Virus record (IMG/VR): IMGVR_UViG_3300029875_000005
Coordinates: 11,208 to 75,207 of that record
Strand: one strand, 5' to 3'
Origin: a virus
DNA length: 64,000 bases
Shown: piece after piece, positions 1-64,000 of the stretch
How positions within the stretch are numbered: the first letter of the stretch is position 1
Layout of the letters: the number at the start of each line of letters is the position of its first letter
Position numbers and translations under genes: made by a program
The notes under the pieces: generated by a model
Told to the model about the DNA's origin: nothing
Database searches by the model: none
Seen by the model: the letters and a program-made list of their open reading frames with translations, nothing else

Positions 1-2349
1 AAGAGTTACATCGGAAGCACGATCATGAGAGCGAGAGGACACAAGTACCTGAGCGAAACAAACGTACTGGCGCAGATTGGCGCGATGGGTAACAGAGCTA
101 TCAAGAATGGCGGTATGAACGCTATCCGTCAGGCATTTGCAAGATTCGTAAGAAACAACTCGAACAATAATCTTGTGACGGAGACTAGGGTTTGGTACGC
201 CGATGACCCTATCACTCACACCACCGTGGAGCGTTACCCAGACATTCCCGAGGACGCTACGGCTGATGAAATCAATCAGATAGTAGCAGACTTCAATATG
301 GAAATGAAGGATTTGGAATCAAAGGGTTTGGCGACAAAGGTGTATCGAAGAGGAAGAATCGGCTATAAGTTCCAAAGAGCAGAGAATAAATCGCAGCATA
401 TCGTAGATGTGAAGATTGCCGGCAGAACCCATACCTTTATTATCAACGGAAATCCTAGAGCGGCGCAGGCTCTGAATGGATTGCTGGAGAACTCGGGCGC
501 CAAGGGAATCATGAAACCATTGAGTTCTATCTCAAGAATGATGGCGCAGTTGTGTACATCATATAACCCTGAGTTCGTGATGCGAAACATCATGCGTGAT
601 GCGGAGTTTGCATCTAGTAACGTGACTTCTAAGGAAGGTGCAAGATATGGTTCGCTCTGGGCGAAGTACTATGCTCAGTTGGGGTTGTATAAGGGTGCAT
701 CGAATATCAGCTTCAAGGATTTGAGCGGAACTACTGGCTTGGGCTTGTTTGCCAAGTATCGTAACGGAACACTTGATACTTCTGACAAGGTACAGAGATA
801 TTTCAAGGAGTTCATGGAGAACGGCGGCGAAACTGGTTGGGTTCAGATTAAAAACATGCAGGACTGGACCAAGGAGTACAAGAAGGATGTGAAGAGTGAA
901 AGAAGCAAGATTGACAAGGGCGGTGCTGCCCTTCGTGACTTCTTCTTCGGAAATCTGGCGAACATCAACGAGGTGGCTGAGAATATCGCCAGATTCGCTA
1001 CCTACTGTGCGAGCCGAGACAGTAACCGCTCTATCATCCGTTCGGTCTATGATGCGAAGGAGGTATCTACCAACTTCAACCGCCATGGTAGCGGTGATGC
1101 CATCAAGAGTTTCAAGAACGGAGAAATGACTGGCGGCAAGGCGGCTGCAAGATGGGCTTACGGATTTACGGCTAGCTATCTCAGACATTGTTCTATGTTC
1201 TTCAATGCCGGTATTCAGAGTACAAATCTTCTTGTGAAGAACTTGAAAAATCATCCTGTGGGTACTTCTATCAATATGCTTGCTATTCCTTTTGCCCTCG
1301 GTGCGCTAGCTGCACTTGGTAACAACGTGCTGATTGCTAGCGAGGACGAGAAGGACAGAAAGGGAGTGAAGGACCCATACGGCGAGTTGCCTGACTACGT
1401 GAGAAGAAACAATCTCTGCATCTACAAGGGTAGCGGTCAGTTTGTTACTATTCCGCTTGCCATCGAGTTGAGAGCCTTCTATGGTTTGGGTGACTTGGCG
1501 GCTGGATTGACCTTCTCGCCAAACGTAAGCGGGCAGAAGAATCCTGCCTTGGATGCCGTGGGCTGTATGTCGCAGCTTGTGCCGGTGATGGACTATCTCG
1601 GCAACTCTTCGGCTGGCAAGGAGCCATTGAACGAGACGATCAAGGCTATCTCTCCTTCAGCCCTATCTCCTTTCGTGGAATGGGAGCTAAATACCGACTG
1701 GAAGGGTGCGCCGATTGAAAGACGTGGTGACTGGAATGAAAATTCCCCTGCTTGGCAGAGAGCCTACAAGGGTGTGCCTGACGGATATATGGCTGTGAAT
1801 AAATGGGTGAATGCACAGACCAACGATGTAGCCAAGGGTAATGAGGATATGCTGGGTAACAGTTTCCTGGATATGGTGACGAACCCTAGTATGCTAAATC
1901 ATTACATCGGTGGTATAGGTGGTGGCGCTGCTACCTTTACCGAGCGAGCTATCGGTGTTATCAAGCACGGAAGCGACACGGAAACCAAGGATATTCCTTT
2001 CCTTCGCTCTCTTCTTTATACTCCTAGTGAGCAGAACAGCTTGCAGAGAACCAAGAGTAAGTGGTATAACTACAAAGACGAAATGGAGAAGACCATGGCC
2101 AACGTGGACCGCCTGAAATCGAAGAACGTTCCGATTGACAAGAGAATCACAAATATCGGTGAGTATTTCCACTTCCAAAACTCCAAGGAGGCTGCCAAGG
2201 TTAGAATCATCGAGCTGGCAGAGAAGCAGATGAAGCGATGGAAGAAACTCAGAGATAAATCTTCAGATACCGAGAGCATCAACTTCGCTAATCAGAATAT
2301 TGACAGAATCATGATGGATGCGGTTGATGAACTGGATAGATTGGAATAA
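1..2349 (+). CDS. C-terminal ~780 aa of a very large virion-associated (internal/ejection or polyvalent-type) protein; 5' end outside window
   Basis: Frame 1 is open from nt 1 into listed ORF 25..2349, with a stop at 2347-2349. It is long, has no competing ORF and sits among late genes. I recognise no catalytic motif. Confidence 0.55.
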   Translation, partial: KSYIGSTIMRARGHKYLSETNVLAQIGAMGNRAIKNGGMNAIRQAFARFVRNNSNNNLVTETRVWYADDPITHTTVERYPDIPEDATADEINQIVADFNMEMKDLESKGLATKVYRRGRIGYKFQRAENKSQHIVDVKIAGRTHTFIINGNPRAAQALNGLLENSGAKGIMKPLSSISRMMAQLCTSYNPEFVMRNIMRDAEFASSNVTSKEGARYGSLWAKYYAQLGLYKGASNISFKDLSGTTGLGLFAKYRNGTLDTSDKVQRYFKEFMENGGETGWVQIKNMQDWTKEYKKDVKSERSKIDKGGAALRDFFFGNLANINEVAENIARFATYCASRDSNRSIIRSVYDAKEVSTNFNRHGSGDAIKSFKNGEMTGGKAAARWAYGFTASYLRHCSMFFNAGIQSTNLLVKNLKNHPVGTSINMLAIPFALGALAALGNNVLIASEDEKDRKGVKDPYGELPDYVRRNNLCIYKGSGQFVTIPLAIELRAFYGLGDLAAGLTFSPNVSGQKNPALDAVGCMSQLVPVMDYLGNSSAGKEPLNETIKAISPSALSPFVEWELNTDWKGAPIERRGDWNENSPAWQRAYKGVPDGYMAVNKWVNAQTNDVAKGNEDMLGNSFLDMVTNPSMLNHYIGGIGGGAATFTERAIGVIKHGSDTETKDIPFLRSLLYTPSEQNSLQRTKSKWYNYKDEMEKTMANVDRLKSKNVPIDKRITNIGEYFHFQNSKEAAKVRIIELAEKQMKRWKKLRDKSSDTESINFANQNIDRIMMDAVDELDRLE

Positions 2350-2357
2350 ATAAAGAA

Positions 2358-2382
2358 AGGAGTGGGCGCAAGGCTCACTCCT
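2358..2382 (-). terminator. Intrinsic terminator for the lipoprotein gene
   Basis: The minus strand reads AGGAGTG-N11-CACTCCT (7-bp stem) followed by TTCTTTATTTATT. It lies between convergent genes. Confidence 0.5.
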
Positions 2383-2812
2383 TACTTGCTACTCCTAGAT
2401 ATGTTGCCTTGATGGGCTTTTCTCCATCATTAATGTAAACCTCTATATAGGTTCTATCATCTTCATCATCATTTTTGATGGTTAAGTAGGAATTTTTATC
2501 CATCTTAGAACCATGCGAACCCCACAAATGAAGATAACCTTCATTGCCATCCTTATCAAATTCATACAGAATTGCTTCTGATCCTAAATCTTTAAGATAA
2601 TTCTTCTTCCCTATTTCAACTCTTGCTGTTGTAACAGAAAATCTGTGATACTCTCCAGAATAAAGTATCATCACATAATGATTGATGTATGCACTATCTA
2701 TCTGATATACTTTCCCATCATAGAGGAACTGGTTACTTACAGACGATTCATCGTTGCTGCTGCATGCACATAATGACAGGACTGCCATTAGGGTTATTAA
2801 TAATTTCTTCAT
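2375..2812 (-). CDS. Lipoprotein (moron; possible superinfection-exclusion or surface protein)
   Basis: N-terminus MKKLLITLMAVLSLCAC has a signal peptide plus lipobox Cys. The gene is opposite in orientation to its neighbours and has its own -7 box and terminator. Confidence 0.75.
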   Translation of the reverse strand: MKKLLITLMAVLSLCACSSNDESSVSNQFLYDGKVYQIDSAYINHYVMILYSGEYHRFSVTTARVEIGKKNYLKDLGSEAILYEFDKDGNEGYLHLWGSHGSKMDKNSYLTIKNDDEDDRTYIEVYINDGEKPIKATYLGVASKE

Positions 2813-2846
2813 GAATCATGTTTTATGCGTTTGTAATTTCTGGGTG

Positions 2847-2854
2847 CAAAGGTA
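2847..2854 (-). promoter_or_regulatory. Host-type -7 box TACCTTTG for the lipoprotein gene
   Basis: The reverse complement of caaaggta matches TAnnTTTG, about 35 nt upstream of the ATG at 2812. Confidence 0.5.
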
Positions 2855-3021
2855 GGGATTATTTTGATAGGTTGTATCGGGTTGAGGGTGGTTTTTGCGT
2901 AGTTTAGACTTTTGCTAAATAAATGAGCATAGAATGACTCAGCATAAAATGCTGAGGAACAGTGGCTTTGAGGGCGAAAATTTTATTTTGAGCATAGTTA
3001 GGCAGAGCCTCATCTTCTTCG

Positions 3022-3029
3022 TAACTTTG
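3022..3029 (+). promoter_or_regulatory. Host-type -7 box TAACTTTG for the 3072-6082 operon
   Basis: Matches TAnnTTTG 43 nt upstream of the ATG at 3072. It lacks the upstream late-promoter motif. Confidence 0.45.
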
Positions 3030-3071
3030 CACCAAGTTCAATAGTGAACGAAACGAATAATCTATTTTATT

Positions 3072-4019
3072 ATGTCAGAATCTAAGACATACATCTTTGG
3101 TGAAAACCAAAACGGAGGTTCAAACGGAATGCTTGGACTTCTTGCTCCTCTGCTCCAGAAGCAGGGTGTAGATCCAAATGTGCTTCTCGCTATGAAGGGC
3201 AACAATGGCTTCGGCGGTGAAGGTGGTTGGTTCATGTGGGTTATCTTCCTCTTCTTCCTTATGGGTTGGGGCGGTAATGGCTGGGGTGGCTTCGGCAATA
3301 ACGGTCGTGGCGGTCTTGCTAACGAGATTAACAACGACAATGGTCGTGCCCTTTTGATGGATGCCATCGGTGGTAATCGTAATGCGCTCAGCAATTTGGC
3401 TACTCAGCTCAATTGTACCGAAGGTCAGATTCAGAATGCCATTTCTGCTTTGACTTCTCAGGTTCAGAGTGTAGGTAATCAGGTAGGTATGAGTGGCATG
3501 CAGACCATCAATGCTTTGCAGCAGGGTAACATGCAGATTGCTCAGCAGATTGCAAACTGCTGCTGCGAGAACCGCTTGGCTATCTGTCAGCAGACTGGTA
3601 CCTTACAGAATGCCATCAACAATGTAGCTAATGGTCAGGAGCGTGGCTTCTCTAACGTAGCTTACGAAACCCAGCGCCAGACTTGCGATTTGCATAACGC
3701 CATCAAGGAAAGCACTCAGATCATCGTTGACGGTCAGAAGCAGGCTGAGATGCGCGAAATGCAGAACAAGATTGATTCTCTGCGTGAGGAGAACAGTACC
3801 TTTAAGTCTTCTGCCATGACTTCTCAGATTGTTGGTCAGGCGGTAGCACCAATTAATGCGGTATTGGCAGGTCTGCAGAACGAGGTAGCTGGCATCAAAT
3901 GTAAGCTGCCGGAGACAGTAACTACTCCTTACAGCCCATTTACTGCGGTTCCTAACTGCGTGGCTTATCAGGCAGGTTTGTATGGACTGAATGCTGCCAA
4001 CAATGGATTCTGGGGTTAA
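3072..4019 (+). CDS. Membrane protein with Gly/Trp-rich transmembrane segment and Q/N-rich Cys-bearing C-terminal domain
   Basis: 315 aa. One hydrophobic helix, WFMWVIFLFFLMGW, is flanked by GFGGEGG and GGNGWGGFGNNGRGG. The rest is Q/N-rich and helical with 8 Cys, including CCC. Confidence 0.7.
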   Translation: MSESKTYIFGENQNGGSNGMLGLLAPLLQKQGVDPNVLLAMKGNNGFGGEGGWFMWVIFLFFLMGWGGNGWGGFGNNGRGGLANEINNDNGRALLMDAIGGNRNALSNLATQLNCTEGQIQNAISALTSQVQSVGNQVGMSGMQTINALQQGNMQIAQQIANCCCENRLAICQQTGTLQNAINNVANGQERGFSNVAYETQRQTCDLHNAIKESTQIIVDGQKQAEMREMQNKIDSLREENSTFKSSAMTSQIVGQAVAPINAVLAGLQNEVAGIKCKLPETVTTPYSPFTAVPNCVAYQAGLYGLNAANNGFWG

Positions 4020-4034
4020 AGAAAGGAGGCTGCT

Positions 4035-4379
4035 ATGTTATGGTTAAGACCTTATACATGGGTGAATCGTAACGGTTCGGCGGCTATCGCTTCTACTGGC
4101 GTGAAGGTGAATACTGCCGATGTGGTGTTCACCTTTAAAAACCACGCCTTCGTGAATGCCAGCTACAGAGGAACGATTTTCGTAAATCTGCGTCAGGCTA
4201 TTCCGACTGGAACGACTGGTACGCTGCCTATCCTTTTCGAGACCAACGGCGCAACCCAAGCCGTAACCAAATTCAATGGTGAGGCATTAACGGTTGCAGA
4301 CGTGCCGGGAACTGGAGTTGTTCAGCTCTGGTTTGAGAGAGATACTAACACCCTTCAGCTGATGACGGGTATTGTTTAA
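4035..4379 (+). CDS. Hypothetical protein (beta-rich, 114 aa)
   Basis: Tightly spaced after the previous gene on the same strand, with no competing ORF apart from an antisense shadow. Confidence 0.55.
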   Translation: MLWLRPYTWVNRNGSAAIASTGVKVNTADVVFTFKNHAFVNASYRGTIFVNLRQAIPTGTTGTLPILFETNGATQAVTKFNGEALTVADVPGTGVVQLWFERDTNTLQLMTGIV

Positions 4380-4409
4380 CAAACAGAATAGATAATAGGA
4401 GATTACATT

Positions 4410-4910
4410 ATGTTTCAAGGTTTAAGAACAAATTCTTTATTCTATGTCCTAGATAAGGGCGAAAACCCGAACTTGCAGATTGGTCAGGTTGTTTCGGTAA
4501 GCAATCCTCAGACGAAATACCCTACCTTCAACAATGGCTTCACGCCTCAGCCTATGGAAACTGTGGTTGATGTGAAGGTGAAACTGAACGACGAGGAGGT
4601 GGATTTCAAGCAGCTACCTGCCAACGGACAGATAGCCAACGACAAGAATCTTGTGGTGAGCGACAACAAGGAAGCCATGAGTGCAGAGGTCGATACGATG
4701 CTGAGACAATCCAAGGCGATACTGGAGAGCGTAGATTACCACAAGAAAGTCGTTGATTCTTGTGAGGGAATGCTATTGCAACTCAACCCCCAGATTGCCA
4801 AGGAGAGGGAACAGACTGAGAAGATCAGCAAGCTGGAAGGCAAGGTTTCTGGCATGGAGGGCAAGCTCGACAAGATGATGGGATTGCTCCAACAGGCGAT
4901 AAACAAGTAA
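4410..4910 (+). CDS. Hypothetical protein with C-terminal coiled coil
   Basis: 166 aa. The C-terminus EKISKLEGKVSGMEGKLDKMMGLLQQ is heptad-like. Confidence 0.6.
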   Translation: MFQGLRTNSLFYVLDKGENPNLQIGQVVSVSNPQTKYPTFNNGFTPQPMETVVDVKVKLNDEEVDFKQLPANGQIANDKNLVVSDNKEAMSAEVDTMLRQSKAILESVDYHKKVVDSCEGMLLQLNPQIAKEREQTEKISKLEGKVSGMEGKLDKMMGLLQQAINK

Positions 4911-4944
4911 TCTCCTATCTATTCACTTTAAAAATCTTAGAATT

Positions 4945-5220
4945 ATGATAATGGTTGAGATTACAGAAGACAAGTTTGATGGCTTGTATGAGAACGTGGA
5001 GAAAGGCTTGCGCTGCTTGGATAAGGCTATGAACTGCCTGGGCGAAATGAAGCGTGAGGGCAGACGTGACCGGTACGGCGAGCGCAACCGCATGCCCGAT
5101 TACAGAGGTCGTGGAGGCAGAAGTGGTATGCGAGAGCATGAAGAGTACGACGACATGCGCCAACGTGAAGACAGAGACCGTGGAGAACGTGATTATCGAA
5201 GCTACGGCGACGAGTATTAA
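4945..5220 (+). CDS. Hypothetical R/D/E/G-rich protein
   Basis: 91 aa with a low-complexity charged tail (RRDRYGERNRMPDYRGRGGRSG...REDRDRGERDYRSYGDEY). Confidence 0.5.
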   Translation: MIMVEITEDKFDGLYENVEKGLRCLDKAMNCLGEMKREGRRDRYGERNRMPDYRGRGGRSGMREHEEYDDMRQREDRDRGERDYRSYGDEY

Positions 5221-5284
5221 CTAACTTGGGGTTTGGTAGTGAAACAGATTTCGTTACCAAGCCCTTTTTAATATCAGAAAGATT

Positions 5285-5698
5285 ATGGAAAGAAAATACA
5301 GACAATCTTTGAACGCCTACGATTATCAGCCGGAAGAAATGAGGGCTTACCTTCGCTACAATGGCTGGCACTTCAATAAGAAGATGTGTGAGTGGGCAGT
5401 AAAGCAGATGCGGAAGAACGGTAAGCCAATCCGCATGATGAGCAAGGATGATATTGAGGACATTCTGAAGAAGAATAATATCGTGCTGGAGAATAATGTG
5501 GGCTACGATGCGGTTTACATCGCACACATGTGCTTAGCTGATTTCTACGGTTCGTCTATCACGGAAGAGAAGCAGATGGCTCAGTTCATCAAGGACTACG
5601 TGGATGATGAGGATCAGCAGGATGGATTCATCTTTAATAGGTTCTATGCAGATACATCATTTAATGGTGTGGGGATTCCTTGGGAAGAGATTTTGTAA
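5285..5698 (+). CDS. Hypothetical protein
   Basis: 137 aa, in operon order, with no recognisable motif. Confidence 0.6.
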   Translation: MERKYRQSLNAYDYQPEEMRAYLRYNGWHFNKKMCEWAVKQMRKNGKPIRMMSKDDIEDILKKNNIVLENNVGYDAVYIAHMCLADFYGSSITEEKQMAQFIKDYVDDEDQQDGFIFNRFYADTSFNGVGIPWEEIL

Positions 5699-5701
5699 AA
5701 T

Positions 5702-6082
5702 ATGACAGAGCAGGAGATTTACTTGGAAAGGTACGACTGGACGGTACATGTGATGTATGATGTTCACTCAAAGGATGCCATGAAGGTAAGAAGGTATCTT
5801 CGGGATTTGGGATGCAGCGGCATTCCTCTCGAAGATGCCTGTAATCTCGTGCTCAAAGGTGAAGCGAACAAAGGGATAACCTATTCTAATGTTGATATAA
5901 GAAAAACGGTGGTTGTGATTGGATGGGCTACTTCAAAGGCTGAATACATGAACAGCCTCAGCCACGAAATGCTGCATGTGGTTCAGCACATTTCCGAACA
6001 GTTCTTGATAAATATGTATGGTGAGGAGGCTTGCTACTTGCTTGGTGGATTGGTACAGGCTTGCTGCATAAGAAAAGGGTGA
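5702..6082 (+). CDS. Minimal HExxH zinc-metallopeptidase-like protein
   Basis: Contains SLSHEMLHVVQH (HExxH) followed about 20 aa later by GEEACYLLGG. The same architecture occurs in ORF 31995..32423. Confidence 0.55.
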   Translation: MTEQEIYLERYDWTVHVMYDVHSKDAMKVRRYLRDLGCSGIPLEDACNLVLKGEANKGITYSNVDIRKTVVVIGWATSKAEYMNSLSHEMLHVVQHISEQFLINMYGEEACYLLGGLVQACCIRKG

Positions 6083-6111
6083 ATCTTTCGACTCACCCTT
6101 CTTCTTTTATC

Positions 6112-6303
6112 TTAATACTTTGGCTCATCATATACCAAATTATGCTCATCTACGTAAGCCTTGGCTTCTGAATATGTGTCAAACTCTACTGCGGTGGCAC
6201 CTACTGCTGGGAATACCTCAGCATTGTCACCTTCCTCTGTGAGAGGGAACACCATCTTTGTCCCCTCATGTACTATCTTATACTTCTTTGTTAACTTATT
6301 CAT
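6112..6303 (-). CDS. Hypothetical small acidic protein
   Basis: 63 aa and last gene of the minus-strand tail-fibre block. Confidence 0.45.
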   Translation of the reverse strand: MNKLTKKYKIVHEGTKMVFPLTEEGDNAEVFPAVGATAVEFDTYSEAKAYVDEHNLVYDEPKY

Positions 6304-6343
6304 ATCTTGTTTCCTTTCTTTTTGATGTTAAACTTATGATACC

Positions 6344-7312
6344 CTATGCAGGAATAACTAATACCGTGTAGCCTTTCTGCTGCAATGTTGCAACTGCGGC
6401 ATCTGATGCTGATGTTTTAGTTCCACGAGCCGTAATAGCTTTTTTAAAAGAACTATCACTACTAGTAAATCCAACAACACATTTTGCTTGATTTATCAAC
6501 ATAGCATCTAAATCTTCTCCAAAGTTTGGGATGCCTTCAAGGGCTAATATCTTGTATGAGTTATTTCTCTCTGTCTTCCAGGAAAACTTAGAATTATTAT
6601 CAACCATTGTTATGAAATTCTCATTTCTAGTTTTTGAAATATCCCCATATACAGAATTTCCTCTAAATACTCCAGCAGTAGATATGAGAGAAGGATAGTT
6701 AGAAGGTATAAATTCTCCATATACTTTTGTGTAATCTAGTGTTAACCACTTTATAGTTCTAGGAATATTTGCAACATCACCAGTTACGGCACTTCCTCTA
6801 AAGGCATTAAATTCGACAAGGGGAAGGTTCTTTATATGTTTTGTGTCAAGTACACTACTACCAGAATATCTAAGAACACCAAGATTCGTTATGCCTGCTA
6901 TGTCTACACTATTCTGTAGTGTCGCTTTACCAAGAATTAAAGTATCAAGAATAGGACAGTATTTTAACTGAGAAATGTCTATCGTAACCCCAGTGTTGTC
7001 TGGAATAATTAACTGTCTTAAACCATACTTATTCCCAAAGCAAATTAAGGAACTTACATTTTTAACATATATATCATGCAAATCTTCATTTGTGATAGAT
7101 ATGTTTTTACCTGTGTTATTACTTAATGTGCTATCTGTAAAATTTCCATTTACATTTCTAACTTCACTATTTCCAGTGAATGCAACTTGAATCTTCTGAG
7201 AAGATTCAGAAGGTGATGCAATTTCATTTAACGAAATAGAAAACTCACCAATTTTCAAAAGATTGTCATTATTGACACTCTCATTAAGTCTTGTTATTAA
7301 ACATTTCCCCAT
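6344..7312 (-). CDS. Tail fibre / receptor-binding accessory protein with irregular Leu/Ile-rich (LRR-like) repeats
   Basis: 322 aa, immediately downstream of the large tail-fibre gene. It has repeated L/I-x-L patterns of about 22-25 aa. Confidence 0.45.
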   Translation of the reverse strand: MGKCLITRLNESVNNDNLLKIGEFSISLNEIASPSESSQKIQVAFTGNSEVRNVNGNFTDSTLSNNTGKNISITNEDLHDIYVKNVSSLICFGNKYGLRQLIIPDNTGVTIDISQLKYCPILDTLILGKATLQNSVDIAGITNLGVLRYSGSSVLDTKHIKNLPLVEFNAFRGSAVTGDVANIPRTIKWLTLDYTKVYGEFIPSNYPSLISTAGVFRGNSVYGDISKTRNENFITMVDNNSKFSWKTERNNSYKILALEGIPNFGEDLDAMLINQAKCVVGFTSSDSSFKKAITARGTKTSASDAAVATLQQKGYTVLVIPA

Positions 7313-7330
7313 AATTGTATATTATTTTAA

Positions 7331-10300
7331 TTAATAAATATTTGCCCTATACAAAAGTTTCTGCTGCTTTAATTTCCATGTAATTTTAGCATTCGTGTAC
7401 AGATGGTTGTCTTCTGACACTGTTGTTGCTTCCGTTGTGAAGTCTGCAAATATGATTGTTCCCATAATAGCATAATCTATGCAGAACATACCTTCATCCA
7501 TCATCCATGCACTACTCATAACATTTGAATAATAAGATGGAACGACATACACCTTGTACTCTACAATCTTCCTTTTACTCCAATCAATGCTTAGTTGCAC
7601 GATTCTTGAGCAAGTAGCTGCATTATCTGTTGCGCCAGTAGGATTTGAAGTAGGATTGTTTCGAGGGTTCTCTTTCATTAAGAAGTTGTTATCGAACAGT
7701 GTATATGTAGGATAACTCACACCACTAATCTCTTTCATTCCCCAATACTTCACATCATGACACAAGAACCACTGAGCCAATGAGTCTGTCTTGATTCTCC
7801 TTGCAACAGCACCATAATTACTAGACGATGGCAAGCCACCAACTTGTTCCAGTACTGGACCAAATGTAACCTTGTCTTCACCGCTAACAGTTCTTTTGAT
7901 AATTACCCAAGAGCAACAGTTTCTTGGATTTACAATTATTCTGTCTTCAGTCCTATCAAAACCAATAGTATTTGTATGGGTTTCTGCTATAGGTGCAGTA
8001 GAATGCACATCTGCATCAAACAGAATATCTCTTAAAACATCTTGGTCATTGAGGGTGTATGAACCAATCTTCTTGCCATTCTTCCACTCTACCAAAGTAT
8101 CAGAATAAGTCATGTGTCCATCTATTGTTAGTACGTTGCTATGATAATACACGATGTAATGGAAATCATCTATGTAGATGAAGTCATGAGTATCATAATT
8201 TGGACTTGCTAATTGGTCGATTAGGATGAAGTTCTCATCAAACACGCAAAGGCCTTTGAATGGGTCAACCTTTAGCAATGCAACAATTCTTGACTTACCA
8301 CTGCTGTTTACCTGATGCTCGACATTGTAGAAATAAGCAGAGCTGTCAGCGATGGAAAGAAACTTTGTCAATCCAGTTTCCTTGACCTCATACAGATATT
8401 TCTCGTTATGCAGCAATACCCGATTGGCATTTCCGCAAAAAACAGCAGCACCTCCAGAAGGGTTGGATATAGTGAACTTTAAATCTGATGGTACATCGAA
8501 AGGTGCCACAAGGTCTTTGTCTATCTCCTTTACAGACAATACCCCTTCATTACTTACAGAAAGCTCAAAGAAAGTACCATTTGGAGATTTTAGATATTTG
8601 GTTTCCTTCGTGAAATTGGCAACATTCAATTTAAGTTTTGGAATAGAAACAGAATCACTAGATTCACTTACAGCATACTTACCTCGGTTTATGGTAACAT
8701 TATTTTCGTAAGTAGCCACGGCAAAACGTATGTATGCAGCCCAATCCCAATATTCTGGAACTTGAACACTTGCCTTAGGCAGACTTCCGTTTGGCATCAA
8801 TCTTTTTGCGTTATTGTCATTTCTGTCTGAAACAACAACCATACCTGTAGCTGTGCCAGTCCTAGTGAACCATTCTCCTGGCTTACAAGGTATTTTGTTA
8901 CTCATTTCTGCACCTGCATTTGGAGGAGTGAAAGATTGCTTTCCATCAGCCGTTGTGTATGTCTTTTGTGATGTAAGATACAAATTAGGCTTAGAGTTGT
9001 CGTAAACCCCATCGATGTTTTTAAGCTGAATGCCATTAACATCGTCTTGTGTTGCATAATTGGAAAAATCAATAGATTCGCCTTTCATACTAAAATGTTC
9101 TACATCTAGATGTTCTACATCTAGAGCAGTTTCATGTTTTACGCCATTCTTGTCTCTGTAGCTAAGAATATGTTCTTCTTCGTCCAATGTCATCTCTAGC
9201 CTATTCTCTATGTCTGTTTTTTCTTCTATTTGTGTCAGGATAGTTTCTGACTTTACCTTGTAGAGATAATGGCTACCATCAGGAGCAGTATATCCAATCA
9301 CCTTACCCTCGGCATCAGTCTCAACAGAAAGATATTCATCATTCTCTATTGTAGAAAGATGAGCTGTACGTTTTTTGATGTCTGCTATATCAATAATAGC
9401 ATTGGCAATAAAGGTACTAATATCAATACCACCAACAACCATGTGACCATCATCAGCACGGAAACCACCTAATACTTTGTTTTCTGCATCAATGATAGCA
9501 TAGAGCCATTCCTCGTTGGCTATTACAGAGTACATTTCATGATTAGGAAAGTATGGCTCTCCATCATATTTGATTCCTGCAAGTATTCTGTTTTCTGCAT
9601 CTTCTATTGCAATGATATACTCATCATTAGAAATATAGAAGAAGCTGTCAGCTACATCAATGTTTATCAACCCCTTACCATCTTCCTTTGGCTGGAAAGT
9701 TTTAAGAGTTTCGTCAATGTTTGAAAGAACATTCTTGATAGCCTTAATATCATCAAGCCACTGAGCCTTGGCTGCCCAGCTAGTACCATCTTGCTGAATA
9801 CCAAGAAGAGGATGATTAGCTGCATCAAGAATTACCCAAAGGAACTCTTCATTCTGAATGACGTGATACATTTCATTGAGAGGATAATATGGCTTGCCAG
9901 TTGCTCTGTAGAAACCAAAGAGTACTCTATCCTCTGAATCAACTACAGCCTTAATAAACTCTTCATTCTCAATTACCCTAAAGCGCTCTTTTACTTCATC
10001 CTCAATAAGGGACTTGCCTTCCTCTTTGTCTACCTTCTTTTTATCAATGGCCGCAACCTTCTCGTCAATGGTTGCCTTGTATGCTTCCATAGCTTCGGTT
10101 AGGGTTTGCTGGAAGGTCTCGTTGTTGGCGATGATTTCATTGAGAGTTTTCTGAATAGGCTTAGGAATACCGACTGCCCAGTCTATACTACCATCTACAC
10201 GGATGCCCCAAAGGAACTTGTTTTCTGCATCTGTGTAGACACGCAACCACTCCTCATTGGTCTCGTAGTGGCCGAGATTGTTGACGAGTTCGTCGATGGC

Positions 10301-10720
10301 ATTTTGAATGTTTTGAGCATCAAGACCGCTCTGTGTATTGTCGTAGGTTACTGCCGAACCTACAGATGCACCACCACTGACAGCTATGCCATCTACGGTG
10401 TCCTTGATTTGCTTGGTCTTGGTTTGCAGGTCGGAAATATCATCATCGTTAGAAGAGATTTGCCGCTGATGATCTACAAGCGTGCTATCTACTTTCTGTA
10501 TCGTCTCTATAAGATTTTCAGGAAGACCTGCTGCTGCCTCGAAGATTTTAAGCAGTTCCTTGTCGAACTTATCCTGTGTAACGGATTCTGGTGCTAACTT
10601 TGAATTAGTAACAGAACCTTCGGCAAGTTTCTCTGTTGTGACAGACTTGTCGTTGAAGTCGGCTGTCTTTATCAGCGGCACCTTCGTTCCAAGCTTTTCA
10701 TCTTGTCTAAATGTAGGCAT
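7331..10720 (-). CDS. Tail fibre / tail spike protein
   Basis: 1129 aa. The N-terminus has SVTxxKL repeats typical of fibre N-termini. At least 5 internal copies (two in tandem pairs) of a ~35-40-aa motif follow (N/E-E-E-[FWY]-L...DAEN..L.G...DG), then a large beta-rich C-terminal domain. Confidence 0.75.
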   Translation of the reverse strand: MPTFRQDEKLGTKVPLIKTADFNDKSVTTEKLAEGSVTNSKLAPESVTQDKFDKELLKIFEAAAGLPENLIETIQKVDSTLVDHQRQISSNDDDISDLQTKTKQIKDTVDGIAVSGGASVGSAVTYDNTQSGLDAQNIQNAIDELVNNLGHYETNEEWLRVYTDAENKFLWGIRVDGSIDWAVGIPKPIQKTLNEIIANNETFQQTLTEAMEAYKATIDEKVAAIDKKKVDKEEGKSLIEDEVKERFRVIENEEFIKAVVDSEDRVLFGFYRATGKPYYPLNEMYHVIQNEEFLWVILDAANHPLLGIQQDGTSWAAKAQWLDDIKAIKNVLSNIDETLKTFQPKEDGKGLINIDVADSFFYISNDEYIIAIEDAENRILAGIKYDGEPYFPNHEMYSVIANEEWLYAIIDAENKVLGGFRADDGHMVVGGIDISTFIANAIIDIADIKKRTAHLSTIENDEYLSVETDAEGKVIGYTAPDGSHYLYKVKSETILTQIEEKTDIENRLEMTLDEEEHILSYRDKNGVKHETALDVEHLDVEHFSMKGESIDFSNYATQDDVNGIQLKNIDGVYDNSKPNLYLTSQKTYTTADGKQSFTPPNAGAEMSNKIPCKPGEWFTRTGTATGMVVVSDRNDNNAKRLMPNGSLPKASVQVPEYWDWAAYIRFAVATYENNVTINRGKYAVSESSDSVSIPKLKLNVANFTKETKYLKSPNGTFFELSVSNEGVLSVKEIDKDLVAPFDVPSDLKFTISNPSGGAAVFCGNANRVLLHNEKYLYEVKETGLTKFLSIADSSAYFYNVEHQVNSSGKSRIVALLKVDPFKGLCVFDENFILIDQLASPNYDTHDFIYIDDFHYIVYYHSNVLTIDGHMTYSDTLVEWKNGKKIGSYTLNDQDVLRDILFDADVHSTAPIAETHTNTIGFDRTEDRIIVNPRNCCSWVIIKRTVSGEDKVTFGPVLEQVGGLPSSSNYGAVARRIKTDSLAQWFLCHDVKYWGMKEISGVSYPTYTLFDNNFLMKENPRNNPTSNPTGATDNAATCSRIVQLSIDWSKRKIVEYKVYVVPSYYSNVMSSAWMMDEGMFCIDYAIMGTIIFADFTTEATTVSEDNHLYTNAKITWKLKQQKLLYRANIY

Positions 10721-10985
10721 ATTTTATTTCTTTTGGTTCTGTAGAAGTGAATATTTGAATTTGGACGGTATCGGGAATGACCGAGATACGGAACTCGAAG
10801 GACTGGGTGTCCTTGTGGCGACGTATCGGGACGCGAGGGAAATTTCCCTTATCATCTGACTGACGGATAACCACCTTTCCTTTTTCCCTTAGCATGATTC
10901 TTAGGAAAATATCACGGCGAAGAGTAAGGATTGGAGTTACCCACGCAAGTTCATTGGCATCGTATGAGGCTGTTACATTCTCCAT
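10707..10985 (-). CDS. Hypothetical virion protein
   Basis: 92 aa, overlapping the fibre start by 14 nt, which suggests translational coupling. Confidence 0.5.
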   Translation of the reverse strand: MENVTASYDANELAWVTPILTLRRDIFLRIMLREKGKVVIRQSDDKGNFPRVPIRRHKDTQSFEFRISVIPDTVQIQIFTSTEPKEIKYAYI

Positions 10986-10992
10986 ATCGTCT

Positions 10993-11652
10993 TTATTTAG
11001 AGGTTTGATTTACGCCTAGCTGTTGCAGGGCGATGGTGTACATCTGGCTAGCTTTGGTATCATCGTAGGCTGAGAGGAGCAGAAAGGCGATATAATAGAT
11101 GAAGGCATTCTTCAGCTTGTCCGGAATGGCTACATCGGTTGTGGAAACGTCTGTGCTCACAGACTTAGGTACGCCCACATAGGTAATGACCGCCGTTGAA
11201 GTCTTGGGCTGCATGAGTATCTTGATTGGATTCTCTCGCATGATGGCAGCCTGTGGGCGATCAATGGTACCCTTGGCGGTATCGTCGTACATCATAAGAG
11301 CTTCATCATCGGTGTCCTCTACTGGGGCGACTGCCTTATACCAAGAAGCGCCACGAATGCGGTTGATGGTAATAATCTCCATATTGGAAGGCATGGTGAT
11401 AACACCGATGTTACGATTAGAATCAAAATCGGACACCTGAATTGTGTCGGAAGTCGAGCCTATGCTCTTGGAATCGGACAGAACAGGCGAAGATGCAGCA
11501 GTAATAGCTATCCAATGCAGCGCATCGTTTATCTTCGACTTGATGATGTTGTCCATATACAAATCATCCTTCTCATCGGTGATTTCCGATGTGTTGTTGG
11601 ATTCCTCGTCTATGCACCAACGTACTGCCTTTATGATTTCCTCTATACTCAT
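10993..11652 (-). CDS. Hypothetical head/neck structural protein
   Basis: 219 aa, between the candidate MCP block and the fibre genes. Confidence 0.5.
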   Translation of the reverse strand: MSIEEIIKAVRWCIDEESNNTSEITDEKDDLYMDNIIKSKINDALHWIAITAASSPVLSDSKSIGSTSDTIQVSDFDSNRNIGVITMPSNMEIITINRIRGASWYKAVAPVEDTDDEALMMYDDTAKGTIDRPQAAIMRENPIKILMQPKTSTAVITYVGVPKSVSTDVSTTDVAIPDKLKNAFIYYIAFLLLSAYDDTKASQMYTIALQQLGVNQTSK

Positions 11653-11669
11653 TTACACCTTATTGTATA

Positions 11670-12131
11670 TTACTGCTTGCCGTAATCAGGGAAAACAAGA
11701 CCAGCCTTGTCTGCATGCTTCATGGCAGTTTCAAGAGTCCTGCAATCCTTATCAAAACGGTTGTTTATGTAATTAATAACTTCTTCCGCTGTACGGATGC
11801 CTGCTACCTCCTCTTTCTGTGACTTTTTTGTAGTCTTCTTTGCCGGCTCATCTACGGTTGACTTTAATGCGGCATTCTTTTCCTCTTCAAGTTTAGCCTT
11901 TTCGCCAGGGTACTCTTCTTCCTCATGGTCGAGAATAATAGTATTGTTGGCAAAAAGCAAGCTAGACTCAAGAAGTTCCTGACAGTATCGGTTTCGCAAC
12001 GTAAGTGAAGGATATTTGTTTATAATTACATTACCATTTGCGAAAGGATAGCGAACCTGATTACCCTGCTTACCTGAAAGCAGATAGCTAATGCTATTTT
12101 GATTTACTCGTGCTTTATATGTCTTAATCAT
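11670..12131 (-). CDS. Hypothetical structural protein with acidic/Lys-rich linker
   Basis: 153 aa, directly downstream of the candidate capsid gene. Confidence 0.5.
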   Translation of the reverse strand: MIKTYKARVNQNSISYLLSGKQGNQVRYPFANGNVIINKYPSLTLRNRYCQELLESSLLFANNTIILDHEEEEYPGEKAKLEEEKNAALKSTVDEPAKKTTKKSQKEEVAGIRTAEEVINYINNRFDKDCRTLETAMKHADKAGLVFPDYGKQ

Positions 12132-12197
12132 ATTTATTCTTTATAAATGGTGGGCAGAGCAAGATGCACCTGCCCACCGATGGTTTATAGTGATAAT

Positions 12198-13907
12198 TTA
12201 CTGCGCTGTATCTTGACCAGCATAGATAGCCCAAGCGGTGCCAGTGTAGTATAAAACTGTACCTGCCTCATACTTGACATCATCAGTAGGAGAATTAGTA
12301 CCCTTTAAGGTGTAGTTTTGCGTGAGCGCAACCTTCATACCCTTTGATGGATTCTTAGGAAGTTCCTTAGCAGAAATGATGGCATTAAGTGACTCTGTGG
12401 CAATCTTAGCAATCTTATCAGCAGGACCAACCAAGATTGAGTTGTAACCACGAAGTGCCACACTATCTGCCTCCTGATGAATCCAACGCTTAGCGTCACG
12501 AACCTCGCCACCTCCCTTAGACATATCATTGGTCTGCTCCTTCTTGCCAATCTTGACGTATCGGCGAGAAGCCTTAGGGTCGAAGATAACCATAAAGTCT
12601 GACATACCCAAGAGATCGAGAGTCTGAGTCCAAACAAAATCAATAGAGCCGAAGGTGTCTTTGAATCGCTTGAAGGTAAGGTCGAACTCGTTGTGATTAA
12701 TGAAGTCGTTCTGATGGCTTCCCTCCAACTTGATATTCTCCAAACGTTCGATAGCATTCTTACCACAGAAGGCAAAACAACGATCATTCTCGGAGAATTC
12801 CGTGAACTGGAGTTTGGAAATAGCAATCAAATCGCCAAGCGTATAAGTATCACCGATGGAGTATGTGTTGGTGAGCTGATTGATGATACCCTCAGAGGTA
12901 TAGACATCTTCAATCTGTCCGTCGCCGGTCTCTGCCTTGAAGCGAGACTTGCATCCAAGCAAATAAGTACGCTCTGCACGTAGGTTATACTTGATGATAG
13001 CATCGGTCTTTAAGTCGGCAACTGTAATAGGCTGCTCCTTCTTTACCTTCTCGTAGTCATCTGTAAATACGATGTTCAAGAGTTTCTTCTGAACATACAC
13101 TTCTTTCTCGCGTGGCTGGAAGTTTTCTGGTGTAATGGTGAGCTGAGACTCAGAAGCTGCAGATGCACCAGCAAGGAACGTTGTTCCAACAGGGATTTCC
13201 GGGCAAGTCATGTTGTCAAGATTGTCTCTTGAGTCTCCACTAACCTTCGGCTTTCCGTTGACAGCCTGCATAACCGCTTTTTTACCGTTAGCCTCAATTA
13301 CATAAAGCATCAGTGTACCCTCTGTCTTGGTCTGTGAGCCAGCAGCATAACCGGGAACACCAGAAGCAAAAACAGTAGTGCCTTTATAGAATGGGCGAAT
13401 AGAACCAGAGAAGTTCGTTGAATTAATCTCGATGGTGTCAGCAGTTTCAATTCTCTGAATAGTCTGTCCATCAAGAGTTTCGCCACCAACACGCTGATGC
13501 GAGATTGACCAGTTCTTAATATTTACTGTTTTTGCCATACGGCGAACAATAGAAAGAAGCGGTGTCTTGAAAGGATAGAACTTAACTATCTCACTATCCC
13601 ACTCCTTATCAAGCAGACCACCCTCACGAAGCTGTGTACTAGAAGCCTGGGAGCCTGTAAGGTCTTGACCATCTTTTTTTCCACCAGGGCTAAGTCTGTC
13701 GTTAACATTAGGGTCTACTGGCTCTTTTTGGGCAACAGTCTCTTTGTCTGCAGGATTTACTCCCTCGTTGCCAATCTGCGGCTCTACAAGGTCTGCCGTT
13801 GCCATTACTCCACCACCGGTAACTACGGCAAGAAGCATCAGAATCATCTTAAAGACGAACTGACCACTCATAAAATTCTTAAAACAATTTTTCTTCATTT
13901 TATACAT
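12198..13907 (-). CDS. Major capsid protein (candidate)
   Basis: 569 aa. The gene order portal / divergent late promoter / scaffold-like gene / this gene supports the call. The start is uncertain because the N-terminal 40 aa contain a hydrophobic stretch. Confidence 0.55.
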   Translation of the reverse strand: MYKMKKNCFKNFMSGQFVFKMILMLLAVVTGGGVMATADLVEPQIGNEGVNPADKETVAQKEPVDPNVNDRLSPGGKKDGQDLTGSQASSTQLREGGLLDKEWDSEIVKFYPFKTPLLSIVRRMAKTVNIKNWSISHQRVGGETLDGQTIQRIETADTIEINSTNFSGSIRPFYKGTTVFASGVPGYAAGSQTKTEGTLMLYVIEANGKKAVMQAVNGKPKVSGDSRDNLDNMTCPEIPVGTTFLAGASAASESQLTITPENFQPREKEVYVQKKLLNIVFTDDYEKVKKEQPITVADLKTDAIIKYNLRAERTYLLGCKSRFKAETGDGQIEDVYTSEGIINQLTNTYSIGDTYTLGDLIAISKLQFTEFSENDRCFAFCGKNAIERLENIKLEGSHQNDFINHNEFDLTFKRFKDTFGSIDFVWTQTLDLLGMSDFMVIFDPKASRRYVKIGKKEQTNDMSKGGGEVRDAKRWIHQEADSVALRGYNSILVGPADKIAKIATESLNAIISAKELPKNPSKGMKVALTQNYTLKGTNSPTDDVKYEAGTVLYYTGTAWAIYAGQDTAQ

Positions 13908-13918
13908 ATATTAATGGA

Positions 13919-14707
13919 TTAATTACTTCTAATATCATCAAAGAAACTTTCACGTTTCTGTTTCTTTGCCGGTTTATTTCCTGCGCCAGAACTAGAAAGA
14001 GAAGGAGGAATGCCTTCCGTGCTAGAAGAGCGAACCTTATTCTGAATCTTTTCGTTTCGGGCTTGCATAGCCGCCTCGTCGCGCGCCGAAGTGATGTCGG
14101 AATCATAGTTGTTGGCGTTGTGGAGCATCTTCCAAATATCATCTGAAATATCGCCACTCTCTACCTTGTCGTGAATCTCATAAAGCTGCTGCCACATATC
14201 GTCCACCTCATCAGGGAAGAGATTCATTAAGCGTTCATAAGACTTTTGCATATTTGCAAAAACTCTATCGGCAGCGGCGTTCTGTTCAGCCACGTCCTCG
14301 TTGTGCTTGGCGAGAATCTCAGCGAGTTTCTTGCCGCCTTCAGGATCATCAAACAAGGTCTTCACGTCAATACCCAAGCGAGCCATCGCATCAAACGGAT
14401 TGTCATCCGGATTCTTTTCCAAGTCCATCGCCAGAGCAGCGAGCCACTTGTGCTTATCGAATACCTTAGACAACGCCTTACCGCTTTCCTCGTATCGTCC
14501 GAGCAAATCAGCATCATCATTCATTGCCGCATAACGAGCTTCCTTGTCTTCGAAGTCGATGTCAGCATGGCGTTTCTTGAACCGGTCAGAGAAAGCCTTG
14601 CGATTAGGGCGGTCCTCTACAGGAGCTTCATCTGTAGCAGCCTCAGCAGGTGGAGCCTGCTGTGTGCCACCTTCCTCATTCATCTGTGCTAATTCTTCTT
14701 TTGTCAT
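13919..14707 (-). CDS. Scaffolding protein (candidate)
   Basis: I chose the internal Met MTKEELAQMNEE at 14707 because the listed upstream extension runs through the promoter. The protein is acidic and helical and lies just upstream of the candidate MCP. Confidence 0.45.
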   Translation of the reverse strand: MTKEELAQMNEEGGTQQAPPAEAATDEAPVEDRPNRKAFSDRFKKRHADIDFEDKEARYAAMNDDADLLGRYEESGKALSKVFDKHKWLAALAMDLEKNPDDNPFDAMARLGIDVKTLFDDPEGGKKLAEILAKHNEDVAEQNAAADRVFANMQKSYERLMNLFPDEVDDMWQQLYEIHDKVESGDISDDIWKMLHNANNYDSDITSARDEAAMQARNEKIQNKVRSSSTEGIPPSLSSSGAGNKPAKKQKRESFFDDIRSN

Positions 14708-14737
14708 ATCTCTATAATTCTGTTTGAAACTTTTCGG

Positions 14738-14779
14738 CAAAAATGCAAATAATTTGAAGAAGTTTTGCCGTGCTCCAAC
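14738..14779 (-). promoter_or_regulatory. Late-type promoter (minus copy): GTTGGAGCACGGCAAA-N18-CATTTTTG
   Basis: The reverse complement of 14764-14779 is GTTGGAGCACGGCAAA. Exactly 18 nt further along the minus strand is a near-consensus -7 box. It drives the scaffold/MCP operon. Confidence 0.6.
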
Positions 14780-14796
14780 CTTGCGCTTGGTGGTTG

Positions 14797-14838
14797 GTTG
14801 GAACACGGCAAAGAAAGCCATGTTTTTGCCTATTTTTG
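14797..14838 (+). promoter_or_regulatory. Late-type promoter: GTTGGAACACGGCAAA-N18-TATTTTTG
   Basis: Same 16-mer and same 18-nt spacer as the copies at 26233 and 56218. The portal ATG is 16 nt after the -7 box. Confidence 0.65.
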
Positions 14839-14853
14839 CGCCTATAATTAATA

Positions 14854-16887
14854 ATGTATAAGAAAATGGTAAAGGCAAGAATACTGACACTTAGCAAAGT
14901 GATGCCTCAACATAACAAGTATGACTCGGTTAAGGCTCGCAAGCGAAGACAAGAACACGGCAAGGACGAGGAGTTACTCAGCCGATGCAGAAATGCTTGG
15001 AATAACCTGAGCGGTGTGCGAGAAACGAGGGCGAGAACGATGCGCTACTGTATGGGCGACCAATGGAGCGACACCATCAGAGTATACCATCATGGTTACT
15101 GGGAGGAAATGACGGAACGCACCTATATGGAAAAGCGCAACCAGACACCTATGAGCAACAACATCATGGTGAGCATTCTGGAATCTATTGCCGGTCTTTA
15201 TGCCAAGCAGGGAACGGAACCGGTATGCTTTGCAAGAGATAGCGACTCCCGACAATTGAGCGACATGATGAGTGCCACGATGCAATGCAACTGGCAGACA
15301 ACGTACATGCAAGATGTGCTGAACCACGCCATTAAGGACTATCTTATGGGCGGTCAGATGTTTGTCAGAGAGAGTTGGGAGGCGAAGGAACTAGAAATGC
15401 CAGACTCATGGACAGACGCGATGGAACCCGACCACATGTTTTTTGAATGCGGCAGCGACCCACGACACAACGACGTGAGCCTTATCGGTGTGCTGCATGA
15501 CGTGAGCCGAGAAGACTTGTATCAGAAGTTTGCCAAACAGGAATATGGGCTTACAGAAGAAGATCTGAACGCCATCTTTGATATTTATCCTTCGGACGAT
15601 AACAGCTACGGCTATGAGTTTAACGAAGAAAAGGCGTTGGATAATCTCTCTTTCGACCATACCAACAAGGGAAGACATTACTCTAGAGTGATTGAGGTGT
15701 GGACCACGGAAACCAAACCAATGCTGCAATGCTTTGACCCTATTGCTCAAAATGTAAATGATGCTTATTTTAGGGTAGATCGTAATGATACGGCTATGAT
15801 ACAAAAGCTGATAGATTTAAACAATAGGCGTAAAGAGCAGTATGACGAGGCTGGTGTGCCGGAGGAAGATAGGGCGTATATCACCAGCAAAGATACTTCC
15901 AGTAAGTACTGGTATTATACCTATATGGCGCCAGACGGAACTATCCTCTGTCAGGGCGAAACACCATACGACTACAAAAGCCATCCTTTCACAATGAAAC
16001 TCTATCCGTATATCAACGGAGAGATTCATCCATTCCTTGCCAACATCATAGACCAGCAGAGATACATCAACCGACTGATTGTGATGAACGACATGGCCAT
16101 CAGAAGCAGTTTCAAGGGATTCAAGATGATTCCTACAAATGTGCTTAACGGCAGAACGCCAGAGCAGTTTATGGAAGAGGCGGTAGAGTATGACGGATGG
16201 ATATTCTACAAGCCATCGGTAAAGACGCCGAATGCGAAGCCAGAAATTATTACATCGAATGCCGTGAACATCGGTACGAATGAACTCTTGCAGATAGAAC
16301 TGAACCTGATTAGAGAGGTTACCAACGTGAGCGGTGCTTTGCAGGGTAAGACCCCATCGGCAGGAACTTCGGCAGCCAGATATGCACAGGAAAGCCAGAA
16401 TGCAACCACGTCTCTGTATACCATCCTTGCCGACATGGACGTGTTCACGGAGAAGCTGGCAACCAAGAAGTGCATGACTATACAGCAGTACTACGAAGAC
16501 GGAAGAAGGGTTTACGACCGGAACTTCAATACGGTTTACAAGTACGACCGTCTTTCGGCAAGAGATATTCACTTCAAGATCAGCATCAAGAATGCAGCAG
16601 CTACGGCAGCCTTCAACACGATGCAAAACGATACGCTCGACAAGCTTCTTGAAATGGGCGGTATCAATATCATTCAGTATCTGCAGAATCTCAACGCACC
16701 ATTTGCAGACAAGTTGCTTGCCAGCGTACAGGAGCAGCAGGCTCAGCTTGAACAGATGTATCAGCAGCAACAGGCAATGGCTATGCAGCAAGGCGGTGGT
16801 CAGGTAGAGAACGGAATTGTGCAGGGTGCAGACCAGAATGCAGTAGCACAAGCACAGAGTGCATTAGGATATAACAGAGCAGCATAA
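14854..16887 (+). CDS. Portal protein
   Basis: 677 aa, first gene of the plus-strand late operon that ends with TerL. It has a Q-rich C-terminal tail. Size and position are typical for a portal. Confidence 0.6.
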   Translation: MYKKMVKARILTLSKVMPQHNKYDSVKARKRRQEHGKDEELLSRCRNAWNNLSGVRETRARTMRYCMGDQWSDTIRVYHHGYWEEMTERTYMEKRNQTPMSNNIMVSILESIAGLYAKQGTEPVCFARDSDSRQLSDMMSATMQCNWQTTYMQDVLNHAIKDYLMGGQMFVRESWEAKELEMPDSWTDAMEPDHMFFECGSDPRHNDVSLIGVLHDVSREDLYQKFAKQEYGLTEEDLNAIFDIYPSDDNSYGYEFNEEKALDNLSFDHTNKGRHYSRVIEVWTTETKPMLQCFDPIAQNVNDAYFRVDRNDTAMIQKLIDLNNRRKEQYDEAGVPEEDRAYITSKDTSSKYWYYTYMAPDGTILCQGETPYDYKSHPFTMKLYPYINGEIHPFLANIIDQQRYINRLIVMNDMAIRSSFKGFKMIPTNVLNGRTPEQFMEEAVEYDGWIFYKPSVKTPNAKPEIITSNAVNIGTNELLQIELNLIREVTNVSGALQGKTPSAGTSAARYAQESQNATTSLYTILADMDVFTEKLATKKCMTIQQYYEDGRRVYDRNFNTVYKYDRLSARDIHFKISIKNAAATAAFNTMQNDTLDKLLEMGGINIIQYLQNLNAPFADKLLASVQEQQAQLEQMYQQQQAMAMQQGGGQVENGIVQGADQNAVAQAQSALGYNRAA

Positions 16888-16890
16888 GGT

Positions 16891-17382
16891 ATGGAAGTAC
16901 AGATAACGATAGAAATGGAGAAGGTGATGAGTGAGGTGAGCAAACACTTCGCTCTCATCGGAAAACGCCTGAAAGATAAGAACGGCGATACGATGTTTGT
17001 CAAGACCACCCTATCTTCGGAAGAGAAAGGTATCATGAAGCAGTATATCAACGCTGCGGCAGAAACATTTGTAGCAGAGCTGGCACCACAAGTAACCTAT
17101 TACAAGAACGGAGACGCAATGGTGATTAAGTTCAAAAACAGCAGATGGGCAGACGGAGAAGACGGTATTACCGTTCCATTTGAAGGCAACTTCATGGGGT
17201 ATGTGATAGCCTATGTATCGAATGCGGTATTGGGAATGACCGAGGAAGAGCTGGCACAGAAGTATGCTGCGGACATGGCGAACCATATAGCAGCGGCCAT
17301 CAAGCTGATTTATCACAAGACTCCACCGGCAAGCAGCAACAAGAGTCTGGCAGACATGACAGGCGAAATAATCATTGACTAA
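16891..17382 (+). CDS. Hypothetical head protein
   Basis: 163 aa, 3 nt after the portal stop. Confidence 0.55.
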   Translation: MEVQITIEMEKVMSEVSKHFALIGKRLKDKNGDTMFVKTTLSSEEKGIMKQYINAAAETFVAELAPQVTYYKNGDAMVIKFKNSRWADGEDGITVPFEGNFMGYVIAYVSNAVLGMTEEELAQKYAADMANHIAAAIKLIYHKTPPASSNKSLADMTGEIIID

Positions 17383-17395
17383 AAAAGGAGAAGCT

Positions 17396-18193
17396 ATGAT
17401 CATAAAATTTCAAATTATCAAATCGGTAGTAATGGAGGCAGTAAAGTCGACAACCTACCTGAAAGCAAAGATAGATACTGCAGCAGACGAAAAAGCAGCG
17501 AAAGTAAGCTTTAACGAGGCTGCCGGCGATGATGAGGTTCACGAAAGAACGCTGACCCACGACTTTGATACAGCCCTGGAAGTATTGAAGACCATCTTCG
17601 TAGACTACCTTGTGCCAACGCCTCAGACTATTGGCGACAACGCCATCTACTATGGAAGTGAAACGGATGATATAGTGGAGTTCACTCTATCAGTATCAAG
17701 ACGTTATAACGGAACGCTGACCGACGCACTGGCTAGGTTATCGGCAAGATACGTGGAGGACTACATGATATACCAGTGGTGGCTGAAAACAACAAACCTG
17801 AAACAAGCGGAGCCATACCAAGCTACACTTGCATCAGATGAGATAGCCATCAGAAAGTGTTTCGTGATGAGTGGTCCGGTGGTCCCTACCGTTCCTTATC
17901 CAACCGAGCTGACCGCAAAGGTGAATGGTGAGGGCGTGGAAGGTGAGATAACTCTAGAGAAGGGAGAGGAAGCTACCCTATCCTACTCGCTCAATGCTGG
18001 AGCAATTGATGATATTGAGGCAAGAAGCGAAGACCCAAGTATCATAGAGATACACCGATGCATGGATAGGCGAGCCTTTACTCTAGTTCCGGTAAATACC
18101 GGTTTCTGCAAGGTGAAGCTATGGTCAAGACATAGCGACAAACTGGAGTTCACTTGCGATGCCATCGTAACTGAGGAGGAAGGAGTTTTGTAA
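17396..18193 (+). CDS. Structural protein with C-terminal Ig-like (Big_2-like) domain
   Basis: ATG at 17396 (the listed start at 17375 is non-ATG). The C-terminal ~90 aa, LTAKVNGE...FTLVPVNTGFCKVKLWS, resemble a bacterial Ig-like fold. Confidence 0.5.
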   Translation: MIIKFQIIKSVVMEAVKSTTYLKAKIDTAADEKAAKVSFNEAAGDDEVHERTLTHDFDTALEVLKTIFVDYLVPTPQTIGDNAIYYGSETDDIVEFTLSVSRRYNGTLTDALARLSARYVEDYMIYQWWLKTTNLKQAEPYQATLASDEIAIRKCFVMSGPVVPTVPYPTELTAKVNGEGVEGEITLEKGEEATLSYSLNAGAIDDIEARSEDPSIIEIHRCMDRRAFTLVPVNTGFCKVKLWSRHSDKLEFTCDAIVTEEEGVL

Positions 18194-18195
18194 TA

Positions 18196-18834
18196 TTGAA
18201 TATAAAATATCAAGATATGAGCTATCCGGAGTTTAATAAATTACACCCGACACATTTTATCAGAGAGAGAGGATGGAAGCCCGAGCCAAATCCTTTCTTG
18301 CCGAAGCCACGAAGAGCAGGGCACGGCTATTGGGATAAACACATCTTTATCTATGCCACACAACTCTGGTATGATATAGATTCAAATACCAACATGGTAG
18401 GACGAGCAAGACGGAACATGAAGGACGCGCAAGGCGAAGATATTCCGACAAGCGAGAACGATCAGGAACGCCCGCTCTTCTACCGATGGTTTGACAAGTA
18501 TATTAATAAGGTGGAAGCGAATCTGTCTGCCTATGTAATGAAACCAGAAGGAAGGGTTAGAGATAATGCCCTGAGAGAATGGGATGAGAAGGAGATATGG
18601 CTGAAATTTCCCGACTACTGGGATGATACCAAATATGATGCACTCGTCAAGCTGATACACGACTATATCGTGACAGGTGCGCTATACGAATACTTTATGC
18701 GCACATTGACGAGCAAGGACCCTCTAACGATAGACCAGTTGAACCAACTGGACGAACTGGAGATAGACATCATAGACTGCGCCAACTCAACCAAACCGGG
18801 CAGCATGATTCACACGTTGAAACCCTTCGGATAA
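18196..18834 (+). CDS. Hypothetical structural protein
   Basis: 212 aa. The listed start is TTG and an alternative ATG lies at 18217. Confidence 0.5.
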   Translation: MNIKYQDMSYPEFNKLHPTHFIRERGWKPEPNPFLPKPRRAGHGYWDKHIFIYATQLWYDIDSNTNMVGRARRNMKDAQGEDIPTSENDQERPLFYRWFDKYINKVEANLSAYVMKPEGRVRDNALREWDEKEIWLKFPDYWDDTKYDALVKLIHDYIVTGALYEYFMRTLTSKDPLTIDQLNQLDELEIDIIDCANSTKPGSMIHTLKPFG

Positions 18835-18849
18835 TAAAAAAGCGAGCGT

Positions 18850-19263
18850 ATGGAAGATTTTGAAATGTATGGATTTAAGTCTGTAAGGGAGATACAGAAA
18901 GAGAAGAAGGAGAAGGTAAAGAAAATTCTCCCTGCAAGAAAGAGTGCCCAAAAGGAATATATACGTGACTGGCTGGCAAGGAGCCAAGAGCAGTTTGAGG
19001 ATTGTATGAACCAACTGGCAGAGTATGATCCTAAGACATACGTCACCATCTACAAAGACCTTACCAAGCACATGATACCAAAGCAAACAGAAGTAAGCGT
19101 TACTCACGGTATAGATGCAGACTTCAAGCAGCTTATGGCACTCGGTATGACAACCGTAGAGGACGAAGACGAGGCAGACGTACTGGATATAAGCAAAGCA
19201 CCCGAGATACAGGATGCAGATTTTGAGGAACTAAACGATTTGACGGATGGCTCTAGTAACTGA
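18850..19263 (+). CDS. Possible small terminase subunit
   Basis: 137 aa, immediately upstream of TerL and overlapping it. The call rests on position only. Confidence 0.35.
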   Translation: MEDFEMYGFKSVREIQKEKKEKVKKILPARKSAQKEYIRDWLARSQEQFEDCMNQLAEYDPKTYVTIYKDLTKHMIPKQTEVSVTHGIDADFKQLMALGMTTVEDEDEADVLDISKAPEIQDADFEELNDLTDGSSN

Positions 19264-21364
19264 ACAGGAAATAGATAATCTCGTAGCGGAAAATCAGGAG
19301 CGATACGATGAGATTTATGGCACCTACGACCCTATGACAGGCGAAGGGTGCTATAACTTTGAGCATCGTGTGAAGATAGAACTATCCGATTTCTTCATTC
19401 CTAAGATGTGGGTTCCGAAGAAGACCGCCAAATCTGTTCTGTTTAGAGGTCTGAGAAAGATGGGCAGCCTGAAAGACTACATCAACTACGTGCTGCACCA
19501 GAAGGATGATGCCCAGCATTTCCAAATGCTTACCTTTGCCATCTGTAGAGTGAGGTTCATGGAAGACCCCGAGTTTGCCCTATACGTGACCGATAAAATT
19601 GAGGATAAGAAGACCGGTAAGATGATTCCTTTCAAGCTGAATTATCCTCAAAGAAAACTACTGAAGATTATGGAGGACCTGCGGAATGCCCACAAACCAG
19701 TGTTCGTGGTTATTCTGAAGGCACGTCAGTGGGGCGGCTCTACCCTATCACAGCTTTACATCAAATGGATTCAAGACTACAGGCGCGATGGTTGGAATGC
19801 TATTGTGCTTGCCCAGCAGAAGAATACCGCCAAGAAGATTAAGGCGATGTACCGAAAAGCTTTGGAGCGGCAGCCGGGGTGGACCGTGGGGCATCCGGGC
19901 GCAAAACTCCAGTTCTCTCCATACGAAAATTCTCCCGACGATTTTCAGGTAACGGATGGTGTGAAGGCTATCAGACGAAGTACGCTGACGGTAGCATCCT
20001 TCGAGAACTTCGATTCGGTGCGTGGTAGCAACTTCCACTGTGCTCACTATTCGGAGGTGGCCTATTGGAAGAAGACGCCAGAGCATGATCCTGAGGGTGT
20101 GATTTCTTCTATATCCGGTGGTATTGACCCATTGGAAGACAACGTGGAGATATTCGAGAGTACCGGTAGAGGTAATTCCGGTTTCTTCTATGACAAGTGC
20201 CAGTTGGCAATGGACCCAAAGAATAATGATGCTTATTCGTTCCTCTTTATTCCTTGTTTCTTCATCGAAAAGGATATGACTCCTGTAGAGAACAGAAGAG
20301 CATTTGCCAAGTGGCTTTTGCAGAACAGAGACCGAAGTACCTGTCCGAAGGGCTATCGTGAGACTGGCAAGTTCTTCTGGCGAATGTGGCAGAAGGGTGC
20401 TTGCTTTGAGGCAATAGAATGGTACAGAAACTACAGAAACAAGTTTACCACCCATGCGGCATGTGCTACCGAGGCTCCTATTGATGAGGAAGATGCGTTC
20501 AGAAACTCTGGTAGACTGGTATTCAATCCTTATTCTATAGACGACATGCAGGCTTTGTATAAGCAAGATCCTAAGTTTACTGCCGACATCGTGGTGAACA
20601 TCAGCGTGAAGGATGATAACACCATTCCGAACTCGAAGGTGAAGCTGAGAGACGATGGCGAGGGAGACTTGAAGATTTGGGCTGTGCCAAACTGTCTGCA
20701 AGTGGAGAACAGATATTTGGTGAGCGTGGATATTGGCGGTAAGAGTACGACATCGGACTATACCGTTATGACCGTGATAGACCGATTCGGTATGATTCCT
20801 ACGGTGAAGGGCAAGCCAAAGGTGGTAGCGAGATACAGAGGACATGTTAGACATGATAAGCTGGCATGGATGGCTGCTGCCCTAGCTCATTATTATGATG
20901 ATGCGCTTCTGGTGATAGAGAGTAATACTGCCGACCGAGAGAAGAACAACAACACGGAGGGTGATCACTTCCTGACTATTCTGCAGGAGATTGCCGACTA
21001 CTACGATAATCTGTATCAGAGAACGAGCAGTTCGGAGAATGTGGAAGACAATGTACTGGCGAAATATGGTTTCCAAACCAACAAGCTGACGAAGCAGCAG
21101 GTGATTGATAACTTGGAAGAGTTTATTGATGATAATCTGTATGAGGAGCCAGACAAGGAAATGTATCATGAGTTGCGCATCTATGAGCGACATGATGATG
21201 GCAGCTTGGGTAACATCGTGGGTAACGGAAACCATGATGATGTGGTAATGAGTACCGGCATCGGTCTCTTTGTGAGTCTTACGGACATGGAGAAGCCTAG
21301 CTGGAAGAAAGCGGAAAGAAGAAGCCGCGGTGGCGATGGTGTTCATACGGCGGCGAAAATTTAA
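19247..21364 (+). CDS. terL: Terminase large subunit
   Basis: Walker-A-like VILKARQWGGSTLSQ. The C-terminal RNase-H-like nuclease pattern includes VSVDIGGKSTTSDYTVMTVIDR and LLVIESNTADRE. Confidence 0.85.
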   Translation: MALVTEQEIDNLVAENQERYDEIYGTYDPMTGEGCYNFEHRVKIELSDFFIPKMWVPKKTAKSVLFRGLRKMGSLKDYINYVLHQKDDAQHFQMLTFAICRVRFMEDPEFALYVTDKIEDKKTGKMIPFKLNYPQRKLLKIMEDLRNAHKPVFVVILKARQWGGSTLSQLYIKWIQDYRRDGWNAIVLAQQKNTAKKIKAMYRKALERQPGWTVGHPGAKLQFSPYENSPDDFQVTDGVKAIRRSTLTVASFENFDSVRGSNFHCAHYSEVAYWKKTPEHDPEGVISSISGGIDPLEDNVEIFESTGRGNSGFFYDKCQLAMDPKNNDAYSFLFIPCFFIEKDMTPVENRRAFAKWLLQNRDRSTCPKGYRETGKFFWRMWQKGACFEAIEWYRNYRNKFTTHAACATEAPIDEEDAFRNSGRLVFNPYSIDDMQALYKQDPKFTADIVVNISVKDDNTIPNSKVKLRDDGEGDLKIWAVPNCLQVENRYLVSVDIGGKSTTSDYTVMTVIDRFGMIPTVKGKPKVVARYRGHVRHDKLAWMAAALAHYYDDALLVIESNTADREKNNNTEGDHFLTILQEIADYYDNLYQRTSSSENVEDNVLAKYGFQTNKLTKQQVIDNLEEFIDDNLYEEPDKEMYHELRIYERHDDGSLGNIVGNGNHDDVVMSTGIGLFVSLTDMEKPSWKKAERRSRGGDGVHTAAKI

Positions 21365-21388
21365 GTCAATGTTAAATGTTGAATTATT

Positions 21389-24154
21389 ATGGAAAGAAAC
21401 TTAGAAAGACAAACTTTGAGCTTTAGCAAGGGCATGACGAATGTGCCTAGCGACTTGCTTTCAGATGATTCTGAACTGCTGGAGAGTGACGGATTTATCT
21501 TTAAGGATGGAGAAATGAAGGCGGTACAGAAGGGGGTGGAAATTACAGGTGGCGTTCCTCTTGAAGGAAAGCTGGTTTATGTTCACAAACTGGCTGACTA
21601 CAGGAACCTTATAACATATATCGAAAATGGAACAAAGCTAAAATGCTATATTAACTTCAAAGATAATCAAAGCACGGATAGGAAGACGCAAACGATAGGA
21701 CTAGGTTCAAAGCTGCTCGATATTAAGCACGTAGGAAATACTTTAGTCTGTGCTACAGAAGAAGGTATGCATTATATTCTGTATAAAGGAAATGTATATA
21801 AGGACTTAGGTAAGGAACTACCCATACCAGATATTAGTTTTACCTTTACAAACGAAGAAGAAAAAACAGAACTGGAGAAGGACAGAACAGTATGCAGAAT
21901 GCGAACATTTGTAAGCGAAGTGAAAACAGAGGGTTATGGATATTTGTGTTATGACGAAAGCGGAAATTTCACAGGTGTAAAGGATTCGCATGACGGAGCA
22001 GCAAAATACACTCTTGATTATCATCATATTATGAATGAGTCTGACACCGAGAAATATACTAATTTTCAAAATGCAGTTAAAGGGCACGCTGCAGAAGCCA
22101 TCGAATATACAAAGAATAAAAATCTCTTTGCATTTCCCTTCTTTATTCGTACTGCATTGAGAATGTTTGACGGAACAACGTTTGCCAGAATTTCGAACCC
22201 AATCGTATGCTATCCTTCAACACATAAGAACTGCAAGTTTGGACCCTGTATTTATGATTCTGACAAAAAGACCTGGGTAGTGACAGCGAACAAAATTGCC
22301 ACGGGTAGTGATACTTCCTGGCAATATATGCTCATATTGAATTATTCTCACCTCAATTTTAAGATAGACTTTCCCAATAAAGATGATTGGAAGGATATAA
22401 TCAAAGAGGTCGTGGTGTTTGCATCTGACGATGTTATTCCATTTGAGATAGATTCTGACTGGTCTTTCAAAACCGTAAGTGAACTAAACGGAAAGACTTA
22501 TTATGATTACGTAACAGCAGATCATTATTCTGCGAAAAAAATAACATTCAATTGGCATACCTACCAAGCAAGAGAGCTGATAGAACCTGTTTATAAGACA
22601 GAGCGCAAGATAATAGACGAACTCCTAGGAAAGACACAGTTTTTCAAGTTGTTCTCGTTAGAACTTAATTCGGAATATCTTGATAACATCTGGCATGACG
22701 CTTCTGCTTATGACGAAACGGTTTCTGATGTAAGAATCATGCCGGAAGGAAGACTATCAAACTTGAAAGAACAGGAGCAGTTAAAGGTGGACGATTATTA
22801 CGGATGGACCAATCTGACATCTTCAAAACTGTTCAGTTATAACAACAGAATAAATCTGATAGGAGTAAAAAGATACCCATTTAAAGGCTTCACCATATTC
22901 AGAGCTGGTTACACAAGCCCAACAAATGCTTATGGGTTTGTGAAATACTATGTGCATATAGTTTCACAAACTATGGACACTTGGGTATTGTCTAACGCTC
23001 TGCTGATAGATAAGGACTACCAGCCTTATAACGACTGGTACTTTTATCCTGATCCAAATGCAAAGGAGATGCTTATCATGGTAAATAAGTACCAAGAGGG
23101 TAAAACATACTACTACAACATCAATCTGCAAATGCATCCTATGTTAAACGGAAGTTATAGTTTTGCCGCTTTGCCTCCAACTTTACTGGCTACAGGTAAG
23201 GACGTAGCAAACAAACAGATAGGAGGATTTGAAGATTTGAACTCTAACATATATACCTCAGTAGTCAATAACCCATTTGTATTTGAGGCATCGGGAGATA
23301 ATACGGTTGGAACCGGAAAGATACTCGGAATTATTGCCAACACAGAGGCTGTAAGCCAAGGTCAGTTTGGTCAATATCCATTGATGGTATTTACGGACGA
23401 AGGTATCTACGGCTTGTCGGTTAACTCAGAAGGACTCTATAGTAGAGCCTATCCAATATCAAGAGAGGTATGTAATGAGGATTCGCCACTGGTGCCGACG
23501 GACAGGCTTGTGTTCTTTGCTTCAAAGAAAGGACTGATGGCGGCAAGCGGTGGAAGCGTAGCCTGTATGAGCGAGCAGATGAGGGGAAGAGTACCAAGGA
23601 ACTTTGCAACCTTCGGTGAAGGCAAGTTCCTGGATTTTCTGAAAGGATGCCTTATCGCCTACGATTACAGAGACTCCATATTGAGAATATTCAGCAAGGG
23701 AAAATCATACCAATACATATATAATATGGTGGATAAGACCTTCTCAATGGTGAATAGCGGAATAGAGGCACAGGCGGTAGTGAATGATTATCCGGATAAT
23801 CTGATACAGGATACTAACGGAAACGTTTATTCGCTTACAGGAAAACCAGACATTAACAAAGATACGGAAAGCTATAGCGGATCATTTACGACCAGACCTT
23901 TGAAGCTGGGCGGCAGCATGACGTTAAAATCGCTGAGAGCGGTGAAGCATCTGTTTGATTCGGACGAAGGTACGATTGGGCTGGAGATATACGGAAGCAA
24001 CGACTGCAAGCACTGGTGCAAGCTGCCAAGCTTGGCAGGTAAGCCTTGGAAGTACTTTACTTTTAAATATACGCTGCAGAACTTTAAGGCTGCTGATTCC
24101 TTTGCTGGAAGTATAGTAGAGGTACAAAGCAGACGAGAAGACAAAATGAGATAA
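21389..24154 (+). CDS. Large virion structural protein (tail hub/nozzle-type candidate)
   Basis: 921 aa, last gene of the late plus-strand operon, with no recognisable motif. Confidence 0.5.
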   Translation: MERNLERQTLSFSKGMTNVPSDLLSDDSELLESDGFIFKDGEMKAVQKGVEITGGVPLEGKLVYVHKLADYRNLITYIENGTKLKCYINFKDNQSTDRKTQTIGLGSKLLDIKHVGNTLVCATEEGMHYILYKGNVYKDLGKELPIPDISFTFTNEEEKTELEKDRTVCRMRTFVSEVKTEGYGYLCYDESGNFTGVKDSHDGAAKYTLDYHHIMNESDTEKYTNFQNAVKGHAAEAIEYTKNKNLFAFPFFIRTALRMFDGTTFARISNPIVCYPSTHKNCKFGPCIYDSDKKTWVVTANKIATGSDTSWQYMLILNYSHLNFKIDFPNKDDWKDIIKEVVVFASDDVIPFEIDSDWSFKTVSELNGKTYYDYVTADHYSAKKITFNWHTYQARELIEPVYKTERKIIDELLGKTQFFKLFSLELNSEYLDNIWHDASAYDETVSDVRIMPEGRLSNLKEQEQLKVDDYYGWTNLTSSKLFSYNNRINLIGVKRYPFKGFTIFRAGYTSPTNAYGFVKYYVHIVSQTMDTWVLSNALLIDKDYQPYNDWYFYPDPNAKEMLIMVNKYQEGKTYYYNINLQMHPMLNGSYSFAALPPTLLATGKDVANKQIGGFEDLNSNIYTSVVNNPFVFEASGDNTVGTGKILGIIANTEAVSQGQFGQYPLMVFTDEGIYGLSVNSEGLYSRAYPISREVCNEDSPLVPTDRLVFFASKKGLMAASGGSVACMSEQMRGRVPRNFATFGEGKFLDFLKGCLIAYDYRDSILRIFSKGKSYQYIYNMVDKTFSMVNSGIEAQAVVNDYPDNLIQDTNGNVYSLTGKPDINKDTESYSGSFTTRPLKLGGSMTLKSLRAVKHLFDSDEGTIGLEIYGSNDCKHWCKLPSLAGKPWKYFTFKYTLQNFKAADSFAGSIVEVQSRREDKMR

Positions 24155-24186
24155 TTCTTTCATACGCGCTAATTTATGATCACATG

Positions 24187-24224
24187 AAAAAGGCGGCTGC
24201 TCATCACGAGTGGTCGCCTTTAAA
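24187..24224. terminator. Bidirectional terminator hairpin
   Basis: AAAGGCGGC...GTCGCCTTT forms a 9-bp stem with an A-run upstream and a T-run downstream. It lies between convergent genes. Confidence 0.6.
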
Positions 24225-24272
24225 ATGAGTTATGAAAAACATTTCGAAAAAATGATTCTCTTTATATGTGTG

Positions 24273-24755
24273 TTATCTGTTTTTGATATTATTTATGCAA
24301 TATGCTACGATGTAGCCTAATACGAAGCAGTAAAGATGGAGAAGTCCGTTGACATTCGGCACGGCCATGGTGCAAATAATGAACGGCATCGCTTTCTTTA
24401 ATGCCTCTTTCCATCGTCCTGTCCTACCCCACATCAAACCGAATGAAGCAAATAGGAAACCGGAAAGCCCCATTGTAGGCTGACTAACATACATGGGCAG
24501 CAGACTAGCGACAGAGGCAACAGCCAGAGAAGTGACTGGTTTCATATCGTTCTTTATCTGCCAAAGCACCAGAAGGTTTACGGCAAGATGAAAGCCGTTG
24601 ACATGGAAGAAGCTATACAGGATATGATTCTGCCAAGGGCAACCGGGATAGAAACCTATGTGCCAAGTACACAGAACGAGGCAGATGATGCTAAGCACCA
24701 GCTTTGTTCGAAAGTTTCTTCTTACGAAGGTCCATTTCTCTGTAATTTTTTCCAT
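24273..24755 (-). CDS. Rhomboid-family intramembrane serine protease (minimal 6-TM form)
   Basis: Start taken at MEKITEKW. The protein carries HVNGFHLAVN (HxxxxHxxxN as in GlpG TM2), MGLSGFLFASFG (GxSG catalytic Ser) and LLHLYCFVLGY (TM6 His). Six hydrophobic segments fit in 160 aa. Confidence 0.7.
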   Translation of the reverse strand: MEKITEKWTFVRRNFRTKLVLSIICLVLCTWHIGFYPGCPWQNHILYSFFHVNGFHLAVNLLVLWQIKNDMKPVTSLAVASVASLLPMYVSQPTMGLSGFLFASFGLMWGRTGRWKEALKKAMPFIICTMAVPNVNGLLHLYCFVLGYIVAYCINNIKNR

Positions 24756-25146
24756 ACTTCTTATAGTAAGCGAAAATAAACTTGAGATTACTTGGCTGGA
24801 TAAAGAACTCTGGTGCAGGCTCAGAAACAAGGAACTGGCAGATAAACCATAAAGATTTGCCCACGAACTCCTTTCGCTGCGTCATTTCGTTCATCCTATT
24901 GAACAGCGTATAGTACAACTTCTGCCGAATCGGCTTCATGCTATCCACCTTTGAGAAATCGCCGACTGCCATTCTGCGGAGTATATCCCAAGCTCTTTTG
25001 GGAGAAACATAGTATCTCGGAGCAGGAGAATGAACCACCTTTTCCCAAGCCTCCTGTTGGGAATGGCAATTAGGAGCTATCTCCCGATACGCCTTCATCA
25101 GATCATCCCTCTGTCTGTCAATCAATTCGTAATTTGCTCTTGCCAT
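24691..25146 (-). CDS. Hypothetical protein (first gene of the rhomboid operon)
   Basis: 151 aa. Its end overlaps the rhomboid start by 65 nt, and a -7 box lies upstream. Confidence 0.6.
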   Translation of the reverse strand: MARANYELIDRQRDDLMKAYREIAPNCHSQQEAWEKVVHSPAPRYYVSPKRAWDILRRMAVGDFSKVDSMKPIRQKLYYTLFNRMNEMTQRKEFVGKSLWFICQFLVSEPAPEFFIQPSNLKFIFAYYKKYGKNYREMDLRKKKLSNKAGA

Positions 25147-25169
25147 ATAAATGCTGCATTAAGATGCTG

Positions 25170-25177
25170 CAAATATA
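25170..25177 (-). promoter_or_regulatory. Host-type -7 box TATATTTG
   Basis: The reverse complement of caaatata lies 24 nt upstream of the ATG at 25146. Confidence 0.5.
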
Positions 25178-25269
25178 CATATTATTTAGAATATGACCAA
25201 ATAAGAGCATAAAGATTTAAATAAGTTTAATATTAGACTGGTTTTCATGGTGTTACGAAAGAAAAAGTT

Positions 25270-25277
25270 TAATTTTG
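25270..25277 (+). promoter_or_regulatory. Host-type -7 box TAATTTTG
   Basis: Matches TAnnTTTG and is divergent from the 25170 box. Confidence 0.45.
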
Positions 25278-25348
25278 CAACGAAATAACATATATATACT
25301 AAGAACTGTTAGTAAAAAGTGAAATTAAACCATAAATTCGTAACAAAA

Positions 25349-25519
25349 ATGAGAACAAAACAGGAATCGCCTCTCTCGGAAGAGGAGGAAGCCTTAGTTA
25401 TGGAAGGCTTATTGAGTAGGAAGATTTGGAGGTTCTATGAACTTCTATCAAAGTGGGCACCCATCCCATTGATGCTAGGTCACTGGTACGCCGTATGGGA
25501 CTATGGACATTATCCCTAG
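25349..25519 (+). CDS. Hypothetical small protein
   Basis: ATG start MRTKQESPL (the listed start at 25319 is GTG). Confidence 0.4.
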   Translation: MRTKQESPLSEEEEALVMEGLLSRKIWRFYELLSKWAPIPLMLGHWYAVWDYGHYP

Positions 25520-25835
25520 ACCAACAATATTAGATACCGATTTCAACGGGAACTGCATCATCTGGATTTATGTACTGGCATACATTTATATGCCACTGAC
25601 CATGATACCGGTAAGTTTCTTCTTCAGATACTGCTGGATTTTCCGTATTCCGTTCTTCTATTTTTTCGGTATCAACGCAATCAGATTGTATCATCAGCAC
25701 TGGCTCATCACTCCCGAGCAGTTGGAGATGCACCATGTGTTTATCATATTCACTTTAATGCTTTACGCTTATGGATTTATCAAAATCGCTCTATCGAATA
25801 GCAGAATCTGCCTTCGGGATGCTAAGAAACGATGA
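25503..25835 (+). CDS. Multi-pass membrane protein
   Basis: 110 aa with 3 strongly hydrophobic aromatic-rich segments. Confidence 0.5.
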   Translation: MDIIPRPTILDTDFNGNCIIWIYVLAYIYMPLTMIPVSFFFRYCWIFRIPFFYFFGINAIRLYHQHWLITPEQLEMHHVFIIFTLMLYAYGFIKIALSNSRICLRDAKKR

Positions 25836-26232
25836 GTGCGGGTTTACAGAGGAAGAAGAGAGGATTGTGCAGAGGAATCTGCTGTACTGGATGGAAAGGA
25901 AGCATCACTTTGACGAACAACTGGGCAGAGCCTGTATCGCCAACATCTATTATTTTGATGATGATGTTCACAAAAAGTATGCGCCTTACTTCGGGTTTGA
26001 TGAGTTGAAGGATGATTATGACCGGCTATCTTGGAACATACCGGACTACAACTTCTGGGATTTTGCGGTAACGATGAATAAGATGTATGCTGACCATATA
26101 GACGTGGTGGGCAAATGGTCGAAGAACAAAGACACCACAAGAAAAAGGATCTCGGAACTGGCTATCAGTTTCCTCTGTGACGAATCGACAAACCACCCGA
26201 CGGATAAAATCTGGTGGTATATGAATAGCTAA
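25771..26232 (+). CDS. Hypothetical protein
   Basis: 153 aa. An alternative start at 25819 (MLRNDE) is possible. Confidence 0.55.
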   Translation: MDLSKSLYRIAESAFGMLRNDECGFTEEEERIVQRNLLYWMERKHHFDEQLGRACIANIYYFDDDVHKKYAPYFGFDELKDDYDRLSWNIPDYNFWDFAVTMNKMYADHIDVVGKWSKNKDTTRKRISELAISFLCDESTNHPTDKIWWYMNS

Positions 26233-26274
26233 GTTGGAACACGGCAAAAGCTATTGAAAAGCCTTTTATCTTTG
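26233..26274 (+). promoter_or_regulatory. Late-type promoter: GTTGGAACACGGCAAA-N18-TATCTTTG
   Basis: Identical 16-mer and identical spacing to 14797 and 56218. The holin ATG is 27 nt downstream. Confidence 0.65.
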
Positions 26275-26300
26275 TAGCCATTAATCATAAATAATGATAT

Positions 26301-26744
26301 ATGGCAGAGATAGTACATACATTTTTACAAGAGCACCTGTACAGATCGGCATTGGTTATTGTCATCTGCATGGGTGCTCTTATCATTTCTATGGGCGTGG
26401 ACCTGTTCTTCGGCATCAATAAAGCGAAAGAGAACGGACTGGCTACGACAAGTACAGGATTCAAGAAGACTTGCGACAAGGCGAGGAAATACTTCTCTCC
26501 CTTCATGGTGACGGTCTGTATAGACCTGATAGCATGCACGGTTCTCCCCTTCCCTGTCTTCTCTATGATTTGGGCAGGATATTGCGTGTTCTGTGAATTT
26601 GTAAGCGTAAGAGAGAAGAGCTGGCAGAAGGCTGAGATACGGAAGCAGGAGAAGACAGTAAGCATTCTTCTGGAGAACAAAGAAGACTTGGCTAGGGCTT
26701 TTGCTGAGATTATGAAGGAGCAGGGAAAGGAGGAGAAGAAATGA
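26301..26744 (+). CDS. Holin (Phage_holin_4_1-like)
   Basis: TM segments plus the pattern VDLFFGINKAKENG..TSTGFKKT and EFVSVREK, with a charged C-terminal tail. It is directly upstream of the amidase with an ATGA overlap. Confidence 0.75.
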   Translation: MAEIVHTFLQEHLYRSALVIVICMGALIISMGVDLFFGINKAKENGLATTSTGFKKTCDKARKYFSPFMVTVCIDLIACTVLPFPVFSMIWAGYCVFCEFVSVREKSWQKAEIRKQEKTVSILLENKEDLARAFAEIMKEQGKEEKK

Positions 26745-27184
26745 GACTGATCAAGAGAATTTTTGTTCATTGTACTGCCTCTTCTCAGAAATGGGGCGTA
26801 AAGGAACTTTGGGACGAGTTTAAGCGCAAAGGTTGGAATAACCCAGGGTATCATTACGTGATTACTGCTGATGGTGGGATTCACCAGATGCTGCCGGTAG
26901 AAATGGTTAGCAACGGTGTGAAGGGATATAATGCTACGGCTATCAATGTGGCTTACGTTGGCGGCATCAACAAGAAGGGAAAGGCGGTAGACAACAGAAC
27001 TGAGGAGCAGAAGAAATCGCTTATCACTCTGCTCACTCAGCTGAAGAAGAAATATCCGTATGCTGAAATCTTAGGGCACAGGGATATTTCGCCCGACAAG
27101 AACCATAATGGCGTAGTGGATCCTTGGGAGAGAATCAAGGAGTGCCCTTGCTTTGAAGCTAAAGTTGAATACAAAGAGATATAG
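26741..27184 (+). CDS. N-acetylmuramoyl-L-alanine amidase (Amidase_2 / T7-lysozyme-like endolysin)
   Basis: IFVHCTAS, GYHYVI..DG, YNATAINVAYVGG, ILGHRD and ECPCF are the canonical zinc-amidase pattern. Confidence 0.9.
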   Translation: MRLIKRIFVHCTASSQKWGVKELWDEFKRKGWNNPGYHYVITADGGIHQMLPVEMVSNGVKGYNATAINVAYVGGINKKGKAVDNRTEEQKKSLITLLTQLKKKYPYAEILGHRDISPDKNHNGVVDPWERIKECPCFEAKVEYKEI

Positions 27185-27187
27185 CTT

Positions 27188-27628
27188 ATGAAATGGTATG
27201 ACATAAGGTTTTGGAAATGGGCTTGCATCGGCTTGATGATTGGAATTATCCTATTGTCATTTACAGGATGCAAGACGAAGGAGTATATCAAGGTTCCTTC
27301 TGTTAGAACTGAATACGTATGCAGAACTGATACTTTTGCTAAGTTGGATAGTATCTACATGAAGGATTCGGTATATGTTTTTCAGAAAGGTGATACGGTT
27401 TTCCATAACAAGGTGGTTTATCGGGACCGGTATCATAATATATATAAGGTGAAGACGGACACGATCATCAAGAGGGATTCTGTTGGCGTGCCTTATCCTA
27501 TAGAGCGACAACTGACGAAGAACGAACAAAGGCTGATGTCGCTAGGCAGATGTTATATCGCCTTTCTGTTCATACTGGCGGTTTGCGCGATTGGGTTTAC
27601 TCTCTGGTACAGAAACAAAAAATGCTAG
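27188..27628 (+). CDS. Unimolecular spanin candidate (N-terminal lipoprotein signal plus C-terminal TMD)
   Basis: Lipobox LLSFTGC follows a basic and hydrophobic leader. The C-terminal TM is CYIAFLFILAVCAIGFTLWY-RNKKC. It is the third gene of the lysis cassette. Confidence 0.55.
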   Translation: MKWYDIRFWKWACIGLMIGIILLSFTGCKTKEYIKVPSVRTEYVCRTDTFAKLDSIYMKDSVYVFQKGDTVFHNKVVYRDRYHNIYKVKTDTIIKRDSVGVPYPIERQLTKNEQRLMSLGRCYIAFLFILAVCAIGFTLWYRNKKC

Positions 27629-27631
27629 CTT

Positions 27632-27943
27632 ATGGCTAAGATTAGCGAAGAACTGCAGATGATTGATTCGCTCCTGATGGAATTTCATGAGCGGATTCAG
27701 AGCGGAAGATGTCTGACGAGCAAGCAGCAAAATGCTTTCATGCTTGATTTTCTGCACCGCATTGCCAATAAGGACGAGCCTATCAGCAAGGCAGAGGCAT
27801 GCAGCTATGTTCGTGTTTCCAGGGCTACCTTTGACCGCCTTGTGAAAGAAGGCAGGCTGCCAAAGGGTAAAAAGCGGAAAGGATGGACCGAGCTGGTTTG
27901 GTACGAAAAAGATTTAGATAAATATGTAGATAGATTGGTATAG
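27632..27943 (+). CDS. HTH DNA-binding protein (excisionase/MerR-like HTH_17 type)
   Basis: C-terminal ISKAEACSYVRVSRATFDRLVKEGRLPKG...WYEKDL. Confidence 0.55.
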   Translation: MAKISEELQMIDSLLMEFHERIQSGRCLTSKQQNAFMLDFLHRIANKDEPISKAEACSYVRVSRATFDRLVKEGRLPKGKKRKGWTELVWYEKDLDKYVDRLV

Positions 27944-28003
27944 ATTTTACTTTTTTATTTTTAGTTAGTTGTATTAATTAGGTTTTAAGTAGATTTTTTC
28001 ATT

Positions 28004-28044
28004 GCAAAAAGAAACCCCCACTCGGCTGTGATAGCTGGGTGGGG
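28004..28044 (-). terminator. Intrinsic terminator ending the minus-strand early block
   Basis: 12-bp hairpin at 28016-28044, followed on the minus strand by TTTCTTTTT. Confidence 0.65.
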
Positions 28045-28056
28045 ATTGTGGGTTAT

Positions 28057-28527
28057 TTATTTCATGAATGCCATCCAAATAGTTTGGTTCTTGATGGTGG
28101 TACGATGTCCGAATATAGGTTTGTAATCGGTGATAGCCTTTAGTACATCACTAACCTTTATCTGCTGTTCGTTCCACTTGAAAATGAGCGTTCCGTTTGT
28201 TTTCAGTACCCTCATGCCCTCATGGATAGAATCATTGATGAACGCTTGCCAATTTTCGGGCAGTTTGCCATATTTCTTGCATAACCATGAGTTCTGTCCT
28301 ACCTTTAACAAATGAGGAGGGTCGAATACAACCATATTGAATGTTTCATCTTCGAATGGCAAATTAGTGCAATCGGCTATCATATCGGGTTGTACGTCTA
28401 ATTTGCGTCCATCACATAATGTGTCGTGATATTCTCTTATGTCGGTAAAAAGTACCTGTGGGTCCTGCTTATCGAAATAAAACATACGAGATCCGCAACA
28501 CATATCTAATATTCTTTGTTTCTTCAT
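28057..28527 (-). CDS. SAM-dependent DNA methyltransferase (N6A/N4C type, DPPH motif)
   Basis: ILDMCCGSRMF resembles motif I and VVFDPPHL matches motif IV (D/N-PP-Y/H). 156 aa, with no partner endonuclease adjacent. Confidence 0.55.
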   Translation of the reverse strand: MKKQRILDMCCGSRMFYFDKQDPQVLFTDIREYHDTLCDGRKLDVQPDMIADCTNLPFEDETFNMVVFDPPHLLKVGQNSWLCKKYGKLPENWQAFINDSIHEGMRVLKTNGTLIFKWNEQQIKVSDVLKAITDYKPIFGHRTTIKNQTIWMAFMK

Positions 28528-28530
28528 ACG

Positions 28531-28800
28531 CTACTTATTTTTATGACAAGGACAGCTCTTAGCGTGGATAACACAAACTCCATGTTTCGTGTCCACAACT
28601 AGATAATCGTGTCCTTCCTCAGTGAATACTGTCGTACCAATCTTCTTTGCAGGTTTATTGATATTAGCAAACGAGCGAATGCCCTCAAATATCAATGTTC
28701 CTACAAACAAACACAAGACAAACCAAACGGCTGACTTGATTAAGTTTAAAATCTTATTCTTCATCTTCACACATTTTATTCCATATATTAACACACCCAA
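28531..28800 (-). CDS. Small membrane protein
   Basis: TM segment AVWFVLCLFVGTLIF. The start is probably the internal MKNKIL at 28764. Confidence 0.45.
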   Translation of the reverse strand: MGVLIYGIKCVKMKNKILNLIKSAVWFVLCLFVGTLIFEGIRSFANINKPAKKIGTTVFTEEGHDYLVVDTKHGVCVIHAKSCPCHKNK

Positions 28801-28887
28801 CGAACTCTTCGACTTCTTCTATACTATTCAATATAATAGTAATGCTTCCATCTTCGTTCCAGTGCTGATTACTTACATCTACCATAA

Positions 28888-29289
28888 CTATTCCTCCACT
28901 TTTACGCCAAATGGAGTGCAATCGGCAAAGGTAAATTTTTTAATAGTGTCATCAAACCACCATCCATCATATCCATTTAACCTGAATCTATTGTTTAGCA
29001 TTGTGATAAATGAATAATATCCGTTTTCTTTGCTCTTCAACCACCCAAACGGCTGGTGCTTTTGCATTTCTGCCCAGCACTCTTCTGCATCCTTGAATGG
29101 GCGGTACTTTGATTCGGGCTTAACACGGTACTCTGTATTATTCCAAAACTCAATCTCTTTCATTTCCGCCCAATCATTCGGAACACTTGTACCTTTTACG
29201 GCACTCGGCTTTGTCCTACACTCAATTGCCTTTCCTTTAGCAAAAGCTTGCAGAATAGGATAAAATTCTTTAGCTTCTTCTCTTGTCAT
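28888..29289 (-). CDS. Hypothetical protein
   Basis: 133 aa, in operon order. Confidence 0.55.
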   Translation of the reverse strand: MTREEAKEFYPILQAFAKGKAIECRTKPSAVKGTSVPNDWAEMKEIEFWNNTEYRVKPESKYRPFKDAEECWAEMQKHQPFGWLKSKENGYYSFITMLNNRFRLNGYDGWWFDDTIKKFTFADCTPFGVKVEE

Positions 29290-29395
29290 ATTCTATTTAT
29301 TTCTTTTACAGTAATATTAACACGGATTGAGAATCCATTAACTATTTTATATACTCTATGACCAACATAGATAGTTTTAATCTCGTAAGAGTGTT

Positions 29396-29734
29396 TCATT
29401 CTTTAGTTTTTGATTGATTCTTATAAAACTCTGGAACTCTATTTACTTCCCACCAAGAACCTCCTTCATCACCACGAGATTCTATCCATACAGGTTCTTT
29501 AGTATCTTTATCTTGACAGTATACAGTACCTAAAACTTCATCATGTCGAAAGATAGAATCTACTTCAAAGTCTAAATCTTCTAGAGTAGTATAAGACTTA
29601 CAATAACCATCCCTATCACGATTATAATCTCTAGCAAAAGATTCTTCATCATTACATAGGTCTATTTTGAGTATTTCTAGGTTATTCTCTTTAACAACTT
29701 CTAGAAGAGACTCTTTGATATTCTCTTTGCTCAT
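29396..29734 (-). CDS. Hypothetical acidic protein
   Basis: 112 aa. Confidence 0.55.
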   Translation of the reverse strand: MSKENIKESLLEVVKENNLEILKIDLCNDEESFARDYNRDRDGYCKSYTTLEDLDFEVDSIFRHDEVLGTVYCQDKDTKEPVWIESRGDEGGSWWEVNRVPEFYKNQSKTKE

Positions 29735-29892
29735 TGCTTATCCTCCTTTGTATTACATGTTGCTTGGTCTCCTTCATAGTAAGGAGCACCGACTTTAGGT
29801 AATATCTGAGTGTTCCTGTTACAAGAACATTGCATCACCCAAGGTGCGTTTACCTTACCACACCTAGGGCATATCCATCCTTCTTGTGCCAT
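29731..29892 (-). CDS. Small zinc-ribbon protein (53 aa, not in ORF track)
   Basis: My translation is MAQEGWICPRCGKVNAPWVMQCSCNRNTQ.... CPRC and CSC pairs are present, and the stop overlaps the next start (ATGA). Confidence 0.45.
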   Translation of the reverse strand: MAQEGWICPRCGKVNAPWVMQCSCNRNTQILPKVGAPYYEGDQATCNTKEDKQ

Positions 29893-29912
29893 ATTGTATT
29901 TAACTTTACTTA

Positions 29913-30248
29913 TTATTTATCCTCATTTAATTTAAACTGATTTGATAAAAATGAATCATTCTTTATCAAGTTGACAATTTCTTCTTCCGAATGAATGCCT
30001 TTCCAAAATAGTTCGGTATGTGAGCCCCTTCTTTCATCATCTATAGAAAACGGAACACCATAATTAGTATAAACCTCTCCGTGATGCTTGATGAGATGGC
30101 GACCAGGATTCTTTCGGATATTATTTATCCAAGTTTCATTATCGCATTCGCGCCATATCTCATACTCTGCCCCTGTCAGCGTTTTGTCAATGCCAATAGG
30201 ATAATGACCGGAACACCCATTTGTTCCAAAATAAATAATCTCTGCCAT
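29913..30248 (-). CDS. Hypothetical protein
   Basis: 111 aa. Confidence 0.55.
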   Translation of the reverse strand: MAEIIYFGTNGCSGHYPIGIDKTLTGAEYEIWRECDNETWINNIRKNPGRHLIKHHGEVYTNYGVPFSIDDERRGSHTELFWKGIHSEEEIVNLIKNDSFLSNQFKLNEDK

Positions 30249-30313
30249 ATTCTTTTCTTTTTACCCTCTCCCTTTTACAGGAGAGGGTGGTTAGTTACTA
30301 CATACTAACTTCA

Positions 30314-30721
30314 TTAACTTGCGCAGTCAGGAGCTTCTATGATGCCCGCATCAACCATACGATTTCTAAGAGCATTATAGTACTCCTGCATTCCAGAAGC
30401 TTGCTTTACCATCATCTTGTACTGATAATCGCCAACTTTCTCTCGGAAGCCATCCTTCTGTAAAGCTGTATTCAACTTAGTCAAGCGGTCATAAAGCTCA
30501 TCATGCTCAATACGAAGTCTATCCTTAAAGTCATTGTAAGACGCATAAGCTTCATCAAACACACTCTTAGGAGACCAAGACTTATATCCGTCTTTGTACT
30601 CTACCAAGTAGCCATCTTCCTCAACGGTTGCTGGCTTAATTTCTCTACCAAGCACTTTCTGTGCTTCTGTCATAGTCATAGGCTCTGCCATAATGACCTT
30701 TGTTCCAATGTACTGTTTCAT
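30314..30721 (-). CDS. Phage protein with N4 Gp49 / Sf6 gp66-like N-terminus
   Basis: N-terminal MKQYIGTKVIMAEPMTMTEAQ matches my memory of that family's start. Confidence 0.4.
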   Translation of the reverse strand: MKQYIGTKVIMAEPMTMTEAQKVLGREIKPATVEEDGYLVEYKDGYKSWSPKSVFDEAYASYNDFKDRLRIEHDELYDRLTKLNTALQKDGFREKVGDYQYKMMVKQASGMQEYYNALRNRMVDAGIIEAPDCAS

Positions 30722-30759
30722 TATATTACTTATATTTATATCCCATAAGGGATGGTTAG

Positions 30760-30945
30760 TTACTCTGGTGTCTTCGTTGTATATTTATCAGATGAAATGT
30801 GCAGAAACACATAATCGCCATCACTGGTAGTCTCGTTAATATCACAAGAAACACCTTCTGCTTTGTCAAATACAAGCATTTCACAATCTTTGCCTACGAA
30901 GCTAATGTAAGATTGCAAATGCCCTATCAACTCACTTGCTTTCAT
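30760..30945 (-). CDS. Hypothetical small protein
   Basis: 61 aa, flanked by conserved intergenic linkers. Confidence 0.5.
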   Translation of the reverse strand: MKASELIGHLQSYISFVGKDCEMLVFDKAEGVSCDINETTSDGDYVFLHISSDKYTTKTPE

Positions 30946-30977
30946 ATTACTATCTATTTATATCCTTTGCAGGATGG

Positions 30978-31130
30978 TTAATAAATCACAACACAATCAT
31001 CAAATACTGATACACTATCAACATTCAGAGGTTGCCCATTTTCTTGTGTACCATGAGAATATGGGAAGTTGACTTCCATAGTCTTATCCTCAATCTTTGA
31101 TAATTCATCAATTAATTCTTGTACTGTCAT
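30978..31130 (-). CDS. Hypothetical small protein (50 aa, not in ORF track)
   Basis: My translation is MTVQELIDELSKIEDKTMEVNFPYSHGTQENGQPLNVDSVSVFDDCVVIY. It is flanked by the same linker cassette as its neighbours. Confidence 0.4.
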   Translation of the reverse strand: MTVQELIDELSKIEDKTMEVNFPYSHGTQENGQPLNVDSVSVFDDCVVIY

Positions 31131-31157
31131 ATTACTACTATTTATGCCCAAAAGCGA

Positions 31158-31463
31158 TTAACTAATCTTTTTGATACTATCAATTTCCATACTCCATAGT
31201 ACAAACTCTCTATTGGAGCGAGTGCCATCTTTCTTAGTAGGGTTGATTCTTACTTCAATCTCACCATTATAGCCACTGTAACCTCGTTTAGGGACGATGC
31301 TTGTAATCCAACATACATCACATCTAGAGCAGCTAACTTTGTCTCCAACTTTGTATGGAAGACTTTCGATGTAATCATTTACGTAAGAACAAATCTCATT
31401 GTTAGCATCATTGATAATGCTTAGTTGCTTGGCAACCTTTGCTTGTAATTCATCTTTTTTCAT
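31158..31463 (-). CDS. Hypothetical protein
   Basis: 101 aa. Confidence 0.55.
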   Translation of the reverse strand: MKKDELQAKVAKQLSIINDANNEICSYVNDYIESLPYKVGDKVSCSRCDVCWITSIVPKRGYSGYNGEIEVRINPTKKDGTRSNREFVLWSMEIDSIKKIS

Positions 31464-31599
31464 ATCTTTTAAAATTATGCCCGAAGGCGTTAAACTTTCA
31501 TTTCATTTATGATGCAAGGGTTCTCTTCATCAAAACTGCATACGACCCCCTGCAATGTGCAATACCCTTGGTTGCAATATTCACAATAATCTTCCATAT

Positions 31600-31968
31600 C
31601 TACACCTCCATTTCTGAGTTAAGTCCTAGACCGAAGAGAAGATGCTGGAGTTGATGAACAAAACTAATACTAGCAATATTATGTCTGTCTAGACCTACAC
31701 ACACCAAGAACTCACCCAAAGTTGTCATATCTTTTGTTATATACAGATAAGCTCTTTTTGTTGGCAATCTATACCAACCATAACCATCATCCTTCCATCC
31801 ATTTTTCTCTAGAATCTCAGGAGTAAGAGGAACTCCAGATAATCTTACTGGGCTTACTGGATGCCTTACATAAGATAATTCATAACCATTTGAAGCAAGT
31901 ATATCTATAATAGTATGTATTCTGTTTTTATACATAACAATATCACCAATAATAAACTCCTGTTTCAT
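31600..31968 (-). CDS. Hypothetical protein
   Basis: 122 aa. Confidence 0.55.
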   Translation of the reverse strand: MKQEFIIGDIVMYKNRIHTIIDILASNGYELSYVRHPVSPVRLSGVPLTPEILEKNGWKDDGYGWYRLPTKRAYLYITKDMTTLGEFLVCVGLDRHNIASISFVHQLQHLLFGLGLNSEMEV

Positions 31969-31994
31969 ACGCTTAATTCTTTCTTAATCATAAT

Positions 31995-32423
31995 CTATTC
32001 ATCCTTATCTTTTAGTTCAACGAAATCTCCAATACCCAAACGAGCTTTATTGATGCAATCACATATCCACCCCATAAGGTATGCCTGATGCTCATTTCTA
32101 CCATTATACATTCTTTCCAAATCGCATGCATCGTTGATAGACGACAGAACATGAAATGCCTCATGACAGATATTCTTCATAGTCATGTCTTTCTTCTTCG
32201 GGAAGACGACAAGATTGCCGATGTATCCAGCTTTACTCATACATTCGTCATAAACCATACCTCCGTATTTTCCTTCATTCATAGGACTGTCGTTGTGAAC
32301 AAGAGGTTTGCCTTTCATGTCGGTAAAGCATTTGTCTATTTCTTCTTCGGATGTATTGTACATCACCCAAAGTCTCCTTGGGTAAATCTGTGGTATATAT
32401 TCGTAATATCCTTTCTTCTTCAT
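31995..32423 (-). CDS. Minimal HExxH zinc-metallopeptidase-like protein (paralogue-type of 5702..6082)
   Basis: NICHEAFHVLS (HExxH) followed by NEHQAYLMGW. The spacing matches HEMLH...EEACYLLGG in ORF 5702..6082. Confidence 0.55.
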   Translation of the reverse strand: MKKKGYYEYIPQIYPRRLWVMYNTSEEEIDKCFTDMKGKPLVHNDSPMNEGKYGGMVYDECMSKAGYIGNLVVFPKKKDMTMKNICHEAFHVLSSINDACDLERMYNGRNEHQAYLMGWICDCINKARLGIGDFVELKDKDE

Positions 32424-32425
32424 AT

Positions 32426-32647
32426 TTATTTTCCTTTCTTTTTAGGAACATACTCATCTAACTCATCGTCAAACTCATAGCAGTCTGGGCAGTAGTGCTT
32501 ATCACCTATTTCTGCCCATTCGCTTTCCATTGCTTGCTCTTTTGCAGTTCCTTCGTCCAACCAAGCCGCAATACCGTTAAACTCATCAATGAAGGTCTTT
32601 CCACATCTGTCACAAACGACAGAGTACATAGTTACTGGCTTAATCAT
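32426..32647 (-). CDS. Zinc-ribbon protein
   Basis: CDRCGK ... HYCPDC. Confidence 0.55.
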   Translation of the reverse strand: MIKPVTMYSVVCDRCGKTFIDEFNGIAAWLDEGTAKEQAMESEWAEIGDKHYCPDCYEFDDELDEYVPKKKGK

Positions 32648-32999
32648 GGTTGCCTCCCTCCTTTGGCAGTAAATCAGATAAATAAGTCCACTTATCTATT
32701 TGGTAAATAGAAACTTTCTCATCCCAATTTTCTATAGGAGAACGCTCAAAATATAACGCTTCTAACAAACCGTACTTATCCAAGTAAGCAATATTAACAT
32801 CTTTAATTTCAGGCTCTTCACTAGCAGGATGCCACAAGTCCTTCAAGAACTCATTGATAGCCCACTTAGCGCCAGTCTTGAAGCTATCTTTGCCCCTAAG
32901 ACAAATCATTTCTTCCTCAACCTCGCCACTATTGTATCTAGCATACTCTGTCTCAATATGCTTATTAGCAGCTTCTTTTATTTTCTTATCGTCTATCAT
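32640..32999 (-). CDS. Hypothetical protein
   Basis: 119 aa, with overlapping start and stop relative to its neighbours. Confidence 0.55.
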   Translation of the reverse strand: MIDDKKIKEAANKHIETEYARYNSGEVEEEMICLRGKDSFKTGAKWAINEFLKDLWHPASEEPEIKDVNIAYLDKYGLLEALYFERSPIENWDEKVSIYQIDKWTYLSDLLPKEGGNHD

Positions 33000-33217
33000 A
33001 ATCTACCCTTTCTTTTTCTAAGTTCTAACATTCTCCTAGTTCTACGGCTTTCCTTGCCACTAGGAGGGTTACCACCAAGCTTTACTTCTGGGATTTCATA
33101 ATTCATATAGATGGAAGCTTCTTCATTGAGTGCCTTAACTACTTCTTCTTCAATCAAGACTTCTTTAAGTGATACACCAGTTGGTGTTACAATTATCTTT
33201 GCATCGTCTCTAATCAT
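32996..33217 (-). CDS. Hypothetical small protein
   Basis: 73 aa with a basic C-terminus. Confidence 0.5.
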   Translation of the reverse strand: MIRDDAKIIVTPTGVSLKEVLIEEEVVKALNEEASIYMNYEIPEVKLGGNPPSGKESRRTRRMLELRKRKGRL

Positions 33218-33219
33218 AC

Positions 33220-33618
33220 TTACTCCTCATCTTTAGTTCCATACTCCTGTTGTAACTTCTTGACCTCGCTCACGAACTTACTGACATCAATATCACAATC
33301 AATTACCTCTTGATGGTTTTTGATAGCGTCTTCTATCAGATGGGTGCATTCTTCGGTAAAACCACAGATACGATCACCTTCGATGGTGTAGAGATACTTG
33401 TGGGTGTTATAGTAAGCACACTGACAGAGAGATAAGCCCTCTGAGTTGAGGCGGTCCCGTACATCGGGATTGTTGATGCGAAGGACCACCATCTTACCCT
33501 TACTAGAATAGTACTTGCGGTATTTGATTCGGTCTGCAACGATGATTGCTATAGCTACCAACCACAGGATAGATAGCACGATGATAACATCTATTTGAAT
33601 TGTATTCATAACTTTCAT
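33220..33618 (-). CDS. N-terminally membrane-anchored protein
   Basis: TM segment IDVIIVLSILWLVAIAIIVA. Confidence 0.55.
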   Translation of the reverse strand: MKVMNTIQIDVIIVLSILWLVAIAIIVADRIKYRKYYSSKGKMVVLRINNPDVRDRLNSEGLSLCQCAYYNTHKYLYTIEGDRICGFTEECTHLIEDAIKNHQEVIDCDIDVSKFVSEVKKLQQEYGTKDEE

Positions 33619-33632
33619 TTTTTATTGTTTGT

Positions 33633-34340
33633 TTATCTTAATTCGGTCATTCTTCCACGATTTTGAATGTTCAGTTCCTTATTGACATCATGTAGGCTGA
33701 CCGATGGCAATGTATGCGTATCGGGGTCTAAACCCTTCGACTTGCAGTAGTTTCTCCATGCCTCTATGCCATGAGGTTTCTTTGCATCCTCTATCGCTTT
33801 CAGTCGCTCTTCTTCTTTTCTGCGCTCGTCCTCTACCCTTCCACGCTCAAGCAGAAGTTCTTTTTCGTATGAATCAAGTGCTACCATTAAATCTTGTGGA
33901 TTGATGGTAGTAGCAGTAGACTTGTCTTCATATTCATGCTTATACTGATACAGTTTTCCATACTTACCTTCCATTATTCGAATAAAGGCGTAGTCGAGTT
34001 CAGTTGTAGTCCAATAATAGTACTTTGTGCATAATCTCGTTGCAAGCATTTGTATCTGAAACTCCGTGACTATATCGAAGACTCCAAGAAAAGTGAAGAG
34101 TTCTATCAGCCTGCCCTTTACCCATCCGACGAGTGAGCGCAAGCCACCTTGCTTCTGAACACTGAGCAAGGTAGTTGTACTTTTACATATAGCACTCGTA
34201 AAGGAAGCTGGTCGGACATAGTTCGGTTTATCCTTGATAATCGGAACCAAGGATTCTTGCAGCCTTTGCTGCGAGATTGACAGATCGTTGTTGTTCATAA
34301 TCTTGCTTTTGGATGATTTCGTCATTCCAGCACTCGCCAT
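33633..34340 (-). CDS. Hypothetical protein (replication-module position)
   Basis: 235 aa. The listed start overlaps the upstream gene by 113 nt, so the true start may be an internal Met. Confidence 0.5.
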   Translation of the reverse strand: MASAGMTKSSKSKIMNNNDLSISQQRLQESLVPIIKDKPNYVRPASFTSAICKSTTTLLSVQKQGGLRSLVGWVKGRLIELFTFLGVFDIVTEFQIQMLATRLCTKYYYWTTTELDYAFIRIMEGKYGKLYQYKHEYEDKSTATTINPQDLMVALDSYEKELLLERGRVEDERRKEEERLKAIEDAKKPHGIEAWRNYCKSKGLDPDTHTLPSVSLHDVNKELNIQNRGRMTELR

Positions 34341-34716
34341 TAAGATAAGTGAGTGGGTCTTTTCTGTACACAGGGTCGGGCGTGGATGCTACGTAAAGGG
34401 GTGTAGCTTTCATACAAGCTACCTTATCGTTAAGGCTTAACTTCTTCCACTTAGCCTCTGCTTTCTTGCGGCCTCGTTTTTTATTGTAGGCATTCCACCA
34501 TTCCTCAAAAGGCGGTTCGAAGACCAACATCTGTTTTTGCTCTTCTTCAACCTCCAAGTCTACCGTCTCCACTTCGGCATTATTGTCGAACAACTCAGAA
34601 GGCTTGTAATACTTACCCGTAAGCGCCCATCTTGCACCGGCAACAAAAGCATCTTGCAGGGGTTCACTTTCCGAATATTTATTAGCCTCCGAATGGATTT
34701 CCTTTAACGTTTTCAT
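34228..34716 (-). CDS. Conserved phage protein (possible replication/recombination helper)
   Basis: Contains FEEWWNAYNKKRGRKKAEAKWKKLS, a pattern I recall from phage replication-module proteins. This is unverified. Confidence 0.5.
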   Translation of the reverse strand: MKTLKEIHSEANKYSESEPLQDAFVAGARWALTGKYYKPSELFDNNAEVETVDLEVEEEQKQMLVFEPPFEEWWNAYNKKRGRKKAEAKWKKLSLNDKVACMKATPLYVASTPDPVYRKDPLTYLNGECWNDEIIQKQDYEQQRSVNLAAKAARILGSDYQG

Positions 34717-34737
34717 AAGCTATATGATTTTGATGAT

Positions 34738-35169
34738 TTATACCCAACCGGCACCCGAGTTCTCGAGTTCTCGCTTGCAATATTGCAAACCAACTTGATC
34801 GTCGGGTTCCGGAATCATGATACTGCGGACATTTGCGTAATCTATCACGTTTCGGATAACGCTGCTAGCCTCTGCTGTATTGAGGGAAGTGAGAGGCTTG
34901 TATTTGCGGTTGCCTGTCTTGTCTACCTCATCGGTATAGAAGATGTAGCTGCAAACGTTGCGCTGAATATCACGAAGCGTTTCGTAGAAGGTCTGCCCTA
35001 ACTTTAGGGCGAGATAGCTAATCATGAAGTGAAGATAACAAGACTGCTTATCGGTCTGAATGGGGTGGAACTTCTTTAATTCGATATTATACCCACACTC
35101 TTTGGCTTTTTGAACTTCCTTCACGATTCTCAGATAGTCGCGAGGATCATTAGGATTGTATACACTCAT
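34738..35169 (-). CDS. NinB/Orf-like recombination mediator (tentative)
   Basis: 143 aa. TDKQSCYLHFMISYLALKLG and TSLNTAEASSVIRNVIDYA...IPEPDD resemble the lambda Orf layout. A nin-like context (NinG, RecT) supports the call. Confidence 0.4.
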   Translation of the reverse strand: MSVYNPNDPRDYLRIVKEVQKAKECGYNIELKKFHPIQTDKQSCYLHFMISYLALKLGQTFYETLRDIQRNVCSYIFYTDEVDKTGNRKYKPLTSLNTAEASSVIRNVIDYANVRSIMIPEPDDQVGLQYCKRELENSGAGWV

Positions 35170-35179
35170 ATTATTATAA

Positions 35180-35767
35180 TTACATTAGATTGATTACTAA
35201 ACCCTTGCAAGCATAGTCGGTTGGTACACCGAGGACCTGCTGGAATTTGTTTACGGCAACATCGGGGTTAAGATGGCGTGCTGAACCATGAATGAGGACG
35301 ATGCGCTTGGCGGTATTGGCTGCCTTGCATTCGTTGAGATACTCGATAGAGTGAGCCAGACTCATGTGGGAAAGACGGATGCGGTCGGCTTGGCTGACTA
35401 TCGTCTTGCCTTCGTTTACGGCTTTCTCTAGGAGAGAATCATCATAGTTGCATTCTGCCAAGAAGTACCGGCACCCTTGAACTACATTTTCCATATTGTA
35501 GCAATCGGTGAAGAACATCATGGTTCCCATTTCCGGATGATGAATGAGGAAAGAGAAGCAAGGAACATCGTGTTCTACCTTCATCGGGGTGATACTGAAA
35601 GCACCTAGATGATAGGTCTGTTCTTTAATCATGCCTTTTACTCCCTTGCATTTCTCGGATAGCTCTTCGGTAGAGTAAGCATCGATTCCTGCTTTCAGAA
35701 AGTCTTTGGCATTTTTTGCATGATCGCCTTTCAGCCGTGGGAGTGACTTATAATCACTCCCACGCAT
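35180..35767 (-). CDS. MBL-fold hydrolase (YycJ/WalJ-like), C-terminal 181 aa of a split gene
   Basis: From ...GDHAKNAKDFLKAGIDAY onward it carries MBL motifs VEHD, FFTDCY, AECNYDDSLL, RIRLSHMSLAH and LIHGS. The listed Met and first 14 aa are probably not native. Confidence 0.7.
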   Translation of the reverse strand: MRGSDYKSLPRLKGDHAKNAKDFLKAGIDAYSTEELSEKCKGVKGMIKEQTYHLGAFSITPMKVEHDVPCFSFLIHHPEMGTMMFFTDCYNMENVVQGCRYFLAECNYDDSLLEKAVNEGKTIVSQADRIRLSHMSLAHSIEYLNECKAANTAKRIVLIHGSARHLNPDVAVNKFQQVLGVPTDYACKGLVINLM

Positions 35768-35904
35768 TTTGATGTTTTGAGGTTTGCAACTTTCTTTACT
35801 TCCTGCAACGGACGACCTGCCTCTATACAGAGCTGCTGACCATTACTAGCCTCCAGTACGTAGGCATTGCCAAGACTATTGCTATTTACGACTATTAACT
35901 TCAT
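35731..35904 (-). CDS. MBL-fold hydrolase, N-terminal 57-codon fragment ending ...ISHSHG-stop
   Basis: My translation is MKLIVVNSNSLGNAYVLEASNGQQLCIEAGRPLQEVKKVANLKTSKCVGVIISHSHG*. It starts 2 nt after the recT stop and is not in the ORF track (under 60 aa). Confidence 0.65.
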   Translation of the reverse strand: MKLIVVNSNSLGNAYVLEASNGQQLCIEAGRPLQEVKKVANLKTSKCVGVIISHSHG

Positions 35905-35906
35905 AC

Positions 35907-36809
35907 TTAACTCAAACTAAACTTTTGAGCCTGTGGCTGCTCATCATGTACTTCCTCGGCATTCACGACTTCACCGGTGTCATTACTGATTGTGATAACG
36001 TTCTTTGCCTCGGCAAACTCCTCATCACGCTGAACGATGGCAGAAGGAGCCTCATCAAGGTTCGTAATGTCATTTGATTCGATAGAGAGTTCTCCCCACT
36101 TCGACAGGAGTCTTCTGAGAACAGTCTTGATGGCCATACTTTCGAAGTTGGAATACCATCCTACGCCTTCGCCACTTCCGTTGGCAGCCTGCTTGAGAGC
36201 AATTTCCTTCAGTTTCTCTGCATCAACCTTTTCGCTGAACTTAACGGTAGGACTATACTGCTTTGCATAGCGACATACCTCATCAAGGGTCATATAGAGA
36301 AGTTTGGTAAGACCATCCTTCTTCTTGAAGTAGGCGAAGTAACCGATTGGAGTATTTGAAATCTGAGCACCCGAAAGATCAAGCTTTCCTGTAACCTTGT
36401 CGTAATGGTTGAACTCGCCTTCGTATACGACATCAGCGTTGATTGTCTCGTACTTGCCGGTACGCATAGCCAACTGGAGATAGCCCTTCGTACCGATAAC
36501 GAGCGTAGGAGTCATTACTCCTTTGTTCTTGAACGGAAGGAGATATGCCTGTCCTAGCTGCTTATTGAGAGGCAAGCGAAGGGAGGCTGCTTTCAGAGCC
36601 TCAGCCATCAAATCATTCGGTTTGCACTGGAGCAACTTTTCATCGGATGAAAAGATTTCCATAAGTGAGGTGCAGAAAGCACCTTTATTCTCCTTTAGTG
36701 AACTCTGCAACAGGCTTTGGTAATAACTATTGTTCATTACCGCCTGAAAATTCTTAACTGCTACTGCCTTCTGAGAAGGCTGTGCTTTTGCTACTGCTGT
36801 TTCTGCCAT
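35907..36809 (-). CDS. recT: RecT-family single-strand annealing recombinase
   Basis: LPLNKQLGQAYLLPF...LVIGTKGYLQLAMRTGKYETINADVVYEGE is the RecT core pattern. Confidence 0.85.
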   Translation of the reverse strand: MAETAVAKAQPSQKAVAVKNFQAVMNNSYYQSLLQSSLKENKGAFCTSLMEIFSSDEKLLQCKPNDLMAEALKAASLRLPLNKQLGQAYLLPFKNKGVMTPTLVIGTKGYLQLAMRTGKYETINADVVYEGEFNHYDKVTGKLDLSGAQISNTPIGYFAYFKKKDGLTKLLYMTLDEVCRYAKQYSPTVKFSEKVDAEKLKEIALKQAANGSGEGVGWYSNFESMAIKTVLRRLLSKWGELSIESNDITNLDEAPSAIVQRDEEFAEAKNVITISNDTGEVVNAEEVHDEQPQAQKFSLS

Positions 36810-36811
36810 GA

Positions 36812-37063
36812 TTACTTCTCCTCTTCTTTATGATTGATTAATTCCTTAGCGATACCAGCCAAGGCTATTGTTCCCAAAGCAAGGTTGATTTCACCACTTT
36901 CCGGAAAAAGTTCTTTTGGATCAACCTCTACGCTATCGTGGTTATCTAACCACTCCTTTATCCGGCTCGAATCCGTTCCGTCCTTCATGCCTCCTCCTAA
37001 CGCTAGAGTACCTTTGATAAGGTCTTTGTCAACCAACATTTCTAATTTTAAAGTTTCTGCCAT
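36812..37063 (-). CDS. Hypothetical protein
   Basis: Start taken at MAETLKLEM. The listed upstream extension is unlikely. Confidence 0.5.
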   Translation of the reverse strand: MAETLKLEMLVDKDLIKGTLALGGGMKDGTDSSRIKEWLDNHDSVEVDPKELFPESGEINLALGTIALAGIAKELINHKEEEK

Positions 37064-37082
37064 GATTTTTATATTATTAAAT

Positions 37083-37511
37083 TTAATCTTCTTTCTTTTC
37101 AAAAGAAATATCAATTCTACTAGTCCAACTTTTCTCAAAACTTCCAATTAGACCATCAACAACAGCCTTAGCGACTGCATTAGAACCTGCCTTTGACGTA
37201 ATCTGCTTTCTTACAGCCTCTCTTATAGCTTCAGCAGATTCATCTATCTGCTTCTTCACTTCGTCTTCAACGAGTTCTTTAATACGTTTGTTGAGGTTTA
37301 TTTCTATCCAGCTATATCTGTTATCTCCACTATAGCTAGAGATTTTTCCATCACTATTGACTTTTGTCGTGAGAACAGCATTAACCATATTGGTAACAAC
37401 ACCTTCCCAACCATTGAGCGCCGAAAGAACATGAGCCTGTATCGTCTTCTCTATAATCGGCTTAATCATATCCGCAGATAGATTAAGAGACATTAAATTA
37501 TTTTCTGCCAT
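37083..37511 (-). CDS. Hypothetical protein
   Basis: 142 aa. Confidence 0.55.
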   Translation of the reverse strand: MAENNLMSLNLSADMIKPIIEKTIQAHVLSALNGWEGVVTNMVNAVLTTKVNSDGKISSYSGDNRYSWIEINLNKRIKELVEDEVKKQIDESAEAIREAVRKQITSKAGSNAVAKAVVDGLIGSFEKSWTSRIDISFEKKED

Positions 37512-37516
37512 AATTT

Positions 37517-37726
37517 TTATTTACTTATTGATTTGATTAATTCTTCTTTTGTTTTAAACACTTCGCTTTCTTTCCTTGTTGGGAAAACTGCGAACTTATA
37601 CTGAATAGAGCAAGGTGCCTCGCCTATCTGCTGAAAGAATACGCCCACGATATTTGCATGTCGGATTTTGTACCCATCGAGCAGATAGACTGCGTCACCT
37701 ATATCGAACTTCGTCTTGATTTGCAT
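37517..37726 (-). CDS. Hypothetical small protein
   Basis: Start taken at MQIKTKFDIG to avoid a long overlap with the upstream gene. Confidence 0.45.
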   Translation of the reverse strand: MQIKTKFDIGDAVYLLDGYKIRHANIVGVFFQQIGEAPCSIQYKFAVFPTRKESEVFKTKEELIKSISK

Positions 37727-37742
37727 GATATGTTTCAATCCT

Positions 37743-39737
37743 TTATGACAAAAGCGAAATATGCTCAACCTTCAGTTTATCATCATTTGATACTACCAGA
37801 CGGATTTGCTGACCACCTGTGCTGAGCGGATGGTTAACGCTTTCGCATTCATCGAGCACAACAGGAACCGATACATCATAGAACTGACCGATAGTGCGCG
37901 CGATGTCGATTCCGGCATTCACCTTGGCGGCACCATTGAGGCGGCTGTAAGGCACACCATTGTGATAACATTCGCAATAAGGCTTTTTCTCACCATCGAG
38001 TTTTGGAAGGAACAGACTCCATTTTACGAAACGGAAGTGCTGATTAACCTTATCTTCGAGAGCCTTGCAAGACAACTGATAGAACTCGTTTGTGATGTTG
38101 AGTTTATCATCAATATCATCAAGCTGCTCCTGAAAGATGGCTTTATCCTTCTGCGCTGCTTCGATATGAGTCATTGTGTTGTCGTAAGATGCTTTTGAGG
38201 CGAGGAGTTCGAGGACTTCATCATATCTGTCAGAAAGCGGCTTTCGCTCTTCAGCGAGTGTTTGAAGTAACTTGTCATTATCCTCGTTGCTATCTGATGG
38301 TTTGTCGAGTTCTGCCTGCAACTCGCCAATCTCTTTCACTACCTGCTGATACTCTTCCTTGGAGGCAAGAATCTCCTCGTAGGTACTAGGAACATCTGCA
38401 TCAACATCTGCCTTATGCTTTTCAGCCTCTGAGAGGGCTTGGTGAGCCTTGACGAGCTGGTTTGTGGTGGTCTGACGATCATCATTCAGTTTATCCAACT
38501 CTTTGTTGAGTTCGGTGTATGCGCTTTGGAGTTTGGCAAACTCATTGTTGAGTTCTTTCATATCCTCAGCCTTGCGAGAATTGAACCGGTTCTGAGATTC
38601 CTGTTTAAGGAGCTGAACATCACCGAGAGGGAGAGCCTGACCGCAATGAGGACAGAAACCTTCCTTATCATCCCATTCCCAAGTGCGCTTGGCAATCTCA
38701 TCGCTGCGCTTGTTTAAGTCGCTAACCTTCTTCTTGCACTCTTCAATCTGAGCGTTTATCTGAACCTCAGTGGTAGGATAGCCACTCATAACTGCTTTGA
38801 GGTCTTCAACCGTAGATTCTGCCTTATTGAAGGCTGCGTTGGCGTTGAGAACATCGCTTTGATGCTTGGTCATGTTATCGGTAGACTCCTTGTCTGCGCC
38901 CTGCTCCATCATTCGCTTGCTTTTTTCGGCAAACTCAATCTTCTTGCGGATTCCGTCAAGGCGAACTCTATCTGCTCCACCTGTGCGAATCTGCTGAATC
39001 TTGTTGTCTATCTCTACCAGCTTTTCTTTCAGCTCAGTCTTTTCTTTCTCCATGACCTCCCAATCCTGCTTTGGTGGAAGGGTCTTGTCAAGTTCGGCAA
39101 GTCTGATAGGGACCGCATCGAGTTCCTTCTGAACTTCTGTGCGCTTGTGCTTGAGGTGGTGAAGGATGGCATCAATGTCTTTCTTTTCGAGGAGTTCAAC
39201 AAGATAATCATACTTCTCTTCGCCCTTCGTGATGTCTTCGACTGAAATGTCACCTGCCAACGACTGAAGGAATGCACGCTGATTCTGCCAAGTCATACCA
39301 AGGAACAGACTAGGACAGATGCACCACGAAAATGGGTCTTCTTGGAAGATGTCGTTAACTACTTTGCCGAAATCTCCGGCGGTAGTCAATTCTCCACCAA
39401 CATAGTACTTGAAGGTATTGGTGCATTTATCACCTTTCCACTTATCGGTCAGAACTCGCTTGAACGAGATTTCATCACCATCTACCAACATAACCAACTC
39501 GGATGAATGCTCTATCTCCTTGATAATATTGTGATTCTCATCGAAGGTTTTGATGTCGAGCTGCATGCCGTTGGTATCAGTACCGAATAATGTGTACATG
39601 ATGGCGTTACCGATAGTGCTCTTGCCTCTTCCGTTGTCTCCCGAGATAACGGTTAGGTCTTCTCCGAAATCGAAGACTCCGGCACGGATGCCACAGAAAT
39701 TTTGCAGTTTAAGTGTCTTGAATAGGATTTTCTTCAT
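37743..39737 (-). CDS. SbcC/Rad50-like AAA ATPase with coiled coil and zinc hook
   Basis: Walker A VISGDNGRGKST, a long coiled coil with central CPHCGQ, and C-terminal VVLDECES (Walker B/D-loop region). Confidence 0.75.
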   Translation of the reverse strand: MKKILFKTLKLQNFCGIRAGVFDFGEDLTVISGDNGRGKSTIGNAIMYTLFGTDTNGMQLDIKTFDENHNIIKEIEHSSELVMLVDGDEISFKRVLTDKWKGDKCTNTFKYYVGGELTTAGDFGKVVNDIFQEDPFSWCICPSLFLGMTWQNQRAFLQSLAGDISVEDITKGEEKYDYLVELLEKKDIDAILHHLKHKRTEVQKELDAVPIRLAELDKTLPPKQDWEVMEKEKTELKEKLVEIDNKIQQIRTGGADRVRLDGIRKKIEFAEKSKRMMEQGADKESTDNMTKHQSDVLNANAAFNKAESTVEDLKAVMSGYPTTEVQINAQIEECKKKVSDLNKRSDEIAKRTWEWDDKEGFCPHCGQALPLGDVQLLKQESQNRFNSRKAEDMKELNNEFAKLQSAYTELNKELDKLNDDRQTTTNQLVKAHQALSEAEKHKADVDADVPSTYEEILASKEEYQQVVKEIGELQAELDKPSDSNEDNDKLLQTLAEERKPLSDRYDEVLELLASKASYDNTMTHIEAAQKDKAIFQEQLDDIDDKLNITNEFYQLSCKALEDKVNQHFRFVKWSLFLPKLDGEKKPYCECYHNGVPYSRLNGAAKVNAGIDIARTIGQFYDVSVPVVLDECESVNHPLSTGGQQIRLVVSNDDKLKVEHISLLS

Positions 39738-40023
39738 TTTTATCTTTGTTTAAAGTTTCTTCTTTTTCTCTCAGTTCCTTATCGTATTCCTCGAATGCCT
39801 TTGCTGTAGCGTAGGTGAACTGGTCACTATTGCGCATGGCATTCAAGATAAGGTTTTTGAGGTCTTCGGGCGATGCGTGCATGAATGCGTATGCCTTCGG
39901 AATGGTTTTGTCACCCATGAGGACTATGCAACGAAAATGCTTTGCCTCATCCCCCATCTTGTCAACTATATCAAGTACCTTCTTGATATGATTGAAGAAA
40001 TTCTGTCTGATATTCTTTTTCAT
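39709..40023 (-). CDS. Hypothetical protein
   Basis: Start taken at MKKNIRQNF. The listed N-terminal extension is a translated hairpin. Confidence 0.5.
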   Translation of the reverse strand: MKKNIRQNFFNHIKKVLDIVDKMGDEAKHFRCIVLMGDKTIPKAYAFMHASPEDLKNLILNAMRNSDQFTYATAKAFEEYDKELREKEETLNKDKNEENPIQDT

Positions 40024-40033
40024 GATTTCGTTT

Positions 40034-40069
40034 TTTAAAAACCTGCCTATATCCTCACGGACGAGCAGG
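40034..40069 (-). terminator. Conserved hairpin + U-run (copy 1)
   Basis: The minus strand reads CCTGCTCGTCC-GTGA-GGATATAGGCAGG followed by TTTTT, 10 nt before the next ATG. Confidence 0.5.
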
Positions 40070-40107
40070 AAAAATAAATTTAAATTCAAAAAAAATAACG
40101 CTAAAAA

Positions 40108-40632
40108 CTAATTCTTATCTGTTGATCCTAAACCGCTACGAGTGCCGGTTACCTTGCCAAGTTCCAAGTTAGTATCTGGAACGTAAGTGAAGGCACCCTG
40201 GCAGATGCGTTGGGAATAAGGAATAACGAACTTGAAACCGAGCAGACGCATGATGCGATGCTTTAACCTCCATCTGCCCGACTTGACGATGGCATGGACT
40301 TCTTCGCCATAGCCGCAATCAATCAAACCAAGAATTACATCAAGGTTTGCTCTAACCTTGCCTAGATAGTCGCCATGAAAGAGCCATGAAGGGAAATAAA
40401 CATCTAACAACATTCCTTTGCCCGACATGCCACTACGTGGCTGAATCAGCATTTTCATATTTGAAGGAAGTTGTATCTTGAACCCAAGCGGAACGTAAAA
40501 GCGTTTATTTGGAATTACTTCCGTGTCCTTGCTGCAATGAAGGTCGTAAGCGGCATCCGTCTCATACGACTTCGTAGGGAAACACCCATGTGTTACCAAT
40601 TCTACATTGATTTTTGTACCTGATTTACTCAT
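40108..40632 (-). CDS. dut: dUTP diphosphatase
   Basis: All five dUTPase motifs are present: DAAYDL, QPRSGMSGKG, GLIDCGYGEEV, SQRICQ and GTRSGLGSTD. Confidence 0.85.
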   Translation of the reverse strand: MSKSGTKINVELVTHGCFPTKSYETDAAYDLHCSKDTEVIPNKRFYVPLGFKIQLPSNMKMLIQPRSGMSGKGMLLDVYFPSWLFHGDYLGKVRANLDVILGLIDCGYGEEVHAIVKSGRWRLKHRIMRLLGFKFVIPYSQRICQGAFTYVPDTNLELGKVTGTRSGLGSTDKN

Positions 40633-40643
40633 ATAATCTATTC

Positions 40644-41147
40644 TTATAAATGTTTCTGTTCTAAAAGTTTGTCTACTTCCTTCTGATAAAAGGATATCAA
40701 CTGATTATACTCGAAGAGTGACCAGTTCTTGTTTTCAGTTCTTGCCCTAACCTCTATCAAATCAACCCTCTGCTCGCCAATCTGCTTGATAAGCGCACGG
40801 CGATACATCTGAATATTGCCTTGATTGAAAATATTGCAAGCTACACATTGTGGCCGGCAGTTATCTTCGCTGAATCGGGTTGACATGTAACGTCTCGACA
40901 TGTAATGACCGTTCTGAATCTCTTTCCAAGGGAAAACCTTGCCGCAACTGATACATCGGCAATAACCTTTATCATCAGAATATTTCAGTCGAATATATTT
41001 GGAAAAGACTGCATCGAGTTTGTCTCTCAGCTTACTTTTGCTAAGTCCGGCTTTCGCCTTCTTCTTTTCCTGTTCCTTCTTGGCTTTATCCCAAGGAGTC
41101 TTCTTTATAGGTGTCCTCTTGAGAGGAGTTTTCCTTTTTAAACCCAT
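40644..41147 (-). CDS. ninG: NinG-family recombination protein
   Basis: FSKYIRLKY..CRCISCGK...QNGHYMSRRYMSTRFSEDNCRPQCVACN..QGN...Y is the NinG pattern. Start taken at MGLKRKTPL. Confidence 0.8.
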   Translation of the reverse strand: MGLKRKTPLKRTPIKKTPWDKAKKEQEKKKAKAGLSKSKLRDKLDAVFSKYIRLKYSDDKGYCRCISCGKVFPWKEIQNGHYMSRRYMSTRFSEDNCRPQCVACNIFNQGNIQMYRRALIKQIGEQRVDLIEVRARTENKNWSLFEYNQLISFYQKEVDKLLEQKHL

Positions 41148-41364
41148 ATTGCACGTAATTATCATTTGTAAAGTTTGAATACTCGCCCTCGGGCTTTCCG
41201 ATGTCTGAGGACACATTTTTAATCTTAGAGTTGAGGATATTTATTTTCCTCAGCTTTGACTCGAAAATTCCCAAGGGTGCCCAAGGGTTTCTTTCGAGTT
41301 CTCTGTATATTTCGAGAACCTTTCTCCGGTACTTGTGGAGAGTAGGTTCGGATAAATCTATCAT
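41086..41364 (-). CDS. Hypothetical protein
   Basis: Start taken at MIDLSEPTLHKY. The listed extension is a translated hairpin. Confidence 0.45.
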   Translation of the reverse strand: MIDLSEPTLHKYRRKVLEIYRELERNPWAPLGIFESKLRKINILNSKIKNVSSDIGKPEGEYSNFTNDNYVQYGFKKENSSQEDTYKEDSLG

Positions 41365-41385
41365 AAGCCATTGATTTTGAAGTTT

Positions 41386-41419
41386 AAGAAAAACCTGCCC
41401 ATCCTCACGGACGAGCAGG
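41386..41419 (-). terminator. Conserved hairpin + U-run (copy 2)
   Basis: The minus strand reads CCTGCTCGTCC-GTGA-GGATGGGCAGG. The 11-bp stem includes 2 G-U pairs, which would be C-A mismatches on the plus strand. TTTTT follows. Confidence 0.6.
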
Positions 41420-41499
41420 AAAGAATCAAAATTTTTTTTAAACAATGTTTGCTGCCGCTGCAGCGAATAATCATACACAACAAACAAATACATAATAGT

Positions 41500-41601
41500 C
41501 CACCTGTAGGATTCGGACCCAACTTCCCGATTTGATAAGAATGTATTAAGGATTTACACAAAACAGTTTCGGGCGTGCTAACCAATTACACCATCGGTGG
41601 A
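41500..41601 (-). ncRNA. tRNA-like element with a 38-nt insertion in the anticodon-arm position
   Basis: The minus strand reads TCCACCG-AT-GGTGTAATTGGTTAGCAC-G-CCCGA-(38 nt)-TCGGG-AAG-TTGGGTCCGAATCCTAC-AGGTGGA. The D-arm and acceptor are good, but the T-arm is imperfect and there is no 7-nt anticodon loop. Confidence 0.35.
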
Positions 41602-41984
41602 TAACGGCATCATGCGCCACCATGAATTTAAGAGCCATGCTCACCGTTTCAGCTATCAGTCATAAAGACTGATGCTCGGGGATGCGTACTTATTGAAATA
41701 ATAATTGCGCGTTCCCTTATAATGACTTAACACTATTCGACTTTACACTTTTCCAATATGTCAAAGAACTTATGCCCCAAAAGGGCAATGGGATTGTTCC
41801 GGAAACTGCTATATATAATAAGGTATAAAACGAAAGGTGCTGGTAGAATGCTCGACCACAACATTTCCTTCTGGTTCGTGGCGCATGAATTCAACGCAAA
41901 CAACTTATATTGCCACTGGGTCTATACCGCTCCACACCTAACGATTTCAAGAAACATTATAATAACAATATCCAAAACTATTTT

Positions 41985-42056
41985 GGGGATTCGAGGCGAG
42001 TTGAACGCCTTTGCTCGGGTTTCCCCGCTCACTCCGAGTGAGCTAGCTCGATTCCC
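41985..42056 (-). ncRNA. Cloverleaf-like element with canonical T-arm but no anticodon loop
   Basis: On the minus strand, an 8-bp closing stem (GGGAATCG/CGAATCCC, one A-A mismatch) encloses three hairpins. These are GCTCACT-CGG-AGTGAGC, CGGG-GAAA-CCCG and AGGCG-TTCAACT-CGCCT (a T-loop consensus). Confidence 0.4.
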
Positions 42057-42223
42057 ATGTATCACTCCTATGCTCACGCACAAGAGTGAATTGATAGTTT
42101 ACAAATAAGAAAAAGAGCCTTTCTTAAGCAATCGTTTAACTCTATGCTCACGCATATCCAATTTAAAACGCATTTTGTCTGAATAACTAATCTAAAAGTT
42201 CAACAGCCAAATATTTCACACAT

Positions 42224-42430
42224 TTACACACTCACTAGTTGTGGCACCTTAACAGGCTCTGCTCCGTAGCGATTCAGAGCACAGGAACGAATGTCCTGAG
42301 CCTGTTGGCTATTACTCCGGTAAGCAAGAGCATTGTAGACAGTAGTCTTGCCACAACCAAAAATTTTCATGATTTTAGGAATTTTATCTTTATCAATCAA
42401 TATTTTTTCTATTTTTACGACTTTATTCAT
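42224..42430 (-). CDS. Cro-like small HTH protein
   Basis: Start taken at MNKVVKIEK. The HTH is IMKIFGCGKTTVYNALAY. It is divergent from the cI-like gene. Confidence 0.55.
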   Translation of the reverse strand: MNKVVKIEKILIDKDKIPKIMKIFGCGKTTVYNALAYRSNSQQAQDIRSCALNRYGAEPVKVPQLVSV

Positions 42431-42441
42431 ATTATTTTTTG

Positions 42442-42502
42442 TAAATTTGCACCATAAATAAGTTTTGAACGAGTTTTGTTCTCGTTTACGGATGCAAAGA
42501 TA
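42442..42502. promoter_or_regulatory. Face-to-face promoters and palindromic operator of the lysogeny switch
   Basis: Plus-strand -7 box TAAATTTG (42442-42449), minus-strand -7 box TATCTTTG (42495-42502), and inverted repeat AACGAG-N7-CTCGTT (42468-42486) between them. Confidence 0.5.
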
Positions 42503-42543
42503 CATGTTTGTAGACAAATATCCAAGGATATAGGCATTAATTT

Positions 42544-42948
42544 ATGGTTAATTTACGTATTTACACAAATATAAACACTAGCAGTATGGAAGGATTAAGA
42601 GATAGAATCAACGAGGTAAGAGACCATTACAGGCTGACTAACAGAGGGTTTGCTGACGCTATCGGGGCAAAACCTGCTGCTACGAACAATTATTTGAACG
42701 GCACAAAGGAGCCTTCAATGGAGTTTATAAACAGAATACTGACTACATACGTAGACATATCAGCAGATTGGCTACTTTGTGGCAGAGGCAGTATGTTTTA
42801 CGATGCAGACAAGCAGACGGACGAAAAACTGCTGAAAGAACTAGCAGAAACAAAAGTAAAGTTGCTAGTACAGGAAGGAGTGGTTAAGGAGTTAAAGCAA
42901 ATCATCAGCGAGAAGATTGCTGAAAGAGACAAAAGCCTAGTTGGCTAA
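42544..42948 (+). CDS. cI-like XRE-family HTH repressor
   Basis: RINEVRDHYRLTNRGFADAIGAKPAATNNYLNGTKEPSMEFINRIL is a classic XRE HTH. It is adjacent to the integrase. Confidence 0.7.
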   Translation: MVNLRIYTNINTSSMEGLRDRINEVRDHYRLTNRGFADAIGAKPAATNNYLNGTKEPSMEFINRILTTYVDISADWLLCGRGSMFYDADKQTDEKLLKELAETKVKLLVQEGVVKELKQIISEKIAERDKSLVG

Positions 42949-42993
42949 TACGATAAAGGGGAGCCTTCTTTGCGAAGACTCCCCTTGGTTATA

Positions 42994-44127
42994 TTACATC
43001 TTTCCTTCGAGGGCATCGAAAGCAGATTGTACGTCCTTATTTAATGTACGTGCGTATCTAGTAGTTTGACGCAAGGTAGTGTGTCCAAGCACCCTTGCCA
43101 CAATGTTGATAGGCATTCCCTTAGACAGGAATAAGGTTGCCGCAGTCGCTCTACCCATGTGGGTATGCAGCCTGTCAACGCCAACCATCTGCCCGATCGC
43201 CTTCAGATAATCATTATACTTCTGATTCGTCATTCTAGGCAGCTTGAAGTCATACTTCTGTAGTATCTCCAGGGCAGGTTTGAGAAGTTGGAATACGAAA
43301 TCCGTATCTGTTTTCGTTCTCTTAGCGTGATAGAACATCTTGCCGCCAATCTCCTCGCAGTTAGTATAATCGAACGATGCAAGGTCAGAGTATGCAAGTC
43401 CGGTATAGCATTGGAAGAGGAACAAATCTCTTGCATGGAGAATATGAGGTGTTGAGAGTTTCAGTTTCTTGATGGCAGCAAACTGCTCTTCGGTGACACA
43501 ATCAACATACTGCTTTTCTCCCTTACCAATATGGAATGGCAGAAACTTATAAGGATTCTGCTCAATAAGTCCGTCTATCATCGCATCATTGATGAACAAC
43601 TTGAGATACTTGTGATAGTCATAGATTGTGCATTGAGCCTTATCCTGTCTGTGGAGATACTCATCCATTGAACGCACCTTCGATACGTTGCAGTCTTGGA
43701 ATGACTTTATCTTCCCCCACGTCTTCAGAAATTTGATAAAGACATCATAGCGTTTCTTGGTATGCTCGCACACCTTACGCTCATTTCGTCTTCTCTCGCA
43801 GTACTCGATGAAAGAAGTTCCTTCGTCTTCTCCGTTCATCTGTGAGATAACCACATTTAAGTCACAACAGCCTTCCTTAACCATCTTACTGATGATTTCG
43901 TTTGCTCTCGCGCGGTATGCCTGTATGATTTCATTCAGTTCATCCGCATCTTTTCTCTTGATAACCATCTTTGACGCATCAGACCATTGTGTAGTTGTCA
44001 CTTTCACGCCTGTGGAAAAGTACTTCCTTTGACGCTTGGCACAAAAGCATAATTCTACCGAAACTTCATGTTTTGAGGTCGCTCGCTTCAAACGATTGTG
44101 AATAATACTTAAATTAATTTTTGCCAT
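42994..44127 (-). CDS. int: Tyrosine recombinase / phage integrase
   Basis: R...CYTGLAYSDL...HTHMGRATAATLFLSKGMPINIVARVLGHTTLRQTTRYA carries the R-H-R-Y catalytic pattern. Start taken at MAKINLSII. Confidence 0.9.
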   Translation of the reverse strand: MAKINLSIIHNRLKRATSKHEVSVELCFCAKRQRKYFSTGVKVTTTQWSDASKMVIKRKDADELNEIIQAYRARANEIISKMVKEGCCDLNVVISQMNGEDEGTSFIEYCERRRNERKVCEHTKKRYDVFIKFLKTWGKIKSFQDCNVSKVRSMDEYLHRQDKAQCTIYDYHKYLKLFINDAMIDGLIEQNPYKFLPFHIGKGEKQYVDCVTEEQFAAIKKLKLSTPHILHARDLFLFQCYTGLAYSDLASFDYTNCEEIGGKMFYHAKRTKTDTDFVFQLLKPALEILQKYDFKLPRMTNQKYNDYLKAIGQMVGVDRLHTHMGRATAATLFLSKGMPINIVARVLGHTTLRQTTRYARTLNKDVQSAFDALEGKM

Positions 44128-44175
44128 TTTGATAACACATTTTTTACAAGGTGATAACACATTGATAACACACCT
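44128..44175. repeat. Three direct GATAACACA repeats abutting the int start
   Basis: ttttGATAACACAttttttacaaggtGATAACACAttGATAACACAcc. A fourth GATAACA lies at 44479. Confidence 0.7.
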
Positions 44176-44467
44176 TCCGATTCAACAATTTGCGTGAATA
44201 ATACAAACCGTTGTGATTCAGATAGTTATACCCAAAATGCGTTTAAACCAGTTTTAAACCAGTTTAGAAAATCAATCTTTATGACATATCTCTTTAAAAA
44301 ACAAAAAGCAATCTATATAAGTATCTGTTATTCAATACGTTATATAGACTGCTTATTTGATTTTTTCTTGACTAAACGTTGCGTTTTTACGCCTAAAAAG
44401 TGATTCCGTTGGGGTCACAACCAATTTCTCACAAAACTGTCTATATCAGCCACTTATCTTTCGGGTG

Positions 44468-44475
44468 CAAAGATA
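44468..44475 (-). promoter_or_regulatory. Host-type -7 box TATCTTTG pointing toward int
   Basis: The reverse complement of caaagata lies inside the inverted repeat TATCTTT-N7-AAAGATA. Confidence 0.4.
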
Positions 44476-44539
44476 GTGATAACATTTTTATAGCACAAAT
44501 TTTTCATTACTTTTTAACTATATTTTGCAAAAGTTGAAA

Positions 44540-44571
44540 TTTGGCGGTTTCAAATACTTTTCTTACTTTTG
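44540..44571 (+). promoter_or_regulatory. Strong host-type promoter (-33 TTTG, 20-nt spacer, -7 TACTTTTG)
   Basis: Both consensus elements are present at canonical spacing. Confidence 0.6.
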
Positions 44572-44578
44572 CACTCGT

Positions 44579-44687
44579 CAATGTGACGATTGATATAAGA
44601 CTTCGATATTCAACCTGTATTCAATAGGTTCAATATAAATCACGAAATCCCTAGGTCGGCGTCACACGACTTGGGGATTTTTATTTT
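44579..44687 (+). ncRNA. ~105-nt terminated transcript (sRNA or cis-regulatory leader)
   Basis: A promoter lies at 44540-44571. A 12-bp hairpin (44647-44678: ATCCCTAGGTCG-N8-CGACTTGGGGAT) plus TTTTTATTTT closes the unit. It contains no ORF. Confidence 0.5.
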
Positions 44688-44995
44688 CCCCGAGTTTTTG
44701 GCGGTCATGGTAGTTTGTCGGTTAACTCCACTCGGCTACGCTGACTTTAAACCCAAGTCGCAAGAGGACGCATGGCGACATCGCAGGATTTGATAGCAGA
44801 AGGCGAGCAAGGCGGTAACTACACCGAAAGCTGCTTAGGTCAACTGATGTAGATTATCAAGTGACCAGATGATGGGGGTGATTGCCTCAGCGGAAATAAT
44901 TTTTTGTGTGCTATCGCATACGTGTGCGATAAGGGGGATTCTAGAATCCGAAGGCTCTTAGCCTAGCGGTTTTAACATTAAAAATAAAAATAGTT

Positions 44996-45451
44996 ATGAA
45001 TAAAAACTTAAATGAGTGGATTAAGAATAATCGTAGCAAGCTTATCGCTACTCGAACAAGGGCAGAGAGGTATTTGTTTAGCAAATTACCTCGAAATATA
45101 AGACAGAGTGCAAAAATTCAGCACCCTATCATAGTAAACGACCATGTATACTTCGTTGATATATATCTGCCAAAGATACAAGTCGCTATCGAAGTTGATG
45201 GTTGGTCTCATGCTGCAAAGCAAGAGAAAGACGATTTGCGAGATAAGGAACTTTTGAGTTTGAACATCAAAACTCTTAGGATAAGCAACACAGAAGTGTT
45301 CTGTGATGATATAAGAAATATGCTCATTGATGCAATCAAAGATTATCCTGTCATTAAGAAGTTGACAAAGAAGGAGAAAAAGGAGCGCATCGCAAGACAA
45401 AGAGAGAAACTTAAAGATATTTATCAGAAACTTAAAAATAATTGCGTATAA
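44996..45451 (+). CDS. DUF559 (Vsr-like PD-(D/E)xK) endonuclease-domain protein
   Basis: VAIEVDGWSHAAKQEKDDLRDKELLSLNIKTLRISNTEV is the DUF559 core. Confidence 0.7.
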   Translation: MNKNLNEWIKNNRSKLIATRTRAERYLFSKLPRNIRQSAKIQHPIIVNDHVYFVDIYLPKIQVAIEVDGWSHAAKQEKDDLRDKELLSLNIKTLRISNTEVFCDDIRNMLIDAIKDYPVIKKLTKKEKKERIARQREKLKDIYQKLKNNCV

Positions 45452-45453
45452 TT

Positions 45454-45915
45454 ATGAAGAAGATTTTGTTAGCGACCTTAGTTGTCGCAAGTTTGTTCAC
45501 CTCTTGTAAGGAGCACTTCTCTGACGGAGAGCGTGTAGGTACAGTTACCAAGTTTAGCAAGGCTGGTGTTTTTTGGGATTCTTGGGATGGTCTCTTGAAC
45601 ATTACTCAGACAGGAATGAACTCCAGTGGAGAGCCATTCACTTTCTCTATTGATAATGACCGCAACGACCAACAGAAACTCATCGACACCTTGGTTAAGG
45701 CACAGGTGGAGGGATGGAAGGTCAAGATTAAATATCACCAAGTATGGGGTGCGAAGAATGTTTTCAACAATCGCGGTGAGAGTGATTTTTTCGTAGATGA
45801 TGTAATCGTTCTTGATAAGAATTTCTCTAAGATTGGCGATATAGTGAAGGGAACTTCCAAGCCGAGTGCAAGCGTTCCTAAGCGTGACACCATCCTAGTG
45901 AAGATAGTTAAGTAA
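45454..45915 (+). CDS. Lipoprotein
   Basis: MKKILLATLVVASLFTSC has a signal peptide plus lipobox. The ATG is at 45454 (the listed start is TTG). Confidence 0.7.
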   Translation: MKKILLATLVVASLFTSCKEHFSDGERVGTVTKFSKAGVFWDSWDGLLNITQTGMNSSGEPFTFSIDNDRNDQQKLIDTLVKAQVEGWKVKIKYHQVWGAKNVFNNRGESDFFVDDVIVLDKNFSKIGDIVKGTSKPSASVPKRDTILVKIVK

Positions 45916-45957
45916 CTAATCGCCCTCTCTTAGGAGGGGGCTTTTTAATTATAGCGT

Positions 45958-46209
45958 ATGAAAGAAGAAGATTTAAAGAAAGCTATTGAGTTGAAGGATA
46001 AACTTGATAGCGAAAGACAACTTTTAAGGTTTGTACATTTTCCGTCTGTGTATTTAAGAGTTAATCTTGAAGAAAACAGCGACCACGGACGTATTCGTAA
46101 CATAGATTACCTTCTCGATAATGATGTTATCAAAGGACTGAGAGCGATGGTTATCGCCAATATCGAGAAGAGAATTAATGACTTACTGGAAGAATTAAAA
46201 AAGTTGTAG
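45958..46209 (+). CDS. Hypothetical small protein
   Basis: 83 aa. Confidence 0.5.
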   Translation: MKEEDLKKAIELKDKLDSERQLLRFVHFPSVYLRVNLEENSDHGRIRNIDYLLDNDVIKGLRAMVIANIEKRINDLLEELKKL

Positions 46210-46213
46210 GCTT

Positions 46214-46495
46214 ATGGGAAGTTTTATAAAAGAGCGTCTTATTTTTGCATACTGCTGGACGCATTCGACCGGTAGATGTAAGGATTGCACTTGTTGTTAC
46301 ACCTTCAAGAAATGTAAGCACTTCGTAAATTCTTTTTGGAAGATACACCGCTACAGGCATTATCACAAGACAAAAGCGAAATATCCATGTACGCTTGTCG
46401 AGTTTAGGAAGAGAGTTAGACCATTTGATGCTTTTAATGAACGCATCGCTAAGATGAAAGAGAAGAATGGAAAGGCTTGCAAAGGTAATGGATAA
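46214..46495 (+). CDS. Cys/His/Lys-rich small protein
   Basis: 93 aa containing CWTHSTGRCKDCTCCYTFKKCKH. Confidence 0.45.
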   Translation: MGSFIKERLIFAYCWTHSTGRCKDCTCCYTFKKCKHFVNSFWKIHRYRHYHKTKAKYPCTLVEFRKRVRPFDAFNERIAKMKEKNGKACKGNG

Positions 46496-46922
46496 GTACT
46501 TGAAGGAAGCTGTCGCTGATTGGAATAAGAAGGAAGTTCTGACCCTCACCATCAGCAAGCAATGGTTCGACATGATTCTATCAGGCGAGAAGACAGAGGA
46601 GTATCGGGTGATTAAAGGTTTTTGGATGAGTCGTCTTCTCCTTATCAAGGATGAAGAGTGCAAAGATTTCGATAAGTACAAAAAACTCCACATAGGAAAG
46701 AACGAGGAAATGCTTATAGATACCGACACTATCAAGAAATTGTTGGATGATGGTACTATGAAGTTCATACCCTTTACCTACGTACTCTTCAAAAATGGCT
46801 ACTATGACGATAGCCCAAAGGTTGTGAAGGAGATTGAGAGTATTACCATCGGCAAGCCTAAGAAAGGCTTATGCCCCGATAAATGGCTTGATACTGAGTT
46901 TTTTATCATTAAATTTAAGTAG
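46467..46922 (+). CDS. ASCH-domain protein (PUA-like fold)
   Basis: LTISKQWFDMILSGEKTEEYR is the ASCH N-terminal signature, and the C-terminal FKNGYYDD...ITIGKP fits. An alternative start lies at 46488. Confidence 0.7.
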   Translation: MERLAKVMDKYLKEAVADWNKKEVLTLTISKQWFDMILSGEKTEEYRVIKGFWMSRLLLIKDEECKDFDKYKKLHIGKNEEMLIDTDTIKKLLDDGTMKFIPFTYVLFKNGYYDDSPKVVKEIESITIGKPKKGLCPDKWLDTEFFIIKFK

Positions 46923-46925
46923 CGT

Positions 46926-47159
46926 ATGACAAACAAGGATTTTTATAATGCTCATCTAGGTAAGCGAGTTCTTTATAAGGGCAAGGATATTGGCGCATAT
47001 GTAGCAGGGTATATTGAAGATAAGTATATCATATTAGGTTTTAATGATTATACTGGCTGCATTCTATACTTTACATCTAAAGTGTATAAAACGCTTGGCG
47101 AAACATATAACTCTTACCGATTCGCAAAGTTGAAGTATTTGGAAGTAATAGAATCTTAG
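46926..47159 (+). CDS. Hypothetical small protein
   Basis: 77 aa. Confidence 0.5.
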   Translation: MTNKDFYNAHLGKRVLYKGKDIGAYVAGYIEDKYIILGFNDYTGCILYFTSKVYKTLGETYNSYRFAKLKYLEVIES

Positions 47160-47161
47160 TT

Positions 47162-47854
47162 ATGAAAAAGGAAGATAGAATCAAAGTTTGGGAGAAGTAC
47201 GGCCATCATTGCGCATACTGCGGAAAAGAAATAAAGTTCGAAGATATGCAAGTAGACCATTTCGTTCCCAAGAATCGTGGCGGTTACCCTCGTTGGAGTG
47301 ATAAGGAAGGTAAGTATGTCGTTTCTCATGGTGAGGATAGTATGGAGAATTACATGCCTTCTTGCCGCGCCTGTAACTTTAGAAAGCGTGATATGGGTAT
47401 CGAACTATTCCGTGAATCTATAAAGGAACAGGCGAAAGGTCTGCTAACAGGTGCTGCAAAGTTCAAAGTAAGTATGAGTATCGCTTATGGTCTGCTTACT
47501 CCTTCTTTCAACAAGCCTATCGTATTCTATTTTGAGAAATGTATGAATTACAAAGATAGACTTACGAAATATACTCAAGGAAGGCTGTCAGAATTATCAA
47601 ATGTTGACGATTATGAACCAAACAAATTAGCGTTAACTAACCTGTTGTGGTTTCTTGACAAGGTAATCAGTAATGAAGTGATTGTCGCAAAGCTTAAAAT
47701 CATGTCTGATGCAGACAGGAAACGAATGAAATACCTTTCTAGGTATGATGGTAACGAATCGTTATACGATGATGAATATTCCAAGGCAGAAAGTACTATA
47801 GCCAAGGAGTGCTTGAAGTATTTACAGAACAAAAAAGAAGTAGCGTATGACTAG
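47162..47854 (+). CDS. HNH endonuclease
   Basis: HHCAYCGKEI...VDHFVPKNRGG...SCRACNFRK is an HNH zinc-finger nuclease core. The C-terminal ~130 aa are of unknown function. Confidence 0.8.
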   Translation: MKKEDRIKVWEKYGHHCAYCGKEIKFEDMQVDHFVPKNRGGYPRWSDKEGKYVVSHGEDSMENYMPSCRACNFRKRDMGIELFRESIKEQAKGLLTGAAKFKVSMSIAYGLLTPSFNKPIVFYFEKCMNYKDRLTKYTQGRLSELSNVDDYEPNKLALTNLLWFLDKVISNEVIVAKLKIMSDADRKRMKYLSRYDGNESLYDDEYSKAESTIAKECLKYLQNKKEVAYD

Positions 47855-48080
47855 TATTAGAAAAGCTAAAAAGCAAATGAAGAAGGCTCGTCCCTATTGG
47901 GAAAGTCAAGGTTACAGGTTTAGGCGCAAGGCTAAGATAATCAGGTATTCGTTGAAGTCTTTGCTTGGTGATTATAGCACTAAATGGATATACTACTGCT
48001 TTGTTAATATGGATGGGCGAATACAAAATCACTTTCCTATCCGGATAGAATCAAAGAGATACAGAAAAAGCAGAGCCTAG
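47847..48080 (+). CDS. Small basic protein
   Basis: 77 aa, K/R-rich. Confidence 0.45.
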   Translation: MTSIRKAKKQMKKARPYWESQGYRFRRKAKIIRYSLKSLLGDYSTKWIYYCFVNMDGRIQNHFPIRIESKRYRKSRA

Positions 48081-48493
48081 TGCCCTGCTTTTTCCTTGTC
48101 TTCACGTTCTCGTTTCTCAGCTATAGCCTGTCTGATCCATTCGGCTTTGTTGCGTCCTAGGGATTCGAAAAACTCAAACGTTTTTTCGTTTACATGCGTC
48201 ACAACCCTGTAGATGAGGGCAGCTGCGCCCTTGCTCGGTGCTCCGGCTCGCTCTCTGCGACCACCCCACCCTGGATGCTGACTGACCTTGCATTGCTGAA
48301 CCTTGCCCTTGCTATTGATGCGGAACTTCATTTTCAGCCGGTCATTTACCCATACTTCAGCAATTACCGCATCGGGCGTCTGCTGAAGGGTAGATTTGGC
48401 AATACCGATAAGATAGGCTTTATCCTTGAAAAAGGTCTCTGTCTCATCGAGTATCGCCCAATCATCGTAGATTATGATTCTTGCCCTTTCCAT
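48077..48493 (-). CDS. Protein with C-terminal ribbon-helix-helix-like segment
   Basis: NKAEWIRQAIAEKRERE resembles a CopG/RHH helix. The call is tentative. Confidence 0.4.
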   Translation of the reverse strand: MERARIIIYDDWAILDETETFFKDKAYLIGIAKSTLQQTPDAVIAEVWVNDRLKMKFRINSKGKVQQCKVSQHPGWGGRRERAGAPSKGAAALIYRVVTHVNEKTFEFFESLGRNKAEWIRQAIAEKREREDKEKAGH

Positions 48494-48725
48494 ATTCTCA
48501 ACCTAATATTGCCATCAGTATCGTGAATAAGAAGATAAAGAGCACGAACCATTCCTGTTTACTCATAGCTTACCCCCTTTCTTCTTCTCTTGCGATGATA
48601 AATTTGAAGTGCTTTAACAACTCTGTGGTCTTCTTTCCAACCAAAAGAAGCTTTAATCACTCGTTTCGTCCAATATCGTTTCTTCTTTTCTGAACCGAGA
48701 AGTATCTTCTTTACTAGTCTTGCTT

Positions 48726-49088
48726 TCATTGCTTACCTCCTTTCTTGTCGAATTTATTGCCAACTACTTTTAGTTGCCTGTTACGCAACATTCTCCCTAA
48801 AGTATTTGGGTAGAGAACAGGGTGTTCTGTATAGACCAAACTAAAACTAGTGTTGCCTTGATTCCAAACCACCTCGAAGATGCTGTCTGTCTTTTCACAT
48901 CTGAGCAAATCATGCTCATAGATAGGAAAACCGTTACAATCCCGTGCGCCTGTAAATTGGCAGAGGGTGTTGGTGTCTATAGTAGGATTAATATTTCCTC
49001 TCGAAAAGAACTGACTATTAGCATAAGGTTTGCAATCTAACCACATTTCTGTATCAATTAGCTTTGCCTTGAAATTGATTTCGCTCAT
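48726..49088 (-). CDS. YopX-family protein
   Basis: INFKAKLID...LCQFTGARDCNGFPIYEHDLL matches the YopX pattern. Confidence 0.7.
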   Translation of the reverse strand: MSEINFKAKLIDTEMWLDCKPYANSQFFSRGNINPTIDTNTLCQFTGARDCNGFPIYEHDLLRCEKTDSIFEVVWNQGNTSFSLVYTEHPVLYPNTLGRMLRNRQLKVVGNKFDKKGGKQ

Positions 49089-49372
49089 TTCTCCCCTCCT
49101 TCCTCGATTACTCCTATCGGTTTGATGTCGTTCACACTTTCATCCTCGGTGAAGAAGGAAACCTTCATCATGTCGCTCACGTAGGCCATAGCCACAACAT
49201 CTTCATGTGCGTTCTTGATGATACAGATGTCTCCTCTTACCTCGTTCTGCATTTTCAGATACTTCACGGCTGCATCCTTCACCGCCAAAGGATTCATTTT
49301 CTTTGTTATCGTCTCACCCGACTGAGGGAAGACGAAGATAAATTCTTGCTTATTCATATTCTTAAAAATCAA
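49085..49372 (-). CDS. Hypothetical protein
   Basis: 95 aa. Confidence 0.5.
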   Translation of the reverse strand: MIFKNMNKQEFIFVFPQSGETITKKMNPLAVKDAAVKYLKMQNEVRGDICIIKNAHEDVVAMAYVSDMMKVSFFTEDESVNDIKPIGVIEEGGEK

Positions 49373-49736
49373 ATAATTCTAGTTGTACATATCTCTTCTT
49401 CGGGAGTAGATTTTCTATTTCCTTCAGTATCTTAGCTGCGCTCTTACAAACAGAACTATTTCGGTTGCGCTCTTGTTCTATCTGTACGTTAAGCCAATGT
49501 TTTACCCAATTCAAAGCATGCTCTATGGCATCTTCCTGTGTCTTGAACCAATTCGTGTTGCTGAGGTTAGTTCCAAACGCCCCTCCTCTATCTGCTAGCA
49601 TGTACGTCACACCATACGTCCACTTTCCTCTAACATAAGCTGTGGATATTTCGATATGGGGGATTCCGCTGCCGATTTCTGTCTTGTCAGGATTCTTGCA
49701 TACACCGAACTCGTTGAATAGAAATTTCTTTATCAT
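49362..49736 (-). CDS. Hypothetical protein
   Basis: 124 aa. Confidence 0.55.
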   Translation of the reverse strand: MIKKFLFNEFGVCKNPDKTEIGSGIPHIEISTAYVRGKWTYGVTYMLADRGGAFGTNLSNTNWFKTQEDAIEHALNWVKHWLNVQIEQERNRNSSVCKSAAKILKEIENLLPKKRYVQLELFDF

Positions 49737-50005
49737 TATTCCATTTCACTTTCTGTTATCAACAACTCATCAAACATAATACTATCCTTGCATGAGCAGC
49801 TCCATGATGATTCGTCCTTGTCTTCAGACACTTCATAGTTATCGGGATATTTCTCCTTGTAGAAGTCTAGGATATTATTCTCCTCTTCTGCCATCTGCTC
49901 CTTTGCTGCGGTCTTGGTGGAGTAAACTCCGATAACATTAACGGACGAATAGTCTTGGTTGTCTGCTCCGTGCTTAATCAACACAAATAATTTCTGTTTC
50001 TTCAT
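49736..50005 (-). CDS. Hypothetical protein
   Basis: 89 aa. Confidence 0.5.
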   Translation of the reverse strand: MKKQKLFVLIKHGADNQDYSSVNVIGVYSTKTAAKEQMAEEENNILDFYKEKYPDNYEVSEDKDESSWSCSCKDSIMFDELLITESEME

Positions 50006-50006
50006 C

Positions 50007-50180
50007 TTACTCGCCCTCCTTCTCTTCTACATCAAACGAAACACTTTCCAACTCGCCATTCTCCAAACAACCCAAATCGTACAAACGTCTTGCGGCATTC
50101 TCTGCGTCTTCGGATGATGCTGCGTCTAGCGGTACCTTGTAGGTGATTTTCTCTACGATTTCAACTTCATACCTTTTCAT
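50007..50180 (-). CDS. Hypothetical small protein
   Basis: Start taken at MKRYEVEIV. Confidence 0.45.
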   Translation of the reverse strand: MKRYEVEIVEKITYKVPLDAASSEDAENAARRLYDLGCLENGELESVSFDVEEKEGE

Positions 50181-50335
50181 AATCAAATCCTTTCTTTTAA
50201 AAATTAATACTAGTGGGCGGATGGTACGTTGCAACCATCTGTATCGGCTTGAATACCGAATTCGCCCTATATATAACAACAACAACTATTTTCTCTTCTC
50301 GTTTATCTTTTCAAGACAAGTGCTCTTGTCTACGC

Positions 50336-50578
50336 TTACATATCCTCTACAATATCTTCAAAACTCTTCTTCTTAATCTCCATGGAAATCAGACTGCTTA
50401 TGTCTAGAACTTTCGTTTCCTCGTACTCTCTGGACGTATCGTCATGGATATATATACAGAAACTATCTATCTCGTATCTGTCGCTATTGAACAGAGTATA
50501 GCTTGATGTAGGAAAGCGGAAAATGATTCTGCTCCAATCCTTTTTATCCAACAGATTTTTAACAACTGAATTAGTCAT
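50336..50578 (-). CDS. Hypothetical protein
   Basis: 80 aa. Confidence 0.5.
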   Translation of the reverse strand: MTNSVVKNLLDKKDWSRIIFRFPTSSYTLFNSDRYEIDSFCIYIHDDTSREYEETKVLDISSLISMEIKKKSFEDIVEDM

Positions 50579-50623
50579 ACTTGAAATGGTTTGTGAGGGA
50601 GATTTCTCTCCCTCGGGTTAAAC

Positions 50624-51118
50624 TTACTCCTTCAACAGACTTTCTACAAGTTCTTCCTTTGTGGCGAAGACGTCTACACCCTTGGTGTATGTACTATCAT
50701 GTTTTAATAAAACCTTACAGCATTCCCTGTCTTCATTCTTTTCAAGGATGACGCGAGTAATCGTCTTCTCAGCTATCTTGTTATCACGCAATAGGAAAAC
50801 CTGTTGGCCAACATAGAAGTTGGTTTTAAGATTTGTCTTTGCTCGTTCCTGTACTTCCCAATCAGACGATAATTCCATACATGCGTACACTTCCTTGCCT
50901 TCTGAGAGGTCTTTGGTGATGTGCTCGAAGATTTCCTGTTCTGTAGGCTCTCGCTCTTCTCCGGTCTCTTCATCATCGATGGTGTAAATACTATATTCCC
51001 AACCTTCCTTGTCTACAAGTTTGAGTCCGGCTGCCTGTGCCTTTACTACGTCTTGTATGGTGTTAATCTCAACTCCTACAAAATTGTCACTCAATCTAAC
51101 TGCCTTAGTTGTCTTCAT
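50624..51118 (-). CDS. Hypothetical protein
   Basis: 164 aa. Confidence 0.55.
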   Translation of the reverse strand: MKTTKAVRLSDNFVGVEINTIQDVVKAQAAGLKLVDKEGWEYSIYTIDDEETGEEREPTEQEIFEHITKDLSEGKEVYACMELSSDWEVQERAKTNLKTNFYVGQQVFLLRDNKIAEKTITRVILEKNEDRECCKVLLKHDSTYTKGVDVFATKEELVESLLKE

Positions 51119-51288
51119 AATTTTATCTCCTATAATTTAAATTGCTCCAAACTTCTTTGATAAATAATATCGGAAAACGATTGCTTGTGCCCTTGATATG
51201 GCGATACGTTCTCCTTTTGTGGCCTCCTCGTTGCTGAAAGCTAGAAGGAGGTCACTTAACTTCTGTAAATCATCTGCGCTCATAGTCT

Positions 51289-51606
51289 TTACTTGTTAAT
51301 GACTTTAGCATCATAAGTTCTGCCGATAATCTTGTCTATCTTTGCTTGCTGCTGATAATCTGTGCAGTCGGCAAAGTTCTCCTGTCCCTCATAGAAACGT
51401 GCTGCATTCTTCAGCTCATGGAGTGTTGCTTGTGTGTAGTCCTTGTTAGGATCAACTTGCCTAAGGTTCTCACATGTCTTGCAATACTCGATGAAGTCTA
51501 CAAGCAAAGATTTCTCCTCGCTCTTGCTCTGCTGCATTCCGGCTCCCATAAGAGGTAGGGCAACTATCGTTGCCACTACCAACACTATCTTAATTCTCTT
51601 TTTCAT
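51289..51606 (-). CDS. Secreted or membrane-anchored small protein
   Basis: N-terminal signal-like MKKRIKIVLVVATIVALPLMGAG. Confidence 0.55.
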   Translation of the reverse strand: MKKRIKIVLVVATIVALPLMGAGMQQSKSEEKSLLVDFIEYCKTCENLRQVDPNKDYTQATLHELKNAARFYEGQENFADCTDYQQQAKIDKIIGRTYDAKVINK

Positions 51607-51672
51607 ATTACTCGTCCTCCATGTCTTTTGCTGCTCTCAGTCTGTAGCCTGTAAGACTGCCAACTAAGAAGA

Positions 51673-51972
51673 TTAATACATAAATTGTGATGTCCATACC
51701 CTAACATGTTTTTGCTTGTTATTTATTTCGTTTACTGCTGACTGAAGCAAAAGGCTTGAAACCTCGGTTGGCTCGTCTATAATATCAACAAAAGTGACTT
51801 CCTTCGTTTCGTTGTTCAGAAACTCCACATAGTCGGGATTTAGACGTTTATACACTACGTATTCCACTCCGTTGATTTTTGTGGTAATGGTATCATGGTC
51901 TTCTCTGAGATAGTCGCTTATCTCGTTGAATAGACGCCAATACTCTTTCAAAGCTAAAATTTTCTTCATCAT
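51673..51972 (-). CDS. Hypothetical protein
   Basis: 99 aa. Confidence 0.5.
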   Translation of the reverse strand: MMKKILALKEYWRLFNEISDYLREDHDTITTKINGVEYVVYKRLNPDYVEFLNNETKEVTFVDIIDEPTEVSSLLLQSAVNEINNKQKHVRVWTSQFMY

Positions 51973-51976
51973 ATTG

Positions 51977-52207
51977 CTAATATTTTAAAATCTTTTTGAT
52001 TACTGCGGCTGCGAGAACATCGTTAGCGGTTATAGGTCTCGGCTCTGTTATGCTTTCTGCCCATGCTGCACCGCCAAAATACCAATGGTCTCTCCTCCAT
52101 TCCTCACAAAACTTCTCGGCCTCCCAACGTGTAGGAAACTCCTTTTCTCTCATTTCCGAGTGCGGTCTGCTGCCATACTCGTAATGTGCTACATGATGTA
52201 CTTTCAT
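51977..52207 (-). CDS. Hypothetical protein
   Basis: 76 aa. Confidence 0.5.
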   Translation of the reverse strand: MKVHHVAHYEYGSRPHSEMREKEFPTRWEAEKFCEEWRRDHWYFGGAAWAESITEPRPITANDVLAAAVIKKILKY

Positions 52208-52230
52208 ATCAATTTCCTTTCTTTTAATTG

Positions 52231-52425
52231 TTATGAATTATAAAAATTAATAGGCTCATAATCTCTGTTTCTGCAATCGTTTCCTTCCTCATGATAAGGG
52301 CATTTATTGTCTTTCTTATAGTAACTGCCAAGGCGGTCATTCATACCCATACTAGATACTACAAGTCGATTGCATTTGCCATTTCTGAATGCAAATCTGC
52401 AAGATAAACAAATATTCTCTTCCAT
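52231..52425 (-). CDS. Cys-rich small protein
   Basis: CLSC...C...C..H...C. Confidence 0.45.
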   Translation of the reverse strand: MEENICLSCRFAFRNGKCNRLVVSSMGMNDRLGSYYKKDNKCPYHEEGNDCRNRDYEPINFYNS

Positions 52426-52508
52426 TTCTGTTTCTTTATTAATTGTTATACTTGTGCGGTCTCACGGCTTGAACGTGATGTGCTCCTCTATTCGCTGACC
52501 GCTCTGTG

Positions 52509-52754
52509 TTACTTCTTGCCAAAGTTGAAGATTCTAACGAACTGATAGAAGGTTTTGTGTCCTACAAGGTGAAACAAGTCTTCAAAGATATACTCCTTGC
52601 ATTCCTTTGTTCCTTCTCTGTACACATCTTGCATCTGCTTTGCGGTCATATAACCGCTAGTAAGCCATTCGAAGAATAATGCACCTAAACTCTCGTAGTC
52701 GTTGTTCTTGTCATAGAACTTCTTCTGCTGCTCGTAAGTTTTGTTCTTTCTCAT
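52509..52754 (-). CDS. Hypothetical protein
   Basis: 81 aa. Confidence 0.5.
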   Translation of the reverse strand: MRKNKTYEQQKKFYDKNNDYESLGALFFEWLTSGYMTAKQMQDVYREGTKECKEYIFEDLFHLVGHKTFYQFVRIFNFGKK

Positions 52755-52771
52755 ATTCTTATCTCCTATCT

Positions 52772-52954
52772 TTAAGATTCTATACCATTTAATTTAAGGG
52801 CAATTGCCTTTAAGTTCTCAATTCTCTGTTGTGCATTCGGTGTGAGTTCTGCACCACAAATAAGAACTGCTTGTGAAAGGTTCATTACCTTATCGTATAT
52901 AGCGAGAGTGATGCTTGAAATCTCATCACTTGTAAGCGTTATTGTCTTGTCCAT
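52772..52954 (-). CDS. Small protein, tandem paralogue A
   Basis: MDKTITLTSDEISSITLAIYD. Confidence 0.5.
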   Translation of the reverse strand: MDKTITLTSDEISSITLAIYDKVMNLSQAVLICGAELTPNAQQRIENLKAIALKLNGIES

Positions 52955-52966
52955 TTTCTTATCGTT

Positions 52967-53134
52967 TTAATTGTTCAACTTTGCTTTAATCTCTTTAAAC
53001 TCCTTCAATCGCTTGTGCGCTATGGGAGTGCCTTCGTTTTTTGAAAGATAATCCTCTAGAAGGATTATTCTATCTTCAATAGCTGATGTGATATTGTATA
53101 TCTCATCGCCCGAAAGTGTTATTGTCTTCTCCAT
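52967..53134 (-). CDS. Small protein, tandem paralogue B (55 aa, not in ORF track)
   Basis: My translation is MEKTITLSGDEIYNITSAIEDRIILLEDYLSKNEGTPIAHKRLKEFKEIKAKLNN. It shares its N-terminus with 52772..52954. Confidence 0.45.
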   Translation of the reverse strand: MEKTITLSGDEIYNITSAIEDRIILLEDYLSKNEGTPIAHKRLKEFKEIKAKLNN

Positions 53135-53139
53135 AAGCC

Positions 53140-53400
53140 TTATTTTAATCTTGTTATTATTGCTTTGATGATAATCTCACAACTTTCTGTTGAATACTCA
53201 CTCTTACGCTCGTAAGACGTGTAATAGTTGTCGTATCTGTCCTTGCTGCGTCCAACATACTTGTAACCTTGCTTTTTAAGGCTTTGTTTCAGCATTTCAA
53301 GTTCCTTGTCGTTAAGGTACTCCGTGCATATTGGCTCCATTTTTACTCTGTCCGCATATCTTTCGATTCTGCGGTATTCTACGAAATTACTTGCTGCCAT
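53140..53400 (-). CDS. Small protein, tandem paralogue pair member
   Basis: ...GYKYVGRSKDRYDNYYTSY...ITRLK. Confidence 0.55.
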   Translation of the reverse strand: MAASNFVEYRRIERYADRVKMEPICTEYLNDKELEMLKQSLKKQGYKYVGRSKDRYDNYYTSYERKSEYSTESCEIIIKAIITRLK

Positions 53401-53404
53401 AGTC

Positions 53405-53668
53405 TTATTTTAATTTTGTTATTGTTACTAAGTAGATAACTTCACGTTCCAGTAGTGAAAATTCATCATTCACTAACGCATACTTGGTGTAATAGCGTCC
53501 GTGTGTATCTTTAAAGCGTCCTACGTACTTGTAGCCAACTAACTTGATAGTTTTTTTTATGAGTTTTAATGCATTCTCGCTAAGTACTTTGGATAAATCT
53601 CCATTCCGAAATATATCTCCGTTTGTTTGTCTGATAACGCTGTATATGTTTACCAAATATTTTTCCAT
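53405..53668 (-). CDS. Small protein, tandem paralogue pair member
   Basis: ...GYKYVGRFKDTHGRYYTKY...ITKLK. Confidence 0.55.
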   Translation of the reverse strand: MEKYLVNIYSVIRQTNGDIFRNGDLSKVLSENALKLIKKTIKLVGYKYVGRFKDTHGRYYTKYALVNDEFSLLEREVIYLVTITKLK

Positions 53669-53684
53669 AATCTTTTGTCTGTTA

Positions 53685-53746
53685 GGCGTGGGGAGGGGCG
53701 TTAGCCCCGCGGGGGCGCTGCCCCCTTATCTCCCCACATTCTTACT
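53685..53746. repeat. GC-rich multi-hairpin element, copy 1
   Basis: GGGGAG[GGGC-GTTA-GCCC]..[GGGGGC-GCT-GCCCCC]TTATCTCCCC, then ATTCTTACT. About 80% GC in a roughly 42% GC genome. Confidence 0.75.
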
Positions 53747-54131
53747 TACTCATTTCATACACCCAAAGTCTCCCTTCATGATGCCAAGCGTAATGTTCTG
53801 CTTGCCACCTTTCATTGAATTGAGCGATAATCTTTGGTTCTTCCTCGGGTTCTGAGAATTCCTGTACTACGATATACGTCTTCATGCACTTGCCTTCATC
53901 TTTGAACACTCCAAAGTATTGTTCGAAATCTTTGAACACAAGTATATCAACAAGTTTACCTCTGTACATTACAGGGAATTTCCCGATAAACGGATATTCT
54001 CCCCAATACTCTTTGATGTACTCATCATTGTCTTCATATGTGTTAGGGTAAACCTCGTCTTCGTCTTGTATTACGTAACCTTCATCGGTGTAGCGAAGGT
54101 CACAAATGTAATAGTCTGCTAACTTTGCCAT
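53742..54131 (-). CDS. Hypothetical protein (early leftward unit)
   Basis: 129 aa. Confidence 0.55.
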   Translation of the reverse strand: MAKLADYYICDLRYTDEGYVIQDEDEVYPNTYEDNDEYIKEYWGEYPFIGKFPVMYRGKLVDILVFKDFEQYFGVFKDEGKCMKTYIVVQEFSEPEEEPKIIAQFNERWQAEHYAWHHEGRLWVYEMSK

Positions 54132-54136
54132 AGTCT

Positions 54137-54376
54137 TTAATATTTATAGTCGTACAACTGAGCGATTACGTTATCGTAAAGGTCTCTTGTCTTCTCAACG
54201 CTGCTTTCCTTCCAATGAAATGGATTTTCGTTTGCAGTTCTTCTAAGCGTGTTTGCTATTACCATAGCCTCAGCCTTAGTCAATTCTAATAAACACATCT
54301 TTGTTGTTTCCATTGTCGTTGTTGTTAAAATGTTATACATACAAAGTGCAGGTGTACGTTTGCGCCCAACGTTCAC
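54137..54376 (-). CDS. Hypothetical small protein (first gene of the leftward unit)
   Basis: The start is uncertain, with internal Mets at 54340 and 54313. Confidence 0.45.
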   Translation of the reverse strand: MNVGRKRTPALCMYNILTTTTMETTKMCLLELTKAEAMVIANTLRRTANENPFHWKESSVEKTRDLYDNVIAQLYDYKY

Positions 54377-54668
54377 AAGTTACATGTGACCTAACTCCCT
54401 TCGTTTAACGTCCGTGGGTTGACGTGTTTCGATGTTTCTCTAGTCTAACACGACTAGCGTTTTTACATCTTGCGTGATGAGTGTTTGAGACTTCTTTGTC
54501 TTGTTGCTTTGAGAGTTGCAACTAACTCGGTCGCATTTTCCGTTGATGTTTGAAGAGTTCTATCTCTCTGACTTTCCCGACTAATCTGTACTTTTATAGA
54601 GGTAGTTAAACGTGAAGTTCTAAACGTGCCATCGTTCCTCTAAAATCAAACTAACTTGATTTCGAGTG

Positions 54669-54676
54669 CAAAGATA
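54669..54676 (-). promoter_or_regulatory. Host-type -7 box TATCTTTG (leftward early promoter)
   Basis: The reverse complement of caaagata. A leader of about 290 nt follows before the first ORF. Confidence 0.45.
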
Positions 54677-54773
54677 AAGCATATTCTTTACTTTACCAAA
54701 TATTTGGGCAAGAAAATGCTTTTCTTTAACGTTATTTAAGTAAAGAAACCACTTTACTTTAAATAATAATGTG

Positions 54774-54781
54774 TACCTTTG
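54774..54781 (+). promoter_or_regulatory. Host-type -7 box TACCTTTG (rightward promoter)
   Basis: 30 nt upstream of the ATG at 54811. Confidence 0.5.
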
Positions 54782-54810
54782 TACGCAATAACAGAAAGCA
54801 AATAGTTTAT

Positions 54811-55134
54811 ATGGCATTAAGAATAAAAGAAATCATGGAAAGTAAAGGGTTGACCAACACAACCCTTTCAACGAGAATGGGAGTTACCAAACAAGCGGTA
54901 GGACAAATGGTGAAGGCTGAGTCGTTGACAACTGCAACGCTAGACAAGATAGCTGATGCCTTGGGCGTTCCTACATGGCAGTTGATTGCGTCACCTAAAG
55001 AGGTGGCTACAGATATTGAGGAGAGCAAGGGCGGCTTTTCTTCCTTCATCCGCTACAAGGGCATCCACTACACGGCAGACACGCTCGATGAGTTCTTCAA
55101 GCAAGTTGATGAGTTAAGGATTATAGCGAAATGA
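54811..55134 (+). CDS. XRE-family HTH regulator (second repressor-like gene)
   Basis: MALRIKEIMESKGLTNTTLSTRMGVTKQAVGQMVKAES. Start taken after the promoter. Confidence 0.7.
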   Translation: MALRIKEIMESKGLTNTTLSTRMGVTKQAVGQMVKAESLTTATLDKIADALGVPTWQLIASPKEVATDIEESKGGFSSFIRYKGIHYTADTLDEFFKQVDELRIIAK

Positions 55135-55337
55135 TTATAGTCCAAATTATCATGTGGCTCGCCTTCGGTGCAGTCTCACTTGTTTGTATAGCCTATCTCT
55201 TTAATGTGTTCGGGAAGGTGGAGGAACATAAGAAACCATCCATGAAGTATGCTGAGTGGCTCTTGCAACTGCTCATCGTGGTGTGCTACCTGTATTCGGT
55301 GTACACCTTCGGCAAGTGGCTGCAAGGCTTGTGGTGA
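55131..55337 (+). CDS. Small two-TM membrane protein
   Basis: 68 aa with two hydrophobic helices and an ATGA overlap with the HTH gene. Confidence 0.55.
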   Translation: MIIVQIIMWLAFGAVSLVCIAYLFNVFGKVEEHKKPSMKYAEWLLQLLIVVCYLYSVYTFGKWLQGLW

Positions 55338-55416
55338 GGGCGTCAGCCCCACAGGGCATGGGGAGGGCGCTTGCGCCCGTGGGGGCGCTGCCCCCTTATC
55401 TCCCCCGAGGATTCTT
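55338..55416. repeat. GC-rich multi-hairpin element, copy 2
   Basis: [GGGC-GTCA-GCCC]..GGGGAG[GGCG-CTTG-CGCC]..[GGGGGC-GCT-GCCCCC]TTATCTCCCC, then ATTCTTCACT. It shares about 45 identical positions with copy 1. Confidence 0.75.
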
Positions 55417-55485
55417 CACTCTCACCCATAAGGAGAACACACAAGAGAAGAGAGAGTACAGGGAACCACACAACCAAAGAAAACA

Positions 55486-55527
55486 ATTTCCCCAACTAGG
55501 AAAAAATATTTCTCCAACTAGAAAAAT
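55486..55527. repeat. Two tandem ~21-22-bp iteron-like repeats
   Basis: ATTTCCCCAACTAGGAAAAAAT / ATTTCTCCAACTAGAAAAAT. Confidence 0.65.
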
Positions 55528-55559
55528 AAAATCTCCATTTTTTTATTTGCAAAGAATCT

Positions 55560-55651
55560 GATCATAGCGCTAAAATGATACCACCTGTATCACTCAAATG
55601 ATACCGCTTTGTTAGCGTGGTTACAGGTGGTATCATTTGAGTGATATTATC
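55560..55651. mobile_element. 92-bp MITE with 30-bp imperfect terminal inverted repeats and 8-bp target-site duplication
   Basis: The TIRs GATCATAGCGCTAAAATGATACCACCTGTA and GATAATATCACTCAAATGATACCACCTGTA (reverse complement of the right end) match at 26/30. AAGAATCT occurs at 55552-55559 and 55652-55659. An uninterrupted copy of the target site lies at 55984-56020. Confidence 0.7.
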
Positions 55652-55976
55652 AAGAATCTTCATTTATGAAATAAAAACCGCCTAAATCATCTTCTAAAAG
55701 CCTTAATTCTAGATGAGCGCATTATCTTGCACAAAACCATGAAATCTACGAAAAACCCACAAAATAGGCTCTAATCTGCTTGCAAATGGCTCTTAAACGG
55801 CTCAAAACTCACGAATTTGGGAAAAATCCCGACCAACTGCCCGAAAATCGCAAAAATCTTCAGAAATGGGCGAGTTTAGCGTTGATTGTGGGTGAAAACC
55901 ATTCAAGAAGGTTGAATGCGCCTAGTTAAAGTTTGCTAACGAACTCCTTGCGTGCGTGCGTACCTATTAATGCAAA

Positions 55977-56020
55977 CCCCATTTTTGTTTGCAAAGAATC
56001 TTCTTTTATGAAATAAGAAC
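55977..56020. repeat. 44-bp repeat, intact copy (the other copy is split by the MITE)
   Basis: CCCCATTTTTGTTTGCAAAGAATCTTCTTTTATGAAATAAGAAC compared with CCATTTTTTTATTTGCAAAGAATCT|TCATTTATGAAATAAAAAC at 55535-55559 plus 55660-55678. Confidence 0.7.
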
Positions 56021-56217
56021 TTTCTTTACACCATGGCTTTATCGATCCTATGAGACAATTAAGACTAACTTGCTTATAATTAGCCGCTTGTCTTTTCTTT
56101 ACAATAATCACGTATGTTTACAAAATGGGTCTTCTAGAGGGCGAAATGGGAGAAGGAGAAGGGGTAGATTGCGCCCCGAGAAAGAAATTGGTGAGATTTG
56201 GGGCGATTTTGAACGAG

Positions 56218-56259
56218 GTTGGAACACGGCAAAACGGAACTTCAAATATTATATATTTG
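56218..56259 (+). promoter_or_regulatory. Late-type promoter: GTTGGAACACGGCAAA-N18-TATATTTG
   Basis: Third plus-strand copy with identical spacing. The first ATG downstream is at 56287. Confidence 0.65.
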
Positions 56260-56286
56260 CCCTCGAAACATCAAATAATTGCAATT

Positions 56287-57051
56287 ATGACGGAAATATT
56301 ATCAAAAATCCCAAAGCATTTGACCTCTTGTCCTGTACTCACGGACAAAAAGGAGTGGATATTAGGTGCTGCTGCCTTGGCTGGCGGTGTTGCGTCTTCT
56401 CTCTTTGGCGCTAACAAGGCTAAGAAGGCGGCTAGAAGGGCACAAGCGGAGAACACGTACAGAACGAACGCTGAGAAGGCTTGGTACGACAAGAACTACA
56501 ACACGGACTACCTTGACACGAAAGCGGGTCAGAACCTCATGAGAAGGGCGAAGGAAGTACAGGACGAGTATGTTCGCAAGGCTGATGGTGCTGCTGCCGT
56601 TGGCGGTGGAACTGCTGCAAGCGTGGCGATGGCGAAGGAGGCAGCTAACAAGGCTATGGGCGACACGATAGCCAACGTAGCGGCACAGGACACGGCTCGC
56701 AAGCAACATGTGGAGGATGCTCACCTTCAAAACACTCAGCAGTTGTCTAGAGAGCGTCAGCAAATCGAGCAGCAGAAAGCGCAGAACACTAGCGATGCGG
56801 CTCAAAATGCGTCAAATGCCATGTTCAATTTCGGTGTGAACCAATTGGGGTCAGAACCCGAAGGTGCTAAAGGGGTGAAAACCAACGCTTTAGGCTCAAA
56901 CGGAAAGCCAATTGATAACACAATTGTAACACAACAAGACCGAACCGCTCATTCTGCTGCCGCAGACCACTTGGCTGAGAGCATGATGACTCCCGAGGAG
57001 AAGAACCAATACCGCTTGAAGAAGGCAGTTGGCTTGTCGGGGCTTGGGTAG
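56287..57051 (+). CDS. Internal virion / membrane-interacting protein (candidate)
   Basis: Start MTEILSK is placed after the promoter, and the listed upstream extension spans the promoter. It has one Gly/Ala-rich hydrophobic segment and is Q/A-rich. Confidence 0.55.
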   Translation: MTEILSKIPKHLTSCPVLTDKKEWILGAAALAGGVASSLFGANKAKKAARRAQAENTYRTNAEKAWYDKNYNTDYLDTKAGQNLMRRAKEVQDEYVRKADGAAAVGGGTAASVAMAKEAANKAMGDTIANVAAQDTARKQHVEDAHLQNTQQLSRERQQIEQQKAQNTSDAAQNASNAMFNFGVNQLGSEPEGAKGVKTNALGSNGKPIDNTIVTQQDRTAHSAAADHLAESMMTPEEKNQYRLKKAVGLSGLG

Positions 57052-57272
57052 CAGCTAGGAGGTGGAGCGGATGAGCGACAGGCAAGGTGGACGAGGCACA
57101 ACAGGCGACCCCAAGACCCCCACCCCCTTCGACCACCGTTGCTAATTATAGTAGAATAATACAAATAAAGAAATTCTGCCTCCCCCCACCCCCTTTTTCT
57201 GGATTTCGGTTTTCCGATTTTCCCCACCCCTGAATTTTCTGGAAGTGTTAATAATATTAAATATTATAGATT

Positions 57273-57497
57273 ATGAATAGAACAAAGATTATTCTGTGTG
57301 GTAGAAAAGAATACGAAAGGCATCATAGACCAAAAGGTTTAGCTGTTGCTTACATAAACAGAAAGCCTTTTATAAAGAACCTCCCGAAACTAAAGAAGGG
57401 AACATGGAATATGGCTCATGAAGATGAAGCCGATAACATTCCCTTCACATTTGAGGAATTAGTGCATTTCTCAATAGAAATGTTCAAGAAAAGTTAA
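57273..57497 (+). CDS. Hypothetical small protein
   Basis: 74 aa. Confidence 0.45.
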   Translation: MNRTKIILCGRKEYERHHRPKGLAVAYINRKPFIKNLPKLKKGTWNMAHEDEADNIPFTFEELVHFSIEMFKKS

Positions 57498-57517
57498 ACA
57501 TTAAAACAAAATAGATT

Positions 57518-58681
57518 ATGACATTAGAAGAAGCAAAGAAGATATTGGAGAAAGAGTTTGCAGTGATTAGTCTTCACAAGTCAACAGAGCCATTTGAGTT
57601 TGACGAGAGTGGCTGGATTGAGCATGAGAAGCCTTCTGTGCTTGAAGCTTTCCGTGTTTTATCCAAGGGAGGTTATTATATATCCATTAGCGGCCATGAT
57701 TACGATATGCGCAAGAAACGTTTGCAGAAGGAGTATGAAAAGAACGCCAAGGCTCCCGGTTCTTCTGAGAACCGCATCAAGGAGGATTCAGGTGTAAACC
57801 CTGCCCTTAAAGAATCAGCCTCCCAGTTCAACGATGCTTTGTTGGATGAGCAGGCAAAGAAGATTAAGCGTCTCGGCAAGGAGATTACACGACTCAACAA
57901 GATTATCCACAAGAAGAACGAGGAACTTCGCCTTACAAAGATTCGTGAGAAGAATCTTGCCGAGTTAGGTCTTAAGTATGTTGGGGAGAATGAGAAGTTG
58001 AAGAAGAAGCTTGCAGACAAGGTTGTTGACGAGATTGATGCTCGGGCTTTGAAGAGTGCCGAGAGTGCTCTCGCTTATAAAGAGAATGTGATTGCAGAGA
58101 AGGACGAGGTAATTGCCGACTTGGGCAATGAACTGGCGGCTACCAAGAAGGAGTTGGAGGAGAAGACCAAGCTGGTTGAAGAGGTTCGTAAATACTCTAA
58201 GGAGTATCGTGAATACGGTATTGAAGCTGTAAAGATGATTCGGAAGATGGCAAAGGCTATAGTTAGTGATAAACCAGTATCATTAAAAGACTTCAAAGAA
58301 TATCGCCGCTTAGCGAATGGCTACAGTTTCAACTCTCAGCTGTTTGATTTTAGCGAGGAAGAGAAGAAGAAACTGGATGCGGCAAAATTGAGTAACATAA
58401 CTGCTAAGTGTATGAGAGCTGCAAGAGAATCCATTAATGATGTTTTTGAGTCTTATGCGGCAAAATATGCGAAAAGCACTCTCGATGAATTGAAAGACAA
58501 AGCTTATGAATCCTTTAACGCAAAGGCTCATAAACTCGGACTCGTAGGAAGCAAGGACGGAAAAGGCATCCCAGACCAGATGATTAGGGTTGATATTGCA
58601 GAGGAACTTTCTAAAGTACTTGATGACGCTATAGACCAATTTCTTCTGTTTGGCGAAATTATTATTAAAGAAGAAAAATAA
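57518..58681 (+). CDS. Coiled-coil K/E-rich protein (internal/assembly candidate)
   Basis: 387 aa with long heptad-like K/E-rich stretches. Confidence 0.55.
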   Translation: MTLEEAKKILEKEFAVISLHKSTEPFEFDESGWIEHEKPSVLEAFRVLSKGGYYISISGHDYDMRKKRLQKEYEKNAKAPGSSENRIKEDSGVNPALKESASQFNDALLDEQAKKIKRLGKEITRLNKIIHKKNEELRLTKIREKNLAELGLKYVGENEKLKKKLADKVVDEIDARALKSAESALAYKENVIAEKDEVIADLGNELAATKKELEEKTKLVEEVRKYSKEYREYGIEAVKMIRKMAKAIVSDKPVSLKDFKEYRRLANGYSFNSQLFDFSEEEKKKLDAAKLSNITAKCMRAARESINDVFESYAAKYAKSTLDELKDKAYESFNAKAHKLGLVGSKDGKGIPDQMIRVDIAEELSKVLDDAIDQFLLFGEIIIKEEK

Positions 58682-58684
58682 GCT

Positions 58685-60106
58685 ATGGCAGTAAATAATA
58701 ATCAGAATACGCAGCAGCCTAGGAAGAAGCCGGTAACTATCGGCGGCTATCCTGAGGCTGTACATGACCTGATGAGGGCGAAATATCCCGATTATGATCA
58801 GGTGATGAATGGAGGCAACGGAGGAGCCGCGGGGGTAAATGGCGGTGCCGCGGGGGTTAACTTTTTCGGGAATGGGGGCGGTGCTACCGGTAAGTTTGAG
58901 GCTCAGCCTGTTCAGACTGGCGCAGCACCTGTTACAGACTTCACCCATATGCCTAAGCAGGAAGAGTTCGTTCCGCAGGGAAGCGGTAATGCAAATCCTG
59001 CCTTGGGACCAGTACAGACTCCTTACATGGGCGATGCAGCAGAGGACACTCCCCAGCCTCAGAGCAACTTTGAGGGAATGCCGCAGCCTTCTACAGGTTG
59101 GAATGCTGACGGAACACCTCGCTATGATACGCTTTCTACTGCTCTGAGCGGCTTTCGGATGCCGCAGGAACAGCAGGTTCCAGAGTTTGAGGCTGACCCT
59201 AAAAAGAGGGATGGCGGCTTTTTCAGTTGGCTCGGCAAGGTTATACCGAAGAGCAGACCGGGAATGCGTGAGGGCGAGACTCCTGATGAGTATGACCGCC
59301 GAATCACTACCAACAGAGAGCGTATTGCAGCCTTTGCCGATGCTATTCGCCACATTGGAAACATCGTCAACACTTCTAAGGGTGCACCTATGCAGGTGTT
59401 CAACGACCCTACTGCCATGATGGAACAGGGTTATCAGAACCGCAAGGCTCAGAGACAGAGACAGGCTGCCCTTGATGCGGATGCTGCCTATAAGCAGGCA
59501 AACCTCGACCTAGATAACCGAAAAGCACAGGCTGATCAGATTTATAAGGAGTATCTTATGGGTCTTCGTGGTGAGGGTAATCAGCTTGCCAAGGATAAGT
59601 TTGAGTACCGAAAGGGAAAGGATGAGGCTGCTGCCCAGTATAAGAAGGATAAGGATAAGCGTGACTTCGAGTATAAGAAGGAGCGTGACAAGGTGAAGGA
59701 TGAGCAGGCTAGGCAGCGTCTGGCTATTCAGCAGTACAACGCAACCCATAAGGGGCGTGGCGGCGGTGGACGGTCAGGCAGGAGCGGTAGCGGCTCGGGA
59801 GCCAAGTACTGGTTTGAGGATAAGAACGGCAAGATGCGCTATCAGCCTAACAAGACCATGTGGGAACAGGAGTACTACCGTGAATACGGCAAGCTTCCGC
59901 AGGGCGAGACTTCTACTTCTACCAGTACAAAGACCATCAATCCGAATACTGGCGCAGAGGTAACGACCACCACAAGAAGAAAGGGTGCATCTGTTACCAG
60001 TCAGGCAGCAGCTTCGCAGAATGCGGCTAGGAATGCGAGAAACAGACCAAAGCCTGCCGGCAAGTCGAAGAACGGCTATAAAAATACAAAGAAACTTGGA
60101 TTATAA
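58685..60106 (+). CDS. Gly-rich / charged low-complexity protein (internal core or DNA-associated candidate)
   Basis: 473 aa. It contains GGNGGAAGVNGGAAGVNFFGNGGG, K/R/D/E-rich blocks and RGGGGRSGRSGSGSG. Confidence 0.55.
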   Translation: MAVNNNQNTQQPRKKPVTIGGYPEAVHDLMRAKYPDYDQVMNGGNGGAAGVNGGAAGVNFFGNGGGATGKFEAQPVQTGAAPVTDFTHMPKQEEFVPQGSGNANPALGPVQTPYMGDAAEDTPQPQSNFEGMPQPSTGWNADGTPRYDTLSTALSGFRMPQEQQVPEFEADPKKRDGGFFSWLGKVIPKSRPGMREGETPDEYDRRITTNRERIAAFADAIRHIGNIVNTSKGAPMQVFNDPTAMMEQGYQNRKAQRQRQAALDADAAYKQANLDLDNRKAQADQIYKEYLMGLRGEGNQLAKDKFEYRKGKDEAAAQYKKDKDKRDFEYKKERDKVKDEQARQRLAIQQYNATHKGRGGGGRSGRSGSGSGAKYWFEDKNGKMRYQPNKTMWEQEYYREYGKLPQGETSTSTSTKTINPNTGAEVTTTTRRKGASVTSQAAASQNAARNARNRPKPAGKSKNGYKNTKKLGL

Positions 60107-60123
60107 ACATTAATATATAATAT

Positions 60124-63100
60124 ATGGCTGGAGATAAATTTGACCAACTTTATAACGCCTTGAAAGCCGATGGCGCAGTATCGGGAACTAGAGAACATTT
60201 CAGACAGTTCGTGTATGCGCCTGGCAAGCAGGGCTATCATAACAGAAAGCAGCTCTATGATGCGCTTCATGCAGACGGTGCTGTTTCCAGTAGTTCGTAT
60301 GAGGAGTTTGCGCAGCGACTCGGACTTCACGCAGTAAATCCGAAGCCTCAGCAGCAGAAGCCAGTTCAGCCTGTCAAGAAGCTGACGATGAAGCAGAGAG
60401 CGCAGGAAGTGGCGGCTCAGTATCGGAAGCCAAGGCCGCAGAAGGCTCAGCAGCCTAGAACGGCTACTACTTCTGGTACAGACTACATGCAGAACTGGCG
60501 GTTGATGCACATGCGCAACGACCAAATGACACCATTGCAGCAGGCTCAGGCTAGTAATGCGCGCGCACGCATGCAAAGAGCACAAGAGCAGTCAGCACGT
60601 CAGGAGCAGCAGAGAGCAACCCCTATAAGCAGAAGCAGAATAACTCCTACTGCCAAGAATTTCAACGAAACGATGCAGCAGCTTTCTACTCCTGAGGCTA
60701 AACAGGCTAGAGCCAAGCAGCAGAGAGAGGACGATGCTAGAGCATTCGCCCAGTATGAGGTGGAGGCTAACAAGTTCGTAAGAAATGACGGCCAGTCCAA
60801 AGGTATTTTGGGTAATGATCTGCTCGAACTGGTAGATTCTTCCATGAATGAGGCACAGGAATTGACACGTCAGCAGTATCAGCAGAACCTTGACAAGATG
60901 GGCGGCATCTATGCGCCTCAGTCAGTAAAGGAACAGGCTTTCCGTGATGCACAGACACAGGAGCAAGTGAACCGACAGAACGTTCTGATGAATAATCTCA
61001 GCAGCAAAATCAACGAGATTTATTCGCAGAAGGGAATGCAGCGCCATATTGCCGAGAGCGCAGATAAACTGAACATGAGTGTGGAGGAATACGTGGACAA
61101 ATACGTTACTCCTGAGATTATGAACTATGCTCAGAAGGCTCTGACGATGCGAAATCAGGAGGAAATCATGCCTCATGGTGCGCTTGACTATATTGTCAAG
61201 AACCTCAGTAACTCTATTATCGGTATGGTGGTGGCTCCATCTGTGATGTCTAGAGATACACGACAGAGATTGCAGGAAGGTATTGCTATTGCTGATGGTG
61301 ATGCGGAGATTCAGAAGGTTGCCGGTCACAAGGATGAAACCTATCGCTCGGGAATCGGTACGAGATTCGCATCTACTGCCGTAAACATGGCTGCTGATTC
61401 TGGTCCGCTCGCCGTAATCGGTGCCGGCGCAAGTGCTGCCGTGAATACAGGAACCCGAGTTCTGACTAACGGACTGGTGAAAGCTGGCGTGATGAAGGCG
61501 GCACAGAAGCTTACCGCCCAACAGATGGCTTTCAAGGTGGCCAACATGACTACGGCACAGAAGATCATGTCGGGATTGGGAACCAGAACAGCAACAGGTG
61601 CTCTGAACCTTGCAGGATATTCGGGTGTAACTGCTGCTTTGAATCAGGCTTCTACTGGCGATGATACTTCGCTGCAGGCTATCGGCGAGGCTGGTCTGAA
61701 AGGTGCTGAGCATGGTGCGGTAACAGGTGCGATGTTTGGAATTTCGGGCGCAATCATGTCTCCTTGGGTTTCCAAGTTCGGTATTACAGGTATGGAGAAG
61801 AGTACTGGCGAGCGGTTGCTTCATGGCGCGCAGAAGTTTGGTGCTACGGCTGCCGGTCTGGGCGTTGAGGCTGGAACCATGATGGTTGCCGACAACGTGA
61901 CCGGCGACAAGGATATTTCCTTCGGTACTTGGTTGGAAGATGTTGTGATGGTGGGCGCTTTCAAGGCTGGCGAGCCTAGCAACTTCGTGAAGATGGGCAA
62001 CATTCTGCATCATCTTACTCATAATAGCGGTGGTAATTTCGTGATCGGAAAGAATGCCAACGGTTCCCCTATTGCCGTGGATATTCGTCTGACTCCTGAC
62101 GAGAAGAATGAATTGATTTCTTCTGCATCGGGTAAGAATCTGATGGATGCTTTCGTAAAGGTGGACCGCGCATCGAAGACAGCACCAAGAGATCCGAAGT
62201 ATAAGACTGCTTACACGGATTTCATGAGCGACCCTGACGTTTCTCAGAGCACCAAAGAGAAGGTGAATGCGGCCATGGGACTGTTTAACACGACAAGAGG
62301 CAAAAGCTACCGAAGCGTGAACGACGTGAAGAATAAGCAGATTCTGGAATACACCAAGAACGGAACGCTGCTTACACGTACCTCTTATAAGAATGCCGAT
62401 GAGCGCAGAGCTATCCTTTACAAGCAGAAGCTTTATCGTGATAATGACGATATGATGTCGCTGATGGGCTACGCAAGGATGAAGGATATGCAGTTCATAG
62501 ATGATGATGGAACTGTCACTAATCTAGCGTTTAGATTCCTTAAGGAAAACGGATATGACGAGAATAAGGATATTACAGACCCGAATAATGCCCGATTGAT
62601 TAATGACTTGCGCAACCAGAAGAGTGCGCTCTATCTTGATTGGACGAAGTATGCAGATAAGAACGGTTTGCTTGGCTACCTCAGATCAGAAAGCAAAGGT
62701 TATACTAATAACTTCATGGCTTCTATCAAAGAACTTCTTGGTAAAGAAGGAAGCATTGTTATTGATATTGACAAAATCATGCGCAAGGACCCGATGAAGC
62801 GTACTGATGAGGAGAACAGAATCTTCTATCATGTGAAGAGAGCACTCGAAGATGAGCTTTTCCCTAGCTGGAGGCCACACGCAGACCAGTCTGCCAGCCA
62901 AGGTAAGACGGTTGCCGAGGAGCATAGTCTGGGAACGGACAACCCGGATAGCGGCGTGGTAGTTGATGAGTTGCGCAATCTTCGCAACGCAGAGCAAGCC
63001 CTTGATGCAGCGATGGATAGCAACGATGTGTTCAAGCAAACCTTTGAGCAATTGCACCAGCAGGGCTTAACGCCGGCACAGATTTACGATGCACTCATTC

Positions 63101-64000
63101 AAAATGGATTGATACAAGAAGAGTTGACCCCACTTGCCCAATATATTAATGCGAACGCTAGAGTGCAGGGTATGCAGCAGGCTACTGCTGATGCCATCGA
63201 GGAAAACGTGAAGAGCTTTATTTCTGATTGGAGCTATCACGGAACATTGAACGGTCAGCCGATGAATGGCGAGCAGGCTTTGTATGTGCAAGACAGCAAC
63301 GGAAGAACCCTTCTTGTTGGTTCGGGTGATGTTGCCTTCGACCAGACTACAGGTAGAGCCAAGGAAGGCAGCGGTGATATGCTTGTCTGTCTGGACCCTA
63401 ATACCAAGGAATTGGTTTATGTAAAGGCAGATGAGGTTACTCTGGTTCAAAACCAGCCTATCGACCAGTTTGCTGCAGAATATCGTCAGAGATTGCAGAT
63501 GAAGAACTCTGAGCCTTACAATCAGGCGGCACAGGAGCAGGCGATGCAGGATGCAGCCAAGGCGCAGCAGGAAGTTCAACCTAAAGAAAATAAAAATGAA
63601 GAGATTAGTAACAATGAAACAGATGGAAAAATTCGAAAAGGCGACAATGCCAATAGTGGAAGTGATGGAGAAGCAGAGGAAAATGCTAGCGAAGGCGATG
63701 CCTCAGTTCAACAAGTAGAGCAGCCTCAGCAAACCCGTAAGTTTGCCGATGGTTCAGACGTTCCTATGGCTACGGACAGCAAGGGAAGACCTACGCCTGA
63801 CTATGAGAAAATGACTCCAGAGCAGAGTGCGGAGATTCTTACTGAGGATTTCGGGGAGAATGCCGAGAAGGTGGTGGACGGACAGATTAAGAAAGCTGAG
63901 AATGCTTTGAAGGATGCCGAGAAGATGAAGGTGGACTATACCGCCGAGCCTAACGACATCATGGAGCAGGAGGCTTTGAAGACTAAGACCGTTGAGGCTG
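60124..64000 (+). CDS. N-terminal >1290 aa of a giant virion protein; 3' end outside window
   Basis: ATG at 60124. I read frame 1 by eye over 60124-62160 and 62041-64000 and found no stop. It is absent from the ORF track presumably because it never closes. It contains a Gly/Ala-rich hydrophobic block at about 61380-61960. Confidence 0.7.
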   Translation, partial: MAGDKFDQLYNALKADGAVSGTREHFRQFVYAPGKQGYHNRKQLYDALHADGAVSSSSYEEFAQRLGLHAVNPKPQQQKPVQPVKKLTMKQRAQEVAAQYRKPRPQKAQQPRTATTSGTDYMQNWRLMHMRNDQMTPLQQAQASNARARMQRAQEQSARQEQQRATPISRSRITPTAKNFNETMQQLSTPEAKQARAKQQREDDARAFAQYEVEANKFVRNDGQSKGILGNDLLELVDSSMNEAQELTRQQYQQNLDKMGGIYAPQSVKEQAFRDAQTQEQVNRQNVLMNNLSSKINEIYSQKGMQRHIAESADKLNMSVEEYVDKYVTPEIMNYAQKALTMRNQEEIMPHGALDYIVKNLSNSIIGMVVAPSVMSRDTRQRLQEGIAIADGDAEIQKVAGHKDETYRSGIGTRFASTAVNMAADSGPLAVIGAGASAAVNTGTRVLTNGLVKAGVMKAAQKLTAQQMAFKVANMTTAQKIMSGLGTRTATGALNLAGYSGVTAALNQASTGDDTSLQAIGEAGLKGAEHGAVTGAMFGISGAIMSPWVSKFGITGMEKSTGERLLHGAQKFGATAAGLGVEAGTMMVADNVTGDKDISFGTWLEDVVMVGAFKAGEPSNFVKMGNILHHLTHNSGGNFVIGKNANGSPIAVDIRLTPDEKNELISSASGKNLMDAFVKVDRASKTAPRDPKYKTAYTDFMSDPDVSQSTKEKVNAAMGLFNTTRGKSYRSVNDVKNKQILEYTKNGTLLTRTSYKNADERRAILYKQKLYRDNDDMMSLMGYARMKDMQFIDDDGTVTNLAFRFLKENGYDENKDITDPNNARLINDLRNQKSALYLDWTKYADKNGLLGYLRSESKGYTNNFMASIKELLGKEGSIVIDIDKIMRKDPMKRTDEENRIFYHVKRALEDELFPSWRPHADQSASQGKTVAEEHSLGTDNPDSGVVVDELRNLRNAEQALDAAMDSNDVFKQTFEQLHQQGLTPAQIYDALIQNGLIQEELTPLAQYINANARVQGMQQATADAIEENVKSFISDWSYHGTLNGQPMNGEQALYVQDSNGRTLLVGSGDVAFDQTTGRAKEGSGDMLVCLDPNTKELVYVKADEVTLVQNQPIDQFAAEYRQRLQMKNSEPYNQAAQEQAMQDAAKAQQEVQPKENKNEEISNNETDGKIRKGDNANSGSDGEAEENASEGDASVQQVEQPQQTRKFADGSDVPMATDSKGRPTPDYEKMTPEQSAEILTEDFGENAEKVVDGQIKKAENALKDAEKMKVDYTAEPNDIMEQEALKTKTVEA

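Follow-up and report, generated by a model that had tools for sequence, protein, structure and literature searches.

The window analysed here, which is the whole 64,000-nt stretch under study, belongs to a phage genome of 75 kb. Portal and terminase matches identify it as a tailed phage, and the encoded integrase shows it to be temperate. The locus of interest lies in a noncoding stretch of about 800 bp, with an HTH operon on one side and genes for 47-aa and 308-aa proteins on the other. These two genes stand at the start of a long operon that runs rightward and closes with a giant polyvalent protein. Two copies of a motif of about 44 bp are present in this region, one of them interrupted by an insert. 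The genes and motif copies referred to below are as follows.

35907-36809, minus strand: RecT
42994-44160, minus strand: tyrosine integrase (Phage_integrase, Arm-DNA-bind_5 and Phage_int_SAM_5 domains)
54769-55134, plus strand: Cro/CI-type HTH protein
55535-55678, plus strand: motif of ~44 bp (CCATTTTT..TTTGCAAAGAATCTTCWTTTATGAAATAARAAC), distal copy, interrupted by the insert
55977-56020, plus strand: proximal intact copy of the motif (paralogous empty site), inside a conserved noncoding block of ~90 bp
56125-57051, plus strand: 308-aa gene, which follows the motifs and is the first large gene in the rightward operon

The 308-aa gene served as the query for retrieving relatives, and 89 were compared at the locus: 80 from IMG/VR (genomes of ~75-80 kb), one contig from a Logan assembly (L119; ERR14024425) and eight contigs found through the 47-aa ORF. 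More than 70 of the 80 related phage contigs, together with the window and L001, an IMG/VR contig considered below, come from a single dataset, IMG/VR 3300045988. This dataset must be a pooled genome collection, so counts of independent relatives may be sample-biased. The window contig is a normal 75-kb genome that is colinear with more than 80 relatives, and one contig (L118) was 100% identical to the window over 17.9 kb. The window falls within contig Ga0495776_004056 of JGI 3300045988, which is 75,163 bp long. The closest isolates were Bacteroides phages with a portal identity of 32-35%, and megablast of window positions 54000-58000 against deposited phages gave no match.

A preliminary description of this DNA had reported a 44-bp repeat that was contiguous at 55977-56020 and split at 55535-55678, and inspection of the raw sequence bore this out. 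The block containing the proximal motif lies about 105-180 bp upstream of the 308-aa gene and was more conserved than its surroundings among 81 unique relatives. The proximal motif was present in 85 of the 89 relatives with at most four mismatches in 29 nt. We regard this motif as probably a promoter or operator. A sigma-70 scan of the motif region gave no more sites than shuffled sequence, and inspection of the motif by eye for a Bacteroidota promoter (TTTG / TAnnTTTG) gave no convincing match. The distal motif was absent from 80 of the 89 relatives, most of which read ...ctagaaaaat joined directly to aaaaaccgcc... at this position. It was found only in the window, L119, L167, L176, L205 and L207 (6 of 90 genomes), as an indel of ~45 bp, and this distribution shows it to be a dispensable, lineage-specific copy. 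The two motif copies have 100% identity in L167 and L176, suggesting that a small regulatory module was duplicated, or underwent gene conversion, not long ago.

Several other elements were observed in and around the noncoding stretch. A GC-rich hairpin at 55335-55405 (RNA ΔG of -40.7 kcal/mol, in a genome of 42.6% GC) directly follows a 68-aa ORF. A partial copy is found at 53706-53735, and relatives carry a second copy of ~50 bp, with 88-98% identity, about 1.5-2.5 kb upstream; this hairpin could be a terminator or some other small repeated element. Just upstream of the distal motif, positions 55488-55530 hold two direct repeats of 18-19 bp, TTTCCCCAACTAGGAAAAA and TTTCTCCAACTAGAAAAA, that are 22 bp apart and could be protein-binding sites; L131 has only one of them. 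Between a leftward small-gene operon and the rightward Cro/CI-type HTH gene there is an AT-rich cluster of overlapping palindromes and repeats (54640-54850; TAAAG..CTTTAC) that resembles a lysogeny-switch operator region. The 47-aa ORF (55786-55929), which lies between the motif copies, is probably a real and strongly conserved small gene: the identical protein was encoded on 19 contigs from many samples and with differing neighbours. The giant gene, in the window at 60.1-64 kb and 25-2349 (L118:14000 onward), specifies a product of 5,777 aa with ddrB-ParB, AAA_34, Helicase_C_4 and LPD38 ('large polyvalent protein') domains and accounts for about a quarter of the 75-kb phage genome.

A 94-bp insert in the distal motif

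The insert in the distal motif is bounded by two copies of a short target sequence.

55553-55558, no strand: target-site duplication AGAATC, left copy
55559-55652, plus strand: 94-bp IS21-family deletion derivative with TG...CA termini, whose ends match the parent IS; site empty in L119
55653-55658, no strand: target-site duplication AGAATC, right copy

As first described, the ends of the insert are inverted repeats; the arms are 31 nt long (55559-55589 and 55622-55652) and 87% complementary. An 18-nt alternative arm inside the insert (55588-55605) is a perfect complement of 55629-55646, and AAGAATCT is present both to the left and to the right of the insert. The arm 17-mer occurred at only two places in the window, with 0.15 matches expected by chance, and as single-stranded DNA the insert is predicted to fold into a long hairpin with a ΔG of -23.3 kcal/mol (z = -7.6). 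None of these features is due to chance. An Rfam scan of the insert assigned it to no family, the sole match (28.5 bits vs a gathering score of 100) being a chance one. The insert had also been placed in a putative origin or regulatory region; its location is intergenic and regulatory-looking, and nothing in our analysis pointed to a replication origin.

The preliminary description gave the insert as 92 bp (55560-55651) between 8-bp target duplications. The insert is real, but comparison with the IS copies described in the following section changed both values. The base preceding GATCA was T in 58 of 58 left ends, and the base following TTATC was A at 85 of 89 sites, the other four being internal subterminal copies. 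Since T and A stand at the outer ends of the IS copies, the element has TG...CA termini and a length of 94 bp, which leaves 6 bp for the duplication. Perfect 6-bp duplications flanked four independent full-length copies (ACTTCT, CCTTGA, GGAAGC and ATTAGA), and a 6-bp duplication was seen in five independent insertions (L039, L052, L087, L109 and the window). We also found an NNTANN target bias at equal offsets in the two flanks, -6 to -1 on the left and +1 to +6 on the right. In L006-L117, 38 of the 48 left flanks had T at duplication position 3 and 29 had A at position 4; among the 68 right flanks the corresponding numbers were 42 and 43. A bias at equal offsets on both sides fits a 6-bp register only. 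The terminal T and A of the IS copies and the NNTANN register thus rule out an 8-bp duplication; the repeat appears to be 8 bp long because the bases neighbouring the target equal the element's own terminal T and A. The window target, AGAATC, is atypical for this IS at position 3.

The site is empty in two contexts. The proximal motif is a paralogous empty site, as had been recognized, and L119 provides an orthologous one. L119 encodes an identical 308-aa neighbour protein and is 99.87% identical to the window over 1.5 kb downstream, and its site (...TTTGCAAAGAATCTTCATTTATG...) has AGAATC once only and is shorter by exactly 100 bp (94 + 6). The comparison of related phages that had been proposed as a check therefore gave a clear result: IS sequence was present near the site in 0 of the 89 relatives, and at its orthologous position the L119 site is precisely empty. 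A small ORF takes its TGA stop codon from the element itself, and an exact-match look-up of this ORF returned the source contig only. This is a genuine insertion, known so far from one genome alone, and a very recent one, since both the paralog and a near-identical strain have an empty site.

The parent IS21-family element

Searching for further copies of the insert, as had been suggested, led to a parent IS with more than 100 copies. The additional suggestion that the parent be sought among families with 8-bp duplications would have misdirected the search, the parent being an IS21-family element with a 6-bp duplication. When IMG/VR was scanned with the arm 17-mer, one of five matches was genuine (L001); the other four (L002-L005) were chance matches. 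A 20-mer scan identified 108 loci in metagenome contigs, nearly all from human gut, and a further 4 in GTDB genomes, where two uncultured Prevotella MAGs accounted for every one. Most of the 20-mer loci sit 52-54 nt from a contig end, as is typical of a repeat at which short-read assembly breaks off. Several loci hold two inverted ends 2,794 bp apart. Measured between GATCA and TTATC the parent IS is 2,794 bp long, and its outermost T and A bring this to 2,796 bp, for example at L052:1149-3944. It was present at about 50-70 distinct sites in human-gut metagenomes and Prevotella MAGs, with 48 distinct left and 68 distinct right flanks, and full-length copies on different contigs were 99.2-99.9% identical to one another. 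These near-identical copies and many distinct flanks indicate that the IS is abundant and recently active. A phage collection searched with the IS gave a 184-bp partial match alone (MT836390), and PLSDB plasmids gave no match.

IS21, IS5376 and IS408 are members of the IS21 family, in which target duplications range from 4 to 8 bp. The parent carries istA (DDE transposase) and istB (AAA+ helper ATPase) as consecutive genes. The predicted 534-aa IstA contains rve and Mu-transpos_C_2 domains above the Pfam cut-offs, and its best NCBIfam match was transpos_IS21 at 146.9 bits, under the equivalog cut-off of 160. The predicted 243-aa IstB matched IstB_IS21 (PF01695) at 189.7 bits and NF038214 at 225.8 bits (cut-off 200). 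The best PDB matches were IS5376 IstA (8B4H and 8Q4D) and IS5376 IstB (8Q3W). The termini of the parent are 5'-TG...CA-3' (TGATCA...TTATCA), its terminal inverted repeats (TIRs) are built of two or more direct repeats ~23 bp apart, and its target duplication has a short, fixed length of 6 bp. The core motif CTCAAATGATACC occurs twice at the left end (L1 and L2, with starts 23 bp apart) and six times in inverted orientation at the right end, where R1 to R4 are separated by steps of 23, 24 and 23 bp and R5 and R6 lie further in. One copy (L022:6269-6360) has a left end with three direct repeats rather than two, owing to an extra 23-bp unit, and repeat number thus varies within the IS.

In overall design the parent resembles the IS21 family: an IstA with HTH, DDE/rve and Mu-transposase C-terminal beta-barrel domains, an AAA+ IstB of the IstB_IS21 type, TG...CA termini, TIR repeats spaced by 23 bp as in other family members (PMC10122671), a short fixed duplication and a length of about 2.8 kb. 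It differs in being a divergent, Bacteroidota-type member, with an IstA that falls below the transpos_IS21 cut-off and matches IS5376 IstA at E = 3e-13, and in having six right-end repeats rather than two. Its 6-bp duplication with NNTANN bias also sets it apart from IS5376, in which the duplication is 5 bp (PMC10122671). Judged by these sequence features, the parent is an IS21-family insertion sequence with istA and istB. It is apparently an unnamed and very active Bacteroidota member of the family, characterized by a 6-bp duplication, an NNTANN target and six right-end repeats. The insert in the window is almost certainly an IS21-family-derived insertion.

Structure, copy number and mobility of the insert

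The parent left end corresponds to positions 1-69 and the right end to positions 63-92 of the insert in the original 92-bp numbering, both with 100% identity. In full, the insert consists of parent bases 1-70 followed by the last 31 bases, with a 7-bp overlap, TACAGGT; compared with the L052 copy of the IS, neither retained end shows a mismatch (100% identity). The elements of the insert are listed below; the 25-mer across the junction in the window insert reads ...GCGTGGTTACAGGTGGTATCATTTG....

55559-55589, plus strand: L1, left terminal repeat and presumed IstA binding site, with core CTAAAATGATACC at 55570-55582; pairs with R1
55586-55610, plus strand: L2, left subterminal repeat, with core CTCAAATGATACC at 55593-55605; 23 bp from L1
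55622-55628, plus strand: TACAGGT, the microhomology at which a 2,702-bp internal deletion was joined (prefix of 70 nt and suffix of 31 nt identical to the parent)
55622-55652, minus strand: R1, right terminal repeat and the only right-end repeat kept; R2 to R6 of the parent are deleted

This arrangement accounts for the internal extra TIR copy that had been read as permitting two mutually exclusive hairpins. The complementarity exists, but an alternative-hairpin switch is ruled out, as the arms are the L1 and L2 subterminal repeats, 23 bp apart.

Of the sites in cis that transposition would use, the insert kept L1, L2 and R1 and lost R2. In vitro integration by IS5376 IstA requires two complete repeats at each end, plus IstB (PMC10122671). 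With R2 lost, the remnant is probably no longer mobilisable if the same need applies, and we consider it most likely immobile; the two-repeat rule comes from in vitro work on IS5376, to which the IstA here is distantly related, and the rule may not hold for it.

The preliminary description called the insert a MITE. Like bacterial MITEs, the 94-bp element is small and noncoding, lacks a transposase, has TIRs that match those of an autonomous IS, is flanked by a target duplication at a site with a documented empty counterpart, and is capable of forming a hairpin. In these respects the description stands: the insert is non-autonomous, transposon-derived and recent. It is unlike bacterial MITEs in being single-copy as far as seen, in missing one repeat expected to be needed for mobilisation, and in showing no sign of ever having moved as a unit. 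Among 73 right ends, 66 run into R2, four represent one locus with a 51-bp R1-R1 palindrome and two are too short; the deletion junction was found in the window alone. Among the 34 informative left ends, 33 run on into the interior of the IS, the window being the sole exception. No second copy of the 94-bp junction was found in IMG/VR or among the ~100 informative ends, and copies at several different loci, as expected of a MITE, were thus not seen, with 21 of 55 left ends uninformative because assemblies break at the repeat. Short-read assembly may also under-represent small multicopy derivatives, and these two factors make uniqueness less certain than the counts suggest.

Other short derivatives of the IS do occur, namely one of 279 bp in L106 and others of ~1.05 kb in L023 and L037. 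A 51-bp near-palindrome of two right ends (R1-R1), at one locus in four samples (L033, L040, L051 and L076), recalls the two-right-end integration products of IS5376 in vitro. No target duplications were found at the 279-bp, ~1.05-kb or 51-bp derivatives, and there is thus no sign that any short form transposed. Taken as it stands in the available sequences, the 94-bp element is better described as a single-copy decayed IS remnant than as a MITE.

Proposed history of the insert

We propose that a full-length IS entered the phage and then decayed in place to an immobile remnant, and we hold this chain of events as a whole to be reasonably likely. In this model, a 2.8-kb IS21-family element encoding the IstA DDE transposase and the IstB AAA+ helper would have been resident in a Prevotella host. 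It would have transposed into the temperate ~75-kb phage, probably as a prophage or during replication in an IS-bearing cell; a prophage stage in such a Prevotella cell offers an obvious entry route. Staggered strand transfer by IstA/IstB would have duplicated the 6-bp target AGAATC. Illegitimate deletion between the 7-bp direct repeats TACAGGT would then have removed the central 2,702 bp, leaving the 94-bp remnant with L1 and L2 on the left and only R1 on the right. We infer this order, insertion before deletion; a full-length IS occupying this site was seen on no contig. The remnant would be a molecular scar, able to fold as a hairpin or cruciform, rather than an active MITE. It may have persisted because it landed in the redundant second copy of the motif and left the conserved proximal copy intact. 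Insertion into a dispensable duplicate that is missing from most relatives would plausibly be tolerated, and on this basis the insertion was probably neutral.

Alternatively, the 94-bp derivative could be a genuine MITE that originated on a Prevotella chromosome and only later moved into the phage, with a full-length copy supplying IstA/IstB in trans. The perfect TIRs, the clean 6-bp duplication and the 100% identity of the ends to active IS copies would all be expected of such an element, the IS family does yield other short derivatives, and assemblies possibly under-report small repeats. However, no second junction was found among 73 right and 34 informative left ends or in IMG/VR, the other short derivatives lack target duplications, and R1 stands alone at the right end where IS5376 IstA needs two repeats. 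The single-copy junction, the lack of transposed short forms and the missing R2 together favour decay in place over a pre-formed MITE, and we consider prior formation in the chromosome unlikely, though it deserves to be weighed. A more elaborate version holds that the 94-bp element is an active minimal IS21-type MITE, for which L1, L2 and R1 suffice, that is ferried together with full IS copies (L001, L048 and L053) between Prevotella strains by this phage family, and/or that its hairpin rewires the timing of the giant-polyvalent-protein operon. We regard this as speculative and distinctly improbable.

The 94-bp form might instead be chimeric, produced by assembly or amplification from a phage that carries either the full IS or no insert. 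The IS breaks most short-read assemblies, the majority of loci ending ~52-54 nt inside it, and hairpins can promote template switching during amplification. Against this, the join consists of only 7 bp of identity, far under any assembler k-mer, and reads must therefore span it; the correct 6-bp duplication is present at a site that is empty in a sister strain; and the contig is of normal size and colinear with its relatives. An artefact is accordingly very hard to sustain. A native phage regulatory hairpin (terminator, operator or origin structure) might be suspected from the strong predicted fold and the intergenic, regulatory-looking location, but the sequence is missing from all 89 relatives, is identical to bacterial IS ends, is flanked by a target duplication and belongs to no Rfam family, and the empty orthologous site and identified parent IS refute this reading, to which we give practically no weight. 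The preliminary description had allowed for such a local hairpin had no other copies existed and had all relatives carried the insert; what we found was the reverse on both counts.

Three other contigs carry the IS in or next to phage or phage-like sequence. In L001:1-321 (IMGVR_UViG_3300045988_087078; 88,660 bp) the IS interrupts, at approximately codon 41, a homolog of the HNH endonuclease gene at 47162-47854 of the window (61% aa identity). The breakpoint is just after the catalytic DH region, and the IS is cut off by the end of the contig. Here a different phage was hit independently, and a gene was disrupted. L048 and L053 are human-gut contigs that end in the IS and whose flanks resemble window positions 29.4-33 kb (up to 96% nt identity, and 64% aa identity for one ORF), which suggests further independent insertions at other positions in relatives of the window phage.

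Insertion sequences do occur in phages, temperate ones especially, and IS-derived deletion remnants and MITEs are a known category. The preliminary description had called MITEs uncommon in phage genomes. ISs are indeed uncommon there, with 92% of surveyed phage genomes carrying none (Leclercq, Gilbert & Cordaux, PMC3429520); the window phage is temperate, and an IS insertion is thus less surprising than in a strictly lytic phage. As in the phage insertions of that survey, a host IS at a non-essential intergenic site fits strong purifying selection (PMC3429520), whereas the window differs in keeping only a 94-bp remnant.

The case invokes no new mechanism and the insertion is of an ordinary, known sort, involving an apparently new Bacteroidota IS21-family member and its single-copy decayed derivative. 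It documents a natural instance in which a host IS would have entered a gut phage and been reduced by microhomology deletion to a minimal scar at a tolerated type of site, with all three states available for comparison: the empty ortholog, the empty paralog and the filled site. The parent IS also fragments gut metagenome assemblies. Finally, phage and Prevotella contigs share IS ends with 100% identity. This match points to Prevotella as the host and would provide an independent host assignment for an uncultured family of ~75-kb temperate phages represented by more than 100 IMG/VR contigs.
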